Shown here: positions 1 through 64,000 of the stretch, piece after piece
Layout of the letters: every line of letters begins with the position of its first letter
Numbering within the stretch: the stretch's first letter is position 1
NCBI GenBank assembly: GCA_023920165.1
Contig: CP089274.1
Span: 3,410,001 to 3,474,000 of the forward strand
Direction of reading: 5' to 3'
Length of the DNA: 64,000 nt
DNA from: Curvularia clavata
Taxonomy: Eukaryota
Translations under genes and position numbers: made by a program
The notes under the pieces: generated by a model
The model's database searches: none
Seen by the model: the letters and a program-made list of their open reading frames with translations, nothing else
What the model was told of the DNA's origin: nothing

Positions 1-1687
1 AGACCCGGAAGGTTTATGCGCATTCCTTTTTCCTATGAGTGTAGACTCAATCTACGCTTACTCGTCATCCTACTGCACGATACACAAATCATTCTCATCC
101 TCATCATCCTCACTATAACCTACTCAAAGGGGTAGGGACCTTCATAAGCGTGACAAAGCAAAAATGATAAACCCCTCCCTTTGATCTAAGGACTTCATGT
201 AAGAGTACAAAGTTTACAGGAATCCAAATTATCATCCACTTAATCTAGTGGAACCTTACAAGCGGAATAAAAGCAAAATCAATGCATTACCCCTCTTTCC
301 TCGCAAATACCCCATACCAAGGCTCTTTCCTTATCTTTTACACCGAGCCACCCACATCCACCACAACCCCTTGAACCTCATCTAGGAATTCACCCTCATT
401 CTTTCCTTTCCCCAAGCCATCCGCGTCCACAGCAGCTCCCTACTGCAAAGACCCTATTCAAACTATCCCTTTCTCCTTTCTCCTTTCCCCACCCGCGTAG
501 ACAACACCCCTAACCACTCCCACATCCACACCACCCCCTAGGACCCCGCGTTGAAACTTTGTCCAGCTTTCTTTCCACACTGGCGTGGACTAAACATACA
601 CCTACCTCGCAACTACTCTACAACTACGACTAACTCTTCATCCTACTCCGATACGTATCTCGTGTAGGAAAAAATAACGCACACAACAGTCATTGTAAAT
701 CACCTTGCCCGATCTATCCTGTCCATATTGCCAGATGTCCGTGTCTGTTTGCAGATCTACCAGCGATGCTGCAGTGACGACTATGGTGTGATGTCATGCG
801 GGTCATATGACGCCAATAGCAGCCTAAATGATCACCAGTGTGGAAAAAAACATACTAGGAGCAGACTGATCTTCCTCGCCTTAGAAACCCACATGATATC
901 CCACGTAAGCCCCCCAAAAAAAACTTCTCGTCTGCGCAGCACTGGGTCTCCTCAAAGAATGGAAAAAAAATGTAAATGACTCACGAGAGAGTAAGAGCGG
1001 CGGGAAACCCCCCTTGGAGACAGAAGGGAGTAAACTCCGTGATGCCATCACAAGGTTTAAAAAAAAAGGACAAGAATCAGGCTTGCAAAGAATAGGCTTG
1101 TCATGCAATCACTGCGGTGTTGATTTCTCTACACACTATCCACTATGTATGTAGCATTTCAGAAGAAACGAAAGACAAAAAAAAGAGGTTTCCGTATGAT
1201 ATCATACCTGACGAATGAATGCTAAACACTACCACCTTTTCCCCTCCCCTCTTCCCCGCTGGTGATAGCTGGGTGGAAGATTATACGAACGCCATTCGCC
1301 CATGAAAGAAAATAACAGCGACAAAACGATACACGGCACTCCCCCCTCTTCCACATGTCTTACTTCTTAGCTGCCTTCCCCTGATACTCAATGTCGTACT
1401 GAAAAAAGCTATCCCATATACTGCTCTTCCTCGCATGTGGCTCCCCCCTTCTCTGACTGCTGCCCGCACTTGGACTTGCTAGTCCTGCCTCCGATTGACT
1501 ACCACCACCTCTCTGTTGCTTAACAGGCGATGTATTCATAGACCGGAGATTAGACAGGAGAGCTGGCATGGATGATTTCCGCGGAGACTGGTATTGAGAA
1601 ACAGATACCTATGTCGTTTGGTTAGCCCACAGTGTGTCCTGATATAAAAGGGCAGAGGGGGAGCCTAGATTTACAGGAAGCGCAAAA

Positions 1688-4600
1688 TCAAGGTCCCCAG
1701 AGTAGGTCGCGCACATTGCCTCCGTTTCCGTCGTCTGCGGTTTTGTCTACTTCTGTTCCGTTGGTGTGGGATTCGCGCAGGTGACTGGGTCCATGGGCCC
1801 CAGCTGGGCTTCCGCCTCGTGTCGCGGCGGCGGAGTTGGGATGGGAATCCGGGCGTTCGCCTGGGGAGAGTGCTTCAGCGGAGTTGTTCTTGCCGGCCAA
1901 AGGCGCACTCTTCTTACTAGTGCCACTGCTGCGACGACTGTCAAGTGATTTACCGAGTTGCGTGGCTGGATCCATTGATGCCTTCTTCTTTGACTTTTGC
2001 ATCTCGCCTTGTCCGGTTTCGAGACTGCTCTTGACTGTCACAGCGCCTTTGATGCCCGGTGTACCGGGTGCCATGGCTTTTTCTTCGGTAGCTTCTAGCA
2101 AATACCAGCGTAGTCCATCCGAGAGCTCAAAAGGATTGTCGTCCTCGAACGACACCGCATTACTCGAAGCAACAGAGCGATCGTCTAATGACGCCCGAGG
2201 TGCACCATCTAGCGTTTTGGAGAGGTCAACGACACGCTCTTCAACCTTGGAGATGCGTGCCACAAGCCACTCTTTCCCTCCCAACCTATGAGTGTCTTGC
2301 TCACGAAGGAAATAATGTGGTGCTCCAACGTTAAAGGCAGCCCAAGGACGATGCGCGTTGTTTCGAGTTGGTAGGAAGAGCGCGAGATCACCCTCTTTGA
2401 ACGACCGATACGCAATCTTGTCGTGCGAGTCGGCCTGGAATCGGTGTGCTTTGTCGCGGTAGGCTCGGGCTTCCTTTTGCCATTTTCGTGCGGTATGCTC
2501 CATATCACGCATGCGCTTTGCTACAGCATCGCTGAATGTTTCAATGTTGAAAAGGTTCAGCTTGGAAACCAACTCCTGGTAGCGCTTGTCTTCCTCCTCT
2601 GGGCTTGTCGCTTCTGTCCATTGCAGGAAATGTAAATCGCCTATATCCTCGAGGAAGCGCTTCAGAGGAGTGGGCGAGGGTGTGGTTGTACTTCGGCTCA
2701 TGCCCGCAGTGGTGTCGGCCATAACAGTGCTGTTGCCAAGCTTGGACGCCCTTTGGAGGATCATCTCGCCGTTCTCATGTGTAATGGCGAATCCCAGTGT
2801 CTCCAGCAGACGAATGAGGCGCTCATGCTGTGTGTACAGGCGCTGACTGAGATCCTTTGCGCGGGTCATTCGTTGATGAGTGCGCGACGAATCCACCTCT
2901 TCCAACTTGCGCAACTTCTTCTCGGCACGCATCAGCTCGACATCAAGGCTGTTGGCATGGGAGTTCTTCTCAGCCAGCTCTGTTTGGAGGCGACCGACTT
3001 TGGCTTCTTCCTCTTCGACTCGCTTCCGCAGAGCTTCAGAGCCAGTTTCGCCCTCGGCAAACTTGGAACGAAGATCGTGCAGATGGCCCCTCTCCTCCTC
3101 GAGCTGTGCGGTAATCGAAGCCACCTTTGCCTTTTCTGCGTCATGCTCCTCTCGGGTCAACGCGATTTCCTTCTCGTGCTCAGCCACTTTGGTGTTGAAC
3201 TTGTTCTCTTGCTCCTCGAGCCTGGCATGGGCATTCTCGTTATCCGATTTCGCTACTGCGACAGCTTGTTCGAGTTCTTTCTGATAATTCAGTGACCGCA
3301 TAGCCAGATCCTCAAGCTGTGCAATAAGCGCAGAATGATCATCAGGGACGTTTGCGCCAGGCGAGAGGTGGCTGAAAGCAGCAGCCAGGGAGTCATGTTC
3401 TTGTGTCTTGACAGCTTTGAGTTTGGCAACTTCGGCTTGGAGTGCTTGAGTCTCCTCATTTATGCGAGTCTTCTGCTCGGCAGCTTCTTTGCGTGCTTGC
3501 TCTAGTTCAGCAACGAGTTCTTGTACTCTGGCGTCGATACCAGTTCGCTCATTGTCGCGACTGCCCAGAACGCGATCCAACTCGTCTTCAGCCTCCTCAA
3601 TCCTAGCTTTGTAGGCTCGAATCTCATCTTCTAACGACTTTCGCTCATCGGTAAACTCTTTCTGCTGTGCTCGCATGTTCTCCATGATATTATTCTTAGT
3701 AGACATGGCCTCCTCGAATCGACGTTGTTGATCTGCGTCGTCGTCCCTCCGTGATTGGGCTTCGCTTTCGAGTTTCGCACGAGCCTCCTTTTCTGCGGCG
3801 AGCTCTTGTTCAAGGCGAAGGATGCGACGCTTGTCTTCTTGCCCTGTGTTCGTGGAGAGCCGCCTGGACGAGATAGAAGAGCGTCTGGAGTTCTCCTCCA
3901 TAGGTCTCGGTGAGGCTACGCGCGCTGTAGGTGTTGAAGGTTCACCTAGGTCAGGGAGACCGAATGACGGAGGTGCGCCACCTATAGAGAGCCTGCTCAC
4001 AGTGTTTTGACGATGCACGAGATCCTCTAGTCGGCGGACACGGCTCTTGTAGCCCCTCAGCTCCTCCTCCAGCTTTGCGTTGCCTTCTTTCAAAATGCGC
4101 AGCTCATCATCGCCCCTCACCAGAAGATGGGAGCCTCTGCCGAAAGCTGGCTCATGCACACTACCCATTTTGAAGTTCTTTGCGCGCTTGATCTGTTGCT
4201 TCGTGGGACGGTCCAGATCTTTGATGGCCTGTGAGAATGCTTCGGCTTCGGATTGCTGGCCTTCCAGTCTTTGTAGATCTTTGAGGTATTCTCGCAGCTC
4301 TTCTCGTGTGACTGTAGGCCAAACTGTCTTCTCGGGCTGCACAGTCATTTCAAACCCTAGTGTACCGCCTTGCACAGCTTCTAGGTTCACAACATCAGCA
4401 ATCGGTTTTAGCCACCTCTTGCGCCGCCGCTCTTCTTCTTCCTGGAAGGTTGCCATCTCTTCAGCAAGTGATGACGTATCCCTTTCCATCCTCTCCATCC
4501 ACTCTCGCCGCCGGACAGCTTCGACGAGTAACGTGCCGTACACGTACGGTAGGCGACCGACGAGAGAGATGAGCTCAAAGGCCGCAACGCCATCCTGCGG

Positions 4601-5810
4601 GATGCTGATTTGCTCAAGATCTGCGCCCATACTTGCTATGAGAGATTCAATGGTCGCGATAGCCTGCATGCCTTCGACCGAGTTTCTGATGGCCATGTTC
4701 TTTTGCTCAACAGCTCGTCGTACGAGATCGCTCATTTCTATACTGTATTCTTGTATGGCTGGCAGGAAATTTCGAGTATGCAACAAGGCCATCTTAGAGA
4801 CCTGCGCCACTGATTTGGAGCTTGCCTCGAGGCCCATGACATGCTCATAGTCTGATTCGACCTTCTTTGCTACTGCGTCGATTTCGTTGTACAGCCGAGT
4901 CGGCTCTTCGGTGTCGTCCACGACGGACCGGCTCTGGCTCTGACCAACGGCTTTGAGCAACTCGTTGTAGTCTGCACCAATCTTCTCTAGCTGCATATGC
5001 ATTCTTTCCATGCGCTTGCCGAAAGACTCGCGGACGCGCTGACTAGTGGCCGTGGCCATCTTGACCGCCTCGACATCGAGAAAGTCTTGGAGCGTCTCAC
5101 GAACAATCACATTGTTGGGTATATTCTTTGCAGATCGCATCTCCCTGGCCAGGAAACGCTTGAAGTTGAGGATGGCCGAAACTGTTCCTAGTTGTGCAAA
5201 ATCCCTGTCCAGCCTGCTGAGGTTGTCTCCGGCCTCCTTCTCTACACCGTCATACCACTCCTTGGCTGCTTTGTATTTTTGCTCCAACCCCTTGATATGC
5301 GCATCGTGATTTCCAACTGCGACTTGTGTACCCCTCTCGATGGTGGCCTGCTCGGCAAAGTGCTTCGAGGCTACACGCGACATGGAGTGCGACTTCTCAA
5401 GAAGACCAAACGCCCAGTCGCGCCGGGCCTGGAAGAGGGCCTGCCATGCTCCAAGATCTGTATTGTTTGCGAGATGGTTCGGTGCATCTTCAGGGGCGAA
5501 GGGATCGGGCAGTGGCGTAGACGATATGGCAGCCTGGGGATTGTTGGAGAGCTCGCGACTAAACACGAATATCTCCTTCTACAAATGCTCGTATTAGTAG
5601 GGACATGGTACTGAGACAGGATTGGTTTACCTCAGTCAACAGCGCTTGCAGCTTTACATGCTTCCCCTGAGTTGTGAGTAGGACTTGTTGCTCGGGCGGT
5701 ATCTCTGTAGTCCGCGAAATCCAATGCTTGAGCGCATCGACAGAGGTAAAGGCGACGGGATCAGCGTCGAGGCGCTGGCCCGTATGAGCTACAGCAATCT
5801 GTAGCGACAT
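1688..5810 (-). CDS. ATG11: Autophagy-related protein 11 (selective autophagy scaffold); exons 5810-5631 and 5578-1688
   Basis: N-terminal MSLQIAVAHTGQRL exon joins in frame through a GT-AG intron (5630-5579) to a 1292-aa coiled-coil ORF. The C-terminus has the Atg11 motif KIAYRSFKEGDLALFLPTR...WAAFNVGAPHYFL...NPFELSDGLRWY. Confidence 0.93.
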
Positions 5811-6045
5811 GCAGGCTTGCCCTTCTGCGTGTTGGAGTTCTTGTCAGGGCAGCACCAGAGGCGATTCGGGGAGTCGAGTGTGGGAGCGTGAGCACATGGG
5901 GACCAAATACCGCCAAGCATGGTTCACGCAGGGATCGGCGCATGGGCCCCACGATGCCGCATCATAGTGAAGGAGATGCTACGGTCAGATGAACAAGGTC
6001 TCAACCGCAAACTTGGAAGCAACTCGGAGGTAGACAGCGGTCAGT

Positions 6046-6908
6046 ATGGCGACACGGGACGATGTCGACATGACCGACGTGGCTGCCAAAGCACCAGAGG
6101 CACACGACGAGGCCGATCTGTTGCAAACGACTTACAGCGACGCGTTCGCGTTCTCCGATGGCGAACGGCTAGCCCTGCAGCTCTACGACCAGCTCAAGGA
6201 ACTGGAGCTGCAGCAGAGCCTCCTCCAGGCGCAGCAATCAGGCATGTTTTACACGTCAGATGGGGTTAAGCAGAGCGGGGAATAACGGAATGTGTAGCAC
6301 AAGCGCATGACTTTTCAGCGCTCCCAGATGACTTGGTGGAGGAGCGCCTGACCATAGCGCAGCGCGAGGCTATGGAGGCGAAGGCAGAGTACGAAATCAG
6401 GAACCGCATCACGCACAACGTGCTGGTCATGGATCCCGTGCTCAAGGCAGTTCATGGCGGCGAGCAAGCTCGATTTACGGAAAAGTTGGTCTCACACAGG
6501 CTTGCTTAGCTTGTTTGTCTAATGCTCTACAGGCGCCTGCTCCCACTCATGACGGAGAACAACACGGTTGCGATGATGCACGGCGCTCAAACAGCCAAAC
6601 TTGCTTCTATCACACGTGCTCTAAGTGAAGCAGAGCAAAGCAACATTGTCGCAAACCGAAAAAATCGGGAGCTTGCGCGGACGATGCTTGCTTTGGCTGA
6701 AGAAATGAAAGCGCAATCAGCCCAGGATATCGAAGATGCGCAGCTGCGCAGTCAGGTTGAGGCTGTAGAGAAACAGCTCAAGGAGTCAAGACGCAGGGTG
6801 AAGACACTAAGGGGTGTGTTGTCAGGCATGATTGTCGGAAGCGGGATCAACTGGGCGGCAGACGAGGGCTTGACGGAGCTTGTCATGGATGACGAAGAGG
6901 ATGGTTGA
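6046..6908 (+). CDS. CENP-H-like kinetochore protein (Mcm16/Fta3-like); exons 6046-6241, 6298-6484, 6533-6908
   Basis: Three exons join in frame, the first intron being GC-AG. Coiled-coil protein ending in SGMIVGSGINWAADEGLTELVM, typical of the CENP-H C-terminus. Confidence 0.75.
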
Positions 6909-7975
6909 CTTTGTCTTGGATAGGTAGATGATGATGATGATGATGCATTGGGCGGCTGTTACGATTAGAGGGTGGAGGGGGAAACGTGGTGGCTACCTGA
7001 GTTGGAGCTGAGCTGGCGATCTGCGCGTTTCAAAAACTCTGGTGTATTCACAAAAGAACAGTTGGGTGCTGCGAACACGTCACTGTGTAGCGTTGGTATC
7101 ATGTTGCGATGAGAGTGGGTGGGTGGTGCACGGCGGTTTGCTAATGTTTGTTGACCGAGGACGTCATGCCTGTTGCTGGAGCAATAGCCCTGTGGTTGAA
7201 TGTCGGGGGGCTGTCGCTCCAATCCATGGCCGAGTCCGGACGGGGCGCGTTGGGGCGCGCTATGCCGAACTTCTGACGGGCCGGCCTAGGTGTGGCGTGC
7301 CTGCATGGCTGGCTACCTCTGGGCGCCACCACAAACAAGTCGTAGTAGCAGTGTAGAGGGCGTGAGCCGCGCTCCCTTGGATAAATAAGACAGCGCGCTT
7401 GCTTTGTCTTTGTTTCAAAGAGGAAGACGGGAGGTGCTTGGCAGACGCGGCTCAGGGCCATGTGGACGTGTTCACAGCCCAAGTGAAGTGGGTGTGTGTC
7501 TGTGAGTGTGTGTATGTGCGCGCGTGTGGGTGGGTGTGGCCGAGAGCGGGCGCATAGGTTGGCTGGGCCCATCACCATGGGCAGCCTAGCCGTCAAACCT
7601 CAGCAAGGCGCATTCAAACTGCGGGGTCGGGCACATGAGGCAGGGTAGCCAGCAGCTTGTGTAGCGAGCGTTTGGTGAGAAGCGAAGCATGGAGCATGGA
7701 GCCCGGCTCTCAGGCTCTCGTCCGTTGGCAGGCAAGGTACGCGACTGGATGGCGGCATGTGTGGTGGTCGGGGAGGAACATCAGCCCGCCGCGCTATGGA
7801 AAGATAACGTCAACCAGGGCCGGTTCGCATGCGTCCAACGAATGGCAGACCATGTTCTTCTGCGTGCAATCTAACCAAACTTGAAACCGGCCAGGAGAGG
7901 GCGAGCGATGCGCATTTGCGTCCGTGTTGGTGCTGCTTGTCTGGTCTGGTGTGAGGGCGCCGGCGAGGCAGACAC

Positions 7976-8013
7976 GTACTGTATTGTACTGTACTGACTG
8001 TACTGTTCTGTAC
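7976..8013. repeat. Degenerate (GTACT)n pentanucleotide microsatellite
   Basis: gtactgtattgtactgtactgactgtactgttctgtact read directly. Confidence 0.7.
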
Positions 8014-8903
8014 TCTAGACTGTGCTGTCGCGGATGCCGTTGACGGACGGGAGACAATGGACGACTTGATTTGTTTTGGCAGTGCAACCCCGGCGTCCGG
8101 GCTCTGTCGTGGTGCGGTGCGGTGAGTTGCGCAGCCAGCTTCCGCAGAGAAAGGAGGGGTGGTGGTCCGGGTGCGTGTGCTATGCCACGGCCGCAAAACA
8201 AGCGTGCTTACCTAAGGCGTCGCGCTGCCAGGCCGCCCTGTGAGGGTCCTTTGCGGTCCTCGCTGTTTTCGCTGCGTGCTCACCAAAACCTCTCAGTGTA
8301 GACTGCCCATACAATCTCGCGCCTGCGAAACCTTTGGTGAGTCGTCCCCGCCTGCAAATGACGAAGTCGCTTCATCACCAGCACCACTTTTCGCAACCAC
8401 ACCCTTTTTGCACGCGTTTTCCCGGCTCATTTCCCCCAACTACTCCTCTCCCAGCCTTCTTTCTCAATTCTTGCGACTGTCGTCGCTTTCGATTGATTCT
8501 TCGTCGCCGTCACCACCGCGCTCATCCTCGGCCCATCCCATACTGACCGCAAAACAGACCTTTATCAACCCCTTCGATTTTGCTGAATCCCGCTACTTTG
8601 GTGAGTACTCGCTCCTTCTCTCTTCGTAAAATCGCGCATCATCGCGTCGTGCCGTGGTGTTTTGCGACCGCGTCACTCCACGCGCTGCCCAAAGAACCGC
8701 TGCACCCACCACCACTACCCGCGCATTCACCACTACCCAAGATCCCTTTGCCTGCAACCCTGCTAGCGCTGGCCTTTGCCTATATTGCTGGCCTGCCCAC
8801 CACTTACCGCACCTTTCTCCTTTACTTTCTCTCCAAAAATCCCTCTCCCTACTCAACCACCATAGCTCTAATACTCAACAACAGCACATCAACCACCACC
8901 ACC

Positions 8904-9387
8904 ATGCCCAAGGAAAAGACCACCCGCAAGGCTGCCCCCAAGGCCAAGAACGACAGCGGCAAGAAGAAGAAGGGTAAGTTTGCTCACGTGCATTTGCCTA
9001 CTGCTCATTTGCTAACCACTGCAGACCCCAACGCCCCCAAGCGTGGTCTTTCCGCATACATGTTCTTCGCCAACGAGCAGCGCGAGAAGGTCCGCGAGGA
9101 CAACCCCGGCATCAAGTTCGGTAAGTTGAGCACTGTGAGCCCTCTTTTAGTGTGTTTCTAATCTTCTCTCAGGCGAGGTTGGCAAGCTTCTCGGTGAGAA
9201 GTGGAAGGCGCTCAACGAGAAGCAGCGCCAGCCATATGAGGCCAAGGCTGCTCAGGACAAGAAGCGCTACGAGCAAGAGAAGGCCGCTTACCAGGTATGC
9301 TCCATTCTCTGCAAAAGAATCCCCAACCCCTTGACATTCTGCTAACAAACCTAGGCTGCCGACGATGAAGAGGAAGAGTCCGAGTAA
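8904..9387 (+). CDS. NHP6: Non-histone HMG-box protein 6; exons 8904-8973, 9025-9120, 9173-9294, 9355-9387
   Basis: Spliced product [96 protein letters not shown]... is a classic Nhp6 HMG box. All introns are GT-AG with CTAAY branch sites. Confidence 0.96.
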
Positions 9388-10143
9388 AGGAAGCCACTTA
9401 CCAGTGTCTTCTATTACCCTCCAACGGCAACCATGTTGACATCCTGTCGTGCGAGGCCTGGGCCTGACTCTCCCACTCTCTCTCAATTTCTTATGTGATC
9501 TTCCTAGTTTTAATGGGTTCGTAGCTTCCTCGGAGGAATATCTTCGGCTAGCAATTCTGTGGTTCATTGCGATAAGGATAAGTCACAGTTAGTCTCATTT
9601 CAGCGCTGGTGGCTATCGGTCATGATGTTTGGGGCGTCTCATCTTACTTTTGACGCTGTGAAAAGGAGAAACATCACGAAGCTCATGACCAAAGTCTATG
9701 TGTACACTAGTCAAAACTGCGGTATGGAGAATATTTTGCTGCTTAGCTCGTCATGTACTTTTGCGAGTGTCGAGTGATAGACGTGGAGTAGGGGGTGCAC
9801 AGCGTAGCACTGCTCACACTCGCGGTAACTGACATCCCAGCTACGCCTCCCCTAAATGCGTGATGCTGTAGGTGAAGCATAGCATCAGGGCCTTGACAAC
9901 ATGACAGACCCTTTTCCACATATTCACAAGCATAACCCCTTAATCCTGTCATCTTCTGAACTCATTGACCCGACTCCACACCGCTGAACCGGGTACCAGC
10001 ATCTCTCACTCGCGCCTTCCCCGTACAAAGCCACCCCGACCAAACCACTCTTTCTCTCTCTAAACATCCAACTGTATTATACCCCCATCTACATGGCATT
10101 TCTAATTCTCCTTTTCCCCAACAAATCAAAGAAGCATCTTGTA

Positions 10144-10288
10144 GCGTCGTTGGGCTAGTGGCTATGCTATCGCCTTCCCAGCAAATACTGCAAAGAAAGG
10201 CGGGGATCACGGGTGTAAGTGAATGAATAAAACTAGAGAGTTCGAAGACGAGTGCTAACAGATATAAAGTCGAACCCCGTACGGCGCA
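10144..10288 (+). tRNA. tRNA-Gly (anticodon CCC) with a canonical tRNA intron (10181-10197) and a spliceosomal-type intron (10215-10269); exons 10144-10180, 10198-10214, 10270-10288
   Basis: Acceptor stem GCGTCGT/ACGGCGC with discriminator A; D arm GGCT-AGTGGCTA-TGCT; anticodon stem TCGCC/GGCGG with loop TT-CCC-A|A; variable loop GGATC; T stem ACGGG/CCCGT with loop T|TCGAAC. Spliced length is 73 nt, and a T-run lies just downstream. Confidence 0.9.
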
Positions 10289-10296
10289 GTACTTTC

Positions 10297-10302
10297 TTTT
10301 TT
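10297..10302 (+). terminator. RNA polymerase III oligo-T terminator of the tRNA-Gly gene
   Basis: TTTCTTTTTT immediately 3' of the tRNA, with T6 at 10297-10302. Confidence 0.75.
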
Positions 10303-10686
10303 GTGGATATTCTTGCTGGATTGGGGTTGGGGTTGTCTGGGAAGGCGGGGAGGCGGGGTGAGGGCGGAAAGTGGTTGCTCTTATTGAGTATGATGTCACG
10401 AGTAGAATGCGATGGAAGGTGCATCCGTTCTCTATGTGATATTTGTATTCAAGACTTGTAACTTTTTTTCGATAGACGGGCGGTGCAGTGGTAAGCATGT
10501 TTTGATTCATGTACATGCCTCAGGATATCTTTCGAATTCTAGATTCGTCATCTCTCAAGCACAATGCAACAAACATACTTGGGAAGCGGAGCAGCAGGCC
10601 TGGGCCTAATGCAGTTCATGATCGTATGATCAATTCCAACATGTATACCACGTCCACACCTTTTTTTTGTTGCCAACTCACTCACG

Positions 10687-11308
10687 CTATTCCCTCTGCA
10701 ACACCACCATCAACCCCATTATCCCCAGCATGACCTGCTTCAGCCATGGGTGCTCGCTCAGCAGAATGGTAACGTATCCAACAAATGGTATGAAGCCAAC
10801 CACACTCCCAATAACATCTTCTTTGCGGTTGAGAAACGACTGGTCGCGAGCGTAGAGTTCGGTGTCGTCTGCAAGGTTGTTGTCACCTTTTGTGAGCAGT
10901 CGGAGCGGTGTTTTACTGTATCCCAATCATCAGCTCAGAAACACTTTACCAAGACCGTGACAGCGGCATTTATGCTACTGCCGGGTCCGCAAGATATGAT
11001 CAACGCAAGACTCACCCTCCACCATATCTCCTCACCACCCGATGCACAATCGGAATGTCCTTGCCCTTGACATTATACACGACAATCTCTCCTATCTGTG
11101 TGTCCATGCCTCTGTTCCAGAGGAAAAGCAAGTCGCCTCGTTGGAAAGCGGGTTCCATAGATCCGGAGAGTACGACGACAATAGGAGACGGTGAGTTTGA
11201 GACGACGGACAGGCCTTTCCACATCATAAATGCAGTGGAGAGGACGAGTGCGAAGTTCAGGACTTGCGCGGCGAGTTGTCGCGGTTGCATGCCTGCGACG
11301 CCGAACAT
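10687..11308 (-). CDS. SEC11: Signal peptidase complex catalytic subunit; exons 11308-11016 and 10915-10687 (173 aa)
   Basis: [28 protein letters not shown] and LLTKGDNN motifs. One GT-AG intron restores the frame. Confidence 0.96.
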
Positions 11309-12024
11309 GCTTGCGGCTTGGGTGTGGATTTGTCTATGTGTAAGATTCAGGCGTAGAGCGAAGTTCTCAAATTGGTTGTTGACAATTCCTGCTGCAGGCG
11401 GTGATTGGTAATTGTATCCCGTAGTAGGTGTGTCGTGGGCGTTCGGACAGCGCAGCAGGTTTGCGCGTCGTGAGATTATGGTCGCGAGGGTTGATGCCAG
11501 ATGGCTCCTTGGATTGGTTCTTTGCGGCCAGCTTAGTCAACTCCCGAGCGGTGGCCTCCCCAAACTCCGCAACTTACTAGTGTGATCTACAATCTCACTT
11601 GCCTATATTTTGGAAATTCCAAAACGACATCTTTTATTGTTCAAGGCTAAAAAACAGTAGTTTTGTGGGAAAGGATTTGAGGTTCAAAGAATGGTCGGAA
11701 TATGGGCTTTCGAAGAACATGGTGTATTACCTGGGTTGGTTACTTTGGGCTACCTTCAGCTCATTCTACCTACCAGGGCCACAGATCACATCATCAGAAC
11801 AACTATCTCGGTCTATCTCACATGGAATATCAAGAGATCTTACATTCCTCTTTCCCCTCGAATTACCTTATGCCAGAACTGATGCAATTCGCCTGCCGCT
11901 CTTATACCGCCCTGCTAAGCCTAGACCTTGGCCTTTTCTCATGCCTACGACCGAGCTCACTTCTTCATCCACATCTTTAGTATACCAATCCACTATCTGC
12001 GACAACCTCAAAAGTTGAATATAC

Positions 12025-13652
12025 ATGATACGGCTCGAACCTGGAAGCCTGGTCCAGTACCAGAGATCAAATTCTCTGGCGCTGTCATGGCCTGCAGTCA
12101 TATGCACAGATGACATGGCACCCGAGGCAATGCTACAGGCCCGCCCGTACGGCAATGTCAAAGTAACACTGGTATTGGTCCTGGGTGAGGAACTGAATTT
12201 GTGGGTACCGCTTGTTTAGGAATTATGAGTCCATAAATGCGCTGACCTAGACAGTCGCTGGGCGCACGCAGCGGAACTGAGCGAATACGATCCATTCATA
12301 CCATTCAGTCACGAAACCATGGTAGCAAAAACACCGGGACTTGGAGATGCATATGAGATGGCCAACAATGTCCTTGAGACTTCCCTTGGCCTAGACTACT
12401 GGCGACAACAGACGAGGCATCTCACTGATGTCTCTGACATGGAAGGCAGTGCGCATGGATCAGACACAGACAGCTCCTCAGACCCAGAACTCCAGGAGGC
12501 TATTCGCTTGAGCCAAGAAATCTATTATGCGTCCCATCCAGTGAGCGAAGTCACAAAGAGATCTAGAGGGTTACTCACACCCTTTCGATCGCCTTCCAAG
12601 TCAGGGAAAAATACTGATGGTCAACACCCTGTTTCGGCTCAGAAGAAAGTCACGGGACTTTTGGAGCATTCTTTGGCGCCTGCATTCTTAAGCAAGGGGT
12701 TTTCACAAGCACTGAAAAATGTCGAAGGCCAGAAGATACCCGATTCAATACACTACGTGAAGACGGCCTCGTGTTCGGACAACGCAGTGATAGATTTAAC
12801 AGGCGATGAAGGCGCCTCTATCCCCAAGACTGAGAAGCCAATCACGAAGCCACTAGTCCAGCAACCATCTTTCTTAGACAATGTCTGGAACCGTCTGAAC
12901 AAGGGTTTACAGGGGCCAACCAGCGATACCGTAGATGGCGAAATGTAAGTCCCCAAAACCACTTCGCCAACCCTAAATCTCAACTAACGCATTTCTGCAG
13001 CTCTGAAAGCAAAGATTTTGTCCATGTGCGCGTTGGACCCACAAAAGAAGTCAGAATGCTTCAGCCGCAAGCCGTCTGGAATCGTCCATACTTCCGCGAT
13101 CCACGCTGGGGTCTCAATCACTTCGACCACATCGACGGTGTATGGCAACTCGTACACCCCGCTCTCCCCGACATCGACCCAGCGGACTTCGACTTTGCAG
13201 CTGAGTATCTTGAAAGCGATGGCTTCGGCATCCGGGCTCCCCAAGGCGAAGCTGAAACGAGTGAAGCCTTTGCTCAATGCCGCTTAGCATGGGCCGTAGC
13301 CGACAAACTCGGCATGCACGACTTTCTCGACCACATCATTGACAAGCTGGAATTTCTCATTATCGAGCCGCACATGAGCGACGTCATGTGTTTTGCCTCA
13401 CAAGTCTACGATTCCTGCGATGGCACAGATTTGCCAGCACATTTCCGTATGAAAGATTATTTGGTTATGTTCATGGCGAATAATTGGTGGGTGTACATAA
13501 GGGATCCGGCGCTAAGTGACGAGTTTATAGAAAGATTGCAGCAGTTGCCGGAGTTGGAGAGGGATATTTATGAGATGAGGATGAAGGCGTTGGATGAGCG
13601 GTTGGCGGAGGACGAAGAAGACGAGGAGAGTGACAAGGATATGGAGACTTGA
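12025..13652 (+). CDS. Hypothetical protein with PWWP-like N-terminus, UIM-like motif and BTB-like C-terminal region; exons 12025-12200, 12255-12944, 13001-13652
   Basis: Three ORF pieces join in frame via GT-AG introns. Motifs: LSWPAVICTD (PWWP-like), DPELQEAIRLSQE (UIM-like) and FVHVRVG...DFDFAAEYL...AWAVADKLGM (BTB-like). Domain calls are by eye. Confidence 0.65.
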
Positions 13653-13842
13653 CTGAGGACAGCGCGAGATTTGAATGCTTTTAATGCTTTTATGGCTGGG
13701 AGGTGGTGTTACAGGTATGGTTTAGATCGCGCAATATCAGCACGGTTACATGAAGACTAGATAAGAGATGTCCTAGCTTTGGTAATTTCATCAAACACAT
13801 AATGCATAACACAATTCAGATCTTGATTCAGTACTGAAAAAA

Positions 13843-13930
13843 GAGCCAATTTAAGTCAGTTCAAACTAATTTAAGCAAATTCATTTGAAGCCAATTCAAT
13901 GCCAGCTGGTTCAAGCTGATTCAAGCTAGG
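13843..13930. repeat. Degenerate ~9-10 bp tandem repeat (TTCAAGCYA-like units)
   Basis: agccaatttaagtcagttcaaactaatttaagcaaattcatttgaagccaattcaatgccagctggttcaagctgattcaagctag. Confidence 0.5.
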
Positions 13931-14018
13931 AATGGATACTTTAGAAAAAGAATTGGGGGTTCATTATATTTTATAACGCTCATGAGCTGCGAAGCTGGTA
14001 TCTCAAGCCAACACTAAC

Positions 14019-15922
14019 CTAGTCAGAATCGCTTGCAAACTCACCTACGTTTGGATCTGCACAAGCTCGGTATTAGCCAGTGGTTAATCACATAATCACA
14101 ACACCAACATACCTCTGAATGCCATGTACTCCAACGTGCCGCCTGCCTTCTCCATCAAGTTCTCTCTGATCAGAGTCAGCTCCTCCTCTGGAAGCAGCGT
14201 ATCTGGGTCCGCCATGTCGATGGACAAGCGGATACCCTGATTCTCTGGCCCCAACCTAGCTACGAAATCCAACAAACCATCCATGGTGAACTTTGATATA
14301 CCAGAGATGGTAACGGTGCGGAGATTAGGCAGACTGGCTAAATGCGGCAACACGTCGTCGTTGAGCTCCAGCCCGCTGACATATAAATCCTCAAGCAGGA
14401 CGAGGTCCGCGACAATGGTCTTGAGGTGATCATCTCGCAGGACCTCGGGGAGTATGAGATGCAGATCTCGCAGTTCGCGGAGTTGCCTCAATGATTCAAC
14501 AAGGATATCGAGATCGTCACGGAACATGCCTTCAGTTTCACCGCTCAGAAACAACACTCGCAGCGAAGACTGCTGGTTCACAAGAGCCTGGTGGAAAGAT
14601 TTGTGGTCTTTGAGCGTGTAGGAATCGATTTCTAGACTGCTGAGCTGAATCTGCTCTTGCAGCAACACGGGCGTGATGATGGCGGCTCCAGACTGCATTT
14701 TTGAGAAGCTGAGGCGCTGAAGGTTTGAGCAGTTTTGGAGCCAGGCTATGGTTTCACGGAAGACGTCGTTTTCGGTTGCTTCGAGGTCAATACTGCCGTG
14801 AATATCTTCGATGCGCAGTGTTTTCAGAGCGGTGCATCCTTGAAGGAGAGCCAGGTGTAGTATTGAATCGTTGGATACGCTTAGACGAAGATCCTCGAGT
14901 GATTTCCCGTGGTTGTTCAGTGCTAAAAAGGTCTCGGCGCCTGCTTCGACGTTGCTGATAGTTTGGAGCGTTCGTAGCGTGTTAGGTCGCATTGAGGAAA
15001 GGAACTTGGCAAACTTATGGTCGTTGTTGATGGAGTGCCAGGTATAGATCATCAGAGAATTGAACTGTGGGCAATTCTCACAGATTGATGCGTGGACCAG
15101 CTCGTCTTCTAGGGGCTTACCATCCCATAACTCCAGGCTTTGTAGACGTGGAAGACGTGGTGTCCATCGGACAAGAGCACCAGGCTGGACTTGGACTTGT
15201 CAGATGTTTCTTTGGCTTATTCTAATGAGGTTATACGTACTTTCCCCACTAATCACCTCAAGATTGGGAGTGTGTTGTGTCACCGCTGTATAATATCAGT
15301 CTCTCGAACAAGACATAAGGGGTAGATGGATGAGATACCTTCCCCAATGGCATCAATGACCTCTGCTGTCTTGATTCGCGTAAATTTCCTGCCCTTGATG
15401 CTCGTCCCCGTCTCTATCTTTTCGAATTGCTTCAATGGACCAGAAAAGAATTGTCTATAGGTGTCAGTATCACATGGAGAGTTCTGCAAGGCTTGGCTAA
15501 CTTTGAAACCTTCGCTCGGAACTGGTCATCATCAAGTAGGTAGCCGAGGTCGCGGAAATCAAGTGATCTGATATAACGGCAATACGGAAACAGAGTAATG
15601 CCAAGGCTCGATGCAATGATGGACCGCCATAAGATGGACCACTTCTGGATAGTGAGTAGCTTAGTAGCTGCGGGCAAACCGTACAGATCTTCTCCGCCGC
15701 CCCGAACAGGCGCAAGATGGTGGAATCTTCATGAATATCAGCAAAGGCAACATTTCAGCTTGGCCAGACTGGTATCAAGTACTTGTAAAGATGGGTTAAC
15801 GCAGGAATTGCCAGCGCTCGACTCGCGCAAGCGCAGTTGAAGAGGGTATCAAATTGCTCCTGATTTGCCAGTTCCTCACACAGAAGATGCAAGATATCGT
15901 CTGGGAGCACCGCTTGAGCCAT
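14019..15922 (-). CDS. F-box-like / leucine-rich-repeat (RNI-like) protein, multi-exon
   Basis: Starts MAQAVLPDDILHLLCEEL (F-box-like). Internal YCRYIRSLDFRDL and repeated LxxLxL units (LEDLRLS, LKTLRIE, LQRLSFS, LRTVTIS). Terminal micro-exon DPNVGEFASDSD*. Internal exon boundaries are approximate. Confidence 0.75.
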
Positions 15923-16096
15923 GACGTCTTGATGTGTTATCACTGAAGTTGGGCGGTTGACCTTACGCTCGAAGTAACAGGCGCGATGATGTCAATACGC
16001 TAGCGCGTCAAAACGCGCTCTTTCCGTTTTCGGCCTCCTTGCCGACCCCGTTGTATCAAACGCTGCATCTTGCCACTATGCGAATGGTCGAGTGAA

Positions 16097-17454
16097 ATGG
16101 TCGTACTTAACTTCACCCTCACTCCAGAGGCAGCTTCTAAAGTCCATGACCTCCTCGTTTGTCTGGGCAAGTTCAGCGATACAGTAGCCATCGAAGCGCG
16201 TCGAGAAAAGGTAGGTTTGCCGTTCTTCCTACGAGCCAGCTTGTCGTCTCATACGTCTCGTCTCAGTTCACATTTACCGCACTCAACTCTTCTAAATCCG
16301 CATACGCCGCTGTTACATTAGAAGCCAGACAATTCTTTGCTAGCTATGAGTGTGTTCCGAGCCATGGCGGGCCCGATGGCCGCTTCACGTGTAGTATGTA
16401 CACCAAGGCGCTCTTATCAGTCTTTAAAGGGCGTCTGCACGATCCAATGGGCCGGGATGGTGCAATAGATCGCTGTGAAGTGAGCGTACAAGAACGAGAG
16501 AATGAGACGCAATGTCGGTTCATTGTCAAAATGGTTTGCAACCAGGGCGTCATCAAGACCTACAAACTCACATACGAAGCCGTGGAAGTGATGCACGCGC
16601 TCTTTGATCGGTCTGTAGCCAAAAATAGGTGGACCATGCACTCTGGCGCCGTGAAGGAGTATATTGAGTACTTTGGCACCAAAACCGAAATGCTCGACAT
16701 ATTCGCAGGAGACGATGGTCGTTGTGTCTTCAAGAGCTATACAGAAAAGATCTCCAACGGAAAGGAGATATTGAAGCACCCTCTTGTCACAGCCGTGGCC
16801 GTCAACACGTCTGATTTCGAGGAATTCACAGTACAGGCCGGTATGCACATCATCATCAACGTCAAAGACTTCAAGGCTATCGTCATACATGCGGACACTC
16901 TGAAGACGAACCTAAAGGCCTTCTATTCTCAACCGACTCGGCCCTTACAGTTTAGCTACGGATGCGACGGTTTGTTTTGCGAGTTCACGTTGATGACTTC
17001 AGGCAATTACACTGCAGCTCCGCCCACACCCATACCCGCGCCGGCACCTCAAACAGCAAGCAGAAAAAACACGCCTCGGGCCCAGTCAGCAACAGCAACA
17101 ACAACTGGGCGCGAAGGAAGCCGCAGCTTTCAGTCTGATATGCCTCCACCAGCTCACTCGGCATCTCGGCGTGAGGGTTCAAGTCGCCTAGGGTCTCGTC
17201 AGACCTCGGTACAGGCGCAGTCGCCGCATCGCGACCCCGAGAGTCTCTTCGTACCAGAAGATGAGGATGAAGCTTGGGCACCTGTAGACTACGATAAGGA
17301 AGAGACCCTGGGATGGGATGCTAGTGCTAGCCATGACGCATCAGCTTTCCCGACCTTTACAGATGGCGGCAGTGCGCCAAGGACAAATACCGCTGAGAAC
17401 AATGAAGTGTTCGAGCCCACTCAGCGCGTATCGCAGATCAAGGGATTGTGGTAA
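16097..17454 (+). CDS. RAD9: DNA damage checkpoint 9-1-1 clamp subunit Rad9 (S. pombe Rad9/Ddc1 family); exons 16097-16210 and 16267-17454
   Basis: MVVLNFTLTPEAASKVHDLLVCLGKFSDTVAIEA, TALNSSKSAYA, GVIKTYKLTYE, KDFKAIV and PTRPLQF motifs, followed by a disordered C-terminal tail. Confidence 0.9.
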
Positions 17455-17907
17455 TGGGTTGGTATTGGTGAAAGCACCGCACGATCTGATAACCCGACGA
17501 GAAGGACCAATAGACTTCAGAGAAGCGGCCATCGTTTGGACGCTGCTACCCATATGTCAGAAGCCATGGCACAGCAGTGGAAGATGATTCATGTGCAGCG
17601 CAATTTATAAACGTTTGCAAGAAGAAAACTATTACTTAGTCCCAGAAACACGATTGTGACAATACCCACAGTACGGCAGGAGCGCTACTGTGCATCCAAA
17701 GTTTGTGTTGATCAACAGTCCCTGTATTGAACTTGCAGTTTCCATGTCCTCCGGCAACAGAAAGGTAGGTACGAAGTAATGACGTGGGTCCGCGTATCGG
17801 CGGATGGTGGGGCTCGATGAGAAAACGATCTAGGTACTCTCGTCGTTCCATTACCACAGTTGAGAACATAGCGAATCCTTGGTATAATCAACTCCCAATT
17901 CTCTACA

Positions 17908-19750
17908 ATGTCGCCAAAGCGTATCCTGGTAATTGCTGGATCTGACAGCTCGGGTGGGGCGTACGTACGCATACATGCATCCGCCTCCCCAATCATCGAC
18001 TCAAACTAACTATCCATCCACACCAACAGTGGGTTAGAGGCTGATCAAAAGGTGATCGCAGCTCATGGCTGTTATGCTATGACTGCTACTACTGCGTTGA
18101 CAGCACAGAATACGCTGGGCGTGCAGGATGTACATCATACACCCCCGGACTTTGTGAAGAAGCAGATTGATGCTGTTTGTGATGACATTAGAGTTGATGT
18201 TGTCAAAACGGGTAGGTATTATAGAAAATAACATGTTTTGTCGACGTTTCCTTGTAGATAAGCTAATACTTCATAGGTATGCTTGCATCGGCGGAGACAA
18301 TTAAAGTAGTCGCCGATGCATTGAAACGACACAATATCAGTACATGTGTCGTTGATCCTGTATGTACTGAGTATCTTAACTTTCAACATCGCCGCTAAGC
18401 GCAGAATCATATCAGGTGATGGTCTCCACATCAGGCTCAGAGCTTCTTCCTGAGGCTGCAGTCACGGCACTAATTGATGATCTTCTCCCTCACACTACTC
18501 TGCTAACGCCAAATTTCCCGGAGGCAAAGCTTCTCTTGAAATCCGCTGGCATTGATGTCCCGGAACCACGGAACGTCAATGATATCGTCGCCATGGCACA
18601 TAACATTCGCGAAAAAGGACCCAAATGGGTGTTACTTAAAGGAGGCCATCTACCATTAACGCGTGGTCACTTTGTGAGTAAAGAGGAGGCGGACCGAGAA
18701 GTTGTATTGAACGTGCTGGTCGGAGAGGATGGAGTCACCTTGATAGAAAGCGAATACCTGCAATCGAAGAACACTCATGGTACAGGGTGTTCACTTGCCT
18801 CAGCAATCTCATGCAACCTTTCTCTCGGTATGCCTATGGTTAAGGCTGTCAAAGCAGCCAACAAATACATCGAAGCCGGAATCAAGACAGCAGTGGAGAT
18901 AGGCAGTGGAAGTGGACCCATCAACCACTTCCACTCAGTTTATACACTCCCGTTTGCGCCCGGTAACTTCATATCGTATCTTCTTGACCGAGACGAAGTT
19001 CAGGTGCCGTGGAAAGGGTATACTCAGCACGAGTTTGTACAGCGAATGGGAGACGGAACACTGCCACTAGAAAATTTCATGTACTATCTAGTGCAAGATT
19101 ACCAGTTCTTAGTACGACCTCTTTCATCCTTGCAAGATAATTATATGTTGCAGACATAGCTGATGACCTTGTAGGTACAATTTGCAAGAGCAACCGCACT
19201 CTCGGCATACAAATCAAGTAACCTCAGCGATATTGGGCGCTCTGTCCAACAAGTTGTTACCCTTCAAGAAGAAATACAACTTCATATCGAGTTCTGCAAA
19301 GAATATGGTCTCTCCGAAGCTGATATCATTAACCAGGAAGAGGACCAGGCCACTACTGCATACACTCGTTACGTCCTTGACATTGGCGTGTCTCAAGACT
19401 TTCTTGCCTTGCAGATAGCCCTCCTGCCCTGCTTAATCGGCTACGGCATCATCGCCAAGCGGCTGTATGAGGATCCAAATACAGTGCGGACGGGTAGTAA
19501 GTACTGGAAATGGATCGAACAATACGTTGCGGACGAATACAGGGGTGCGATGATGAGGGGAAGCGAGCTTGTGGAGAAACATGCGGCAGGATTGAGTCCA
19601 AGCAGAGTGGAGGAACTAGCCAGGATATTTGTCCATGCGACCAACGTAAGTACCGATGGCAAACTAGGTGTTTGTGAGTGCGCTAACGAAGGATAGATGG
19701 AACGAGGCTTCTGGGACATGGGGCTAAGGGCCGGCAAGAAGTTGAATTGA
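17908..19750 (+). CDS. THI20: Hydroxymethylpyrimidine/phosphomethylpyrimidine kinase fused to a TenA (thiaminase II-like) domain; ~6 exons
   Basis: ILVIAGSDSSGGAGLEADQK, VVKTGML, VDPVMVSTSG, LLKGGH and NTHGTGCSLASAI (ThiD); YYLVQDY, LLPCLIGY, YWKWIEQY and ERGFWDMG (TenA). Confidence 0.9.
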
Positions 19751-20415
19751 CTTTGATGACATGAGTAGCGGATGCATGTTATAGCACCGTTGTACTGGTC
19801 GCACTCCACAGTTCTTTTGTGACATGTTCGAAGCACCTGAAATCTGACATTTGGTAGAAGTTAAAGCAACGGCAATAGAATGTCCAATAGTACATAGAGT
19901 CTCATCTCCGAAGCGGTGAGCACATTGTTTTTGTGGTCACTCCCCAGCCACGTGCCAAGTCCCGTGCACTGTAGAACTTCTTCACCACTGATGGCATGGT
20001 GGCGTATTTGCAGTTTTCTTCTGTCTGTAAAAACTAAAAGGCAGATGCATCTCTAGTTCGGCGTAAATGTGGCGAAATGAAGTTCTTCGTAGCTTCCCCG
20101 GCCTGATAACGGCAAAGAACCGCGCTAACCCGGATAGGTCAGACCCTTGGCGCTAGCGCCGCTAGCGTCTCAAAAAATGTGCAAGCGCAACGGAGGCAAG
20201 GCAACTTTTCCTGGCGCGTTTGCCCTTTACTTTCTCTCTCACTCTCACCTTCACCCGCTTCTATTGTGATTCTTTTATCGCACCCTCCGCGACACTTCTT
20301 TACGTCGCTTTACTACACCTTAATACTCTTCGCGGTCTCAGATTTCGAAACACGCTCTCTTAGACCCGATCGGCTCTCCTTTGACGCCAGTCTCTACCAA
20401 ACACACGCACACATC

Positions 20416-23021
<2,606 letters not shown>

Positions 23022-26000
23022 ACACGCTGTCGATCGCGTCCACTCGACATCATCAGAACGATGAGTTTCGATTCCGATCCTCTCTAGACTTTGGAGGCCG
23101 GTTATGATCTCAGACTTACTTCATGTTTTTTTTTCCTTTTCCTTTTCCAAATGCGGTTGCATGCCGCTGTACCTACCCAGGCTCTGGCGTACGCTGATAC
23201 CCTATGGACAGAGCTGTGATCACCGTGCGCGGACATGTTGTCAGCGTGGCAGAACAGTTCGCCTGCATATTAGACTGGTATATGTTTTGATTGTTTATGA
23301 TAGCTGCGTGTTTGCAGCAGTTTCCTGCAGTCATTTCGCCACTTTGCATCCTGGCGCTGGTGGCGTGTTTCGTTACAGAAAAAAAGTCTTCTCAAGTAAT
23401 AGTCGTATAGAATTTATTCAGCATGTCTCAATACCTCTACTGCATTCTGCTGTGGCATGTTGCCTCGTGTTTTGGTTATGTTGATGTATGTGTGATGCTT
23501 TGTGTCTCCGGTGCTCAAACGTGTCTCTTGCTGTATACAAGTTTTCTGCCAGAGCGCGTGGTAATCGTTATTGTTATTTCGCTGGTTTTCAAATCTCAGG
23601 TAATTTACTATCTGCGACAACAACTTGAATACTTATCATGATCATCATCGTTATTATCGTCAAGTCCAATCAGTTGATCGTGTTTTTCCTGTTCTCTCAA
23701 CTAACACTCGTATCTGAAGCTCAGCTAAAACGAGACTTCAGAAGAGGAGATAAAATAGGAAGCAAGAATAATGTGGTGTATTGGGTGCTTGGTGGCTGTA
23801 ACAATAGATACAAGAAGATGGATACAACGAGGTGAATGCTAGACTTGTCTTTTTTTCCTCTCTTACTACAGTAATAAGAGAAGGAAACAAAGAGGTTAAC
23901 ACCTCACTGGTATGACAGCGAGACGATAAGAAGGAGAACATGGAGCAAGATAAGAAACCAAACAGCTTAAGGGTATATATGGTGGTTTTCATCGTCTTCT
24001 ATTGAATAGCTTGTCGCTTTCGCTTCTCTTTCCTCTTGTACGCTGATAGGTGATATTCATGCGACGTATCAAGTAGATATTGTCAATATATACATGTTTT
24101 ACAGCCCTAGTAAAAAACCGAAAAACTGCTTATGACTGGTAAAAAAAATGGTGATTAATAAGGTCAAGGAGTGTGAAGGACTTTTGTGGGGATTAGCGTA
24201 TAGAAGGATGTGTGTGTATAAATGTATGTGGCGAGAACAGGATGTGGAGATGTTGTGATGTTGTGATGTGTGTACGAAATAGTGGAAGATGTGTAACTGG
24301 AATTTTTATAATTGTTAGATGCGAAAGAATCGTATATATAAACCAAATATTGAAAAGCATATGTAGAGAGATAGCATAGCTTAAAGACACTTATATAATA
24401 TCACATAGAATTTCGTACGAGACTGCACAGGAGACGATAGAGTGTGGAACAGACGAGAGGTGCAAGTAAGTTCTTAGACATTTGCGAGTATATATATGTG
24501 TACTTTTTTCACCTTTCAATTTGCAGGTGGTCGTGTTTTAGTAAACGCTAAAGAAGATTCTCTCAAGTAGTCCACCACTTTGGGAGATGTTTTTTTTTCT
24601 CCTTCAAATGTGTGTAGTAGACACAAGAAAAACGATGACGGAGTAAGGAGAGTAAGTAGGAGTAAGAAGAAAAAGAAGGCGAGTAGGGTATATAGAAGAT
24701 AGGGAAGTTGTATGAGTGTTTGTAATACCTTTACCCCCAGTGAAAGAAAAAGGTCGTCATGCTGCTTCAGAATGAATAGCAACAAACCATGACATAATGA
24801 TCGTTGCTCACAGGAGCATGTATGATTCTGACATCGCTCAATGTCTTTACGGATATCTCGATATGTCATACGTTATTCTATCATGCTCTCTGTGATAGAC
24901 ACGATTTGTGGAAACAACAAGACATGGGAGAGGATGTGTGGGTTGATACAAAAGTCTGCCATATTGCCAGACACTCTGGGATAGCGAGAATAGTAGGCAA
25001 TCTAGAGCAGGAAAAGGATACACGAGTAAATGCCCTCAAAGCAGAGGGAGATGAGTACCACCGTCGTTTCTCCAACCTCTTCGTTCACCAATACCAGTGA
25101 CATACTCATGACCATCTATTCCAAATTATGATCAAAATGTCGGTGTGAGATTACCACATCTTTTCCAGATAAGCAGGAAGTCTGAAAATTACAAACAGTA
25201 TAACAGAAAACCTTATAGGCTCAAATAGAGCACTTGGAGCACGATTATTATTGCGGGGCTGACTAGCGTCTAGACGACGCACACATGATGAAGCTGAGCC
25301 ATTTTTCATGTCAGCCTCAGCTCCAGAAGGATAGTAAGCTGATATCGCCAAGCAAAGCAGAGGTATGCATACCCCCCAGATGAAGAGTTGAGATAAAGTG
25401 TAAACTAACGATGGGCCGAAACACAGACTGGCCATCTGAAAGACGGGCTGGCTGGGGGAAAGGGGGCCACGGATCGGATGACGATCGCTAGGGATATGGC
25501 GCAAGACACACGCTATTGGGATCCATGGAGCGGGAGGTCCGACTGCAGGTAAACCAAGCAGTCGGGCATAACTCCGGCGTAGATTGTTGCTTCTACCAGG
25601 ATGAAAGGGGTGGACGTCATGTACGTCGAGATTATGGTTTCAAAGGGCGGAACTTGATTTTCTGGAGCAAGCCATGTACAATCAAAGTGTTACCCGCGTG
25701 AGTAGAGACATGCTGGTTACGTAGCGGGTAATGGTAAGCCCAAGCATGTGAATGCATCTGCAGTGCTAGGTGGACCATTAGATCGATCCCGCTACTGCAC
25801 GACACCAGACTCAAAACCAAGGCCTGGAACGTCCCAACGGTTGGGTTGAGAGTATAACTTTGTGGCTTTGCTGTGGCGAAGACTTTCCCGCTGCAGCGAT
25901 TAGTTGACACAGATGCTGTGTTTACTGGACGCGTCCTCCCTTGTTTCATGGGACATGTTGTAGGCAAGGAGATAGTTCGGTTGGTGAAAAGCACGCGCGC

Positions 26001-29000
26001 ATGCATGGTCAATGACGGCAGCATGCGTCAAGGCTCGGTACCAAGGTATCTTCCCTGGGTCTGATCATGTGTGTGAGATGAATTGCTGGAACGGTGGCAT
26101 TCGGCAGCATCGGATCGAGACAGTCACGTCTAGATCAATGCGGTGTGTTTCTGAGGGGGGGATATCCATTGACACTGATCATGCGATCTGCGGAGTCGAG
26201 GCCGGGAACGATGAATCCGAACCACAGAACATGGAGATTGAATATTGCCTGCGGCCATTTCCGGGATGCAATTGTTCGAGATTTTATTGAAATCAGGAGA
26301 AATGACGCGTGTCAACCAAGACCAGAATTTTGGGATGCAGTGTGCACTGCTGGCTTCGCTGTGAAATGCGCATATCCGAGCTGTAGGTGCAGCTGGTTGA
26401 CAGGTGACGAGGCATTGGGAATCTCATGCTCCCAGGTGTGTCTGGCTTGCTTGTCGACGTCGACCCCAAAATTACCACAACTCAGAGCTAGGTTCACGCT
26501 ACGAATCGGGCGAATCGGGGTGGCCAAGTGGGATTCCGTTTCATCTTGGGAATATGTAGACTAAAATATAACAAGCTTTATCGATTTTCCATGGCGGGGC
26601 AAAGGGATAACGAGTTCCAGGTATCGAAAACTGGGAACAGCCTTCAAAGGGTGTTACAAAGGATGCAGCTGGGGATACTCGATGATCCTACGCAGCATTC
26701 AAGTGGCATGGGCGGTCGAGCAGCCCAGGGGCCCCTTGGGCTGAGTTTGTTTCGAGCGTTTCACTTGGAGTCACTGAGCACTGAAGAATCTTGAGGGAAC
26801 GAGAACAGGGAGCAAGGCATGTTTGTTGTAACAAACAGACGACGATGGATGCTGTTGGAGGCGAGACATGTGCACTAATGCTGCACAGTCATGGTCGGAG
26901 AGGACAAAGGAGGCCCGAGCGTGGGGAGGCTTGCAGCCAAGGCAGCAGGTGATGGCAGGGATCAGGGAAGAAGAGGGCACAGGCTGAGCCCACCCCAAAG
27001 AGATCTGCGAGCTGCAACGTCGGTCATTCTTCGGCCGTTCTGGATTGCTGTTCTTGGGGCACGTACATACATGCACACAGCTCCTGTATAAGCGTTATTT
27101 GTCAGGAACGTTGTGAGGGAGGGGTGTGGGCAAGCAGTGGCATGGCGGGGTGCATGGTAGTGTACAGAAGACTTGGGGCTCGACTCCAGGCGCAGCAGTT
27201 GGTTGGTGTCGGGTAGGACGGCCAGAGGCATGGACCCTCATCCGAAAAGTGGACGAGAGCATGCGAGGCGATGTCATTACCGACAGACGAGTCGTGTGGT
27301 TGAGGACAAGAGGCGTGAGCAACGCGGAGAATATCGCCCCAGTACCGTGGAAAGGGCCCAACATGTTTGTGGCCACGACTCAGCGAGGGCGGGTGACGTG
27401 TTTTTGCCGTGGTGAATGCAGTCGACGAGGCAGTTGCGATGCTGCTGCTCCTGCTGCTCCTGCTGCAGCCCGCCAAACCAGGAAGGTGGTGGGCATTTGG
27501 AGGAGTGGCGTGGCGCGGAATCTACTCCGACGTCGCACCCACCAGTCCATCTCATCTCCTGTGCAACAACACCAACGACGACCGACGACCATGATGATGA
27601 TAATGATGATGATAACACCCATGACAACCTGCATCTAGGCATTGACGTGCGTCGCTCAGTGTCCAGGGTTGACGTGCTCCGTTGTCGCCAGCATGTCGCC
27701 AAGGGCTCGACAAGGCGTCCCCCAGGGAGCAGCAGCGCAGTACAGTCGCGCACACAGCATATGTATAGGACAGCCGTGTATATGGGCCGTCGAGCGCGTC
27801 TGAGTGGGTTGCTGAGTGGAGGAAGAATACGCAGAAAAGCAGGGTAGGGTGCATCCAGGCCCCACGTCTGGCAAAAGGCACTGCACGCCCAAAATCGCTG
27901 TCGCTTCCTCATTCTGTCAGCGGAAGGTAGCCCGCTGGCTGGCTGTGCCCTGCCGCGTGGTCCATTACGAGGAGAGCGAATAATTTCGGACTCGTACATA
28001 GTCCGTACAGGCGCTGTGGTAGCTGTGGTGCGTCGCCTTGCAGCAATGACCACGTCTCGACGTAAACCAAGTCGTCGAGGTCGGCCTCGAAATCGGCCTT
28101 GGTAGCGCCCGCATCATGACACCTATGGTCTGGTAAACTCCGCGCTTCCGCCAGCCTCCTACCACGCCGTGAGCCTGAGCACACGGCGCACCCTCTCGCC
28201 TTTCCCAGCCAAGCTCCGTGCATATCTCCGCCACGAGGCATCGCTCGGCCCACCTTGTCCTAATGGCACCGATCCATGGAAAGCCACCAGCCCTCGTTGG
28301 GTGTGTCCGCAGGGGCCGCCCCTGTCACTGTCGCTCGCTCGCTCGACTTGCACCAGCAGAGCGTTCCTGGATACGGAGGCGCCAGAGTTTAGCCGTGAGC
28401 CCTGAGAACATGTCGCCTTCCCACGACACGTCGGCACACAGCAAATGCTCATGTCTTTCCCATGGTCATGACACGGCCAGACCACCATGCCCGACTCATG
28501 GCCCAAGGATGCCTCTGCCCATGCAGCCAACACGTCTGAGTGAGATTGCACTGTTGGCAAGACCATCAGCGTCTCGTAACCAAGTGATACTCAGCCGCAC
28601 ATGACGCGCTGCATCATGCCGCCGCGTGCATGCAACGCACCATCACGCAGCGTCTCGCTGCCATGGTCATGGCTGTGGGGAGAGAGCACATGGGCAAATA
28701 GCAGCATTGAGTGTGTTGATGCAGAGGTGAAGTCGAGATAGTCTACTGGCGGCGTGGTGTTCGCGTTCTGATCGAGGTTACCGCCCGCTCCCGTTCGACG
28801 GCGCATGTGCAAATGGCTAGTGTCATCTACTCGTATTCATCCTGGGTCCGATCAGTCTTGGTATCTCATGCCCAATCATATCGAGCGAGGCTGGGCGACA
28901 TGCACGCATCTTGCTTCTGCTCAACACGCGCCCAGAGAGGACGACATGGCATTGTCTGCTCTTCAACACAGGCTCGTCTATGACGACAATACTCGACTGC

Positions 29001-32000
29001 AATTTCAGACCAAGCCGTGGGCAAGCGAAGAGTGGCTGGCCTAGGTGGTGTCGGGTACGGGCAACCGGGAGACGTCCTCGGTAGGACCACACCCATTGGG
29101 CCACCAAGTGTACCGTTCAGCCGTTGGATATCTACATATGTACTATGTACATACATATGTACGTACAGTGACATGGCATGGGAGCAAGAGTCTGGGCCCG
29201 CTGTTCCTTTGCAGGCTTACATATATGTATGTACACAAGCGAAATGGCGCAAGCATGTGTGTGTGTCTCTGTGTTTTTTTTTGGAGGAAAGATAGGGTAG
29301 GCCGGGAAAGTCGCAGTATACCGGGCAAGGGAGCAGGAGCAGGGATGGCGGGATCCGCCAGGAAAAAAAATGAGCGGGGGGCCCAGGTGCAGCGACATCT
29401 TGTCTGCTGACAGCAATGCAAGGGTTGCAGGATGCACAAGGGAGAAAATCACGATGCGGCGGCCATGTGGTGAAGTTTGCGACTGCGAAAGCGGGGGGGC
29501 ATGAGGCGAGCGCGAAACGGCCCCTGCGGCATCTGGTGGGCGAGGGAGAGGGCTTAGCGGATCTCGACATGTGAGATGCCGTAGCTATGATGGCGGGCCA
29601 GAAGAGCATGGGCACTCGGGCCTTGCGTCAGTTGACGAGCAGCCGAGTCTGTCAGCAGCGTGGAATCATGGAGGCGACAAGCACGCATGCACGTGTGGCT
29701 ACAGACATGCGAGGCCTGGCCACAATGGCAACAGCATGGGTTGGCTAGAGGGAGAGGGGAGGAAAAAAAAAGAAAAGGTCTACAACGTCTTCTGTGCCAT
29801 TACCGAAGAGTGGTTGCATGTTGTTTTTCGCCCACACCGCAATGGAGAGGCAGGTCTTGTCGGCAGCTCGCGCTCGTCGACGCATTAGGCATTACTGCCG
29901 GTCGTCGAGGTCTGTGCCGCGTCCAATATTTGCATGCAGTCGTTTTGCAGGCCGCTCGTGCCGGGGTGTCGGGGAGTCCCGCCAGAGCCCAGCGGGCAGG
30001 TGGTGAAAGAGGGCGAGGGCGGGCGCGGGCGAGTGGATGGGCGAGAGGGCAGAGGGCAGCGGCGAGCGGAAATGCATCGAGGTTGTGCGATGGCATGTTT
30101 GCGGTCGACGCAGTAGAGTGCAGCGTGCAGTGCAGCAGGTATACTATCTATGTAGGGCCCCAGGTACCTCTAACGTGGGTTTGCCGCGTCTAGCGCGAAG
30201 AGCTAGCTTTCAGCCTCATGCCATGGCCGCATTCTTCTTTGCACGTCGAGAGTGCGGACGACACGGCAACAGGGCATACTACCACGACAAAGTGCACATG
30301 GACAGAGGATGCAGCTGCGCACGCACGCGGGCGACGAGCACAGCCGAGGCGGCTGCTGGCAAAGTCGCGAGGGGGCCAGCAAAGGGCGGTCAATACGTCA
30401 GGACCAGTTAGTCAGCGTGTGCACGGGCCGCGCAGCAGAGCAGCAGGCGTTGTCGGACTATTTTTCTGACTAGCGGGCCCTCGCTCTTCTTGTCGCCTAA
30501 CCATCTTCTGTGCTAGCACCTCTCTAGCCTACAATCGCGAATCTGACCTGCTCAACCACGACTACCATCCCAACCCAACCACAAAGCGCCCGCTACCAGT
30601 GCCTTGCCCTAACGCTGCTGTCACCCTTACCCCCTCCCCAAGCCCCCCCCCAGGCCCCAGGCATACCAGATCGCGCACCCGCTGCGCGACTACACGTGCA
30701 ACTGCCACCAAGCAACGCGATCGCCGCCCACCCGGCGCGTTCGTCACTAAGGCGCTCCACCGCTGTGCTGCGCTGCGCTGCACTGCGCTGCCCGTCTCGT
30801 CTCGTCTCGTCGTAGACAAGACGCGCACATCACACGCTCTCCACTCCCGCGGAGCAAGCTGGCGTCCGAGACGTCTCCTGCCCGCCTCGCCTGCGCAGTG
30901 CCAAATTTGCACGGAAAGCCGGCCGCGACAGGAGGCTGATCGCTCGGCACGCTCGGCGTAGTTGAGCCTTCTGGGACACGCAGCGGCTGGGAGTGAGCCA
31001 CAGTGTGCGCGAAACCTTCAGTCATCGTTACCACAACGGGCCGACTGGAGCATTCTGCCCCATCGCACTTTCTGCAGAGCCAGTCAGCGCCGCGCTTCCA
31101 GAGCGACCTCTTTGGTGGCCACCTGCGCACCCTCGGCGAACACGCTCAACCCAACCCTGGTTTCTTCGTCACTAGCGCCACTCCTACCACGGGCCTGCAC
31201 GGACCACCGGACCACCCACCATCCCATCCACGCACGACGCCCTCTCTCTCACACCCCCTCCCCCCCCTCCCTGCTCCCTCGCTCGCTCGCTCTCGCACTA
31301 GAAGCCCACCGCACGCACGCCTGCGTCCCACACTTTTGCTCGCCGCGCCATCCCCTCTCGGTCCTAGCCTCTCCACCATCACCAGCACGCATTCCCACTG
31401 TTACGGCTCGGCTTTACCGACTAACAGCCCATCCCTGTCGCTGCCTTGACGGGCGCGAATTACCTCATCGAGTGTGCTAAGGCCTGCTGGGCAAGCCGCC
31501 ATTTCTTCCACGCGCATCCATTGGTCGTCGCACTCCAGGCGCACGCCACTGAGTCTAAAAGCCTTTAGGCCGCGCTGTCACTAGCTGTGTTCCAAATTCA
31601 CTCTCGCCCCAGCAAGACCCGCAGTGCAAGCTCGTTCTTTCACTAGCACCGATTGTGTAACCTTTGCGTTGCACTTCACTCTGCACCGCGCCAGCTGCTC
31701 CGCGATTCGAGAGATCTCTGTCCGCTAGCTGCCTCCCCTGCCCCGGTGCCCTCGACCTTGCGCCTTCCGTGCGTTATCTTTTTTTGACGGCGCAGATTTG
31801 CCGAACTGCTTGTCCCTCCACCTAGGCGTCGTGGAAAACACACCGTCTGCAAATCATCCGCGTTTAACTTCCACGCTACCCACGGCCTGACCACTTCGCT
31901 TCTCCGGTTTTCTGGCTGTGCATCTCTTGGCCGAACACAGGCTACGTCTTTATACGCTCTAGCTGCCTGTCTTCCACAGACCGCGGCAAATCATCCGAAA

Positions 32001-32121
32001 GACGGTTCGCGACGGACATATCTCTGCAGCCATTCCTCCCCGTGGGCGCACCCATCCAACCATCCAGCCTCAGCTTAGAGTCTAAGGTACCTCGACACCA
32101 CTTGCCCACGCTTCACAGTCT

Positions 32122-33724
32122 ATGGACGCACGACAAGCAGACTACCCGCAGTCAGGTTTGAGCTCGCCCTACCCAACCTTTCCTGAACCAGTTTCTGAGG
32201 GAGTCTCTGCAGATCAAGCATCTGCTGCGCAATACCCTCCCCAAGGACAAGATCCTCGATCCTCGAACCTCACGCCCAACTCAGACTACAGTCTGAACCC
32301 TTCGTCTGCTCGCTCAGGCTCATTCCCCGAGTACATTCAACGTTCGTATCAACCCGCTGCTCAAGCCCAAGCAACCGGTGCTATGGCGCAACAACAAAGT
32401 CCGTCAATGCCTATCCCAGATGGTCAAGCAAATGGCCATCAGTCACCGCAGCAACTCAAATCTGACTCGGATGTACCTATAGATCCATCAATCGCCGCCC
32501 AGACGAGCCCGACCTACGCCAGTCACCAGCAGCAGTACTCTCCCTACACTCCTCACCACGACATGCAGCACTACCCGGGTCAGCCCCAAACACCAATGGG
32601 TTATCCATCGCGCCCTGAATGGGCAGGTCATTACCCCCAGCCTGGCATGCACTACGGTCATCCGGCGTCTTCAGGCCCGCCTGCGCCCGCAATGGTATCG
32701 CCTGTTCAGCGACCACCTACTGTAAGTCCTTCTTCCTTCTTTCCTGCGTCCAATTCGCCAGTGCGAAACACTGCGCGTGTGCGCGTTCCCTTACTCACTT
32801 CAAACAACTCGTCGCTAACAATCATTGCGCATATAGGGCGGACACCCTCTGTCTACAGTCTATTCCTTCGTTCCCATTCCTGGCGCACAACAACACAAGC
32901 GACCACGTAGACGATATGAAGAAATCGAGCGCATGTACAAATGCGGCTGGAACGGTTGCGAAAAGGCGTACGGTACTTTGAACCATTTGAACGCGCACGT
33001 CACCATGCAGTCTCATGGCTCCAAGCGAACTCCCGAAGGTACGCAATTTCTTTCCTTTTCCCCATTTTCATTTCTACAATTAATATTTCGTTTTTGCGGG
33101 CTTGGATACATCGTGGTGGTAGTGGCGGGCCCTTGCAAGGGCCTAGGGCGCTAAGTTAGCACTTGGGATGGTGTTGGTGCAGCGCCATCCTGTTCGCGCT
33201 CCTCCCGCCCTGGGTAGCTTCTGACGACAGACGCTAAACAACCCGCCCTCGATCCATGCATCGCGCCCGTGGTCTTGGCATCTTAATATCTCACTTGATT
33301 ATAGATTGTTGCTGACTTAACCCCGATAGAGTTCAAGGAGATCCGTAAGGAGTGGAAGGCAAAGAAGAAGGAGGAGGAAGCCGCCCGCAAAGCTGACGAG
33401 GAGCGCCACCGCGCCGACGCCCAGCAGCGTGCTCACGAGGGCGGTGCTCCCGAAGCTCCCGTCTACGGCGGCATGCGACAGGGAGTTGGTGTGCCCGGGC
33501 AAGCGCCCCAACACCCTCAGCTCCCTCCGATCGGGTACCAGCCTGCTGCCTCTGGCAACACGACTGCTCCCCAGTATGGAACGCAAAGCCCCGGTCTTCC
33601 GGAGGGAATGGCTCAGTATGCCACCCCCAACAGCAATGCGTACAACAGTCCCAATAGTAACAGCAGCAGTTATCCACAATCGCCCTACGGACAGAACCCC
33701 CAAATGTACCAGCAGAACCACTAA
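32122..33724 (+). CDS. Fungal C2H2 zinc-finger transcription factor; exons 32122-32721, 32837-33038, 33330-33724
   Basis: P/Q/S-rich activation-like region, then YSFVPIPGAQQHKRPRRRYEEIERMYKCGWNGCEKAYGTLNHLNAHVTMQSHGSKRTPEEFKEIRKEWK, a single C2H2 finger with a basic extension. Confidence 0.9.
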
Positions 33725-36700
33725 ACATGGTTCTGGCAATGGGCGAAACCGCGATCCAATCGAAGCCAATTTTACACAACGTGTGTTAACAGCTTTTTCG
33801 CATGTTTCTCCACTACTCGCGAGAGAGTATTGACGACTCTCCTTATGGTAGATGTTTTCCGCGACCGCGTCGCGGGGCTCACGCGACTGTCACAGCATCT
33901 TTCTCTCTCCCTCCCCTGGTGGTGCTTGCATTTTCAATTGGCGGCGGCTGTATGTTTTTTCTACTTATGGGTGTTTTAACGATGGAGATCCAATGAACCA
34001 TGAAATGCGCGCAGACATGGCTATGGCCTGAGGCACAGATGTCGCGTAAAGAGTTAGTACACGGCTCAAAGGGGTGTGCCGTTGAGTGTCCATGTCATGA
34101 GCAAAACGGCTCTTTGAGCGTCATGCATATGCCACGGCAGTCTTCTTCCTTCTTTGATTATATCTTTTGTCCATCTCGGCCACGAGATTTTTGTCAAAAT
34201 CTTTTTTTGGTGTTTTTTTTTAACGTTTCTCTTTTCTGCAAACGCTTCATCACTACGGGCTAGAATAACTGCATGCGAAACGGCGCTCGAAACAGAAACA
34301 ATTATCCAAGTTCCTCGTTTACCTACTTAACTACGATTCCTCGACTTATGTCGTCTTTGTGCATTTGTGCGATACTTTGAGTGCAGTGTGTTCACTTTCA
34401 CCAATACCACATACCTTTCCGCTGGGTCTATTACTTTTTTTCCTTTGGCGAGACCTCCTTTGTGTTTGTCTCCCTTGTGTTCCTCTCGTACAAGCAAACG
34501 TGGAACGAATCGAAAGGGCGAGCCCATCGAGTCATCTGGCTTCGTATCATTGGGTGAATGAGCGAGGTGAGTGAGGGGCTTTGTTTTTGTTTCGTGAAGC
34601 CAGATTCCACACTTGGCAGTGAGCTGTCGTGCCCACACATACCCATACATATGGGCTCATGTGTCGAGCTTGCGTGAACAAAGCATTGGTGCATGTGTCA
34701 TCGTCGTATGTTATACAATCCCCGCGAACGCGCGCCCTCCTTTTTCTTTGTATCCTGGGCTTAGAATCACATCCCATGAGAGCCAGACAGAGACGGAGAT
34801 ATGCAGAGATGTTTTGTAACCCCGCTTTCTTGTCTTCTTCTCCTTGGTCTTGTTTCTATGCCCACTTAGGTTTTCATCTCAGAGGAGTCAATTCGTGACA
34901 TGCACATCTCTGCTCTGCCCAGCTTCCCTATTGCGACTTCACTCCCATGACTTCTGCGAGTCAAAGACCGAAGCACGAGACTTGTTTCAAGGCCGCCACC
35001 GCTTTACATAGCTGTGGGTATGTCTATGTGAGATTTGAAACATCACGGAACACGGATCTACCCTGCTTCCCTCTCAAGTCTCTAGGCAAAACATTTGCTA
35101 CGACCAAGGGCCTCCTCGTTGTAGAGAAGCACGCACATTCCCATGCAAACAGACAGCCAGATAGACAGCAAGTGCCTCCCGGTCACTGAAACCAAACCCA
35201 GCTGAATATCGTACGCCACCCATGTCAAGTATCCCCTCCCATCCCTTCATCATCCACCCGTTCCAGGTGTACGTACCTTCTTACGCCCTCAATCTCGCTC
35301 GCATACAAGGGTTTTTGCTCTCTGCGATATCCTTGCCGGACAGGTAAGCGGGCGTATGTAGATCGCCACCACCACCATTTCCCTTCCACACCACCACCAC
35401 CACCACCCTTCAATCTACTAATCACTCACATGCTTACATCGCCCCCTCCCTCCCTTGCCCCTGCCCCGACCCTTTCCTTTCCTTTCCTTTCGGCCACCTC
35501 CGTTTCCGCCACGCCGTCCCTTTCTTCTCCTACCTTTCCCTTACCTAGTTGTTGCTTTTCCGCTCTCCTTTGCCGACGTAAGTCTACATGGGTATCCTTA
35601 TTTCTCTACTGCAAGGGCAGAAGCGATGGGAGGTGCGGATAGTATACCTACATAGGACAAGCTAGTGTTGCTTTTTTGGGGTTGTTTCGACTGCCCGAGC
35701 ATCTTGCCGGGCAGGGCAGGGCAGACAAGAGGACAGAAGCGAAATCCAAGGCGGAATTGCGGCGTAGCCCTGCTCTACCTCACATTTTCCTTGGATGACT
35801 TGACCTGAAGATTTTTTTTTGTTTTGGACGGGCCAGTTTGCCGAGATCAGACCACATTGTTCTTTTCGGGACAGAGTGAGGGGAGGAGGAGGAGGAGCGT
35901 GCTTTGGGGCTGAAATGAATGCCGGTGGTGCTGCCCCTCTGTGCGTGCGTGCGTACGTACGTACGTATTGTTTCTCGTGATGGATGTCCAACTCTGACTG
36001 AGTTTGTCATGTCACATCACACCTCCCCCCTTGCATGACTGCATGTAAGGGAGAAAAAAAATTGGCTTAAAAATAGTGACCGCTCTTTTTGGGTTTGTAC
36101 AGAAAATTTCATCTTTGCCTTTCCCGAGGGTACGGGCCGGTGTGGATATGTTGTGCGTAGAGTAGAGTCACGATAGAGCACACATGACAAGCATGACATT
36201 GCGCCATTGCCAGGGATAGAAGAGAGAAAAAAACAATAGCAAAACGCGCCCTGCCGAACGTTGATTTGGTGTCTCCGAGGAGGGCTTACCGAAATACCCA
36301 AGTATCGGTAAGCAATTATGGTGGTGGCATTTCTTTCCCTTTGGCCTTTGTTTTCAGGTGGCCGGGCGGTTTACACAACTACTCACCCAATGGAATCACA
36401 CCATTTGGTTTTCTCTATAATGTTTTGCTTTTGGAAAGAGAGCCCCCGTGGTACGAATCCGACTGGGAGGACAAGGAAGAAGTGGAGGGGCTGACCGATG
36501 TGTGCGTGTGCGCGCGGGCGCGTCAGTTGTGGGTGTGCGCGTACACACCGTACTCGCACTCGCCCTGTGTATGACGCACAGCTGAAGCATCAGACGACAG
36601 AGGGGGGGGGGGGTGGGCGGGATGCTCGTATTCGGGTATTCGGAGCTAGCCATGCAGAGCATGTTCACACTATACAAAGTACACTCCACATGTGCAAAGA

Positions 36701-39312
36701 CACACACAGGTTGCTTGCACACTGAGATGTGAGGATCACTGGGCGGAATCAAATGAGGAAGGAGGGAAAAGAGAGTTACCGTCTTGGATGCGTTATCTTG
36801 CTTCATCCGGCATGCCGAGATGGTTGCGTGTTCATCACTCTATCTCGCAGATAGATTAAATTGTCTGCCCGAAGATACGCACGCAAGGCAGCAGATCGAT
36901 ATGAAAATGTCGGTTACGGCAGGCGAATTCTCGGCGCCGACGAGGAATGCAGCAAGACATGCGAGAAAGACAGAGCAAGAATGTGTGTGTGTCTGTGTGG
37001 TGCGAATATTTGGCCTGTCTCTACTGCTGATAGGACGACGAAGAATGCATGCTCGCAATATGACCGCAGGCCGCCGAGGCGGCAATCAAAATACGTGCTT
37101 TGTTACCCTGTGTAATCAATATCCATTACACAATCGACATTCCCGAGGCCCAGTTTTTGTGCGTTCATGCAAATGTTCGCAAGATGGTGGCTGATAACAT
37201 GGCCGGAGTGATGGGATCGAAGGCCTAGCCGGCCCCATTTTTGTCCTGGTCATCACCTCTCGCAAAGACCACGGTGTGATCTGTACAGAGTGCGGAGTGG
37301 CTTGTCGACTAGCTTTTCTTTTGTTGCCCTCGGCTGCAGAGACTGCCAGAATGGACAAACCGGATGGTGATCAGATTGGGCAAGGCTATCCGAACATCCA
37401 TGATTCATGACGGCCAGTTTCTCCGGAAGCCGATCGCACGGCAAAAGCACGGCAGAAGGAAAGAAGCAACGAAAGGCAAGGAATCTGCAAAGCCCAGGCT
37501 GGGATGACGAGCTCAACAAAGGATGTGGTCGCCGTCCTCTTGGATTGATGCCCAACCCCCCCCCTTTGTGGCCGTTGCTCGCATTGCCTCTCAGAGGGCT
37601 GACACCGGTCTGATGCAATTCGAGATGGGAAGCAGAAGCAAAAGTAGGGAAAAAGGGTAGAGGTTAGGGTGTAGCCAGAGATACGCTAACCTCTCGAGAA
37701 ACTACATCTGCAAGATCGCCTTTTAGCGGCTCATCAACCGTTGCCCGATTAACCTACTGTACGTTTTTGAGGCCCCGGGCAGTTGGTGGGCATTGGACTC
37801 ATTCTTGGGGAGCCGCCGTTGGAGATGGTGGCTTGTGAACTAGGCAGTGGAGCACCAGGCAGTGGGTGGCAGGCATCATGGCCATCAACGGTGCGCCAGG
37901 CTGTGATCTGACAGTGGCAACTTGCATGAAATGGCTGTATGTGCTACTGCTGGTCTGAGGGTGTGGGTAGATCAAGCGCCGTTACACAGCAGTAGTGGTT
38001 GGGTCGCAGGATTCCTTCCCGATGCCACGAGGGACGAGGGTTGTGGATGTGCGTGTGCGTGTGCGTGCGTCTGGCGCTGTGCTACTGTCGCATGCTTTGC
38101 AGGTGGATGGGAGAGGCAGCTTTGGAGGCGCAGACGTCGTGATGCCATGGCCAGAAGGTTGGCCAGCTGATGAACGGTGACTGCTGACTGTCGCCTCTCG
38201 TCTCTGCACCACCACACCTCTTACCTCCGACCAGCACCTACGGCAGCCATTACCGCCACAACCTCCTCACACGCGCACAACGGCATGCCGTTTGCCTACA
38301 GTACATTGCGACAATGCATTGCTACAACAGGAGCAAGGACGATGCCATTAGCACATGTTCATCAGGAGTTTGGCTCATGCTCGTACAGAGAAGCTAGCCA
38401 TGGCAACTCTCCTAGCCCCGAAACAGCCGGCGGCCAGGCTTTACTCTATTACGTGCCTATACATATGGCCTGTCTCAGAAGAATACATCCCTGATCCCTC
38501 CCACATTACCACTGCAAGAAGAGATGGAGAGGAAAAAAACTTCCGATGCTCGATGATGTGCATGCGTGGCTCACCGATCATTTGGGACAAAAGACATTAG
38601 TCGGAATGCGTCGTTACTAGGCTCCGGACGGCATTGTTGGTAAACAAGCAATTAAGGCCAGGCAGTCGGTTTTCGCTACATGTCCTGCGCTAGTTGCGCA
38701 CGTGTGTCCCAAGTCAGTTCGCTCTTTTCTACGGTAGTTCTAGTTTGCTGTCGTCAGCGCGCCGATAGGTTTAGAGCTGGCTGGGGGTGGAGGGGGTTAA
38801 AAGGATCGTAAGCCCTACTAAAGTACGATGGTGGTGGCCCTGGTCTGGTTTGGCTCTCCCGCGTTATAGTGCTGGTTCCTTTCGGCTCCGCAGAGTCGGT
38901 TGCGAGTAGTAGCAGTAGCGTGAATCTCAGCCTTACTGACGGGTTCTGACGGGGGTGAGTTTTTTTGCTGCTAAAGTGAGGCGTAAACACGGCATGTTTG
39001 GCTTAGACTAGGTTGTTTTTCCGCTGACGGCTCCCTCTACGGCGGCGCGGACGCCATAGTTCGCGCCAGACCTGGCGCCTGGCTAAACTGCTGGTCCCTG
39101 TGTTATAGTAGTGTAGTACAAAGGCCATTATAGTAACCCGCTGTAAGCGTTCGAGCCGGTGGACACGGTGAACACGGTGTCGGGTGATCACGTGTCAAAG
39201 AGGGTCCGGCCCGGCTTCTGTGCCGCTAGGTATGGGAACATGGGGCACTTTTTCCTTGACAGACAATTTACGTTTTTGTTCACAATCACCTACCCTTTCC
39301 TCCCACGACCTC

Positions 39313-41538
39313 ATGCTGAACTGTCGTGCGTGCCTTTGGCGATGCATACAGGCGCTCGATGTCCCGACTATTAATGCGCACCGCCTGCGCCGCAATGTGA
39401 ATCCACTCCTCACCAAAGGCCACGAGCGGCTGCTCTCGACCCGCAATGCCGCACGGCAAGAAGACAATAATGAGGCGGGACAAGGCTCAACGAATAGGCA
39501 AGACCACTTTAAGGAGTCAGCCTTTGCGGCAAACCGAAAGAGAGCAGAATTTCTAGCGCTGCGGCAAAACCATGCACGAAGAGTCGACGAGACACCCAAC
39601 CTGGCCAGGTTAGGACGACGCGATCCCAGAATATCCGATAGCGATTGGAACAGGAGGAAGAGGGAGTTGCGGCATCTGCAGGATCCACTGGATCTGGCGA
39701 CCTTTGTCAAGCAGGAATTAGCCAAGGGCAAGGTCACGGAGATGCTGCAGTTGGTACGCATGGCCAGCAACTCAATGCAGTGCATTGTCAGTTGGAATCA
39801 TATTATCGATCACTATCTGGCCAAAGAGCGGGTCAACGATGCGCTCAAAGTGTACAACGATGTAGGTCTTGGGAAGAAATGAGCGAAGCGGGGCAATACT
39901 GACTCTCAACAGATGAAAAAACGGGCGCAATTCCCTGATTCCTACACATATACCATCCTGCTCCGAGGTCTGTCTATGAACGCGCACACATCTGGTGTTC
40001 TTAGCAAAGCCCTTTCTGTATATCACTCCCTATCCGCGCCAAATTCTCGGGTTCAGCCATCCATTATACATACAAATGCTGCCTTGAGAGTTTGTGCAAG
40101 AGCAGGTGACATGGATGCTCTATGGGGCGTCGCCGGAAAGATCGCTGAGAGTGGACCGGCGTCTGCGAATGCCATTACCTACATAACTATCATCAACGCC
40201 ATTCGTCAGAATTTGTTGATAAATGCACCAAAGGGGGAGAGCGAAGAAGAGACTGCAGCAAGGAAGGAGCGTGGTATCATAGAAGGGCGGCGCATGTGGG
40301 AGGATATTGTCAGGCGGTGGAGAAACGCAGATCTGGTCATTGACGAAGAGCTAGTTTGCGCAATGGGCAGACTGCTGCTTGTCGGCAGCCGACCACGGGA
40401 CTGGGACGACGTTCTTTCTCTAGTGGAGCAGACAATGGACATCCCACGACTTATACCCCGACTCGGCACCGTAGAGCGACAAGCCGCAGGTTTCCCGCGC
40501 TTACGCGCCCCGAACGTACCAACACAGTACCGCTTCGACGACGACCATCTTTCACCAGACAATACATCCACTCGCGGAGATGAATTCCTTCCTCTGAAAC
40601 TCCATAGCATGACTGGCGGCCTACCACATGCCCTAGTATTCGCTCGGCCGGGCAACAACACACTCTCCCTGGTTCAGGAGGCTTGTCAGAAGATTGTTGC
40701 GAACAAGGTCGCAGAAGAATATTGGGAACTTCTAACTGATACAAGGACCTACAATATCGTTCCTGATCTCAACAATTTGCACATGCGCTTGCGGAACTTT
40801 CGCCTGAACCGCGCGTCTGCTGCAGCGGTTCAATTGTTACGGCAAGACATGATGGACAAGGGCATTAAGCCGCGACCTGGCACTTTCAGGATTGCCATGA
40901 GTACTTGTGTTCGCGACAAGAACAACCACAATTCTCTCAAACACGCCGGTCAAATTCTGAACATGATGTTGAAGACTTTGGAGGATATAGATCCGAAGAC
41001 CATAACCATGTACGCAGAACTTGCGATCAGCTTCCCTCTTGCCAAGGGTTCAGACCTAGTTGATGCGCTCACTATCCTTGCCCCTATCTCGAAGAACATT
41101 CGCCTTCAATTAGGCGTTGGTGCTGGCCAGAAGGGATACAAGAGAGGTCCTCAGTATTTGAAGGGGGAGGAGAGGCACGATGCAGTTATTGCACTAAGAA
41201 GGATTCATGGTGTGTATGACAGGTTGCTGTTTAGCAACTTGATAGCCGAGGAGATGAAAATCCCATTCAAAGCTGAGAGAGCGCGACTGTCTGCTTTTAT
41301 CCAAAGGATACTGTTCCAAGATGGGCATTCCAAATTGAAGGAGGATGTCGAGGAGGCGGCGCCAGTAGAGGAAGCAGATTTGCACGGGTATCTTCAGAAA
41401 GAGGCTGGGCAAGGAGAAGCGGAAGAAGGCGAGAAAGACGACGGCAGACCGGAGTGGAAAAAACAGTGGGTAGAACAGGTGGAGCGGCCGGCACGACGTG
41501 GAAAGTTGAAAGTCTCATCAGCTACGACAGACATGTAA
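39313..41538 (+). CDS. Pentatricopeptide-repeat-like protein, probably mitochondrial; exons 39313-39861 and 39913-41538
   Basis: Presequence-like MLNCRACLWRCIQAL. PPR-type motifs VSWNHIIDHYLAKERVNDALKVYNDMKKRAQFPDSYTYTILLRGL and IIHTNAALRVCARAGDMDALW. Confidence 0.85.
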
Positions 41539-41804
41539 GATATGTCACTCATGAAGCATTTTTTATGATAGTATGACCTAGAAAAATCTTGTACAATATT
41601 ACCATACCATTCTCGATCATATCTACACTGAATATTAGGGTCATAAGTATTACATTGTAGTAGTGATGGCACGTGCACATCCCAGAACTACTCGAACCTC
41701 CGCGCGTTCGCCGCATCTGTCTTCCACTTTCGCAACTTCCAGCCAATACATCATTCATTCACCACAACAGCACTATACACATACCCAGCGCACAACTGGA
41801 GAAG

Positions 41805-42867
41805 ATGGGAAACGATGGTGGATCTATTCCTAAACGCAGCGAGCTTGTCAAAGAAGCCGCGAAAGCCCTGACAACGGCGCAAATCAAAGAGGCGCAAACC
41901 GAACAACAAGAATACGCTTGGTCCACCGATCCTCTGACGCGCAAACCGCTCGCTCGACCCGTTGTGTCGGATGCGGCGGGAATTCTCTACAACAAAGACT
42001 CCATCATTGAGTTCCTGTTAAAGGAAGACGGAGATGCGGAAAAGGCTGAAATGAAGAAGATTGGGGGCGTCAAGGATTCTGAGTTGGGTACTTTTGGTGA
42101 CAGAGTCAGGGGACTCAAGGACGTCGTCGAAGTCAAATTCGAGATAGAGAATGCAGAGGATGGCGCAAAGGGCTCCGGCGAGAAATGGAAATGCCCGATC
42201 ACTGGGGAGAGATTGGGGGCAGGAAGCAAGGCAGTATACATTGTGCCTTGCGGGCACGCTTTTGCAGGGAGCGTGATTAAAGAGATTGATGAGAGGGCCT
42301 GCCTCACAGTAAGTTTCATTCTAACCTCCAGTTCCTTAAGAGGTTTTACAAATACAAATGGTTCTAACTCGCAAGCAGTGCAGCGAGCCCTACGCCGAGA
42401 ACGACGTCATTCCCATCCTCCCCACCGCCCCAACTGACATCGCGCGCCTGAATCTACGATTGAAAACGCTCAAGGAGAAGGGTCTCACGCACGCGCTGAA
42501 AAAAGCGCCCGGCAGCAAAAAGAAGCGCAAGCACGCTGATACCGCCACCGCTACCAACGGCGACGCAAACGAACCCAGGACTTCCACAAAACCCTCCTCT
42601 TCTTCCGACGAGGAAAAGAAAGCCAAAACGAACAAGGAAAACGGAACAACCAAACCGACACCTGCTTCAACTGATAGTGGTATCAAGAACAGCGCCACCG
42701 CGTCGCTGACAAGAAAAGTGCTGCAGGAGCAGGAAGAAAGGAATAAGCGGAGAAAGATGGCGCAGAATGAAAATGTGAATAGCTTGTTTAGCAAGTCGGA
42801 ACATAAGGCTGCCAAGGGGAATAGTGCGGATTTTATGACGAGAGGGTTTAGTATTGGGAAGAAGTGA
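41805..42867 (+). CDS. RTF2: Replication termination factor 2 (Rtf2, RING-like); exons 41805-42308 and 42379-42867
   Basis: MGNDGGSIPKRSELVK, LYNKDSIIEFLL, LKDVVEVKF, CPITG, VPCGHAF, CLTCSEPYAENDVIPI and C-terminal DFMTRGF. Confidence 0.9.
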
Positions 42868-43311
42868 AGGGGGAACGGCCGATGTTTTACAGATAAAAAG
42901 GATGATGGCGAGGACAATGATACCCTGATATTACTTTTGAGTTTGGAGATGAAGTCTTGAGTGAAGTGAGTCATGTCTTTGCTGTCAAATTTAGTGAATC
43001 TCGGCGTTGCTATTGCATACATCACTATAGTAGAGGGTTGGCATGAATTGACTTGATTCAACTGTATGCCTTTCGCGATGAGCTTCTTAAATAGTACTTC
43101 TCGGACTGTCTAGCATGATATACTTCATCCCGCCCGTCATTACTCATAACTAACAGGTCAGATATGTGTATCTGAGATCCTGTGGCGTCTCCACATCTTG
43201 CCAGTAACAAGAGCAACACACAAACGAAAACATCCCGCTCTCTAAGCATAAATGGTCTTACATCGTAACTTGCTACCAATGTTCAAGCCTCTTCCCAAAT
43301 GGCGCCAACGT

Positions 43312-45594
43312 CTAGGCCCCCACATTGGTTTTTGGAGCCTCCTCTACCGGAGCCTCTCCGACCTTGGCTTTTACAGCTTCTTCTACCTTTGGCTCAGGTG
43401 ACGGCGCTTCTTCGATAATCTCATCAAAGATACCACCTTCTGGTTCTTGGCCCGTACCAATCGCCCGAAGAATCCTCCACGCCCTGCGGAACTCGTCTCG
43501 GATAGCGACTATGCCACGGTGCGTCACTGTTCGCGCGACGTTGTGATCCGTCTCGAAGGGGTCTTCTATGGCGAAGAGATACCGGTTCGTGACCTTCTTT
43601 TCGGCAGTAATCTTCGTTATTGCACTGACCCACCCTTTGCTCTGCTTCGAAAGGATACCACCTGGCGTGCGAAGCGAAAGAACTTCGTTTGTCCAGTGGA
43701 ACTGGGGCGGTCTTGGGTAGCCGTAGCCAGATAAAGCAGCATAGTATTGGAAGAAGCCACGCAGCAACTCTCCGATTGATTGCGTATTCTGCGTCAGACG
43801 GCCTTCTTTTGCTGCCTGTATAATCTCCTCTTCGTTGCGCCAGAAGCGGACTAGATAGCCAGAGATTGTCGTGTTCTTGAAGTATTGCTCCAGAGCAGCC
43901 GCGTCAGTGGGCAGTGGTAAGTTGTGCTGAAGATTTGGGCATACCGGCGGCGTTGCAATATTGACGAGGTAGTGCAGCACCATAAGCACCCATCCATACG
44001 AGGAAAGGGTACCGGAATAGGCGCTGTTGATTTTGCGGCGCTTAGCCCAGGACTTGACGAAGAGAACCATGGGCCGTACCCGAGGATCAGTCAGAGAGTA
44101 ACAACGGAGCATGTGAGTGTTTTGGATGCCAAGCGGGTTTGCGAAGTTGATGTCGCATTGGATACCACAGCCAGTCTTGGGAAAGTCCAGAGGACCAATT
44201 ACCTTTTCCCGCGTCCAAGATTTCTCAGAGCGATTCTGTTGGTCTTTCTTGGCTTTCTGCTCTGTCCCATCACTACCGGCTTCATCTGTTTTCGCAGCGG
44301 GTTGGGGAGATGTGGCCTCTGGAGGCTTTGTCTCCGTTCGAGCCTTCTGTAGGAAGGCAGCTCTTTCCACTAGGTCTGCCCAATTGGCTTCCCAATCTCG
44401 ATCGGTAGTCACTGCTAGATGAGCAGCGAATATCAGTTCATCATCAGTGTCTTTGAATTCCTTGCGAGCAGCAATGTTCCGCTCGTCATCAGCAGGCTCG
44501 AACAACTTGCGGGTAGAGAGTATCAACTCATAATCACTGTCTTTGAATAGCTTTGACCGTGGTAGTAGCTTCATTGGCTGATCTGAAGGGTACTTTTCTT
44601 CTTCAGGGAGGTTGTCCCATTTGCTACGTTCCTCGGTAAGGGCCGTGTACAATGTCTCGGTTGGATGCTGGCAGATCTTCAGAATAGGCACGCGCGTCCG
44701 TGTGAGCAGTCGGCCACCAAACTTTGCATCAAGCACTGCTCGCTCCAACAAACGTGGAACGCTACGATCAATCGCAGTATCATTGGATCTGGTGGGATCT
44801 TTCCATTCTGGTATGACTGCAAGGTCCATATCTGAGCCAGGAAGCCCAAAGCCCGATGCCAGACTGCCAAAGCCGACGAGAGAGATGTTCACTATGTCTC
44901 CCGAGTAGTCCCTGGCAAGTGCTTCTCGCATGATCGCTTCCAGTTGCCGCCTGAACTCCTCTTTGGACTCCAACTCGGACATGGACATTTCAACTTTGGG
45001 AATCTCTTCTGAAGCAATTGTTTCGAGATGTTGGATCTGAGCCTGGGGGTTTTCCTGTGGCTGGATTCTCTGTGTGTGAGGCATATGCGAGTTGAATGGG
45101 CGAGTATCTCCTGGTGGTCGTTGGAGAAATCTTGGAGGATGTGCACGGGGTGTGCCATCTGCATTTGAGTTCCACTGCTGATGAGGCGTCCTGAATGGTC
45201 TAGAAACTTGTTGCGCTTGATTGCCTGGAGGCAAGTCACTTCCAGGCGCGCTATAGAAATTTGCCGAGGACTGCTGATATCGCTGATTGGGGTAGTGTCC
45301 CCGTCCGCCCCCTCTGGGGTGAGGAGTGTTCATTGAGTCGTTCGCATGTTGCCTTTGATTTTGAGCCTGAGTTTGACTCAGAGCAGAGTGATCCTGATGG
45401 GAACCATCAGTGCCACTGGAAAAGCTCCCGCGTCCTCTGCCTCTACCTCGGCCCCGGCCTCGTCCTCGCCCGCGGCCGCGATTCGTGAACTGGGGTTCTT
45501 GGCTGATCGGTCCACCTATGCTCACATTACTAAGTATCATGTTGCGCAACTGGCTCTCCAGTCCAGTGGAATGTGATGAAGTTGTCTGCTCCAT
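43312..45594 (-). CDS. Cid1-family non-canonical poly(A)/poly(U) polymerase (terminal uridylyltransferase-like)
   Basis: GFGSLASGFGLPGSDMDL catalytic motif, RTRVPILK, CDINFAN, VKSWAKRRKIN..GTLSSY and nucleotide-recognition loop AIEDPFETDHNVAR. Confidence 0.88.
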   Translation of the reverse strand: MEQTTSSHSTGLESQLRNMILSNVSIGGPISQEPQFTNRGRGRGRGRGRGRGRGRGSFSSGTDGSHQDHSALSQTQAQNQRQHANDSMNTPHPRGGGRGHYPNQRYQQSSANFYSAPGSDLPPGNQAQQVSRPFRTPHQQWNSNADGTPRAHPPRFLQRPPGDTRPFNSHMPHTQRIQPQENPQAQIQHLETIASEEIPKVEMSMSELESKEEFRRQLEAIMREALARDYSGDIVNISLVGFGSLASGFGLPGSDMDLAVIPEWKDPTRSNDTAIDRSVPRLLERAVLDAKFGGRLLTRTRVPILKICQHPTETLYTALTEERSKWDNLPEEEKYPSDQPMKLLPRSKLFKDSDYELILSTRKLFEPADDERNIAARKEFKDTDDELIFAAHLAVTTDRDWEANWADLVERAAFLQKARTETKPPEATSPQPAAKTDEAGSDGTEQKAKKDQQNRSEKSWTREKVIGPLDFPKTGCGIQCDINFANPLGIQNTHMLRCYSLTDPRVRPMVLFVKSWAKRRKINSAYSGTLSSYGWVLMVLHYLVNIATPPVCPNLQHNLPLPTDAAALEQYFKNTTISGYLVRFWRNEEEIIQAAKEGRLTQNTQSIGELLRGFFQYYAALSGYGYPRPPQFHWTNEVLSLRTPGGILSKQSKGWVSAITKITAEKKVTNRYLFAIEDPFETDHNVARTVTHRGIVAIRDEFRRAWRILRAIGTGQEPEGGIFDEIIEEAPSPEPKVEEAVKAKVGEAPVEEAPKTNVGA

Positions 45595-46243
45595 TTTGTT
45601 GGGTTAGTGGAGTGATGGTTTAGTCTCTTTTCTTTTGAAGTCTCTGCTGCCCGCAGAAGATGACGGTTGCAAAGGCCAGAACTGTCTCGATGTATTCTTC
45701 TTTCCAAGAATATGGCGGTGTGATTGTATGCTCTTGAGGAACAATCGCTCTAGTAGCAGGCCAGTTCCTCCTTTGAGGTTTCTTGTGGCGGTTGCAATGT
45801 CACCGTTACAGGCCCGAGGCCCTTGGCTGAGGCCGCCGCACTCTGACTACACGGGTGCCTAGAGTGGAGTGAGAAGTCGATATTTTTCTGGCTCAGCCTC
45901 CATGTGTCCAAGAGACTTTGATTCCGACCGCGCCCCTGTTGGTGCAAGCAAGCGCAAACTGTTGGTTACAATTAATGGCAATGCTTGAACTGTTGGTCAT
46001 AGTGGCACTATGGGGGGGCTGAGGGCAGGGCAGGGCAGGGCAGGGCCTCACGGTGAGCGTTTGGCCTTGGCGCGCTAATCGACTAGCGTGGAGCTGTGAC
46101 GTTCCAACTGCGGTTCGGTCTCGAAACACAACGCTCCTTGGGACAAAGGCGACTTTCTTCGTCTCCGGCCAGTCTTTATCTGCCCACCTGCTGCCCACCT
46201 GCTTCCTTCATTCTTGTCTCCATCTCAACAGCCACGCTCCACG

Positions 46244-48379
46244 ATGAACGGCGTCATGAATGGAAGCCAACAGCCTGCTGCTGCCCCTGCTGCGCCTGTC
46301 GCCTCAAATGGCCAGCAGCAGACGCAGACGCAGACGCAACCGCAGCAGCAGGCACCTGTTCGCCGCCGTCGCCCGCGCCCCCAAGCCGATGTCCTGCGAA
46401 AGCCGCGTCGCCCACTGCAGAACATCACGAAGCCCATGGTATCTTTATCGAAGATGAACGAAAGCAGGAAGCCTCCGCCAGGTCCCGCGGCCGATGGCAC
46501 TCATTCCAAAGACGCGCTGCGACAGGAGTATCTTGACAAAGGTGCTACCGTCTTTCCGCTCATTGTCAGCCGCAAGGACCTGAAAGAACTGCGACACCAT
46601 GTTATGCGGCTCCAGAGCAAGAGTCACGTTGATATTACCGATGAGAAACAGTTCACGCCACCCATCAAACTCCATCGCCGCGACCCCCGCGCGCCCCCAA
46701 GCGGAATAGGATCACACTACGAAGAAGAAGACACAAAAGAGGACCTGGAAGAGATCAAAGAGCGTGAGCGCATTGAACAGCAGAAGGAAGAGCGCCGCAA
46801 GGTACGCGAGGAGAACCAGGCCAAGATTGCGCCCACTGGCATGAAGAAGCCTCCTGCCTTCCAGAAGAAGACAGAGCAGAAGTACCGGCCCGATGATACC
46901 CCAGAAGCAAAGAAGCGGCAACTGTTGCGCTACGAAGAGACGCTGCCATGGCACTTGGAAGATTATGAGAACAAGCAGACGTGGGTAGGCACCTACGAGT
47001 CAGAGCTATCCGAGACACACGTCATGCTCACAGCTACACGGCCTGGCGATCCGAGCACAGCCATACAGATGGCGCCCATGGAGCGCTGGTACAGATTCAA
47101 CGTCAAGGGCAAGATCAAAGCGGCGGGTGATGATGTAGACAAAATCCTGGCCAAGGTCGAGAGCGGCGGGCCTAGATTCTTTGCTGAGCTTGAGAGGCGT
47201 CAAGTAGAGCGTGCCAAGGCTGAAGAAGAAGCAAGAAAGTTCAGTGGAGTGCGCACACGTGTGGGCGGTGGTGCAGACGACGAGGGCCGAATCAAGCGGG
47301 AACGTCCTGGCGAAGATACATTCCGGCCCAAGCTGGAGGTTGATGCTGATGATATCGATTTCAACCTTGAAGAAGACTTTGCAGATGATGAAGAAGGTCT
47401 CAACGGTCTCTTTGAGGGTGAGGAGCAGGACGTCAAAGAAGCAGCTGAGAAGCTGAAACGCGACCAACTACAAGCAGCACTTTGGGATCGTCCTGATGAG
47501 GAAGCCCTAGCTCAAAAGGAAGAAGAGGACCGAAAGCTTGCCGAGGAAACAAGAGCTATGGAGAAGATCACGCGCAAGACACTAGCCAAACGCGAGAAGC
47601 AATACGACTATCTCGACAGCGACCCTGAGAATCCCTACCTTACTGAGAGTGAATCAGATACTGACTCTGAAGCGGAGCGACAGCAAGCAAAGGAAGAGGC
47701 GGAGAAGAAAGCCGCTGAGCAAAATGGCAAAGCACCAGAAGCTGGCAATGTTCCGTCTGGTGCATCCACCAAGGGCTCTAACACTCCTTCAGGGAACCAT
47801 AAGCCAGGGGAATCCAAGAGCAAGAAACGGCCCGGCTCGCCCAACCTTTCGGAAGCTAGTGGCAACGAATCGTCGCGTAAGAAGCACAAGAAGAAACACC
47901 ACGATAAGCTGGCTGATGGGTCTCGAAAATCCACTCTCGGTAATCTCAAGGGCGCAGGTTCTGGTAGTGACAGTGAGATGACCGACGCTGGTAAGAAGCG
48001 CAAGAAAGAAAAGAAAGAGAAGAATCGCCTCATGCATGGCGGATCTCCTGTCGGCACTCCTGGTGCCAGCCGAGCAGGCAGCCCAGCAGCGAATGGCAGC
48101 CGCGCTGGCAGCCCGTCGGGCGGCCCATCCAGACCTCCTCTACCTTCTGCAAAAGAGATTTACGAATCATTGCCACCTCAAGGCATGAACATTCAAAATC
48201 TCATTGTGAAGTTCAAAGGTCGTGTTGACAAAAGCAACACGCAACTGTTTATCAAGCTGGTCAAGGCTGTCTCTAGCTTTGACAAAGCGAAGAGTTGGCT
48301 CACGCCATTGGAGAAGATGCCGTCTGAAGATCAAATCAACGCATTTATGAATACTGCCAATGCACCCAGACCTACGTAG
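46244..48379 (+). CDS. TFG1: Transcription initiation factor IIF large (alpha) subunit
   Basis: LRHHVMRLQS, PIKLHRRDPR, LRYEETLPWHLED, TWVGTYE, ERWYRF, acidic DIDFNLEEDFADDEE and a charged C-terminal region. Confidence 0.88.
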   Translation: MNGVMNGSQQPAAAPAAPVASNGQQQTQTQTQPQQQAPVRRRRPRPQADVLRKPRRPLQNITKPMVSLSKMNESRKPPPGPAADGTHSKDALRQEYLDKGATVFPLIVSRKDLKELRHHVMRLQSKSHVDITDEKQFTPPIKLHRRDPRAPPSGIGSHYEEEDTKEDLEEIKERERIEQQKEERRKVREENQAKIAPTGMKKPPAFQKKTEQKYRPDDTPEAKKRQLLRYEETLPWHLEDYENKQTWVGTYESELSETHVMLTATRPGDPSTAIQMAPMERWYRFNVKGKIKAAGDDVDKILAKVESGGPRFFAELERRQVERAKAEEEARKFSGVRTRVGGGADDEGRIKRERPGEDTFRPKLEVDADDIDFNLEEDFADDEEGLNGLFEGEEQDVKEAAEKLKRDQLQAALWDRPDEEALAQKEEEDRKLAEETRAMEKITRKTLAKREKQYDYLDSDPENPYLTESESDTDSEAERQQAKEEAEKKAAEQNGKAPEAGNVPSGASTKGSNTPSGNHKPGESKSKKRPGSPNLSEASGNESSRKKHKKKHHDKLADGSRKSTLGNLKGAGSGSDSEMTDAGKKRKKEKKEKNRLMHGGSPVGTPGASRAGSPAANGSRAGSPSGGPSRPPLPSAKEIYESLPPQGMNIQNLIVKFKGRVDKSNTQLFIKLVKAVSSFDKAKSWLTPLEKMPSEDQINAFMNTANAPRPT

Positions 48380-48550
48380 GAAACCATAATGTGAGGGAGG
48401 GTTTTTGTACAATAGTTTTCACGCGTGATAGATGAAGGATTGGAGAGTTTTTAGATTGCAATACTCATACCAGCACATAGGCGAATGTAAAATTACAACG
48501 AATCACGATGTAGCTGAGTCCTTGATTCAATTAACAGTTTGTTAAATGCG

Positions 48551-50485
48551 TTATCTTGCCTTGTCTTTTGTTGCTGTATGCGTTTCTTCGTGTTGAATCT
48601 TGATACCTTCTTCCAATGGACTTCCTCTCCCTTCCTCAGCCGCAAGCTCATCCAACATCTTTTCGTTTGTTCCTCTTTTACTCTCCTCTACTTTTCCTGG
48701 CCCATGTAAAGGCTTATCTTTCGTCTTCCCATCTGCGCTTTCTCTGTCCTTCTTCTTCATACTCCAACCGCCGCTCCATCCTAGCCAGCCCTCTTCCCAC
48801 GGACCTCTTGCCAACATCACGCATATGGCCGCACTCACAAACCCCACACTCATACTCCCACTTCCAATCCAGCCTGCTCGGGCATACACATGATTGCCTC
48901 CCGCGGTACCAATCAGCTGACCAATGAAGGTAAAAATCATAAACGCCGTGTTAACGCCATTGCGCCGTTTAGGCTCAACACTATAGATGGCCGAGCGATT
49001 CGCAATTTGGGCCGTCTGGTTCCCAAAGTCTGTGAGCAACGCCTGCAGTACCGGGCCTGCGACAGTAAAAGTCCCAGTATAGGTACCCAAGCACACGCCG
49101 ATGAGCGAGAGTGACAAGCCGAAGAAGACGGAAAAATGCGGTACAAAGCGATCTGTGACTGTGCGCGCGTAAATGGGTGACATGAGCATGCCGGATATGC
49201 CTATCAAGCCGAAGAGGCCGATTGTAAGCGACGAGTAGTGGTAAGGCTCGCCGGCAAGCAAAAATGTCAAAGTCGTCCAGAAGGAAGTGAAGGGTGCGCT
49301 TGTTAGCAAAGCTGCGAGACAGGCTTGTACTAGGACAGGGTGTCGACCCAGCATCTTGACGATATCAAGTAGGATCCTAAAGTAATTCATGCCAGGGTTT
49401 GTGGCGGGGTAGTCTGGCATGAAGAGCCAGAGCAAGACGAATATGATATACTGTAGTACGAGTGCCATCCAGTAGACTGCGCGCCAGCTTGTGTAGTTTG
49501 AAATGGTACCAGAGAGTACGCGGGCTACGAGAACACCAAGCATCAGGCCTGAAACGACGACCGAAAGGGCTGCAGCACGGCGTGAGGGCGGCGCGAGGTC
49601 TCCGACTAGAGGAAGCATGAGTTGCGGAGTTACTGTAGTGATAGCTACTATGAAGGATATGGCTGTAAAGGTGTTGAGGTCGTTTGTCAGACACAGAATC
49701 AACCTAGATTGCCTTGTCAATTGTCGAAAATAAATGCAAAACAAGGAGAAGAAACTTACCACATTGTTGCTGTGAGCCCTACTAATCCGCACACAAATGG
49801 CCTTCTGGGAAGCAAGTCGCCCAACGGACACAGAAATAGCAGGCCAGCCGCGTAACCTGCTTGCATGACAGTGGGAATCTGGGCGACCTGCTCATACCGG
49901 ACATTAAAGTCTTTAGCAAGGAGGTTAAGAATAGGATGGTTGTAGTAGAGGTTTGCAACTGTGAAGCCAGCAGCAAAAGCAAAGAGGACATTCACTGCTT
50001 ACTTGTTAGACAAATCTATCGCTAATTTCTATCAGGAGTTGTGTAGAAAACCGAGTGAGCAAGTTACTTTGATAAGGAAATACAATATCTTATTTCCAAC
50101 AAAGCAAGACTTTTGGTTTCCACTAATATCATTTACTGACGTTGAGAAAAGACGAGCAAAAACAAAAACAGGTTGCAGAAGGAAAAAACAACGTACTGCT
50201 CATGGAAAACTGTGGTGGCCTATCAGGGTCCCAACGGCAATTCGGTGGCGTCCAGTTGAGGATTTCCCAGACTGTTCTCCATGTCGATGATTTCCCTTGC
50301 GCTTCATTCTCTGCAACAACATCTCTTTCTGCTTCACCCACAAAATCGCCTGCTTTCTGCGTGGAGTCTGATATCGTCGACGGTGTCTGAGCTGCCTTAT
50401 TGCCGTTTTTAGATAGCGCTAGATCAATCGCCCCGCGTTGCGACCTCGGCGATTCTCCCGAAGATAAGCTTTTGTTCGCGAACAT
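48551..50485 (-). CDS. Major facilitator superfamily transporter; exons 50485-50197, 49994-49760, 49703-48551
   Basis: FTVANLYYNHPIL, QAGYAAGLLFLCPLGD, TVTPQLMLPLVGDLAP and multiple hydrophobic helices. Exons join in frame. Confidence 0.88.
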
Positions 50486-50867
50486 GCCCCGGCTTTTGTA
50501 AACTTTGTACTAGATGCGACTGAAGCAGGATAAGTAAGAAGAGGGCAATCGTGAGGGAAAAAAAGATGGGATGGAGGAAGTAAACAAAGCAGAAGAGCTA
50601 TGCAAGCGAAGCACATAGGGCAACCGAGCTAGTATCATTAATCGATGACGGAATCCTCGGGAAGCGGTTCGGCTTCGGGCTTCGGGGGGAAGGAGATGTT
50701 TGAATTGCTGCGAGGAGCCGGTATCTGTAAGACCGTTGTCGCGATGTCCCGCATCGCTGCCAATCGGAGTACACTAGTGTGCATATGGGGTACGCTGTGA
50801 CGCAAGAGGGAAAGATCAGCAGGAAACATGGTGCCTTTGTGGTACTCTACTTGTTGTTGTGACGCGC

Positions 50868-52180
50868 TTAAACAATTTCCACGATCTTCTCATCTTCGTC
50901 CTCTTCTTCTTCATTCCCCATTGCTATCATTCTCCCGCTACCGCCGGCGCTCGCCATGTCGGGTATTTCCTCCTCTTCGCCCTCCTCTTTGCGCATGATA
51001 ACCTGCACCACGCGGTCGCATGCCTCTCGTACCCCTTCATCATCCACGTGTAAATGACATTCCCTGACAATTGGGTATACTTTGACCCGTCTTAAGACCT
51101 CTCTGCTTTCCTTGGTTGTACTCAAGAGCAATAGTGTCTCCAAATGTGTCTTGATAATCTCCACGTCCTTCTCTCTCTCCTTGTCGGGCTCAAGAAGCTG
51201 TAGCTCGTCCAGCATACCTTCTGTGTCGTCATCGGCATATTCCTCTGGTCCCATGAGCGGAAGGAGGATATAGGGTAGGAGGTTTGCGCCTATCGAAGGC
51301 GGTGGGAGGTTCGGATCAGGCGACAGATTCGAAATCAGAACTGGATGCGCTGGGACATGGAAGGCGACATTCTTGATTGTCGAGGCTACACCGAGACGTC
51401 GAATGTGCGAAGCATGATCAGTGAAAACCTGGATCTTGGTAATAGGAATAATGTTGTCGTCATGCTCTTGGGGCGAGGTGAGGTACTCGCGCCCTTTTGG
51501 GAATTTCGCCAAATCAGCGAAGAAGTATGACAGGTAGTCGAAGTCTGCGTTTTTGTTATATGCGCCCTTGGCACCCTTGACAAAGCAGTCCATGAGCTGG
51601 TCCATTGCCCAAGCAGACTTGGATAGATCTTTTGGAATGTCGCGTTTCAGTTCCAGTACCCGTTGTAGAGAGTCGTCCTTGGCCATGTTGGCGAGGAGCA
51701 TAGCGATCTCATTTGCATTTGGTTCCTTGGGGTTCTATGACCAGTCAGCATGTAGCATCTTTGTTGTCTGACTGGGGAACTGACATACGGTTATCCGCGA
51801 TAGTACTGTCTCTAGAAATTCGTCGTCCTTTGCAAGCGCCTTTTGAACTTCTGCGTCGGCAGAAACGTTGATGAGAATGGTGAGGGCATTCTTCGCGATG
51901 GGCGCATAGTCTCTGACAAGAAGCTTGAGGTCTTTGATGGGCTCCAGCTGATTGCGTTTCCAGAGCGCCGGGTTTGACTGTGAGTATCCGACCAGATGTT
52001 CGGCCGCTACATAGTGTAAGCAGCGTTTCGTGGCGGGGTGAAGGAGGGGCTCTGACCAGTCTGTCTGATCTGCGTGTTGCCGTGGTGCAGGAACTCGACA
52101 AGCTGGAACAGGCACGTTAGCGTGAATGCGGCTCAAGCAGACGCTCTATAATTACTCACCTCTTCTAATTCTGACGGCAT
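50868..52180 (-). CDS. HGH1: Hgh1 (eEF2 chaperone, FAM203 family), multi-exon
   Basis: MPSELEE micro-exon, LVEFLHHGNTQIRQ, MLLANMAK, YNKNADFDYLSYFFADL, RRLGVASTIKNVAF, LLPYILLPL and VYPIVRECHL. Confidence 0.9.
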
Positions 52181-53413
52181 CTTGAATAGTACTGTGGCTT
52201 CTGCTTGCTGTCGTGAGCGATGACGAACTTCCAACTTTTTCTCGCTTCCAGATTAAGGTTATCGATAAACCTAGCGTGTGCCTGCACCCCTCGCAGCTCA
52301 GATGTCATCAGTTATATGCGCGTTCATCTAATCCATCTAATCCATATTGTCCGACCTATTCCTGACCAGCAATGACCAGAATCTGACGCCCGTGATTGCA
52401 AATTGCCCAGCTCTCTCACGGAATGCGCATTTGCAGTACGGCCGCCGCTACAGATTACCAAGCGCCGCGTTCATTCCATGTGCAGCTCCGCGTCCGGTGA
52501 CCGGTTATTCAGCGACTGGGACGCTTCACATTATTTCGCAATGAGCTCCATCACAGTGCCTTGGCCCAGTGTGGCCGGATGTTGGGGGCGCCTGCGTGCT
52601 GTTCGATGATGCGCATGGACTCGATTGCCTTGGCGCCCGCCATGGAAAACCTTAGGCAGTCTCCTTACTACCTATGTATAAGCAGCCCTCCACCTGTTGT
52701 CCATTCAAGCTGCGAAATGTATAGCAGCGAGAGTTTGCCTATGGATCTGCATGTTCCGGGCAACTTTCCTCAAGATTTTTACACATGCGAAGGACAACAC
52801 ACATGTCTCTCCGCATTGGCCAAAGACCAGCAAAAGTGCCGTTGGCCAGCAACTAGGAGCTCGAAATAGATTCGCGACTTGCGGCGGGCCGCCGGGCTGG
52901 CCTCTTGTCACCTGCATGTGCTGCCCATACGCAGGGTGGGCACACATCAATGGCCAATCATGGCGGTATACAGGCATTGTAAGATCTCGGGCTAATGTGG
53001 TAGGGGGTGTAGCGAGCAGAAAGCGTTGGCGCTTAGCAGCAACAATCAGCCAACCACCCAAAATATAACCGCCGCTCATCAACTGATGAGTAGCGCCGAG
53101 GCTTACACCCCTCATGATTGGACTGGTTTGACAACCACCTCGCGGTATGGGGTGGTTTCCTGCATGGGAAATGTCTGTCTACCGCTATTGCCCTTGATGC
53201 ATCCCTACGGCCTTTGTGCTCGCTACAAGGCCACTGCTGCATGGCTCGTCTTATAGTAGTCGTTGTCCCCAGATTACCCGAGACGTATGGTCGTACTCCG
53301 CCTGTGACGAGCCTTTGTCCGTTTCCTTACCCAGCCAACATCTGTTTCGTTTGGTCTCGTCAGTTATTTCAGGCGACCTTGTTTGTTAAAAAGCAGAGTG
53401 CTGGACATTCATC

Positions 53414-55657
53414 ATGGCAGGGCCAGCATTTCAACTATTCCCTCCACCTCGTGCTCCCAGACAACCGAGCCCAAACAACAAACCATCTCCTACCACAAAG
53501 AGTTCTACTCTTGAACCTTCAGCAATGGATGGTCCACAAACAACAAAGCCTCCGCGCGATTTCCACGAACTTATCGTACAGGTCGACGCGGCGCCAGTAT
53601 CTCTATCCACTCCCATACCGCCTCCACCAGCCATTGCAGCTCCACCTCAGGCACACCTATCGAACTCTCAAGCCACAAGGGCACCTGCATCTACCGCGCA
53701 ACGAAGAACCCCGTCACTGCAGCTAGACAGGCAAGAAAGTTTCTATCGCCAACCGGACCTCAATGCTGTTTCGCCAGTATCGTCCCCGCAAAATGGCCAC
53801 GGTAACGATGGTCAATATACAGCCAGCCCGGAGCTGAACCGTTCTGTGTCTCCTGCATTCTCAGAGGCTCAAACTCTCGTGCGAGCGAATAGCTCTGCTA
53901 CTAGAGTACGAAGCGCGTCCCCTCAAGAAGACATACCAATGCGATCAATGTTCCCGGTGTATGACCCCACTGTCCCTCTCTCCCGACAACCATACCAGCC
54001 CACACAAGCATCGCCAACTCAGATCCCACGCACGCAAATCAGTCGGTCGCCATATTCAGAAACATATGTTCCACACAGCAATGTCCGTACAAGCAATTTG
54101 GCAGCTCCCCCACCACCGAAACCATTCTTCACTCCGTCGAACCTACTGGATAATATGTGGTTAGCAACCAATGGTCAAGAGGACCCTAGTGTGCAGATAT
54201 ACACGTTGAGGATGCATCGAGCAACCCCCGCAAACCCGACCATCACGTTCGGAACAACTCCATCTCTCCCATTCTACTCAATGGCACAGTCAAACTTTGC
54301 CGGTAGCCACGAAATACCTAGTATCATGAATGAGCTTTTGATTCAAAGGCACCACCCAACACAGCCCCGAGTACTACCCATCGCTCAGCTCGATCTGATT
54401 GCACCCCCTTCGATGGATAACGGAACATTCAATCCTGCTCAGCAAGAAGAGACGACTTTCCTTACTAGCATATACCCCAAGCTCGCTGCTCTCCAGGCCC
54501 TTGATGCTGCGGCTAATTCCCCCTCCGCTTCTCACCTTGCATTGGCTGATCCTGGGGCTCAATCGCCCGCTGCGCAACGATTGGCCGAGGATGTCCTAGC
54601 AAATACTGCCCAGCGTGAATGTTGCATTCTTGCATGGACGAAAGATAATCCACAACAGCAGGCAAATCCCTGGGCTCAGCACATGCCATCAGAGGGCTCA
54701 TATCAGCTGCACCATCCTATGCTTGGCAATTTTCCCATATCCATCGAAGGCGATTGCTCTGTCATCAACATGCCGTCAACTAGACCTGTGACAGCTTTCT
54801 ACGGCCACAACATGCCCATGACCCCACAAAACATAAACGGAAAACCTGCTTGTATCACAGTTCTGAACCCATATGTTTTATCTCCAACAACACCACGAAC
54901 CAATGCTTTCTCACCACTACCGCCCCCACCACGGATCGACAGTATAAACCGTCCAACCTCTATGACACCATCTGAAATGTCTGTTGGCCAGCTTCCTACA
55001 ACCACCGATGCCACGGCAGATGACGCTATGCTGGCTCGTCTTGATTTCACCAATGACGCTCTCATCCTCAACTATGGTGCGCTAACACGATTTGGAAACC
55101 CTTTTCTTGTCGATGTCGTAACATCCTCACTCCTTGCCGTTGCCGTTGCAGAAGCAACTCGCGGTCGTAAAGTCCGGAACAGGAGCCAGGATAGTTTCGA
55201 GCCGCCGCCTCCAAGCTTCACACTCACTCATCAAAAGGAAGATACGGCGAAAGCATTCAAAGACTCTTTCATCGAGGGGTTCCAGGGTGTTGGAGGGGGC
55301 AAAGCGAAATCTCCTCTTTCTAGCAAAGGAATCAAGAAATTCGCATCCAGCTTGAAGAGCACAACTACAGTGGCAACGAGAAGCGATAGCGCGAATGGAA
55401 GTTTCGACAAAGATATAGAGCTTGGAGAGTGGTATGGACAGGATAAGCATACCAAGGCAAAAGAAACAAAAGCAGACAAGAAAGCAAAGAAAGGAAAGGC
55501 TTCAAAGGATGACGACAGTAATCTGCCCTTCTTGGCGAGAGCTGTCATCACTGTCTTGACATTCGCTTTCAAGTCTGTAATTTTTGTGCTGAAGATTGCG
55601 ATCAAAGTTATCGCCGGTGTGGTGGTTATGATTACAAGAAACTTCAGCAAGTTGTGA
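53414..55657 (+). CDS. Conserved-looking fungal hypothetical protein, proline-rich N-terminus and hydrophobic C-terminal helix
   Basis: Uninterrupted 747-aa ORF with a globular-looking core (LWLATNGQ-like, ELLIQRHHP, IYPKLAAL, DVVTSSLLAVAVAE) and a C-terminal hydrophobic segment. Confidence 0.75.
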   Translation: MAGPAFQLFPPPRAPRQPSPNNKPSPTTKSSTLEPSAMDGPQTTKPPRDFHELIVQVDAAPVSLSTPIPPPPAIAAPPQAHLSNSQATRAPASTAQRRTPSLQLDRQESFYRQPDLNAVSPVSSPQNGHGNDGQYTASPELNRSVSPAFSEAQTLVRANSSATRVRSASPQEDIPMRSMFPVYDPTVPLSRQPYQPTQASPTQIPRTQISRSPYSETYVPHSNVRTSNLAAPPPPKPFFTPSNLLDNMWLATNGQEDPSVQIYTLRMHRATPANPTITFGTTPSLPFYSMAQSNFAGSHEIPSIMNELLIQRHHPTQPRVLPIAQLDLIAPPSMDNGTFNPAQQEETTFLTSIYPKLAALQALDAAANSPSASHLALADPGAQSPAAQRLAEDVLANTAQRECCILAWTKDNPQQQANPWAQHMPSEGSYQLHHPMLGNFPISIEGDCSVINMPSTRPVTAFYGHNMPMTPQNINGKPACITVLNPYVLSPTTPRTNAFSPLPPPPRIDSINRPTSMTPSEMSVGQLPTTTDATADDAMLARLDFTNDALILNYGALTRFGNPFLVDVVTSSLLAVAVAEATRGRKVRNRSQDSFEPPPPSFTLTHQKEDTAKAFKDSFIEGFQGVGGGKAKSPLSSKGIKKFASSLKSTTTVATRSDSANGSFDKDIELGEWYGQDKHTKAKETKADKKAKKGKASKDDDSNLPFLARAVITVLTFAFKSVIFVLKIAIKVIAGVVVMITRNFSKL

Positions 55658-56049
55658 AACTGCATTGATTGTGTAAGGAAAGGATTGGTTCTTTCCCCGT
55701 CACGGTTTGGAAAGGTTTCGGCGTTTACCATTGTTCTGCATGATACCATTCTTTTCGTTCGCTTCTTCTATTCTTCCGATACTAGCATTTTTTCTTATAA
55801 CTTTCAACCCCAGGCTGGTACTAGTAATTACCAGGGTATTCTAATTCCCTGAATTCTTATAACCGTTCCTCAAACCATTACTCTCGCTTTCTCCTGCATC
55901 TTATTTGAAACTAGGGGAATCTCAGATGGACATATGTAGCAAGTTGCTAAGCAGAGCACCATCTATATCAGTCGATAGCGAACAAAGCCCCTTTGCATTT
56001 CTCAACGCTCACAAACTTTACAAAGCCAATATTGTCTCGATAGCGGTGC

Positions 56050-56574
56050 TCAATTCGTCCTGGTTGCGCCCACGGTTTTAGTTACTTTCACAGTCGTGGT
56101 CACTTCCACGGTCCTAGTTACTTCCACTGTCCTTGTCGGTTCCTCTCTCCATTCTTCCTGCTCTCCTCCCCCCTTATCAAACTCCATCTCTTGATCTCCT
56201 CTCTTTCGCCTCGGCCCCGCTTCTCCCCAATCCCACACAGCCGTCAGGCTCATTAGATGCAGGTGCACCCACTGAATCCTATCTACAGTCCCGGCGATCG
56301 GAATATGTCGTGCTGGAGGGATAGGATCAGGAACAATGCTATCCAGAACTTCTAGTATACGATGGATACGCCTTCTTGCACATTTGTTGATGTATGGATG
56401 GGGATGGCAGTGCGGCATAGGTTTCAAGTCCCATGGCCCAGGTAAGTTAATGATCAGAAATTTTCCTCCGGGTTTTGGCGTAGGGGTTGGGCCGAAAGTG
56501 ATAGGGATTGGGTTGACGGCGAGAATGGGGTTGAGGATGCTGGCGATGATGAGGACAGTTTGGAGGAAGAGCAT
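56050..56574 (-). CDS. Putative small secreted protein
   Basis: MLFLQTVLIIASILNPILA resembles a signal peptide. The C-terminus has TRTVEV-TRTVEV-TTTVKV repeats. Confidence 0.5.
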   Translation of the reverse strand: MLFLQTVLIIASILNPILAVNPIPITFGPTPTPKPGGKFLIINLPGPWDLKPMPHCHPHPYINKCARRRIHRILEVLDSIVPDPIPPARHIPIAGTVDRIQWVHLHLMSLTAVWDWGEAGPRRKRGDQEMEFDKGGGEQEEWREEPTRTVEVTRTVEVTTTVKVTKTVGATRTN

Positions 56575-57154
56575 TGTGGTTTGAATGATTGTGCTGGGGT
56601 TTGTGAAAAGGGGTGAGCCTGCAGTACCCTGGTGCTTTGCCAAGCTGTTTCTATGCGGTGGTGGTGAAGGGGTCCGAAGGGGTGTCCTTATTTCTCATGT
56701 GAATGAGGTTTAATACTGCATAAAAGAATGGGTTTTGGGTATCGTATATGCAAAAGGTCATGGTGGGCTCGGATGCCTAAAAGGAGAAGTGATGATGTAT
56801 ATTACACATGGCAAACTACTGCACGGGACAGACAGTGGACATGGTTCAGCCTCAACACATGGGACTTCTACCCAGTATAAGGCTTTAGATTATAAATTGA
56901 AATGCTCCAACATCAATCATGGAGGAAAATGTTTCTTAATGACTGTACTTCAGATGGTCTTCGTTTTTGAGCCACTGTCATTTGCCATAGAGGAAGCCGT
57001 TGAAGTGAATATCATATGCGCGAGCCCTAAGCTCGATTGAACTGGTAATGAACAAGAACATCATACCAGCGGAGCTTCGCAAGCTGTATCCAGTTGTGCG
57101 ATATTACTGATAAAGAATTAGACATAAAGTTCAAGTATATGGGTGAACCAGAAC

Positions 57155-58117
57155 TTACCCGTACTCCTGCGTGAGTGCTACTGTCATGTACTCATCCTTC
57201 TCCTTCTGGCCTACTAAGTCCTGTATGATTTCATCCGCATTGCGAAGCGCGAAGCTGAAGTGACCCTCTCCTTCCTTCAGATACAGTACACAGCCCGGCA
57301 AAAGGTTCCTTGCTTGTTCCACCATCGCTACCGGAGAATTTCTATCATCTGTACCATGCCATAACGCCAACGGAACTTCGCCTTGTCCAACACGTACGTG
57401 CGCAAGCTCGAAGCCCCATTCGCTACCGTTCAGCTTCGCTTCCCAGCCTACGCCCTCGCTACCATTGCGGAAAGACTCTTTCGTCATTGCCACAAAGGTT
57501 GGCCAGACATTAGGGCTTTTGAGAACTTTCTGGTCGCCTGAGTGCCAAGTGTCTACTTCTTTGGATAAGACTTCCTCGAAACCTGTGACGTCCTCGCCTC
57601 GACTCAGCTTGCCCATCTTGTTTTCAAACAGCGTAGTTGCAATGTTTGTCATCCATGGCGCTATCCACAGGGCGATGCGAGATGGTAATATCATGCCTGA
57701 TGTTCCCAGCTTGACCGGATACAGACCGCTCACTATGCTTACGCCCAAGAGCCTCTTTTTTCCAATCTCTTTTATGCATGCTAACGCGTACGACGCACCT
57801 TCCGCCGCAGCTAGTATATAGAACTGATGTATCTTGAGGTGCTCGGTCAGAGCAAGTATGTCTCTAGGAAGGTCGAGTATGCGACGGTTGTGCTGAAAGG
57901 TGGAGAGGCCGCTACCTGGCCTATCAGGCGCAACAAGCCTGATGTTGTGCGTCGCACAGCCCGAGTGCCATAGCTTGCCTTCGTAGCGTGAGGATGGGTA
58001 GCCGTGTAAATAGATAATAGTTTTCTGTGGGACCGGGCTTCCGTAGATTGCGTAGGAGAGCTTGCGACCGTCCTTCAGCTTCAAGCACGCATTTTCCTGC
58101 TGCATCGTGAGCTTCAT
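57155..58117 (-). CDS. Alpha/beta hydrolase fold protein (nucleophile serine apparently lost)
   Basis: LKDGRKLSYAIYG, YLHGYPSSRYEG, APDRPGSGLS, LWHGTDD and GEGHFS motifs. Confidence 0.85.
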   Translation of the reverse strand: MKLTMQQENACLKLKDGRKLSYAIYGSPVPQKTIIYLHGYPSSRYEGKLWHSGCATHNIRLVAPDRPGSGLSTFQHNRRILDLPRDILALTEHLKIHQFYILAAAEGASYALACIKEIGKKRLLGVSIVSGLYPVKLGTSGMILPSRIALWIAPWMTNIATTLFENKMGKLSRGEDVTGFEEVLSKEVDTWHSGDQKVLKSPNVWPTFVAMTKESFRNGSEGVGWEAKLNGSEWGFELAHVRVGQGEVPLALWHGTDDRNSPVAMVEQARNLLPGCVLYLKEGEGHFSFALRNADEIIQDLVGQKEKDEYMTVALTQEYG

Positions 58118-59338
58118 AGTAAGAGGTGTATACAGAGCTTACCTAGATATTGCCTGGAGTAGCACAGGCTTTACGAATAATTTAGGGGTCCGTGAGACGG
58201 TGCCGCCTCATGCAGGGACACCAGGTGACGCATTTTTGAGAATCGTCTGCTTCTATGCAGGATCGACGATACGCCCAGTTGCGTAGAGCGGGGAAGCATA
58301 TCAACTGGGGGTGGGATTGCTCGCCGCGCATAGAAATGCGCTACGGCTGTGACAGGAAAGATCTTCACGCATATAGTTGGCTAGTTCTTACTTCACACGC
58401 ATATCCAGACTCACGGTGTCGAGATTGGGATGGTCTTACATGAGACATCCACCTGCATTCTGAGGTGGTGAAAATCCCGCAAATCCTACGTGCGGGCATC
58501 GAGACTACCTTGGCTTAAGACGATTTACGCTGTATTAACCGCCTTGAAATGACTCGTTATCGAAATCGCGCAGTCTAGTCGCCTTCGTATCCGGTCGTAT
58601 ATAAGAACTCTGTTGGTTCGCCTCTGGAAATACTAGCTTGCTCTGATGTCCTAAATTTTGTTTAGAAGGATCTTCCGCTGGGCAGTCCCCATATTTCACA
58701 TGTATATGACATCATTCGATTATTTATACAAGCTAGAGAACTCAGTGTCGCAGTAGTTGTAACCAAATGTGGATCCATGCCGCTTTTAGTAGAGCTGACA
58801 TGTGATCTTCTGTTCAAGACTCATGCTTCGCTCTTGTCTATGCAAGCCCTGTATTCTTATCTATATCACCAAAATTATTATCCGAGTTTGATTCTTAATG
58901 ATACTAATATTGGTCACTGTTATTGCAGCTGTCCCCTTTCTACCAGAATATATCCTTCTAGAGTATGTATAACTAGCACTTTTTTTGTATCAGACCAGCA
59001 CCCAAATCCCGACTGGTTCTGCCATCGCCCACACAATCGCAGGTATATAGTATCCCAGTAAAAGGTTCGGACCACTTATTTGGACTGATGATGTAGAAAA
59101 CGCCAACGCTGCCGATGTCTTAAAGCCAGGGTAGGTGTGGGTTCGTGCCACAGAGGGGATCTAGGCTTTACTGCTCTATCTCGGTCCGCGATAAGACATA
59201 GGATCTTAACGTTGAGCCACAAAATGAGCCTCTAGTGAATTTGTGTAGCAATTTCTCAATTCTGTATAAGTATATGCGCTGTCGACTAAATGTAAGCTGG
59301 AGCCGCATGTATCGGTCCGTTTCCTAACAACCGCTTCC

Positions 59339-59975
59339 TCAAAGCTTCCTCAACAACGCCTTTATGAACCCTTCCTCCTTCGCCTTTTCCCTCGGAAACA
59401 CTCTTCCATTCTGCGTATACTCTCTGAACTCCTTGTGATTCTTAAACCGAATGACCCGAACCCCTATATTCCTGTGGTCGATCAGATTGACCAGGTTGAC
59501 CCAAACGTCTTTGCTGCCGAGAGCCTACACATGACGTTAAGGACAGTTTACGCGAACCCAGTAAATTCTTTACTTACATTCTTGCACTTTCGGATACTAT
59601 CCGGCGGTTCGGGAATAAGCACCTCGCGACACAGGTTCTGCCACGATTCCAACGTCGTCGTGTCGGTTCCATACGCGTGGTCAAACTCTTCCATTTGGCA
59701 CTGAGTCCATCGCTTTCGTTTGAGATCTTTACCCCAGTTGCGACTGGTAGCTAAGCGGTCAAAATTACTCTTCAGACCAGCCTTGGGGTCGTAGACGAAA
59801 GGTGGAAAATTCAGGAACCAGCTACCAGCCTTGGACGCTTGCGTATTCTGTACGTCTTTAGAGACGGCGGGTACCCTATTGGTGGCAGGAGGATCTTGAA
59901 CGATTATTTAGGAGCTTGGAGGATAAACTTTAAGGTGAGGTACTTACGAGCGGAGTCGTTACGGCGACGAGGCAT
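59339..59975 (-). CDS. Hypothetical fungal protein (3 exons), paralog of the neighbouring gene; absent from the ORF track
   Basis: Manual splicing gives MPRRRNDSA|..WFLNFPPFVYDPKAGLKSNFDRLATSRNWGKDLKRKRW...LESWQNLCREVLIPEPPDSIRKCKN|ALGSKDVWVNLVNLIDHR...FPREKAKEEGFIKALLRKL*. Confidence 0.75.
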
Positions 59976-60755
59976 TTTGGAGTGCTTTCGTTACACTATC
60001 TTTATGTGTAGAGATAGGGACACCCAGTGAATGAACGAAAAGAAGGGTGATAGGGTACATAAACTCTACTCAGCCTTGGTGTCGATGCAGCGATATGGGA
60101 TAACAAACAACTCTACCCTTGACGATATGGAGGTTAGATTGCAAACATGGCAGCAGCAACAAACTATATCTATGAAAGCCGTTTGCTTCATTGCAGCCTA
60201 TTGCTATTTGCTCGCGAGGCTGAGGCACTAATAAGCACAATTAATCGCACTCCAATGAGGCCTGGACACATTGGGCGCTTAATGCGCAGTGGTATCACTG
60301 TGCCGCATCCATGCATGTGTGACATACGTAGGCAATGAAGCTATTGGATGAGGCTGAGTCGGGCTGATAGCTGAGCCATGAGGACGCGCCGTCCCGCACG
60401 CCACTCTGGGTACGGGCTGATCACAGCCTTTGGACGTAACGACTGATGCAAGCTCCAGTTTTAGCGATCAAATTTGCGTGAATGGGTACCCGTTTTCAGG
60501 AAGATTAGTAGCAAGATATCGTTTCTCGCCCGTTGAAGACAACGCATGAGTATTGTTATTGAGCTGGACCCAGGCTGGCACTAGGGAGGAATGCATTGTT
60601 GCTCCTCCCACTAGGTGTACGTATTCCACTGGTCCAACTCCGCGTCCACTGGTAGAGCGCTATGGAAATCGTAGCGTACGTGGCTATGAGCCTCCATTAT
60701 CTACATTGAAAGCTGCATACCCTAAACTCCTACCAGACCATGATCATTATAGCAC

Positions 60756-61788
60756 CTACAGCGTACGAAGTAGTGAACTGAAGCATCGGCCACCTGCCTT
60801 GGCAGCCTCTCTTGGAAAGGGACCACTTTCGTGTATGCTCTTCCGCAGTTTGTCAAAAGACTTGTACTGAACAATCTTGGTTTCTGGGTTTCTCTTGTTA
60901 TCGATCAAGCTGTAGAGGTTGACCTTTCGGGATCCCAGAGCCTTGTTGTCGTCAGCAGTCTCTTTACACCTGGTTGTATATGTAAACATACCTTCTTACA
61001 CTGCTTGACCGAACTAGGGATGAGGCTAAGACCCAGATCACGGCACATTTCCTGATACTGCTCGAGCTTGTCTTCGTCCGCACCCCAGTAGAAAGCGACT
61101 TCTGAGCTGAGTAAAGAGATAAATTGCTGCTGCTTCACCCGCTTACTCCAGCCTTTGATCTGAGCAAGGCGTTCAAACTCAGATCTGAACGGGGCGGTTG
61201 GCGAGTGCACAAAGTTGGTGAACTCTGCCCAGGTGGGATTACTGCCGATTTTGTCGTCGGAACTGTTCAGTGAAAGCTCTCTGACCATCTCAATCACTTC
61301 CTTCAGCTCTGCCGTCTTGACGCCCCGTACACCCGCGTCTGCACAAGAAGAGTCTTGGCTGTCAAGTGACCTCACACTGTGGAGAGAGTTCGCCCCTGAA
61401 GCGCGCGAGATGAAAGAGTAGGATGATGCATCGGACGTGATTGACAGCCTACGCATAGAGTTTTCGAGAGCAATACCGCCATCCAAATCTTTGGTCGCAT
61501 TCATACTTGTTGATCGAGCTGTGTTATTAGTCAGTATATACTCCATACACTACACTGGATGGCCTCGCCTAGACGTCTCAAGGGAGCCGACATACTGTGC
61601 AATCCATATGCATATTTCTCTTTAAAACACTCCTCCCAACGTGAGCACCAAGTTTTACCACCTCCTTCCCACCCTTTGGCTTTGGCCAGTCGCGCGAACT
61701 CGGCTTTCGGAGATTTGGTGGTATCAACCAAGTGGCCAATATCGCGGGCCCAGGCTTGAATCAGTGTAATCTCGGCGTCAGATGCCAT
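60756..61788 (-). CDS. Hypothetical fungal protein (3 exons), same family as 59339-59975
   Basis: MASDAEITLIQAWAR...AEFARLAKAKGW...; WAEFTNFVHSPTAPFRSEFERLAQIKGW...LEQYQEMCRDLGLSLIPSSVKQCKK|ALGSRKVNLYSLID...FPREAAK...SLLRTL*. Confidence 0.75.
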
Positions 61789-62256
61789 CTTCTTTACTCC
61801 TTGAACGAGAGAAAGCTGGTTGATGCCGCAGGATCGTGGTTGGAAGTGCTCAGGGGCGAGGATGTTTAAACCCGGAGAGGGGCGGAAAAAGTAAGGTCTA
61901 ATCAAACGCGCTGTTCATATCTGTGAGGGTGAGCTGGGAATGTGGGGCAGCTTTAATACGCGCTCGCACGTGGTTGTAGGTATAAGTGAGCCTAATGCGG
62001 TTAGCGGCGTCAGCGTGAACTAGGGCTTGTATGCAGGCGATGAAGTGGGTCGCGATATATGGATAAGACGAGAAATCAGTCTATTCAAGTACTCATTTAC
62101 ATTGCTGTGCTATCTAAGTATGCAGATATCATTAGAGAGAAACTGCCTACCACGGACCGATAATAAAGACACCTTCGTAATACATAAGCTGCTAGGCTCA
62201 GACCTATCGTGTTGAGCTACATATCATAGCCATTGCCAAGATGCGCTTTTGATACC

Positions 62257-63100
62257 CTAGTGTGAGTTCCGGGTTAACCGCTTCTTGGGCTGCGCAGACC
62301 TCCGAGTATTACCACGCCTACGCTTCTTGCTGTTTCCCTCTTCTTCCATGCTCCCTAATGAATCTCCAGTTTGTATAGTCTCAAGGGCCTTACGCCGATT
62401 CGTCGCTGCGCGTGTCCGCCCGAGGATGTCAACAGCCACATCGGAGCTTTGTCCATCCCTGGCCGCATTTGCAACGTTGGGAAGAACCTCATGGTCATTC
62501 TCATTGCTTGCTTGTTCGTTCTCCTCTCCATTGTTGCCATCTCCTTCTTCACCAATAATCGCGCCAGACTCAGTATCGGTCACATTGTCGCATGCATTAG
62601 CTGTCGTATCGCAGGTGCCCTCGTTCGCGTCTACATAAATGTTAAACTCAGGTGCAGCGTAATCCCTCGCTGCTGCTGCCTCTTCGGCCTCTTTAAAGGC
62701 ACGTGCCACAGTGCTAGGAAGAGGTATGATCGGAAAGCCCTCTGGTTGCCGGAGCTGTAGCTCGTCCTCGCGGTAGTGAGCCTTAGCAGCACCAAAGTTA
62801 TATCTGGTAAAATAGGGCTCAGACATCTGGAGTTTTCTAATATCGGATGAGTTTGTGAGCGTGCACAATCATATGGATATTTACCTGTCTGAAAACTGAT
62901 CACTGATTGGAACACCAATGTCAGAGAGCGCAGCACCTGAGTCGATTCGAGGCTCCTTGTTCAACACAGCTGATACTCTGGGATGACCAGTCATGGTTTA
63001 GGTCGCGATAATTAAGTTGCCGTGCCTTTTGATGTCGAAATATGTATTGCTGCTGATTCCAGGAGTGAGTGAGGAAAGCGGACTGTACTGGTTTCATTCG
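62257..63100 (-). CDS. Possible hypothetical protein (acidic region plus basic NLS-like C-terminus); 5' end uncertain
   Basis: 203-aa ORF ending KKRRRGNTRRSAQPKKRLTRNSH, with upstream splice-like signals. No family recognised. Confidence 0.4.
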
Positions 63101-64000
63101 CGGCGCACTGGAACACGATTGCGGGGTTTGATGTGGGGTGAAAATGAGTTCATGCGGCTTGAGAGTAAAGAAACAGGTACAAGATTGGTAGATGTACCAG
63201 TGAAACGACAGGGGAACTTTTAGGGCCACCTAGTTTAACGAAGTTCGTTTGCTTCAATTCCCCGTCGGTGAGATCCGATTGTCGACCAATCCTTCCCATG
63301 GTACTTGCAATGGAAAGCGCCGGCCAACACAGGTTTAATGGTGGTGACGAGCGATGAACCTACACGCAAATTGCCGCTCAAAAGGCTGATGCGTTCTGTT
63401 CGGATGAACACAAAAAGATAGGTGCGCGAGACGTACAGCCTCCTTTTGTCGCAATGTATCCTCGCTTCTTATCCAAAAGGGTTTCGGTCCTCCGGGGTTT
63501 GCCGGAAACAAGATCGCGCGCGCCTGTCAGATAGTGTAGAATGCAAAGTGTTTCGCACTCTGTGTGTTAGTTTGTACATAGAGTGGCAAAAGTCACGTTA
63601 GTAGAAGTTGGCGTTGAGGTTTGAGTGCGATGTAGTGTACTTGCGACATCTGTCTCTTGTTTGGATGACGCATTTAGTGCGAAAATCATTGCTCAATACG
63701 GTAAGCTTCTGCGACAAAGCAAGATCCCTCAATCACTCCGTATTTCAAAGTCGAGAAGAATGTGGTAAAAGGAGTATTAACTGCACAACTTCAAAAGAAA
63801 AGCCGAGCGAGTGTATTCGAAAACAAAATAGTGCGGGTATGCGCAACGAAGCGATGATTTCGAACTGGTAGCACTAGCTGGATTGGCATCGTGCTGGTCA
63901 TTCTACCCAAAGTTTTGACCAACTAAATTACAAAAATATAGCACTCAAGCGTGCATATGACTAAACAATACAAGCACCTGCACGGCAGGGCGTCTGTTTC

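Follow-up and report, generated by a model that had tools for sequence, protein, structure and literature searches.

A tRNA-Gly(CCC) gene lying within the 64,000-nt stretch of DNA analysed here (the window) is interrupted twice, once in the anticodon loop and once in the T loop, and the second insert bears the signals of an mRNA intron. This locus raises the question of whether a tRNA gene can harbour a spliceosomal intron, and whether the tRNA would need the spliceosome for its maturation.

In eukaryotes, tRNA introns lie between positions 37 and 38 and show no conserved terminal motifs; the SEN endonuclease recognises them by structure, N32-N35 pairing with the intron and the cuts falling in 3-nt bulges (PMC10275265). 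The reviews of 2023-2026 consulted here place tRNA introns at 37/38, assign their removal to SEN without a part for the spliceosome, and present the types of nuclear intron as having no relation to one another (PMC10275265, PMC13149111, PMC12530127). A full-text literature search, with subscription journals mostly outside its coverage, likewise retrieved no description of a spliceosomal intron in a tRNA gene, in line with a first-pass annotation of the locus, whose author was aware of none.

Judged from the sequence comparisons presented below, the T-loop insert is best explained, with a probability of about 0.65, as a genuine spliceosomal intron, passed on by inheritance, in a Pol III-transcribed tRNA-Gly(CCC) gene that is functional and belongs to a filamentous-type fungus. 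As a second, canonical intron is present at 37/38, the tRNA would need both splicing systems. We lean slightly towards the stronger proposal that no tRNA known before this one would require both machineries, the spliceosome as well as SEN and ligase, and that the arrangement has been inherited across species.

Structure of the interrupted gene

The features of the gene and of the introns in its neighbours are collected in Table 1. The limits of the gene (10144..10288), T54, GTAAGT, GCTAAC (10254-10259), the branch adenine (A10258) and the end of AAG at 10269 had all been placed correctly in the first-pass annotation. It had also held that excision of the 55-nt insert rebuilds the T loop and the paired stems and leaves a 73-nt body. 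The restoration of the loop and stems stands; the length does not, for 90 nt are left when only the 55-nt insert is taken away, and the 73-nt body is obtained only when the 17-nt intron is taken out too.

Table 1. Position of the tRNA-Gly(CCC) gene parts, putative processing signals and neighbouring mRNA introns in the window
Feature	Position	Strand	Remarks
tRNA-Gly(CCC) gene, whole, including two inserts	10144-10288	+	sequence read directly
tRNA exon 1, positions 1-37	10144-10180	+	acceptor 5' strand, D arm, anticodon stem/loop to A37
A-box region within exon 1	10151-10161	+	intact
Canonical tRNA intron, 17 nt	10181-10197	+	between 37 and 38; SEN/ligase type
tRNA exon 2, positions 38-54	10198-10214	+	anticodon stem 3' strand, variable loop GGATC, T stem ACGGG, T54
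Predicted mRNA-type (U2-type GT-AG) intron, 55 nt	10215-10269	+	between T54 (10214) and T55
5' splice site GTAAGT	10215-10220	+	same hexamer in NHP6 introns 1 and 2
GTTCGA intron motif	10240-10245	+	exact complement of exon 3 TCGAAC; matches 6-nt Pol III B box core
Branch-site motif TGCTAAC	10253-10259	+	branch A 10258, 11 nt before 3' splice site; heptamer in NHP6 introns 1 and 3
3' splice site AG	10268-10269	+	AAG in window
tRNA exon 3, positions 55-73	10270-10288	+	TCGAAC, T stem CCCGT, acceptor ACGGCGC, discriminator A
T6 run	10297-10302	+	likely Pol III terminator, 9 nt past gene
NHP6 intron 1, 51 nt	8974-9024	+	GTAAGT..TGCTAAC..CAG; skipped in 3/4 runs
NHP6 intron 2, 52 nt	9121-9172	+	GTAAGT..TTCTAAT..CAG; skipped in 4/4 runs
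NHP6 intron 3, 60 nt	9295-9354	+	GTATGC..TGCTAAC..TAG; skipped in 4/4 runs
SEC11 intron, 100 nt	10916-11015	-	GTGAGT..CAG, without CTAAC-type motif; skipped in 4/4 runs

With both inserts removed, the resulting 73-mer forms a cloverleaf in which 20 of the 21 pairs are standard, U13.U22 being the sole exception in the structure check. The same 73-mer displays U8, A14, the D-loop GG, U33, an anticodon loop UUCCCAA, a T loop UUCGAAC and A73.

The gene escapes detection in its native form. No tRNA was reported by ARAGORN in the native window, nor by Rfam, either at gathering scores on the window or at E values up to 10 on 10050-10400; an lncRNA match obtained from Rfam in the latter interval at the loose threshold (E 1.9) is a chance match. 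After scripted deletion of 10215-10269, ARAGORN returned a tRNA of 73 nt holding an intron of 17 nt. Removal of exactly this segment converts DNA in which no tRNA is detectable into a tRNA with 20 of 21 standard pairs and a standard T loop, which speaks for the intron reading. ARAGORN places the small intron of the window at 35/36 and hence calls Trp(cca), whereas the canonical 37/38 cut gives the anticodon loop UUCCCAA, that is, Gly(CCC). The Gly(CCC) isotype is assigned to this gene and to its ortholog in a second fungus (see below) because ARAGORN calls the latter Gly(ccc) and the exons of the two are alike at 72/73 positions. At the third-from-last base of the small intron the window has G and the ortholog A, both of them able to pair with U32.

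Resemblance of the T-loop insert to mRNA introns

The 55-nt insert is located at 54/55 and not at the SEN-type 37/38 position, where the separate 17-nt insert does sit. Its first bases, GTAAGT, fit the 5' splice site consensus GTRNGT and are identical in the ortholog. TGCTAAC fits the branch site consensus CTRAY, and the distance from the branch A to the G of the terminal AG is 11 nt in the window and 17 nt in the ortholog. The 3' splice site AG is present in both, as AAG in the window, where the preceding base is not Y, and as TAG in the ortholog; the segment between branch site and 3' splice site is purine-rich in the window insert, and this and the AAG weigh against the spliceosomal reading.

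The neighbouring genes provide a local standard for comparison. The tRNA gene lies between convergent NHP6 (upstream, + strand, 8884-9708) and SEC11 (downstream, - strand), which are represented among transcript contigs from four public runs (X1, X9, X13 and X17). Since the introns of both genes are skipped in these contigs, all four runs are transcript-derived. The inserts measure 55 nt (window) and 86 nt (ortholog), against 51, 52, 60 and 100 nt for the four RNA-verified neighbouring introns. A likeness to these introns in size and signals had been noted at first reading, and it holds for the 55-nt length as for GTAAGT and TGCTAAC.

The orthologous locus in a second fungus

Metagenome contigs were scanned with the 19-nt 3' exon as query, and nine loci matched. 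Three of these (L001, L003 and L005) carry an identical 193-nt gene and represent one species. In L005, SEC11, the tRNA and NHP6 occur in the order and orientation of the window, and L005 is therefore taken to be the orthologous locus of another fungus. The remaining matches were set aside: L002, L004, L006 and L008 are chance matches in GC-rich DNA, and L007 and L009 hold an unrelated intron-less tRNA and not an ortholog.

The ortholog has an insert of 86 nt at exactly the same 54/55 site. When ARAGORN is run on L005 minus this insert, the call is tRNA-Gly(ccc), the intron at position 37 being 35 nt long, i(37,35). Pairwise alignment of the tRNA exons of the window with those of L005 gives 36/37, 17/17 and 19/19 identical positions, and the one difference is an indel in the D loop. 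The two T-loop inserts are alike in 29/86 alignment columns, to be set beside identities of 37-61% for the NHP6 introns and 30% for the SEC11 intron, hence 30-61% for the neighbouring mRNA introns. GTAAGT (6/6), GTTCGA (6/6), TGCTAAC (7/7) and the final AG are common to both inserts, which are otherwise unalignable. In both species GTTCGA sits 9 nt ahead of CTAAC, and these 9 nt differ at 7. The introns at 37/38, of 17 nt in the window and 35 nt in L005, share the site and 8/35 columns. Identity between window and L005 is 87-92% for coding exons (68% for the 5' SEC11 segment, which may extend beyond the coding part) and 41-52% for intergenic DNA.

Failure of the splice signals to persist at orthologous loci had been named beforehand as a refutation of the intron. 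In the two species compared, the signals are kept and the interior has diverged to the same extent as the mRNA introns nearby. Conserved exons and splice signals around an interior free to vary form the pattern that would be expected of a spliceosomal intron derived from a common ancestor, and one point to be held against this reading is that the comparison involves two species only. Among the three metagenome copies, 0/193 gene columns vary against 21/1452 flank columns, a difference that is not significant and includes some end artefacts.

Control for chance occurrence

Every GT..AG segment of 32-200 nt was deleted from the window and from L005, on both strands, and ARAGORN was run on each product, 84,944 candidates in all. 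A tRNA extending across the joint was obtained in three cases: this locus, its ortholog and one poor Thr call. The last, at 60611-60755 on the minus strand after a 145-nt deletion, has mismatched stems and lacks the T-loop consensus. The same defects led to rejection of a tRNA-Leu (45407-46487) with a 989-nt 'intron', reported by ARAGORN -i on the window. In 128 kb, both strands counted, there are 7 occurrences of the composite GTAAGT..CTAAC..AG and 8 of TGCTAAC. The insert is not a random interruption, and the pattern is beyond chance.

Transcription signals and transcript contigs

An oligo-T run follows directly after both genes, T6 in the window and T10 at the equivalent place in the ortholog; runs of T6 or longer are found in only 0.75% of 25-nt windows across the 64 kb. 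Inside the gene the longest T run is 2 (window) or 3 (ortholog), although the lack of an internal T4+ run does not discriminate, being shared by 66% of 145-nt and 58% of 193-nt windows. In the DNA the A-box region is intact, and the insert splits the B box, which corresponds to tRNA positions 52-62 (PMC3978253); Pol III transcription is for this reason not assured. Two partial B boxes can be discerned when judged against the B-box consensus. Intronic GTTCGA corresponds to positions 53-58 only, with no match at 52 or at 59-62, and AGTCGAACCCC, at the 3' junction, is correct at positions 55-62 only.

GTTCGA may have another role. In the MFE folds of both species it pairs with TCGAAC of exon 3 (10270-10275) in a helix that extends the T stem, with the branch site and 3' splice site in the hairpin loop. 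Since TTCGAA is palindromic, a promoter role and a helix role would each mimic the other. The odds between pairing with exon 3 and a B-block promoter core are roughly even.

As to the RNA, contigs of NHP6 end at about 9708-9743 and those of SEC11 at about 10388-10704, and the tRNA falls in the gap between these apparent 3' ends of the mRNAs. Contigs from three of the four runs cross the locus colinearly with the DNA and retain both inserts, and may derive from either strand: X1 record 1 (9353-10915), X17 record 8 (9353-10433) and X9 record 14 (9956-10330). The first two also contain spliced NHP6 exons. Run X13 has zero cover between 9959 and 10387. Unspliced RNA, or contaminating DNA, covering the tRNA locus exists. 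The joint 10214/10270 was found in 0/4 runs. Neither this result nor the lack of cover in X13 is a sign that splicing is absent; such contigs drop rare forms and seldom capture a mature, modified 73-nt tRNA. The initial proposal that the tRNA depends on the spliceosome for its maturation is, then, upheld in part: the splice signals are kept in the ortholog and no bulge-helix-bulge (BHB) is shared, but the contigs contain no spliced junction, the chief weakness of the proposal.

Two further observations concern run X9. Record 14 is a separate contig of 375 nt, at a low depth of 5.6, that extends beyond the tRNA gene by 188 nt on the upstream and 42 nt on the downstream side; the bins on either side are uncovered, and the contig is unspliced and longer than a Pol III unit. 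The run also contains a second contig set that differs from the window by about 10% over the NHP6 3' region (9360-9510; 15 other letters and 6 gaps in 146 nt) and SEC11 (10693-10915; 24 in 222), from which the presence of a related fungus in the sample is deduced. None of the diverged contigs listed lies over the tRNA.

The contigs bear on the possibility that the insert is spliceosomal and the transcript is driven by Pol II, the tRNA residing in an NHP6 read-through or in a separate non-coding RNA; the T-loop intron would be spliced out co-transcriptionally, and RNase P and RNase Z would then release the tRNA. A Pol II host transcript is possible because the contigs reach beyond the Pol III unit: X9 record 14 extends far past it, and in X1 record 1 and X17 record 8 the tRNA locus is continuous with spliced NHP6 exons. 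The split B box would also fit. However, the same contigs retain the T-loop intron though the NHP6 introns are gone, a contig across two genes does not prove a single transcript, and the intact A-box region and the oligo-T after the gene in both species are features of a Pol III gene. We consider this origin unlikely, although it is the best placed of the competing explanations.

Evidence for a functional tRNA

The unspliced contigs, the failure of tRNA finders to recognise the gene and the split B box might also belong to a locus that gives no working tRNA, whether a disabled copy, a TFIIIC-bound boundary site or the source of a tRNA-like RNA, in which the insert is never removed. Against this, all 73 tRNA positions are kept, with one D-loop indel, amid saturated neutral DNA, and both inserts preserve the features required for their removal. 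A boundary element, moreover, would not keep a branch site, a 5' splice site or the exact restoration of the T loop. Loss of function is accordingly held to be improbable, a little more so than a Pol II origin. The first-pass annotation also supposed that dependence on the spliceosome would link pre-mRNA splicing to GGG decoding; this link is conjectural, as an intact second copy of tRNA-Gly(CCC), or reading of GGG by tRNA-Gly(UCC), may exist.

Possible protein-based excision of the T-loop insert

The insert could also be cut out by a protein endonuclease and rejoined by a ligase, for example by SEN acting on a relaxed structure, as has been proposed for ectopic tRNA introns in Cyanidioschyzon merolae and the Guillardia nucleomorph, with the mRNA-like signals incidental. 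Every tRNA intron known in eukaryotes follows this route (PMC10275265, PMC3978253), many ectopic introns of nucleomorphs are without a defined BHB (PMC3978253), and SEN is in any case required here for the intron at 37/38. In the window, however, no 4-bp BHB central helix was found for the T-loop insert with bulges of 2-4 nt in all cut registers. The L005 insert offers one off-register, G.U-rich helix (GGGT/GTCT), where the cut falls on the helix edge; the window has no counterpart, so that no shared BHB can be drawn. The MFE folds of the two species do not place the cut sites of the T-loop insert in bulges. The BHB scan has little power, since a strict BHB is likewise missing for the canonical intron of the window. 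More weight attaches to the fact that GTAAGT, TGCTAAC and AG are not needed by SEN, yet have survived in an otherwise saturated insert. The ruler mechanism of eukaryotic SEN, in addition, measures to the anticodon loop and not to the T loop, which also counts against SEN. Excision by protein endonuclease is the least likely of these alternatives. An IRE1/HAC1-type intron can be dismissed, as the junctions are by eye unlike the CNGCNGN loops described in PMC12530127, and so can a group I or II intron, for which 55 nt is too short.

Proposed maturation pathway

If the T-loop insert is a spliceosomal intron of a Pol III gene, the following pathway can be envisaged. Pol III would transcribe from the intact A box and stop at the oligo-T run, yielding a precursor of about 165 nt. 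The pre-tRNA would retain its acceptor and T stems, and intronic GTTCGA would pair with TCGAAC of exon 3; the 5' splice site would then fall within an internal loop, and the hairpin loop would hold both the branch site and the 3' splice site. Instead of this, or as well, GTTCGA may serve as a B-block promoter core in the manner of S. pombe U6. The nuclear spliceosome would then take out the T-loop intron, restoring T54-Psi55 and the TTCGAAC T loop, after which SEN endonuclease and tRNA ligase would clear the intron of the anticodon loop at 37/38. In budding yeast SEN acts after export, which would fit an order in which the spliceosome comes first.

Relation to known introns

The closest parallel is the U6 gene of S. 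pombe, whose mRNA-type intron was reportedly described by Tani and Ohshima in 1989 and by Frendewey et al. in 1990. This U6 is a Pol III product; the spliceosome excises its intron, within which the B block is situated (PMC5855946). The tRNA-Gly gene resembles it in combining a short GT-AG intron with canonical signals, a small structured RNA and a Pol III promoter of the A-block/B-block kind, which in the tRNA-Gly gene is presumed. Where the U6 intron holds the B block, the tRNA-Gly intron holds the conserved GTTCGA, a B-box core of 6 nt only. The two differ in that the host here is a tRNA and not an snRNA of the spliceosome active site, and in that splicing is established for U6 and is predicted from sequence for the tRNA. 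The reverse-splicing origin proposed for the U6 intron is without obvious footing here, because a tRNA is not in the spliceosome's active site.

Spliceosomal introns are also known in U1, U2 and U5 of Rhodotorula hasegawae, in fungal U6 paralogues and in ascomycete rDNA, some of them inherited and others lineage-specific (PMC5855946). The tRNA-Gly intron shares with them canonical 5' splice, branch and 3' splice sites and a non-conserved interior. It departs from them in its host, for no tRNA figures among the hosts that this review lists.

In relation to canonical SEN introns, the 17-nt insert at 37/38 fits the type, whereas the 55-nt insert differs from it in its 54/55 site and its conserved terminal motifs. 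Introns outside 37/38, interrupted A and B boxes and more than one intron per tRNA are found, as in this gene, in Cyanidioschyzon merolae, in the Guillardia theta nucleomorph and in Archaea (PMC3978253). The introns of these groups, of 11-69 bp in C. merolae, are BHB-mediated or at least without GT-AG and branch signals (PMC3978253). In contrast, the 55-nt insert bears the signals of the organism's own mRNA introns. C. merolae also seems, from the same source, to be without the TFIIIC subunits that bind the A and B boxes (PMC3978253).

If the proposed reading is correct, the division between tRNA introns and spliceosomal introns would be broken, and tRNA would join U1, U2, U5, U6 and rRNA as a new class of host for spliceosomal introns. 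A second example from nature would be gained of a Pol III transcript on which the spliceosome acts, and Pol III pre-tRNAs would be among the substrates open to it. As tRNA does not lie near the spliceosome active site, the locus would also bear on the origin of new spliceosomal introns. Should GTTCGA prove to be a B block, the placement of a promoter within an intron would be convergent with that of S. pombe U6. In practical terms, standard tRNA finders would be overlooking a class of real tRNA genes; tRNAscan-type gene sets are possibly incomplete, since ARAGORN and Rfam both miss this tRNA-Gly(CCC) gene.

Additional features of the locus

A minus-strand stop-to-stop frame of 185 aa (9962-10519) runs across the tRNA; its counterparts in L005 fall in different frames, and it is probably not a gene. 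Just past the tRNA terminator, on the + strand at 10318-10368, lies a G-rich tract (GGGGTTGGGGTTG...GGCGGGGAGGCGGGGTGAGGGCGG), and the ortholog likewise becomes G-rich after its T run.

The tRNA found on the AT-rich contigs L007 (about 1010-1084) and L009 (about 967-1041) has the acceptor stem and T arm of the fungal tRNA-Gly, with different D and anticodon arms. Its anticodon loop, read by eye as CTTTTAA, would make it a Lys(UUU) tRNA.

The linkage of NHP6 to the tRNA is kept in both species. The yeast NHP6 homologue promotes Pol III transcription of U6 (PMC5855946), and the linkage is probably a coincidence.

What the first reader, a model, noticed from the sequence alone, without database searches (positions are those of the whole stretch)
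10238..10249. The T-loop intron carries a replacement B-box-like Pol III promoter element
Seen: the insertion splits the tRNA's own B box (GGT|TCGAAC), which should cripple TFIIIC binding. Yet the intron interior contains GAGTTCGAAGAC (core GTTCGAA at 10240-10246), about 90 bp downstream of the A-box-like TGGGCTAGTGG (10151-10161), and a T6 terminator follows the gene. Established: the S. pombe U6 gene has a B-box-like element inside its mRNA-type intron. Inference: the intron supplies the promoter element it destroyed, making it hard to lose and arguing the gene is functional. The match to GWTCRANNC is imperfect at the last position.
Basis: partly seen in the sequence, partly recalled or inferred. 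Interest (0 to 1): 0.8.

Follow-up and report, generated by a model that had tools for sequence, protein, structure and literature searches.

The report
Conserved B-box-like motif in tRNA intron
A fungal glycine tRNA gene is split in its T loop by an mRNA-type intron, and that intron carries a short promoter-like motif that is also kept in a related species, though the motif could equally serve as an RNA pairing partner for the next exon.

Summary
GAGTTCGAAGAC is at 10238-10249, inside a 55-nt GTAAGT...TGCTAAC...AG insertion (10215-10269). The insertion splits the T loop of an otherwise intact tRNA-Gly(CCC) gene (10144-10288). The gene also has a normal 17-nt anticodon intron, an A box and a T6 run.

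In the window alone the motif is within chance. However, I found one orthologous locus in another fungus (3 metagenome contigs, syntenic with SEC11). Its exons are identical apart from one D-loop indel. It has an 86-nt intron at the same T54|T55 site. GTTCGA is again present, again 7 nt before TGCTAAC, and there it fits GWTCRANNC fully.

Three points weaken the B-box reading:
- GTTCGA is the exact complement of the first six bases of the 3' exon, so RNA pairing explains the conservation equally well.
- B-box positions 52, 61 and 62 are not conserved.
- The junction remnant (AG|TCGAACCC) keeps as many TFIIIC-contacted bases (5 of 6) as the intronic motif.

RNA contigs show only the unspliced form, and there are no transcription or TFIIIC data. 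Verdict: partly supported. An intron-borne B box is the leading reading (about 0.4), but it is not shown.

The parts
10144..10288 (+). tRNA-Gly(CCC) gene. Exons are 10144-10180, 10198-10214 and 10270-10288; A73 is at 10288.
   Evidence: ARAGORN finds a 73-nt cloverleaf, Gly(ccc), once both insertions are removed. The exons match the ortholog at 72 of 72 aligned bases plus one D-loop indel.
10151..10161 (+). A box (tRNA positions 8-19), TGGGCTAGTGG
   Evidence: It fits T1, G3, A7 and G11 of the A-box query quoted in PMC11724288.
10181..10197 (+). Canonical 37/38 tRNA intron, 17 nt
   Evidence: The ortholog has a 35-nt intron at the same site.
10215..10269 (+). Spliceosomal-type intron of 55 nt between T54 and T55
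   Evidence: It carries GTAAGT, TGCTAAC and AG, like the three RNA-verified NHP6 introns of 51, 52 and 60 nt in the same window. The same site is occupied by an 86-nt intron in the ortholog.
10215..10220 (+). 5' splice site GTAAGT
   Evidence: Identical in the ortholog.
10238..10249 (+). The finding: B-box-like GAGTTCGAAGAC. The conserved core GTTCGA is at 10240-10245.
   Evidence: The core is conserved in the ortholog, 7 nt before the branch site in both. It keeps 5 of 6 TFIIIC-contacted bases.
10253..10259 (+). Branch site TGCTAAC; the branch A at 10258 is 11 nt before the 3' splice site
   Evidence: Identical in the ortholog.
10268..10269 (+). 3' splice site AG
   Evidence: The ortholog has TAG at the same junction.
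10270..10278 (+). Remnant of the native B box (T55-C63, TCGAACCCC). Its first six bases are complementary to the intronic GTTCGA.
   Evidence: the 11-mer at 10267-10277 keeps 5 of 6 contacted bases. Helix probability is 0.74-0.78 in free folding and 0.28-0.30 with the cloverleaf enforced.
10297..10302 (+). T6 run, a candidate Pol III terminator
   Evidence: The ortholog has T8-T10 starting 13 nt after A73.

Best explanation
The locus is a functional nuclear tRNA-Gly(CCC) gene, conserved between at least two fungal species. Its T loop, and so its native B box, is split between T54 and T55 by a U2-type spliceosomal intron. The gene is most likely transcribed by Pol III, given its A box, the absence of a T run of 4 or more inside the gene, and the T run just downstream. 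The intronic GTTCGA core is a selected element. It most likely restores the 5' part of a B box for the tau-B module of TFIIIC by supplying G53, T54, T55, C56, G57 and A58. It probably acts together with, or redundantly to, the junction remnant that still offers T55-C62. After transcription the spliceosome would remove the T-loop intron and the tRNA endonuclease the anticodon intron.

Shown here: the gene anatomy, conservation of the exons, conservation of the intron position and splice signals, and conservation of GTTCGA.
Inferred: Pol III transcription, TFIIIC binding, splicing, and promoter function of the motif.

Because the B-box core is palindromic, the motif necessarily also pairs with the 3' exon in the RNA. 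This reading treats that pairing as a by-product.
For: - Removing the intron restores the cloverleaf.
- The orthologous locus is syntenic: the SEC11 last exon is 87.8% identical over 197 nt and 61 of 65 aa. Its tRNA exons are 72 of 72 identical, while 11 of 28 fourfold sites in SEC11 differ.
- blastn aligned parts of the tRNA gene and the SEC11 last exon, plus one stretch that runs from the intron end through the last exon into the T run; it aligned no other intergenic DNA.
- The intron sits at the identical site, with GTAAGT, TGCTAAC and AG kept.
- The only shared 6-mers of the two introns are GTAAGT, GTTCGA, TGCTAA and GCTAAC.
- GTTCGA lies 7 nt before the branch site in both. The chance of GTTCGA anywhere in shuffles of the ortholog intron interior is 0.025.
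- The ortholog copy CGTTCGATACG has G53, T54, T55, C56, G57, A58 and C61.
- TFIIIC base-specific contacts are G53, T55, C56, G57, C61 and C62. C56G and G57C lower SUP4 binding 370-fold and 56-fold (PMC11811891, passages; PMC11724288, passages).
- The motif shortens the A-B linker to 77 bp, against 105 bp for the junction remnant. In the ortholog the figures are 119 and 153 bp.
- T runs follow the gene in both lineages.
- With the cloverleaf enforced, the competing RNA helix is weak in the window (probability 0.28-0.30, hairpin -4.4 kcal/mol).
- Precedent: the B block of S. pombe U6 lies in its mRNA-type intron (PMC5855946, passages).
Against: - There is only one independent comparison.
- With gaps, the stretch from GTTCGA to the branch site aligns fairly well, so the 3' part of the intron keeps residual homology. 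At 61% per-site identity (17 of 28 fourfold sites), six conserved bases in a row have p of about 0.05 by descent alone.
- Positions 52, 61 and 62 are not conserved. The window has A52, A61 and C62; the ortholog has C52, C61 and G62. The window copy therefore lacks C61, a contacted base.
- The junction remnant also scores 5 of 6 contacted bases in both lineages, so a replacement may not be needed.
- The ortholog's A-B linker of 119 bp lies outside the 31-93 bp range quoted for yeast tRNA genes (PMC11724288).
- The conserved block has exactly the bounds predicted by pairing with U55-C60.
- RNA contigs of two RNA runs (X4, X6) carry the locus only in the unspliced form, on one contig that joins both neighbouring genes. 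Splicing and a discrete Pol III transcript are therefore not shown.
Confidence: 0.4

Rival explanations
1. RNA-level element. The intronic GUUCGA is kept because it pairs with U55-C60 at the start of the 3' exon. This extends the T stem coaxially, places the 5' splice site at the helix junction, and puts the branch site and 3' splice site in the apical loop. The structure would help or regulate splicing or folding of the precursor. The likeness to a B box is then a by-product of the palindromic T-loop sequence.
For: The reverse complement of GTTCGA is TCGAAC, which is 10270-10275. Free folding gives helix probability 0.74-0.78 in the window and 0.91-0.95 in the ortholog. With the cloverleaf enforced the ortholog gives 0.84-0.87, with a hairpin of -10.3 kcal/mol. 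The conserved block ends exactly where the T stem begins, and the flanking B-box positions 52, 61 and 62 are not conserved.
Against: The helix is weak in the window once the cloverleaf is enforced (0.28-0.30, -4.4 kcal/mol). I know of no requirement for such a helix in short fungal introns; the three verified NHP6 introns were not examined for one. A helix abutting the 3' splice site would more often hinder splicing than help it (general knowledge, not tested). Both copies are the exact Watson-Crick 6-mer, with no G-U variants.
Confidence: 0.25
2. The motif has no function of its own. It is residual homology, a relic of how the intron arose, or chance. TFIIIC uses the junction remnant, or transcription relies on upstream elements without a B box, as proposed for Cyanidioschyzon merolae.
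For: In the window alone the motif is within chance. The junction remnant keeps 5 of 6 contacted bases in both lineages. The gapped alignment shows residual similarity between GTTCGA and the branch site, which gives p of about 0.05 for 6 of 6 by descent. In C. merolae the A and B boxes are often interrupted by introns, and TATA-driven, TFIIIC-independent transcription is proposed (PMC3978253, passages). Weakly similar CAACAAA/CATCAAA blocks lie upstream in both lineages.
Against: The motif was named before the ortholog was seen, and it recurs there at the same distance from the branch site, although the 5' parts of the introns share no 6-mer beyond GTAAGT. The chance of GTTCGA anywhere in the shuffled ortholog intron is 0.025. 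Whether this fungus has TFIIIC subunits was not checked here.
Confidence: 0.2
3. The locus is transcribed by Pol II, alone or as read-through from a neighbouring gene. It is spliced co-transcriptionally, and the tRNA is then cut out by RNase P and RNase Z. The motif is irrelevant to Pol III.
For: Spliceosomal splicing is normally coupled to Pol II (general knowledge). In two RNA runs from two studies (X4, X6) one contig runs unbroken from the last NHP6 exon across the tRNA locus into SEC11 (9353-10916).
Against: A contig across two genes does not show a single transcript, and its strand is unknown. In the other two RNA runs laid (X15, X16) the NHP6 contigs end near 9740, about 400 nt before the gene. 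A T run directly follows the gene in both lineages, and there is an intact A box. Pol III transcripts can be spliced, as for U6 in S. pombe.
Confidence: 0.1

Closest known systems
S. pombe U6 snRNA gene: B block inside its mRNA-type intron (Frendewey et al. 1990, as cited in PMC5855946)
   Same: A gene with an internal A block, an mRNA-type (spliceosomal) intron, and a B-box-like element inside that intron.
   Different: Here the gene is a tRNA, and the intron splits the gene's own B box and leaves a remnant at the junction. Only the 6-base core is conserved, not the full consensus. Neither Pol III transcription nor splicing is shown here. I did not see the original 1990 paper (not held).
S. 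cerevisiae SNR6: B block downstream of the coding region
   Same: The B block is displaced from its usual place, with an atypical A-B distance of about 200 bp that TFIIIC tolerates (PMC5855946).
   Different: That B block lies outside the transcript and there is no intron.
Disrupted nuclear tRNA genes of Cyanidioschyzon merolae
   Same: Nuclear tRNA genes whose A and B boxes are interrupted by introns at non-canonical positions (PMC3978253).
   Different: Those introns carry bulge-helix-bulge motifs and are cut by the tRNA endonuclease, TFIIIC subunits were not found, and upstream TATA-like sequences are proposed as the promoter. Here the splice signals are spliceosomal, and by eye I saw no bulge-helix-bulge motif at the junctions.
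Canonical type 2 Pol III promoter of tRNA genes (A box 8-19, B box 52-62)
   Same: The A box, the T-run terminator and a GTTCGA core are all present.
   Different: The B box is not contiguous. Its two candidate versions each lack one of the six contacted bases.

Membership tests
Pol III type 2 promoter B box | Bases contacted base-specifically by TFIIIC: G53, T55, C56, G57, C61, C62 (PMC11811891) | tested here: inconclusive
   The window's intronic motif has 5 of 6 (A at 61). The ortholog's has 5 of 6 (G at 62). The junction remnant also has 5 of 6 (A at 53) in both.
Pol III type 2 promoter B box | A-B linker within the natural range, quoted as 31-93 bp for yeast tRNA genes (PMC11724288) | tested here: inconclusive
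   The window gives 77 bp (inside the range) and the ortholog 119 bp (outside). SNR6 works at about 200 bp.
Pol III type 2 promoter B box | Conserved in orthologous genes beyond neutral expectation | tested here: met
   The GTTCGA core is present in 3 of 3 orthologous contigs, which form one lineage. Shuffle p is 0.025, and p by descent is about 0.05. Flank positions 52, 61 and 62 are not conserved.
Pol III type 2 promoter B box | Bound by TFIIIC and required for transcription | not testable with these tools
   Needs ChIP, EMSA and mutagenesis.
Pol III transcription unit | T-run terminator shortly after the gene and no T run of 4 or more inside it | tested here: met
   T6 lies 8 nt after A73. 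T6+ within 25 nt occurs at 0.9-1.1% of window positions. The ortholog has T8-T10. No TTTT occurs in any of the 4 introns, but shuffles give P(no TTTT) of 0.58-1.0, so that part carries no weight.
U2-type spliceosomal intron | GT...AG borders, a fungal 5' splice site, a CTAAC branch site 10-20 nt before the AG, and a length typical of the genome | tested here: met
   GTAAGT, TGCTAAC, AG and 55 nt, compared with verified NHP6 introns of 51, 52 and 60 nt carrying GTAAGT or GTATGC and TGCTAAC or TTCTAAT. The signals are kept in the ortholog.
U2-type spliceosomal intron | Removed from the RNA at these borders | tested here: inconclusive
   No joint at 10214/10270 in any of the 4 runs laid. The two runs that cover the locus show the unspliced form. 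Contigs drop rare forms, and ordinary RNA-seq misses tRNAs.
Bulge-helix-bulge intron cut by the tRNA endonuclease at a non-canonical site | Two 3-nt bulges around a 4-bp helix at the exon-intron junctions | tested here: not met
   By inspection of both junctions, and in the predicted folds, no such helix forms between the intron ends. The check was informal; no dedicated search was run.
Intron-borne B block of the S. pombe U6 type | The B block lies in an mRNA-type intron of a Pol III gene and is the gene's only B block | tested here: inconclusive
   A B-like core is in the intron, but a second partial B box remains at the junction. Pol III transcription is not shown.

The most novel reading that the evidence does not exclude
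A nuclear tRNA gene depends on the spliceosome. A conserved mRNA-type intron splits the T loop and native B box of tRNA-Gly(CCC) and itself carries the B-box core that TFIIIC needs. Losing the intron without exact repair would then silence the gene, so the intron secures its own retention. This would be the first tRNA counterpart of the S. pombe U6 arrangement, and the first spliceosomal intron reported in a tRNA gene.
Probability: 0.35. Interest if true: 0.85.

Novelty: new variant of a known kind. Interest (0 to 1): 0.7.

Why it matters
Eukaryotic nuclear tRNA introns are held to sit at position 37/38 and to be removed by the tRNA endonuclease. One stated reason is that the A and B boxes lie inside the coding sequence. 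Here a spliceosomal-type intron sits in the middle of the B box, yet the gene is kept under strong purifying selection in two species.

If the intronic GTTCGA acts as the B box, that would show how a Pol III gene can tolerate, and then become dependent on, an intron that destroys its promoter. It would also extend the U6 precedent to tRNAs and link tRNA supply to the spliceosome. If instead the motif works as an RNA helix, it is a new example of exon-intron pairing in a very short Pol III-type precursor. Either way the locus gives a compact system in which the two readings can be tested.

Six searches of the held paper library found no report of a spliceosomal intron in a tRNA gene. A 2014 review of tRNA gene diversity (PMC4033280) contains no word starting with 'spliceosom'.

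Tried and rejected
- No whole genome is held for this window. I could not look for other tRNA-Gly(CCC) copies, other T-loop introns or TFIIIC genes.
- The index of earlier findings gave nothing by place, sequence or words.
- A metagenome scan with a 5'-half pattern found nothing. The ortholog's D loop is 1 nt shorter, which explains the miss.
- The 3'-half pattern gave 10 loci. 3 of 10 are the ortholog. 2 of 10 (L007, L010) are an unrelated CCA-ended tRNA. 5 of 10 are chance matches in GC-rich DNA, judged by eye.
- The same pattern in genome contigs gave 4 loci, all titled as bacteria and not inspected further. In viral contigs it gave 0.
- The records behind L001, L003 and L005 cannot be searched further, so only 600 nt of flank was available.
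- Runs X15 and X16 do not cover 9742-10660. No conclusion is drawn from that gap.
- Absence of TTTT in the introns is uninformative.
- A scan that removed 241 candidate GT...branch...AG stretches from both strands of the window gave a tRNA only at this locus (1 of 241).
- The exact GGTTCGAAACC at 21623-21633 on the minus strand looks, by eye, like coding sequence read antisense. I took it as chance; no ORF or homology check was made.
- ARAGORN with introns allowed also called a tRNA-Leu(cag) with a 989-nt intron at 45407-46487 on the minus strand. It has a mismatched acceptor stem and an odd T loop, and I rejected it as spurious.
- ARAGORN's own placement of the anticodon intron (Trp, cca) was rejected in favour of the canonical 37/38 placement, which gives Gly(CCC). 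G1-C72, C2-G71, G3-C70 and A73 fit glycine, as recalled from general knowledge.
- A bulge-helix-bulge reading was rejected by inspection.
- The Frendewey 1990 paper is not held.

Full report
**What is at the site**

The + strand at 10144-10288 reads as a tRNA gene with two interruptions. ARAGORN with default settings finds no tRNA in the window. Rfam finds none either, at gathering scores or at E up to 10 over 9900-10560.

When 10215-10269 is removed, ARAGORN finds a 73-nt cloverleaf with a 17-nt intron. When 10181-10197 is also removed, at the canonical 37/38 placement, it calls tRNA-Gly(ccc). All four stems pair. The T loop is restored to the standard seven bases, and G18, G19, T33 and A73 are present.

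The 55-nt insertion begins with GTAAGT. It has TGCTAAC at 10253-10259 and ends in AG 11 nt after the branch A. The neighbouring NHP6-like gene has three introns that are verified by joints in RNA contigs. These are 51, 52 and 60 nt long, with GTAAGT or GTATGC and with TGCTAAC or TTCTAAT. The insertion therefore has the anatomy of an ordinary spliceosomal intron of this genome. A scan that removed 241 such candidate stretches from both strands of the window produced a tRNA only here.

**The observation**

- GAGTTCGAAGAC is at 10238-10249.
- The A-box-like TGGGCTAGTGG is at 10151-10161, 89 bp before the motif core.
- The T loop is split as GGT|TCGAAC.
- A T6 run lies at 10297-10302.

Judged in the window alone, the motif is not beyond chance:
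- GTTCGA occurs 23 times against 30 expected.
- Matches to the 11-letter consensus with at most 2 mismatches number 148 against 164 expected. That gives about a 5% chance for a 55-nt stretch.
- 11-mers keeping at least 5 of the 6 TFIIIC-contacted bases occur at 0.004 per strand-nt.

**An orthologous locus**

No genome is held for the window. A metagenome scan with the tRNA's 3' end gave 10 loci. Three of them (L001, L003, L005) are 99.3-99.6% alike and so represent one organism. They carry the same gene.

About 400 nt downstream in L005 lies the last exon of SEC11. It is 87.8% identical to window 10688-10884 and matches at 61 of 65 residues. Fourfold-degenerate sites differ at 11 of 28. This is therefore the orthologous locus of another species, at substantial neutral divergence. 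blastn aligned parts of the tRNA gene and the SEC11 last exon, plus one stretch from the end of the intron through the last exon into the T run, and no other intergenic DNA.

The tRNA exons are identical at 72 of 72 aligned bases, with one D-loop indel. The anticodon intron is 35 nt there, against 17 nt in the window. The T-loop intron is 86 nt, against 55 nt, and sits at exactly the same T54|T55 site with GTAAGT, TGCTAAC and TAG. A run of 8-10 T follows the gene. In the window, T6 or longer within 25 nt downstream is found at only 0.9-1.1% of positions.

These facts indicate a gene kept functional in both lineages, and therefore an intron that is removed precisely. Together with the A box, they also fit Pol III termination.

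The two T-loop introns share only four 6-mers: GTAAGT, GTTCGA, TGCTAA and GCTAAC. GTTCGA lies 7 nt before TGCTAAC in both. The ortholog's copy, GTTCGATAC, fits GWTCRANNC completely, whereas the window's fails at the last position.

The motif was named before the ortholog was seen, so the fair test is its presence in the second intron. That probability is 0.025 in shuffles of the intron interior, and far lower at the same offset.

One caution applies. With gaps, the stretch between GTTCGA and the branch site aligns moderately well, so this part of the intron keeps some homology. At 61% per-site identity, six conserved bases have p of about 0.05 by descent alone. The result is positive but rests on one comparison.

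**Why the B-box reading is not settled**

1. GTTCGA is the reverse complement of TCGAAC, the first six bases of the 3' exon. This is unavoidable, because the B-box core is palindromic. Free folding predicts this helix with probability 0.74-0.78 in the window and 0.91-0.95 in the ortholog. With the cloverleaf enforced the values are 0.28-0.30 and 0.84-0.87. The conserved block ends exactly where the T stem begins, as pairing would predict. Since the exon does not vary, covariation cannot decide between the readings.

2. The positions that complete a B box are not conserved. The window has A52, A61 and C62. The ortholog has C52, C61 and G62.

3. The native box is not fully destroyed. TFIIIC contacts G53, T55, C56, G57, C61 and C62 base-specifically, and C56G and G57C lower SUP4 binding 370-fold and 56-fold (PMC11811891, passages; yeast structure PMC11724288, passages). 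By that list the intronic motif keeps 5 of 6 in both lineages, and so does the junction remnant AG|TCGAACCC.

4. The A-B linker for the intronic motif is 77 bp in the window but 119 bp in the ortholog. That is outside the 31-93 bp range quoted for yeast tRNA genes, although SNR6 works at about 200 bp.

**RNA data**

Two runs from two studies, X4 and X6, are shown to be RNA by the NHP6 intron joints. Each has one contig running unbroken from 9353 to 10916. It crosses the tRNA locus with both insertions retained. In none of the 4 runs laid is there a joint at 10214/10270. Contigs drop rare forms, carry no strand, and ordinary libraries miss tRNAs. This shows neither splicing nor its absence, and it does not identify the polymerase.

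**Weighing**

A gene under this much constraint needs an efficient promoter. The motif supplies G53 and T54, which the junction remnant lacks, and it brings a B-like core 28-34 bp closer to the A box. The competing helix is weak in the window, and there is a direct precedent in S. pombe U6 (PMC5855946, passages).

I therefore rank the readings as follows:
- intron-borne B-box function, possibly shared with the junction remnant: about 0.4;
- a selected RNA helix: about 0.25;
- no function, with TFIIIC using the remnant or with upstream-driven transcription as proposed for C. merolae (PMC3978253, passages): about 0.2;
- Pol II transcription: about 0.1.

**Novelty**

A B block inside an mRNA-type intron of a Pol III gene is known for U6. 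What would be new is the host gene being a tRNA and the intron splitting the gene's own B box. Six library searches returned no report of a spliceosomal intron in a tRNA gene. I judged them from the listings and from passages read in seven papers, six of them from those listings and PMC11724288 from the separate TFIIIC search. The library lacks most subscription journals, so this is not proof that none exists.

Noticed in passing
window 10215-10269 and L005 (reverse complement) 515-600: The parent phenomenon: a spliceosomal-type intron at T54|T55 of a nuclear tRNA-Gly(CCC) gene, conserved in position between two species. The same gene also has a canonical 37/38 intron, so maturation of one tRNA would need two different splicing systems.
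   Followed up: yes
window 8884-9740 (+): The gene just upstream is an NHP6-like HMG-box protein with three verified introns. In yeast, Nhp6 promotes Pol III transcription of SNR6 (PMC5855946). The adjacency may be coincidence.
   Followed up: partly
window 10310-10370; L005 (reverse complement) about 650-730: A G-rich tract (GGGGTTGGGGTTG...GGCGGGGAGGCGGGG) starts about 20 nt after the T run, and a compositionally similar G-rich tract lies at the same place in the ortholog. Its function is unknown.
   Followed up: no
L005 (reverse complement) about 95-145: Short telomere-like repeats (CCTAAT, CCCTGAT units) lie about 300 nt upstream of the orthologous tRNA gene. They are absent from the window's upstream flank.
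   Followed up: no
L005 (reverse complement) 534-554: The ortholog's longer T-loop intron contains a perfect 8-bp hairpin (CTTGCTTC, loop CAAGC, GAAGCAAG) that the window's intron lacks. This accounts for much of the length difference.
   Followed up: no
window 9353-10916: In two RNA runs a single contig bridges the convergent NHP6 and SEC11 genes across the 0.9-kb intergenic region. This suggests read-through or overlapping 3' ends in those conditions. In the two metatranscriptome runs the contigs stop near 9740 and start at 10661 or 10723.
   Followed up: partly
window 21623-21633 (-): An exact match to GGTTCGAAACC, the only zero-mismatch B-box consensus hit in the window. By eye it appears to lie in coding sequence read antisense. 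I took it as chance; no ORF or homology check was made.
   Followed up: partly
window 9970 and 10660: The RNA runs X4 and X6 differ from the window by C>T at 9970 and by one extra T after 10660. They therefore come from a slightly different strain, and the tRNA gene and its introns are identical in them.
   Followed up: no

Follow-up and report, generated by a model that had tools for sequence, protein, structure and literature searches.

Here we describe a fungal glycine tRNA gene that carries a short tRNA intron in its anticodon loop and an mRNA-type intron in its T-loop, and that probably needs both of the cell's splicing systems to yield a tRNA. The explanation that fits the observations best, and in which we place moderate confidence, is a functional nuclear tRNA-Gly(CCC) gene whose precursor is cut by two unrelated machineries. 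The gene lies in the window, by which we mean the whole stretch of 64,000 nt of DNA that was analysed, between an NHP6-like gene and SEC11. The features of the locus, in window positions, are as follows.

8901-9708, plus strand: NHP6-like HMG-box gene, 106 aa after exon joining, with three short introns
10144-10288, plus strand: tRNA-Gly(CCC) gene, whole, 145 nt (37 + 17 + 17 + 55 + 19)
10144-10180, plus strand: exon 1 (E1), 37 nt, with the 5' strand of the acceptor stem, the D-arm, the 5' strand of the anticodon stem and the anticodon loop as far as A37
10151-10161, plus strand: A-box region, within exon 1, judged by the A-box consensus
10177-10179, plus strand: anticodon CCC, within exon 1
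10181-10197, plus strand: intron 1 (I1), 17 nt, at the canonical tRNA intron position 37/38
10198-10214, plus strand: exon 2 (E2), 17 nt, with A38, the 3' strand of the anticodon stem, the variable loop, the 5' strand of the T-stem and T54
10215-10269, plus strand: intron 2 (I2), a 55-nt mRNA-type (GT-AG) intron between T54 and T55, splitting the T-loop and the B box
10215-10220, plus strand: 5' splice site of I2, GTAAGT, a 5' site shared with two nearby NHP6 introns that RNA confirms
10240-10248, plus strand: B-box-like element in I2, with the core TTCGAA at 10241-10246
10254-10260, plus strand: branch-point motif of I2, GCTAACA, with branch A at 10258; its GCTAAC (10254-10259) is also present in two confirmed NHP6 introns
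10268-10269, plus strand: 3' splice site of I2, AG, invariant in five variants of the gene
10270-10288, plus strand: exon 3 (E3), 19 nt, with T55-C60, the 3' strands of the T-stem and the acceptor stem, and the discriminator A
10297-10302, plus strand: T6 run, resembling a Pol III terminator, 9 nt past the gene end
10388-11536, minus strand: SEC11 signal-peptidase gene, convergent with the tRNA gene

Anatomy of the tRNA-Gly(CCC) gene

The acceptor stem is formed by GCGTCGT and ACGGCGC and contains a U4.G69 pair. The loop of the D-arm is AGTGG, the anticodon stem pairs TCGCC with GGCGG around the anticodon loop TT-CCC-A, and the variable loop comprises 5 nt. The T-stem is composed of the strands ACGGG (5') and CCCGT (3'), with TCGAAC following I2. 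When both introns were removed, ARAGORN reported a 73-nt tRNA-Gly(ccc), and removal of I2 alone gave a tRNA with a 17-nt intron in the anticodon loop. No tRNA was reported for the intact precursor or for the form from which I1 alone had been removed. Likewise, ARAGORN with default settings and Rfam (at the gathering threshold and also at E values up to 10) returned no tRNA on the intact window, as expected with 55 nt sitting in the T-loop.

Two program outputs were set aside. A weak Rfam match to a lncRNA on the minus strand (13 bits, E 3.2) was dismissed as noise. The label that ARAGORN gave to the I2-free form of the window gene, Trp(cca) with an intron at position 36, was rejected: a cut at the canonical 37/38 position leaves the anticodon CCC, and the corresponding forms of four relatives (see below) are called Gly(ccc). 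The preliminary description of this DNA had placed a 17-nt intron (10181-10197) at 37/38, a 17-nt middle exon and a 55-nt GT-AG insert in the T-loop; the split by coordinates and the ARAGORN results agree with that anatomy to the base.

Conservation of both introns at an orthologous locus

Relatives of the gene were sought in a metagenome collection with a pattern that ran from the anticodon stem through an I1 of 0-30 nt to T54. Because the pattern stopped at T54, the scan was blind to I2, and genes with or without this intron could match. Nine loci were found, representing four distinct genes (L001, identical to L004 and L006; L002, identical to L003 and L009; L005, identical to L007; and L008), which together with the window gene make up the five variants referred to throughout. 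The metagenome contigs are DNA, since the introns of the neighbouring genes are present in them. In all nine loci an insert of 50-54 nt follows directly after T54 (51, 54, 52 and 50 nt in L001, L002, L005 and L008, respectively), and no gene lacking I2 occurs among the matches of the scan. An NHP6-like match lies upstream on the same strand in four of the nine loci and a convergent SEC11 downstream in eight, the loci without a neighbour match being those with a short flank. At least four other diverged lineages have retained this two-intron layout at their orthologous NHP6-tRNA-SEC11 locus.

I1 occupies the same site in all variants and measures 17 nt in the window and 11, 21, 21 and 13 nt in L001, L002, L005 and L008. 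Only 2 of its 21 alignment columns are invariant, with a mean pairwise identity of 0.40. The third nucleotide from the end of a tRNA intron (-3) pairs with position 32; here it is an A in four variants and a G in the window, and can pair with U32 in all five. I1 shows the position, the short variable length and the free sequence drift of canonical tRNA introns of the type cut by the tRNA splicing endonuclease (SEN).

The exons are nearly unchanged. In E1, 35 of 37 columns are invariant among the five variants, the last 11 nt being fixed by the scan pattern; E2 is identical in all variants, a stretch that the pattern likewise fixed. E3, which the pattern left free, has 18 of 19 invariant columns, with a single change from G57 to A57. 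Over the pattern-free exon stretches (the first 26 nt of E1, and E3) the variants are 95-98% identical, and their differences are confined to three places, all of them compatible with a tRNA: U4.G69 versus C4-G69, one extra base in the D-loop, and a purine at position 57.

I2 has a fixed internal pattern. Its invariant blocks are GTA.G at the start (G1, T2, A3 and G5), TTCGAA (6 of 6 columns), GCTAACA (7 of 8) and the terminal AG (2 of 2), and the AG ends 10-11 nt past the branch A in every variant. Between these blocks lie three variable parts, in which the identity of the window to the others is 0.20, 0.14 and 0.29, near random. ARAGORN recognised a tRNA in none of the five intact precursors; after removal of I2 it found a tRNA with an anticodon-loop intron in all five, called Gly(ccc) in the four relatives, and after removal of both introns each of the four relatives yields a 72-nt tRNA-Gly(ccc). 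From the pattern of invariant and drifting columns, selection has kept the tRNA exons, the position of I2, its three spliceosomal signals and the TTCGAA hexamer.

I2 as a spliceosomal-type intron

RNA-derived contigs prove the three introns of the nearby NHP6-like gene as well as the single SEC11 intron, four in all. They measure 51, 52, 60 and 100 nt, start with GTAAGT, GTAAGT, GTATGC and GTGAGT, and contain GCTAAC in two cases. In the I2 of the window, the branch A at 10258 lies 11 nt ahead of the 3' G. By every sequence criterion (5' site, branch point, AG and length), I2 is an ordinary intron of the host organism, with the features of a U2-type GT-AG intron. Its 5' site is weaker in three of the five variants (GTATGA, GTAGGA and GTAAGC).

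The frequency with which such a restoration arises by chance was assessed by removing in silico each GT..AG candidate of the 64-kb window (40-100 nt, with CTRAY in the last 5-35 nt, on both strands). A tRNA recognised by ARAGORN was restored across the junction by 1 of 1,959 candidates, and this candidate is exactly 10215-10269. When the borders of I2 are moved by one base in either direction, the TTCGAAC of the T-loop is not restored, as can be read directly from the letters.

A candidate B box inside I2

At the DNA level, I2 divides the B box, which corresponds to the T-loop region, between T54 and T55. Within 300 nt on either side of the gene, none of the five variants contains an exact match to GWTCRANNC, the B-box consensus. 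The element at 10240-10248 inside I2 matches 8 of the 9 positions of that consensus in all five variants, the mismatch being at C61 in the window and at G53 in the relatives. It is the only one-mismatch B-box match within 300 nt on either side that keeps its position in the five variants, and its TTCGAA always lies 7 nt ahead of GCTAAC. No spare B box is present within 300 nt behind the terminator. The best reading of the intronic TTCGAA is a relocated B box, for which it is a candidate; more speculatively, it might be the relic of a duplicated T-loop. In the predicted fold of the window precursor the intronic GTTCGA pairs with the start of E3, and this pairing was considered as the cause of the conservation. 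It was rejected, as the relatives have TCAAAC and cannot form it.

Further features are of the Pol III type. The A-box region (10151-10161) is invariant in the five variants, a run of T5-T6 stands at +9 in all five, and no run of at least four T occurs inside any of the five genes. All four relatives (L001, L002, L005 and L008) also have a TATA element (TATATAAT or TATATGAT) exactly 52 nt before the mature 5' end. The window has no TATA at -52; the aligned stretch at 10092-10100 contains TACATGG, and a TATTATA is located farther upstream.

RNA-derived contigs over the gene

The assemblies of four sequencing runs (X1, X2, X9 and X10), which are not on record as RNA, were compared with the window. 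All four are derived from RNA, because introns of NHP6 and SEC11 are joined out in their contigs. Among the seven joints listed for the four runs, none corresponds to 10214/10270 or falls anywhere within 10144-10288. Contigs that keep both tRNA introns were present in three of the four runs: record 1 of X1 (9353-10391), record 14 of X2 (9353-10915) and record 8 of X10 (9956-10330, depth 5.6). In X1 and X2, the three NHP6 introns are spliced out of the very contig in which the tRNA introns stay. X9 has no contig cover at 9958-10388.

The contigs that span the gene extend beyond the T-run, so at least some of this RNA did not arise as a Pol III transcript that stops at that run. Such contigs carry no strand, merge overlapping transcripts, drop rare forms and miss tRNAs of 70-90 nt, and are therefore weak evidence. 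They show that unspliced RNA over the gene exists; they neither show nor exclude splicing, and are silent on its order. The claim of the preliminary description that two machineries act on one pre-tRNA is well supported by the sequence comparison, through the splice signals of I2 and the lack of a bulge-helix-bulge (BHB) motif in all five variants and through the variable I1 at 37/38, but gains no support from the RNA contigs, which contain no joint in the tRNA gene.

A proposed pathway and the order of its steps

We propose that the gene would be transcribed by Pol III, as its intact A box, the absence of internal T-runs and the T5-6 run at +9 suggest. Because I2 cuts the native B box in two, TFIIIC would use the B-box-like element within I2, in the manner of the S. 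pombe U6 gene, and in the relatives the TATA element at -52 may assist. The spliceosome would then remove I2 in the nucleus, and the T-loop and the D/T elbow could form only afterwards. Processing of the ends and export of the RNA would follow, and I1 would be removed last, by SEN and ligase.

The order of spliceosome first and SEN second is derived from compartments, the spliceosome being nuclear and SEN residing on the mitochondrial surface in ascomycete yeasts. If the host is an ascomycete, as its introns and neighbouring genes suggest, the spliceosome, acting in the nucleus, must come before SEN, acting in the cytoplasm. For S. cerevisiae as well as S. pombe, whose lineages split more than 500 million years ago, SEN is placed on the surface of mitochondria (PMC6169838). 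In yeast, end processing is nuclear and precedes export, with tRNA splicing afterwards, according to the corresponding sections of PMC10275265 and also of PMC6169838. The former further describes extensive contacts of TSEN54 with the mature tRNA domain, recognition of the tertiary structure of the mature tRNA by Los1/Xpo-t, and pre-tRNAs that are often capped (PMC10275265, in the sections concerned). The spliceosome-first order is plausible and, we infer, the more likely one.

With 55 nt between T54 and T55, the T-loop and the contacts it makes with the D-loop presumably cannot form. In the predicted folds, the T-stem still closes around I2 in four of the five variants, so the helix recognised by RNase P and RNase Z (acceptor stem and T-stem) might form before I2 is removed. 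The strict claim that removal of I2 gates all later maturation is thus not compelled by these models.

We also consider a more far-reaching reading, which we regard as possible but on the doubtful side. I2 would be a working part of the gene that took over the function of the B box it destroyed, placing a TFIIIC site inside a spliceosomal intron. It would tie the supply of tRNA-Gly(CCC) to the nuclear spliceosome before any tRNA-specific step, and couple Pol III, the spliceosome and the tRNA endonuclease in a fixed order. The tRNA would be one member of a broader class of spliceosome-dependent tRNAs, as yet undescribed, in filamentous fungi.

Alternative explanations

The tRNA might instead be released from a Pol II transcript, either by read-through from the NHP6-like gene or from a separate transcription unit behind the TATA element, with co-transcriptional splicing of I2 followed by release through RNase P and RNase Z. 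This route, too, would require two machineries, though neither the T-run nor the B-box-like element would then serve as a working signal. The RNA contigs that link the NHP6 mRNA to the tRNA region and pass the T-run (X1 to 10391, X2 to 10915, X10 over 9956-10330) are in keeping with such a transcript, as are the split B box and the conservation, upstream in the relatives, of the TATA at -52 and of a palindromic CGG..CCG block near -153. Efficient co-transcriptional splicing, however, predicts loss of I2, and the contigs retain it though the NHP6 introns are gone. The T5-6 run at +9, the absence of internal T-runs in all five variants and the conserved TTCGAA fit Pol III. Normal mRNA ends also lie outside the gene, in that the NHP6 contig of X9 stops at 9708 and SEC11 contigs start at 10388 (X9) and 10418 (X1). 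We regard a Pol II origin as unlikely. It is very unlikely, in our judgement, that the gene is a dead or dispensable relic in which I2 always stays in the RNA and a functional tRNA is never produced, its DNA being kept for another role, such as binding TFIIIC or marking a boundary between NHP6 and SEC11. The broken B box and the absence of spliced RNA from the contigs of four runs would agree with a relic. GGG codons can in principle be read by tRNA-Gly(UCC), by the wobble rule, and tRNA-Gly(CCC) may hence be dispensable. Yet a role of the DNA alone would not preserve splice signals, and the 5' site, the branch point, the AG and the branch-to-AG distance of 10-11 nt are kept in all five variants. 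Moreover, identity is 95-98% in the pattern-free exon stretches and near random in I1 and in the variable parts of I2, pairing survives the few exon changes, and removal of I2 restores a perfect cloverleaf in every variant.

Two further alternatives concern the enzymes and their order within a functional tRNA gene. SEN could cut both introns if I2 were a non-canonical tRNA intron of the BHB type, as in red and green algae, nucleomorphs and Archaea; BHB-mediated introns at non-canonical sites, the T-arm included, are described in the pertinent part of PMC3978253. We examined every register of a BHB motif (two 3-nt bulges and a 4-bp helix) at the borders of I2, and none is formed: the best central helix has 2 of 4 bp in the window and 2-3 of 4 bp in the four relatives. 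This is no better than random placements, of which 4,081 of 5,000 (each 55 nt long) score at least as high as the I2 of the window. I2 on its own is also almost without structure (predicted at -0.2 to -5.7 kcal/mol among the five variants), and what it conserves are spliceosomal signals, not pairings. Cutting by SEN alone is accordingly highly improbable. The preliminary description had named cutting of both introns by the same enzyme as the finding that would overturn it; with no BHB motif at I2 in any of the five variants, such cutting is unlikely. Alternatively, both machineries may act in no fixed order, or with SEN first, for instance if part of the SEN of this fungus resides in the nucleus or if RNA bearing I2 is exported. 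The predicted closure of the T-stem around I2 in four variants lends this some support. It is set against the mitochondrial SEN of both yeasts tested, more than 500 million years apart (PMC6169838, in the part on SEN location), the binding of TSEN54 to the mature domain and the need of Los1/Xpo-t for tertiary structure (PMC10275265, sections as above), a structure that presumably cannot form with 55 nt in the T-loop. We consider the absence of a fixed order quite unlikely, and retain spliceosomal removal of I2 followed by removal of I1 by SEN as the preferred pathway.

Relation to known systems

The closest parallel is the S. pombe U6 gene, a Pol III gene with an intron that the spliceosome excises and that contains the B block (PMC5855946, where it is mentioned with reference to Tani and Ohshima 1989 and Frendewey et al. 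1990). As in U6, a gene for a small stable RNA of the Pol III type carries a short GT-AG intron, here with a conserved B-box-like TTCGAA in I2 whose function is predicted. For the present gene, splicing and Pol III transcription are predictions. Unlike U6, the host RNA is a tRNA and not a component of the spliceosome, and the origin by reverse splicing proposed for U6 has no obvious counterpart. I2 also differs in splitting the native B box itself and in sharing its precursor with a second intron, of the tRNA type.

I1 resembles canonical eukaryotic tRNA introns (at 37/38, removed by SEN and tRNA ligase) in position, in short variable length and in drift. I2, by contrast with these, is located at 54/55; its internal architecture is fixed, and GT, CTAAC and AG are present in it. 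Non-canonical or multiple tRNA introns mediated by BHB motifs are described for Cyanidioschyzon merolae, nucleomorphs, green algae and Archaea in the relevant section of PMC3978253. As here, those genes can have more than one intron, some of which lie in the T-arm and some of which disrupt the A or B box, and transcription driven by an upstream TATA has been proposed to compensate for the disrupted boxes (PMC3978253, same section). The tRNA endonuclease cuts those introns, which are defined by a bulge-helix-bulge fold, whereas I2 is without such a fold.

A 2025 paper and a 2023 review, in the sections that cover the subject, treat the classes of nuclear introns as separate and unrelated (PMC12530127 and PMC10275265). 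In these accounts spliceosomal introns belong to Pol II transcripts, mRNAs among them, the U6 of some fungi is an oddity, and SEN is the enzyme that cuts tRNA introns (PMC12530127 and PMC10275265). Our literature search, the coverage of which did not extend to subscription journals, found no paper on a tRNA gene with an intron of the spliceosomal or mRNA type; so far, mRNA-type introns in small-RNA genes of the Pol III type are known for U6. To this the present locus adds conservation in nine of nine matches at an orthologous locus by a scan blind to I2, a clean footprint of spliceosomal signals and a conserved intronic B-box-like element. If confirmed, a conserved tRNA gene dependent on both systems would break the separation between spliceosomal and tRNA introns. 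It would also explain why tRNA finders miss such genes, as ARAGORN and Rfam do here. The gene would further provide a natural substrate for asking whether Pol III transcripts are spliced, how a split B box is replaced, and which enzymes need the T-loop elbow.

Neighbouring genes and flanking elements

All three introns of the NHP6-like gene are joined out in contigs of X1, X2 and X9, and the second and third joints are present in X10; the mRNA contig of X9 ends at 9708. NHP6 helps Pol III transcription of U6, according to a statement in PMC5855946. The adjacency of NHP6 and the tRNA gene is conserved in the relatives, and may be plain synteny. The 100-nt intron of SEC11 (10916-11015) is joined out in all four runs. 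RNA contigs of SEC11 begin near 10388-10418, at a distance of some 100 nt from the terminator of the tRNA gene.

Small differences separate the RNA-derived contigs from the window. All four runs have an extra T behind 10660, and in X1 and X2 position 9970 is a T and position 11397 an A; either the strains differ or the window sequence contains small errors.

Upstream of the tRNA gene, a block of the form CACACCGCC.AACCGGGTACCCGCATC lies at 9979-10003 in the window and at about -153 in L001, L002 and L008. It contains a CGG-N4-CCG palindrome in the relatives, one half of which is altered in the window, and resembles a binding site of a zinc-cluster factor. An X9 contig ends and an X10 contig starts at 9956-9958, just ahead of this block. 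Downstream of the T-run lies a conserved G-rich block, reading GGTGGGGT.TG.TTTTTGCC.GGGGTGTCGCGTGGGAG in the relatives, about 20-70 nt past the terminator and with a second T5 run inside. Its counterpart in the window, at 10316-10365, consists of GGGGTTGGGGTTG...GGCGGGG repeats.
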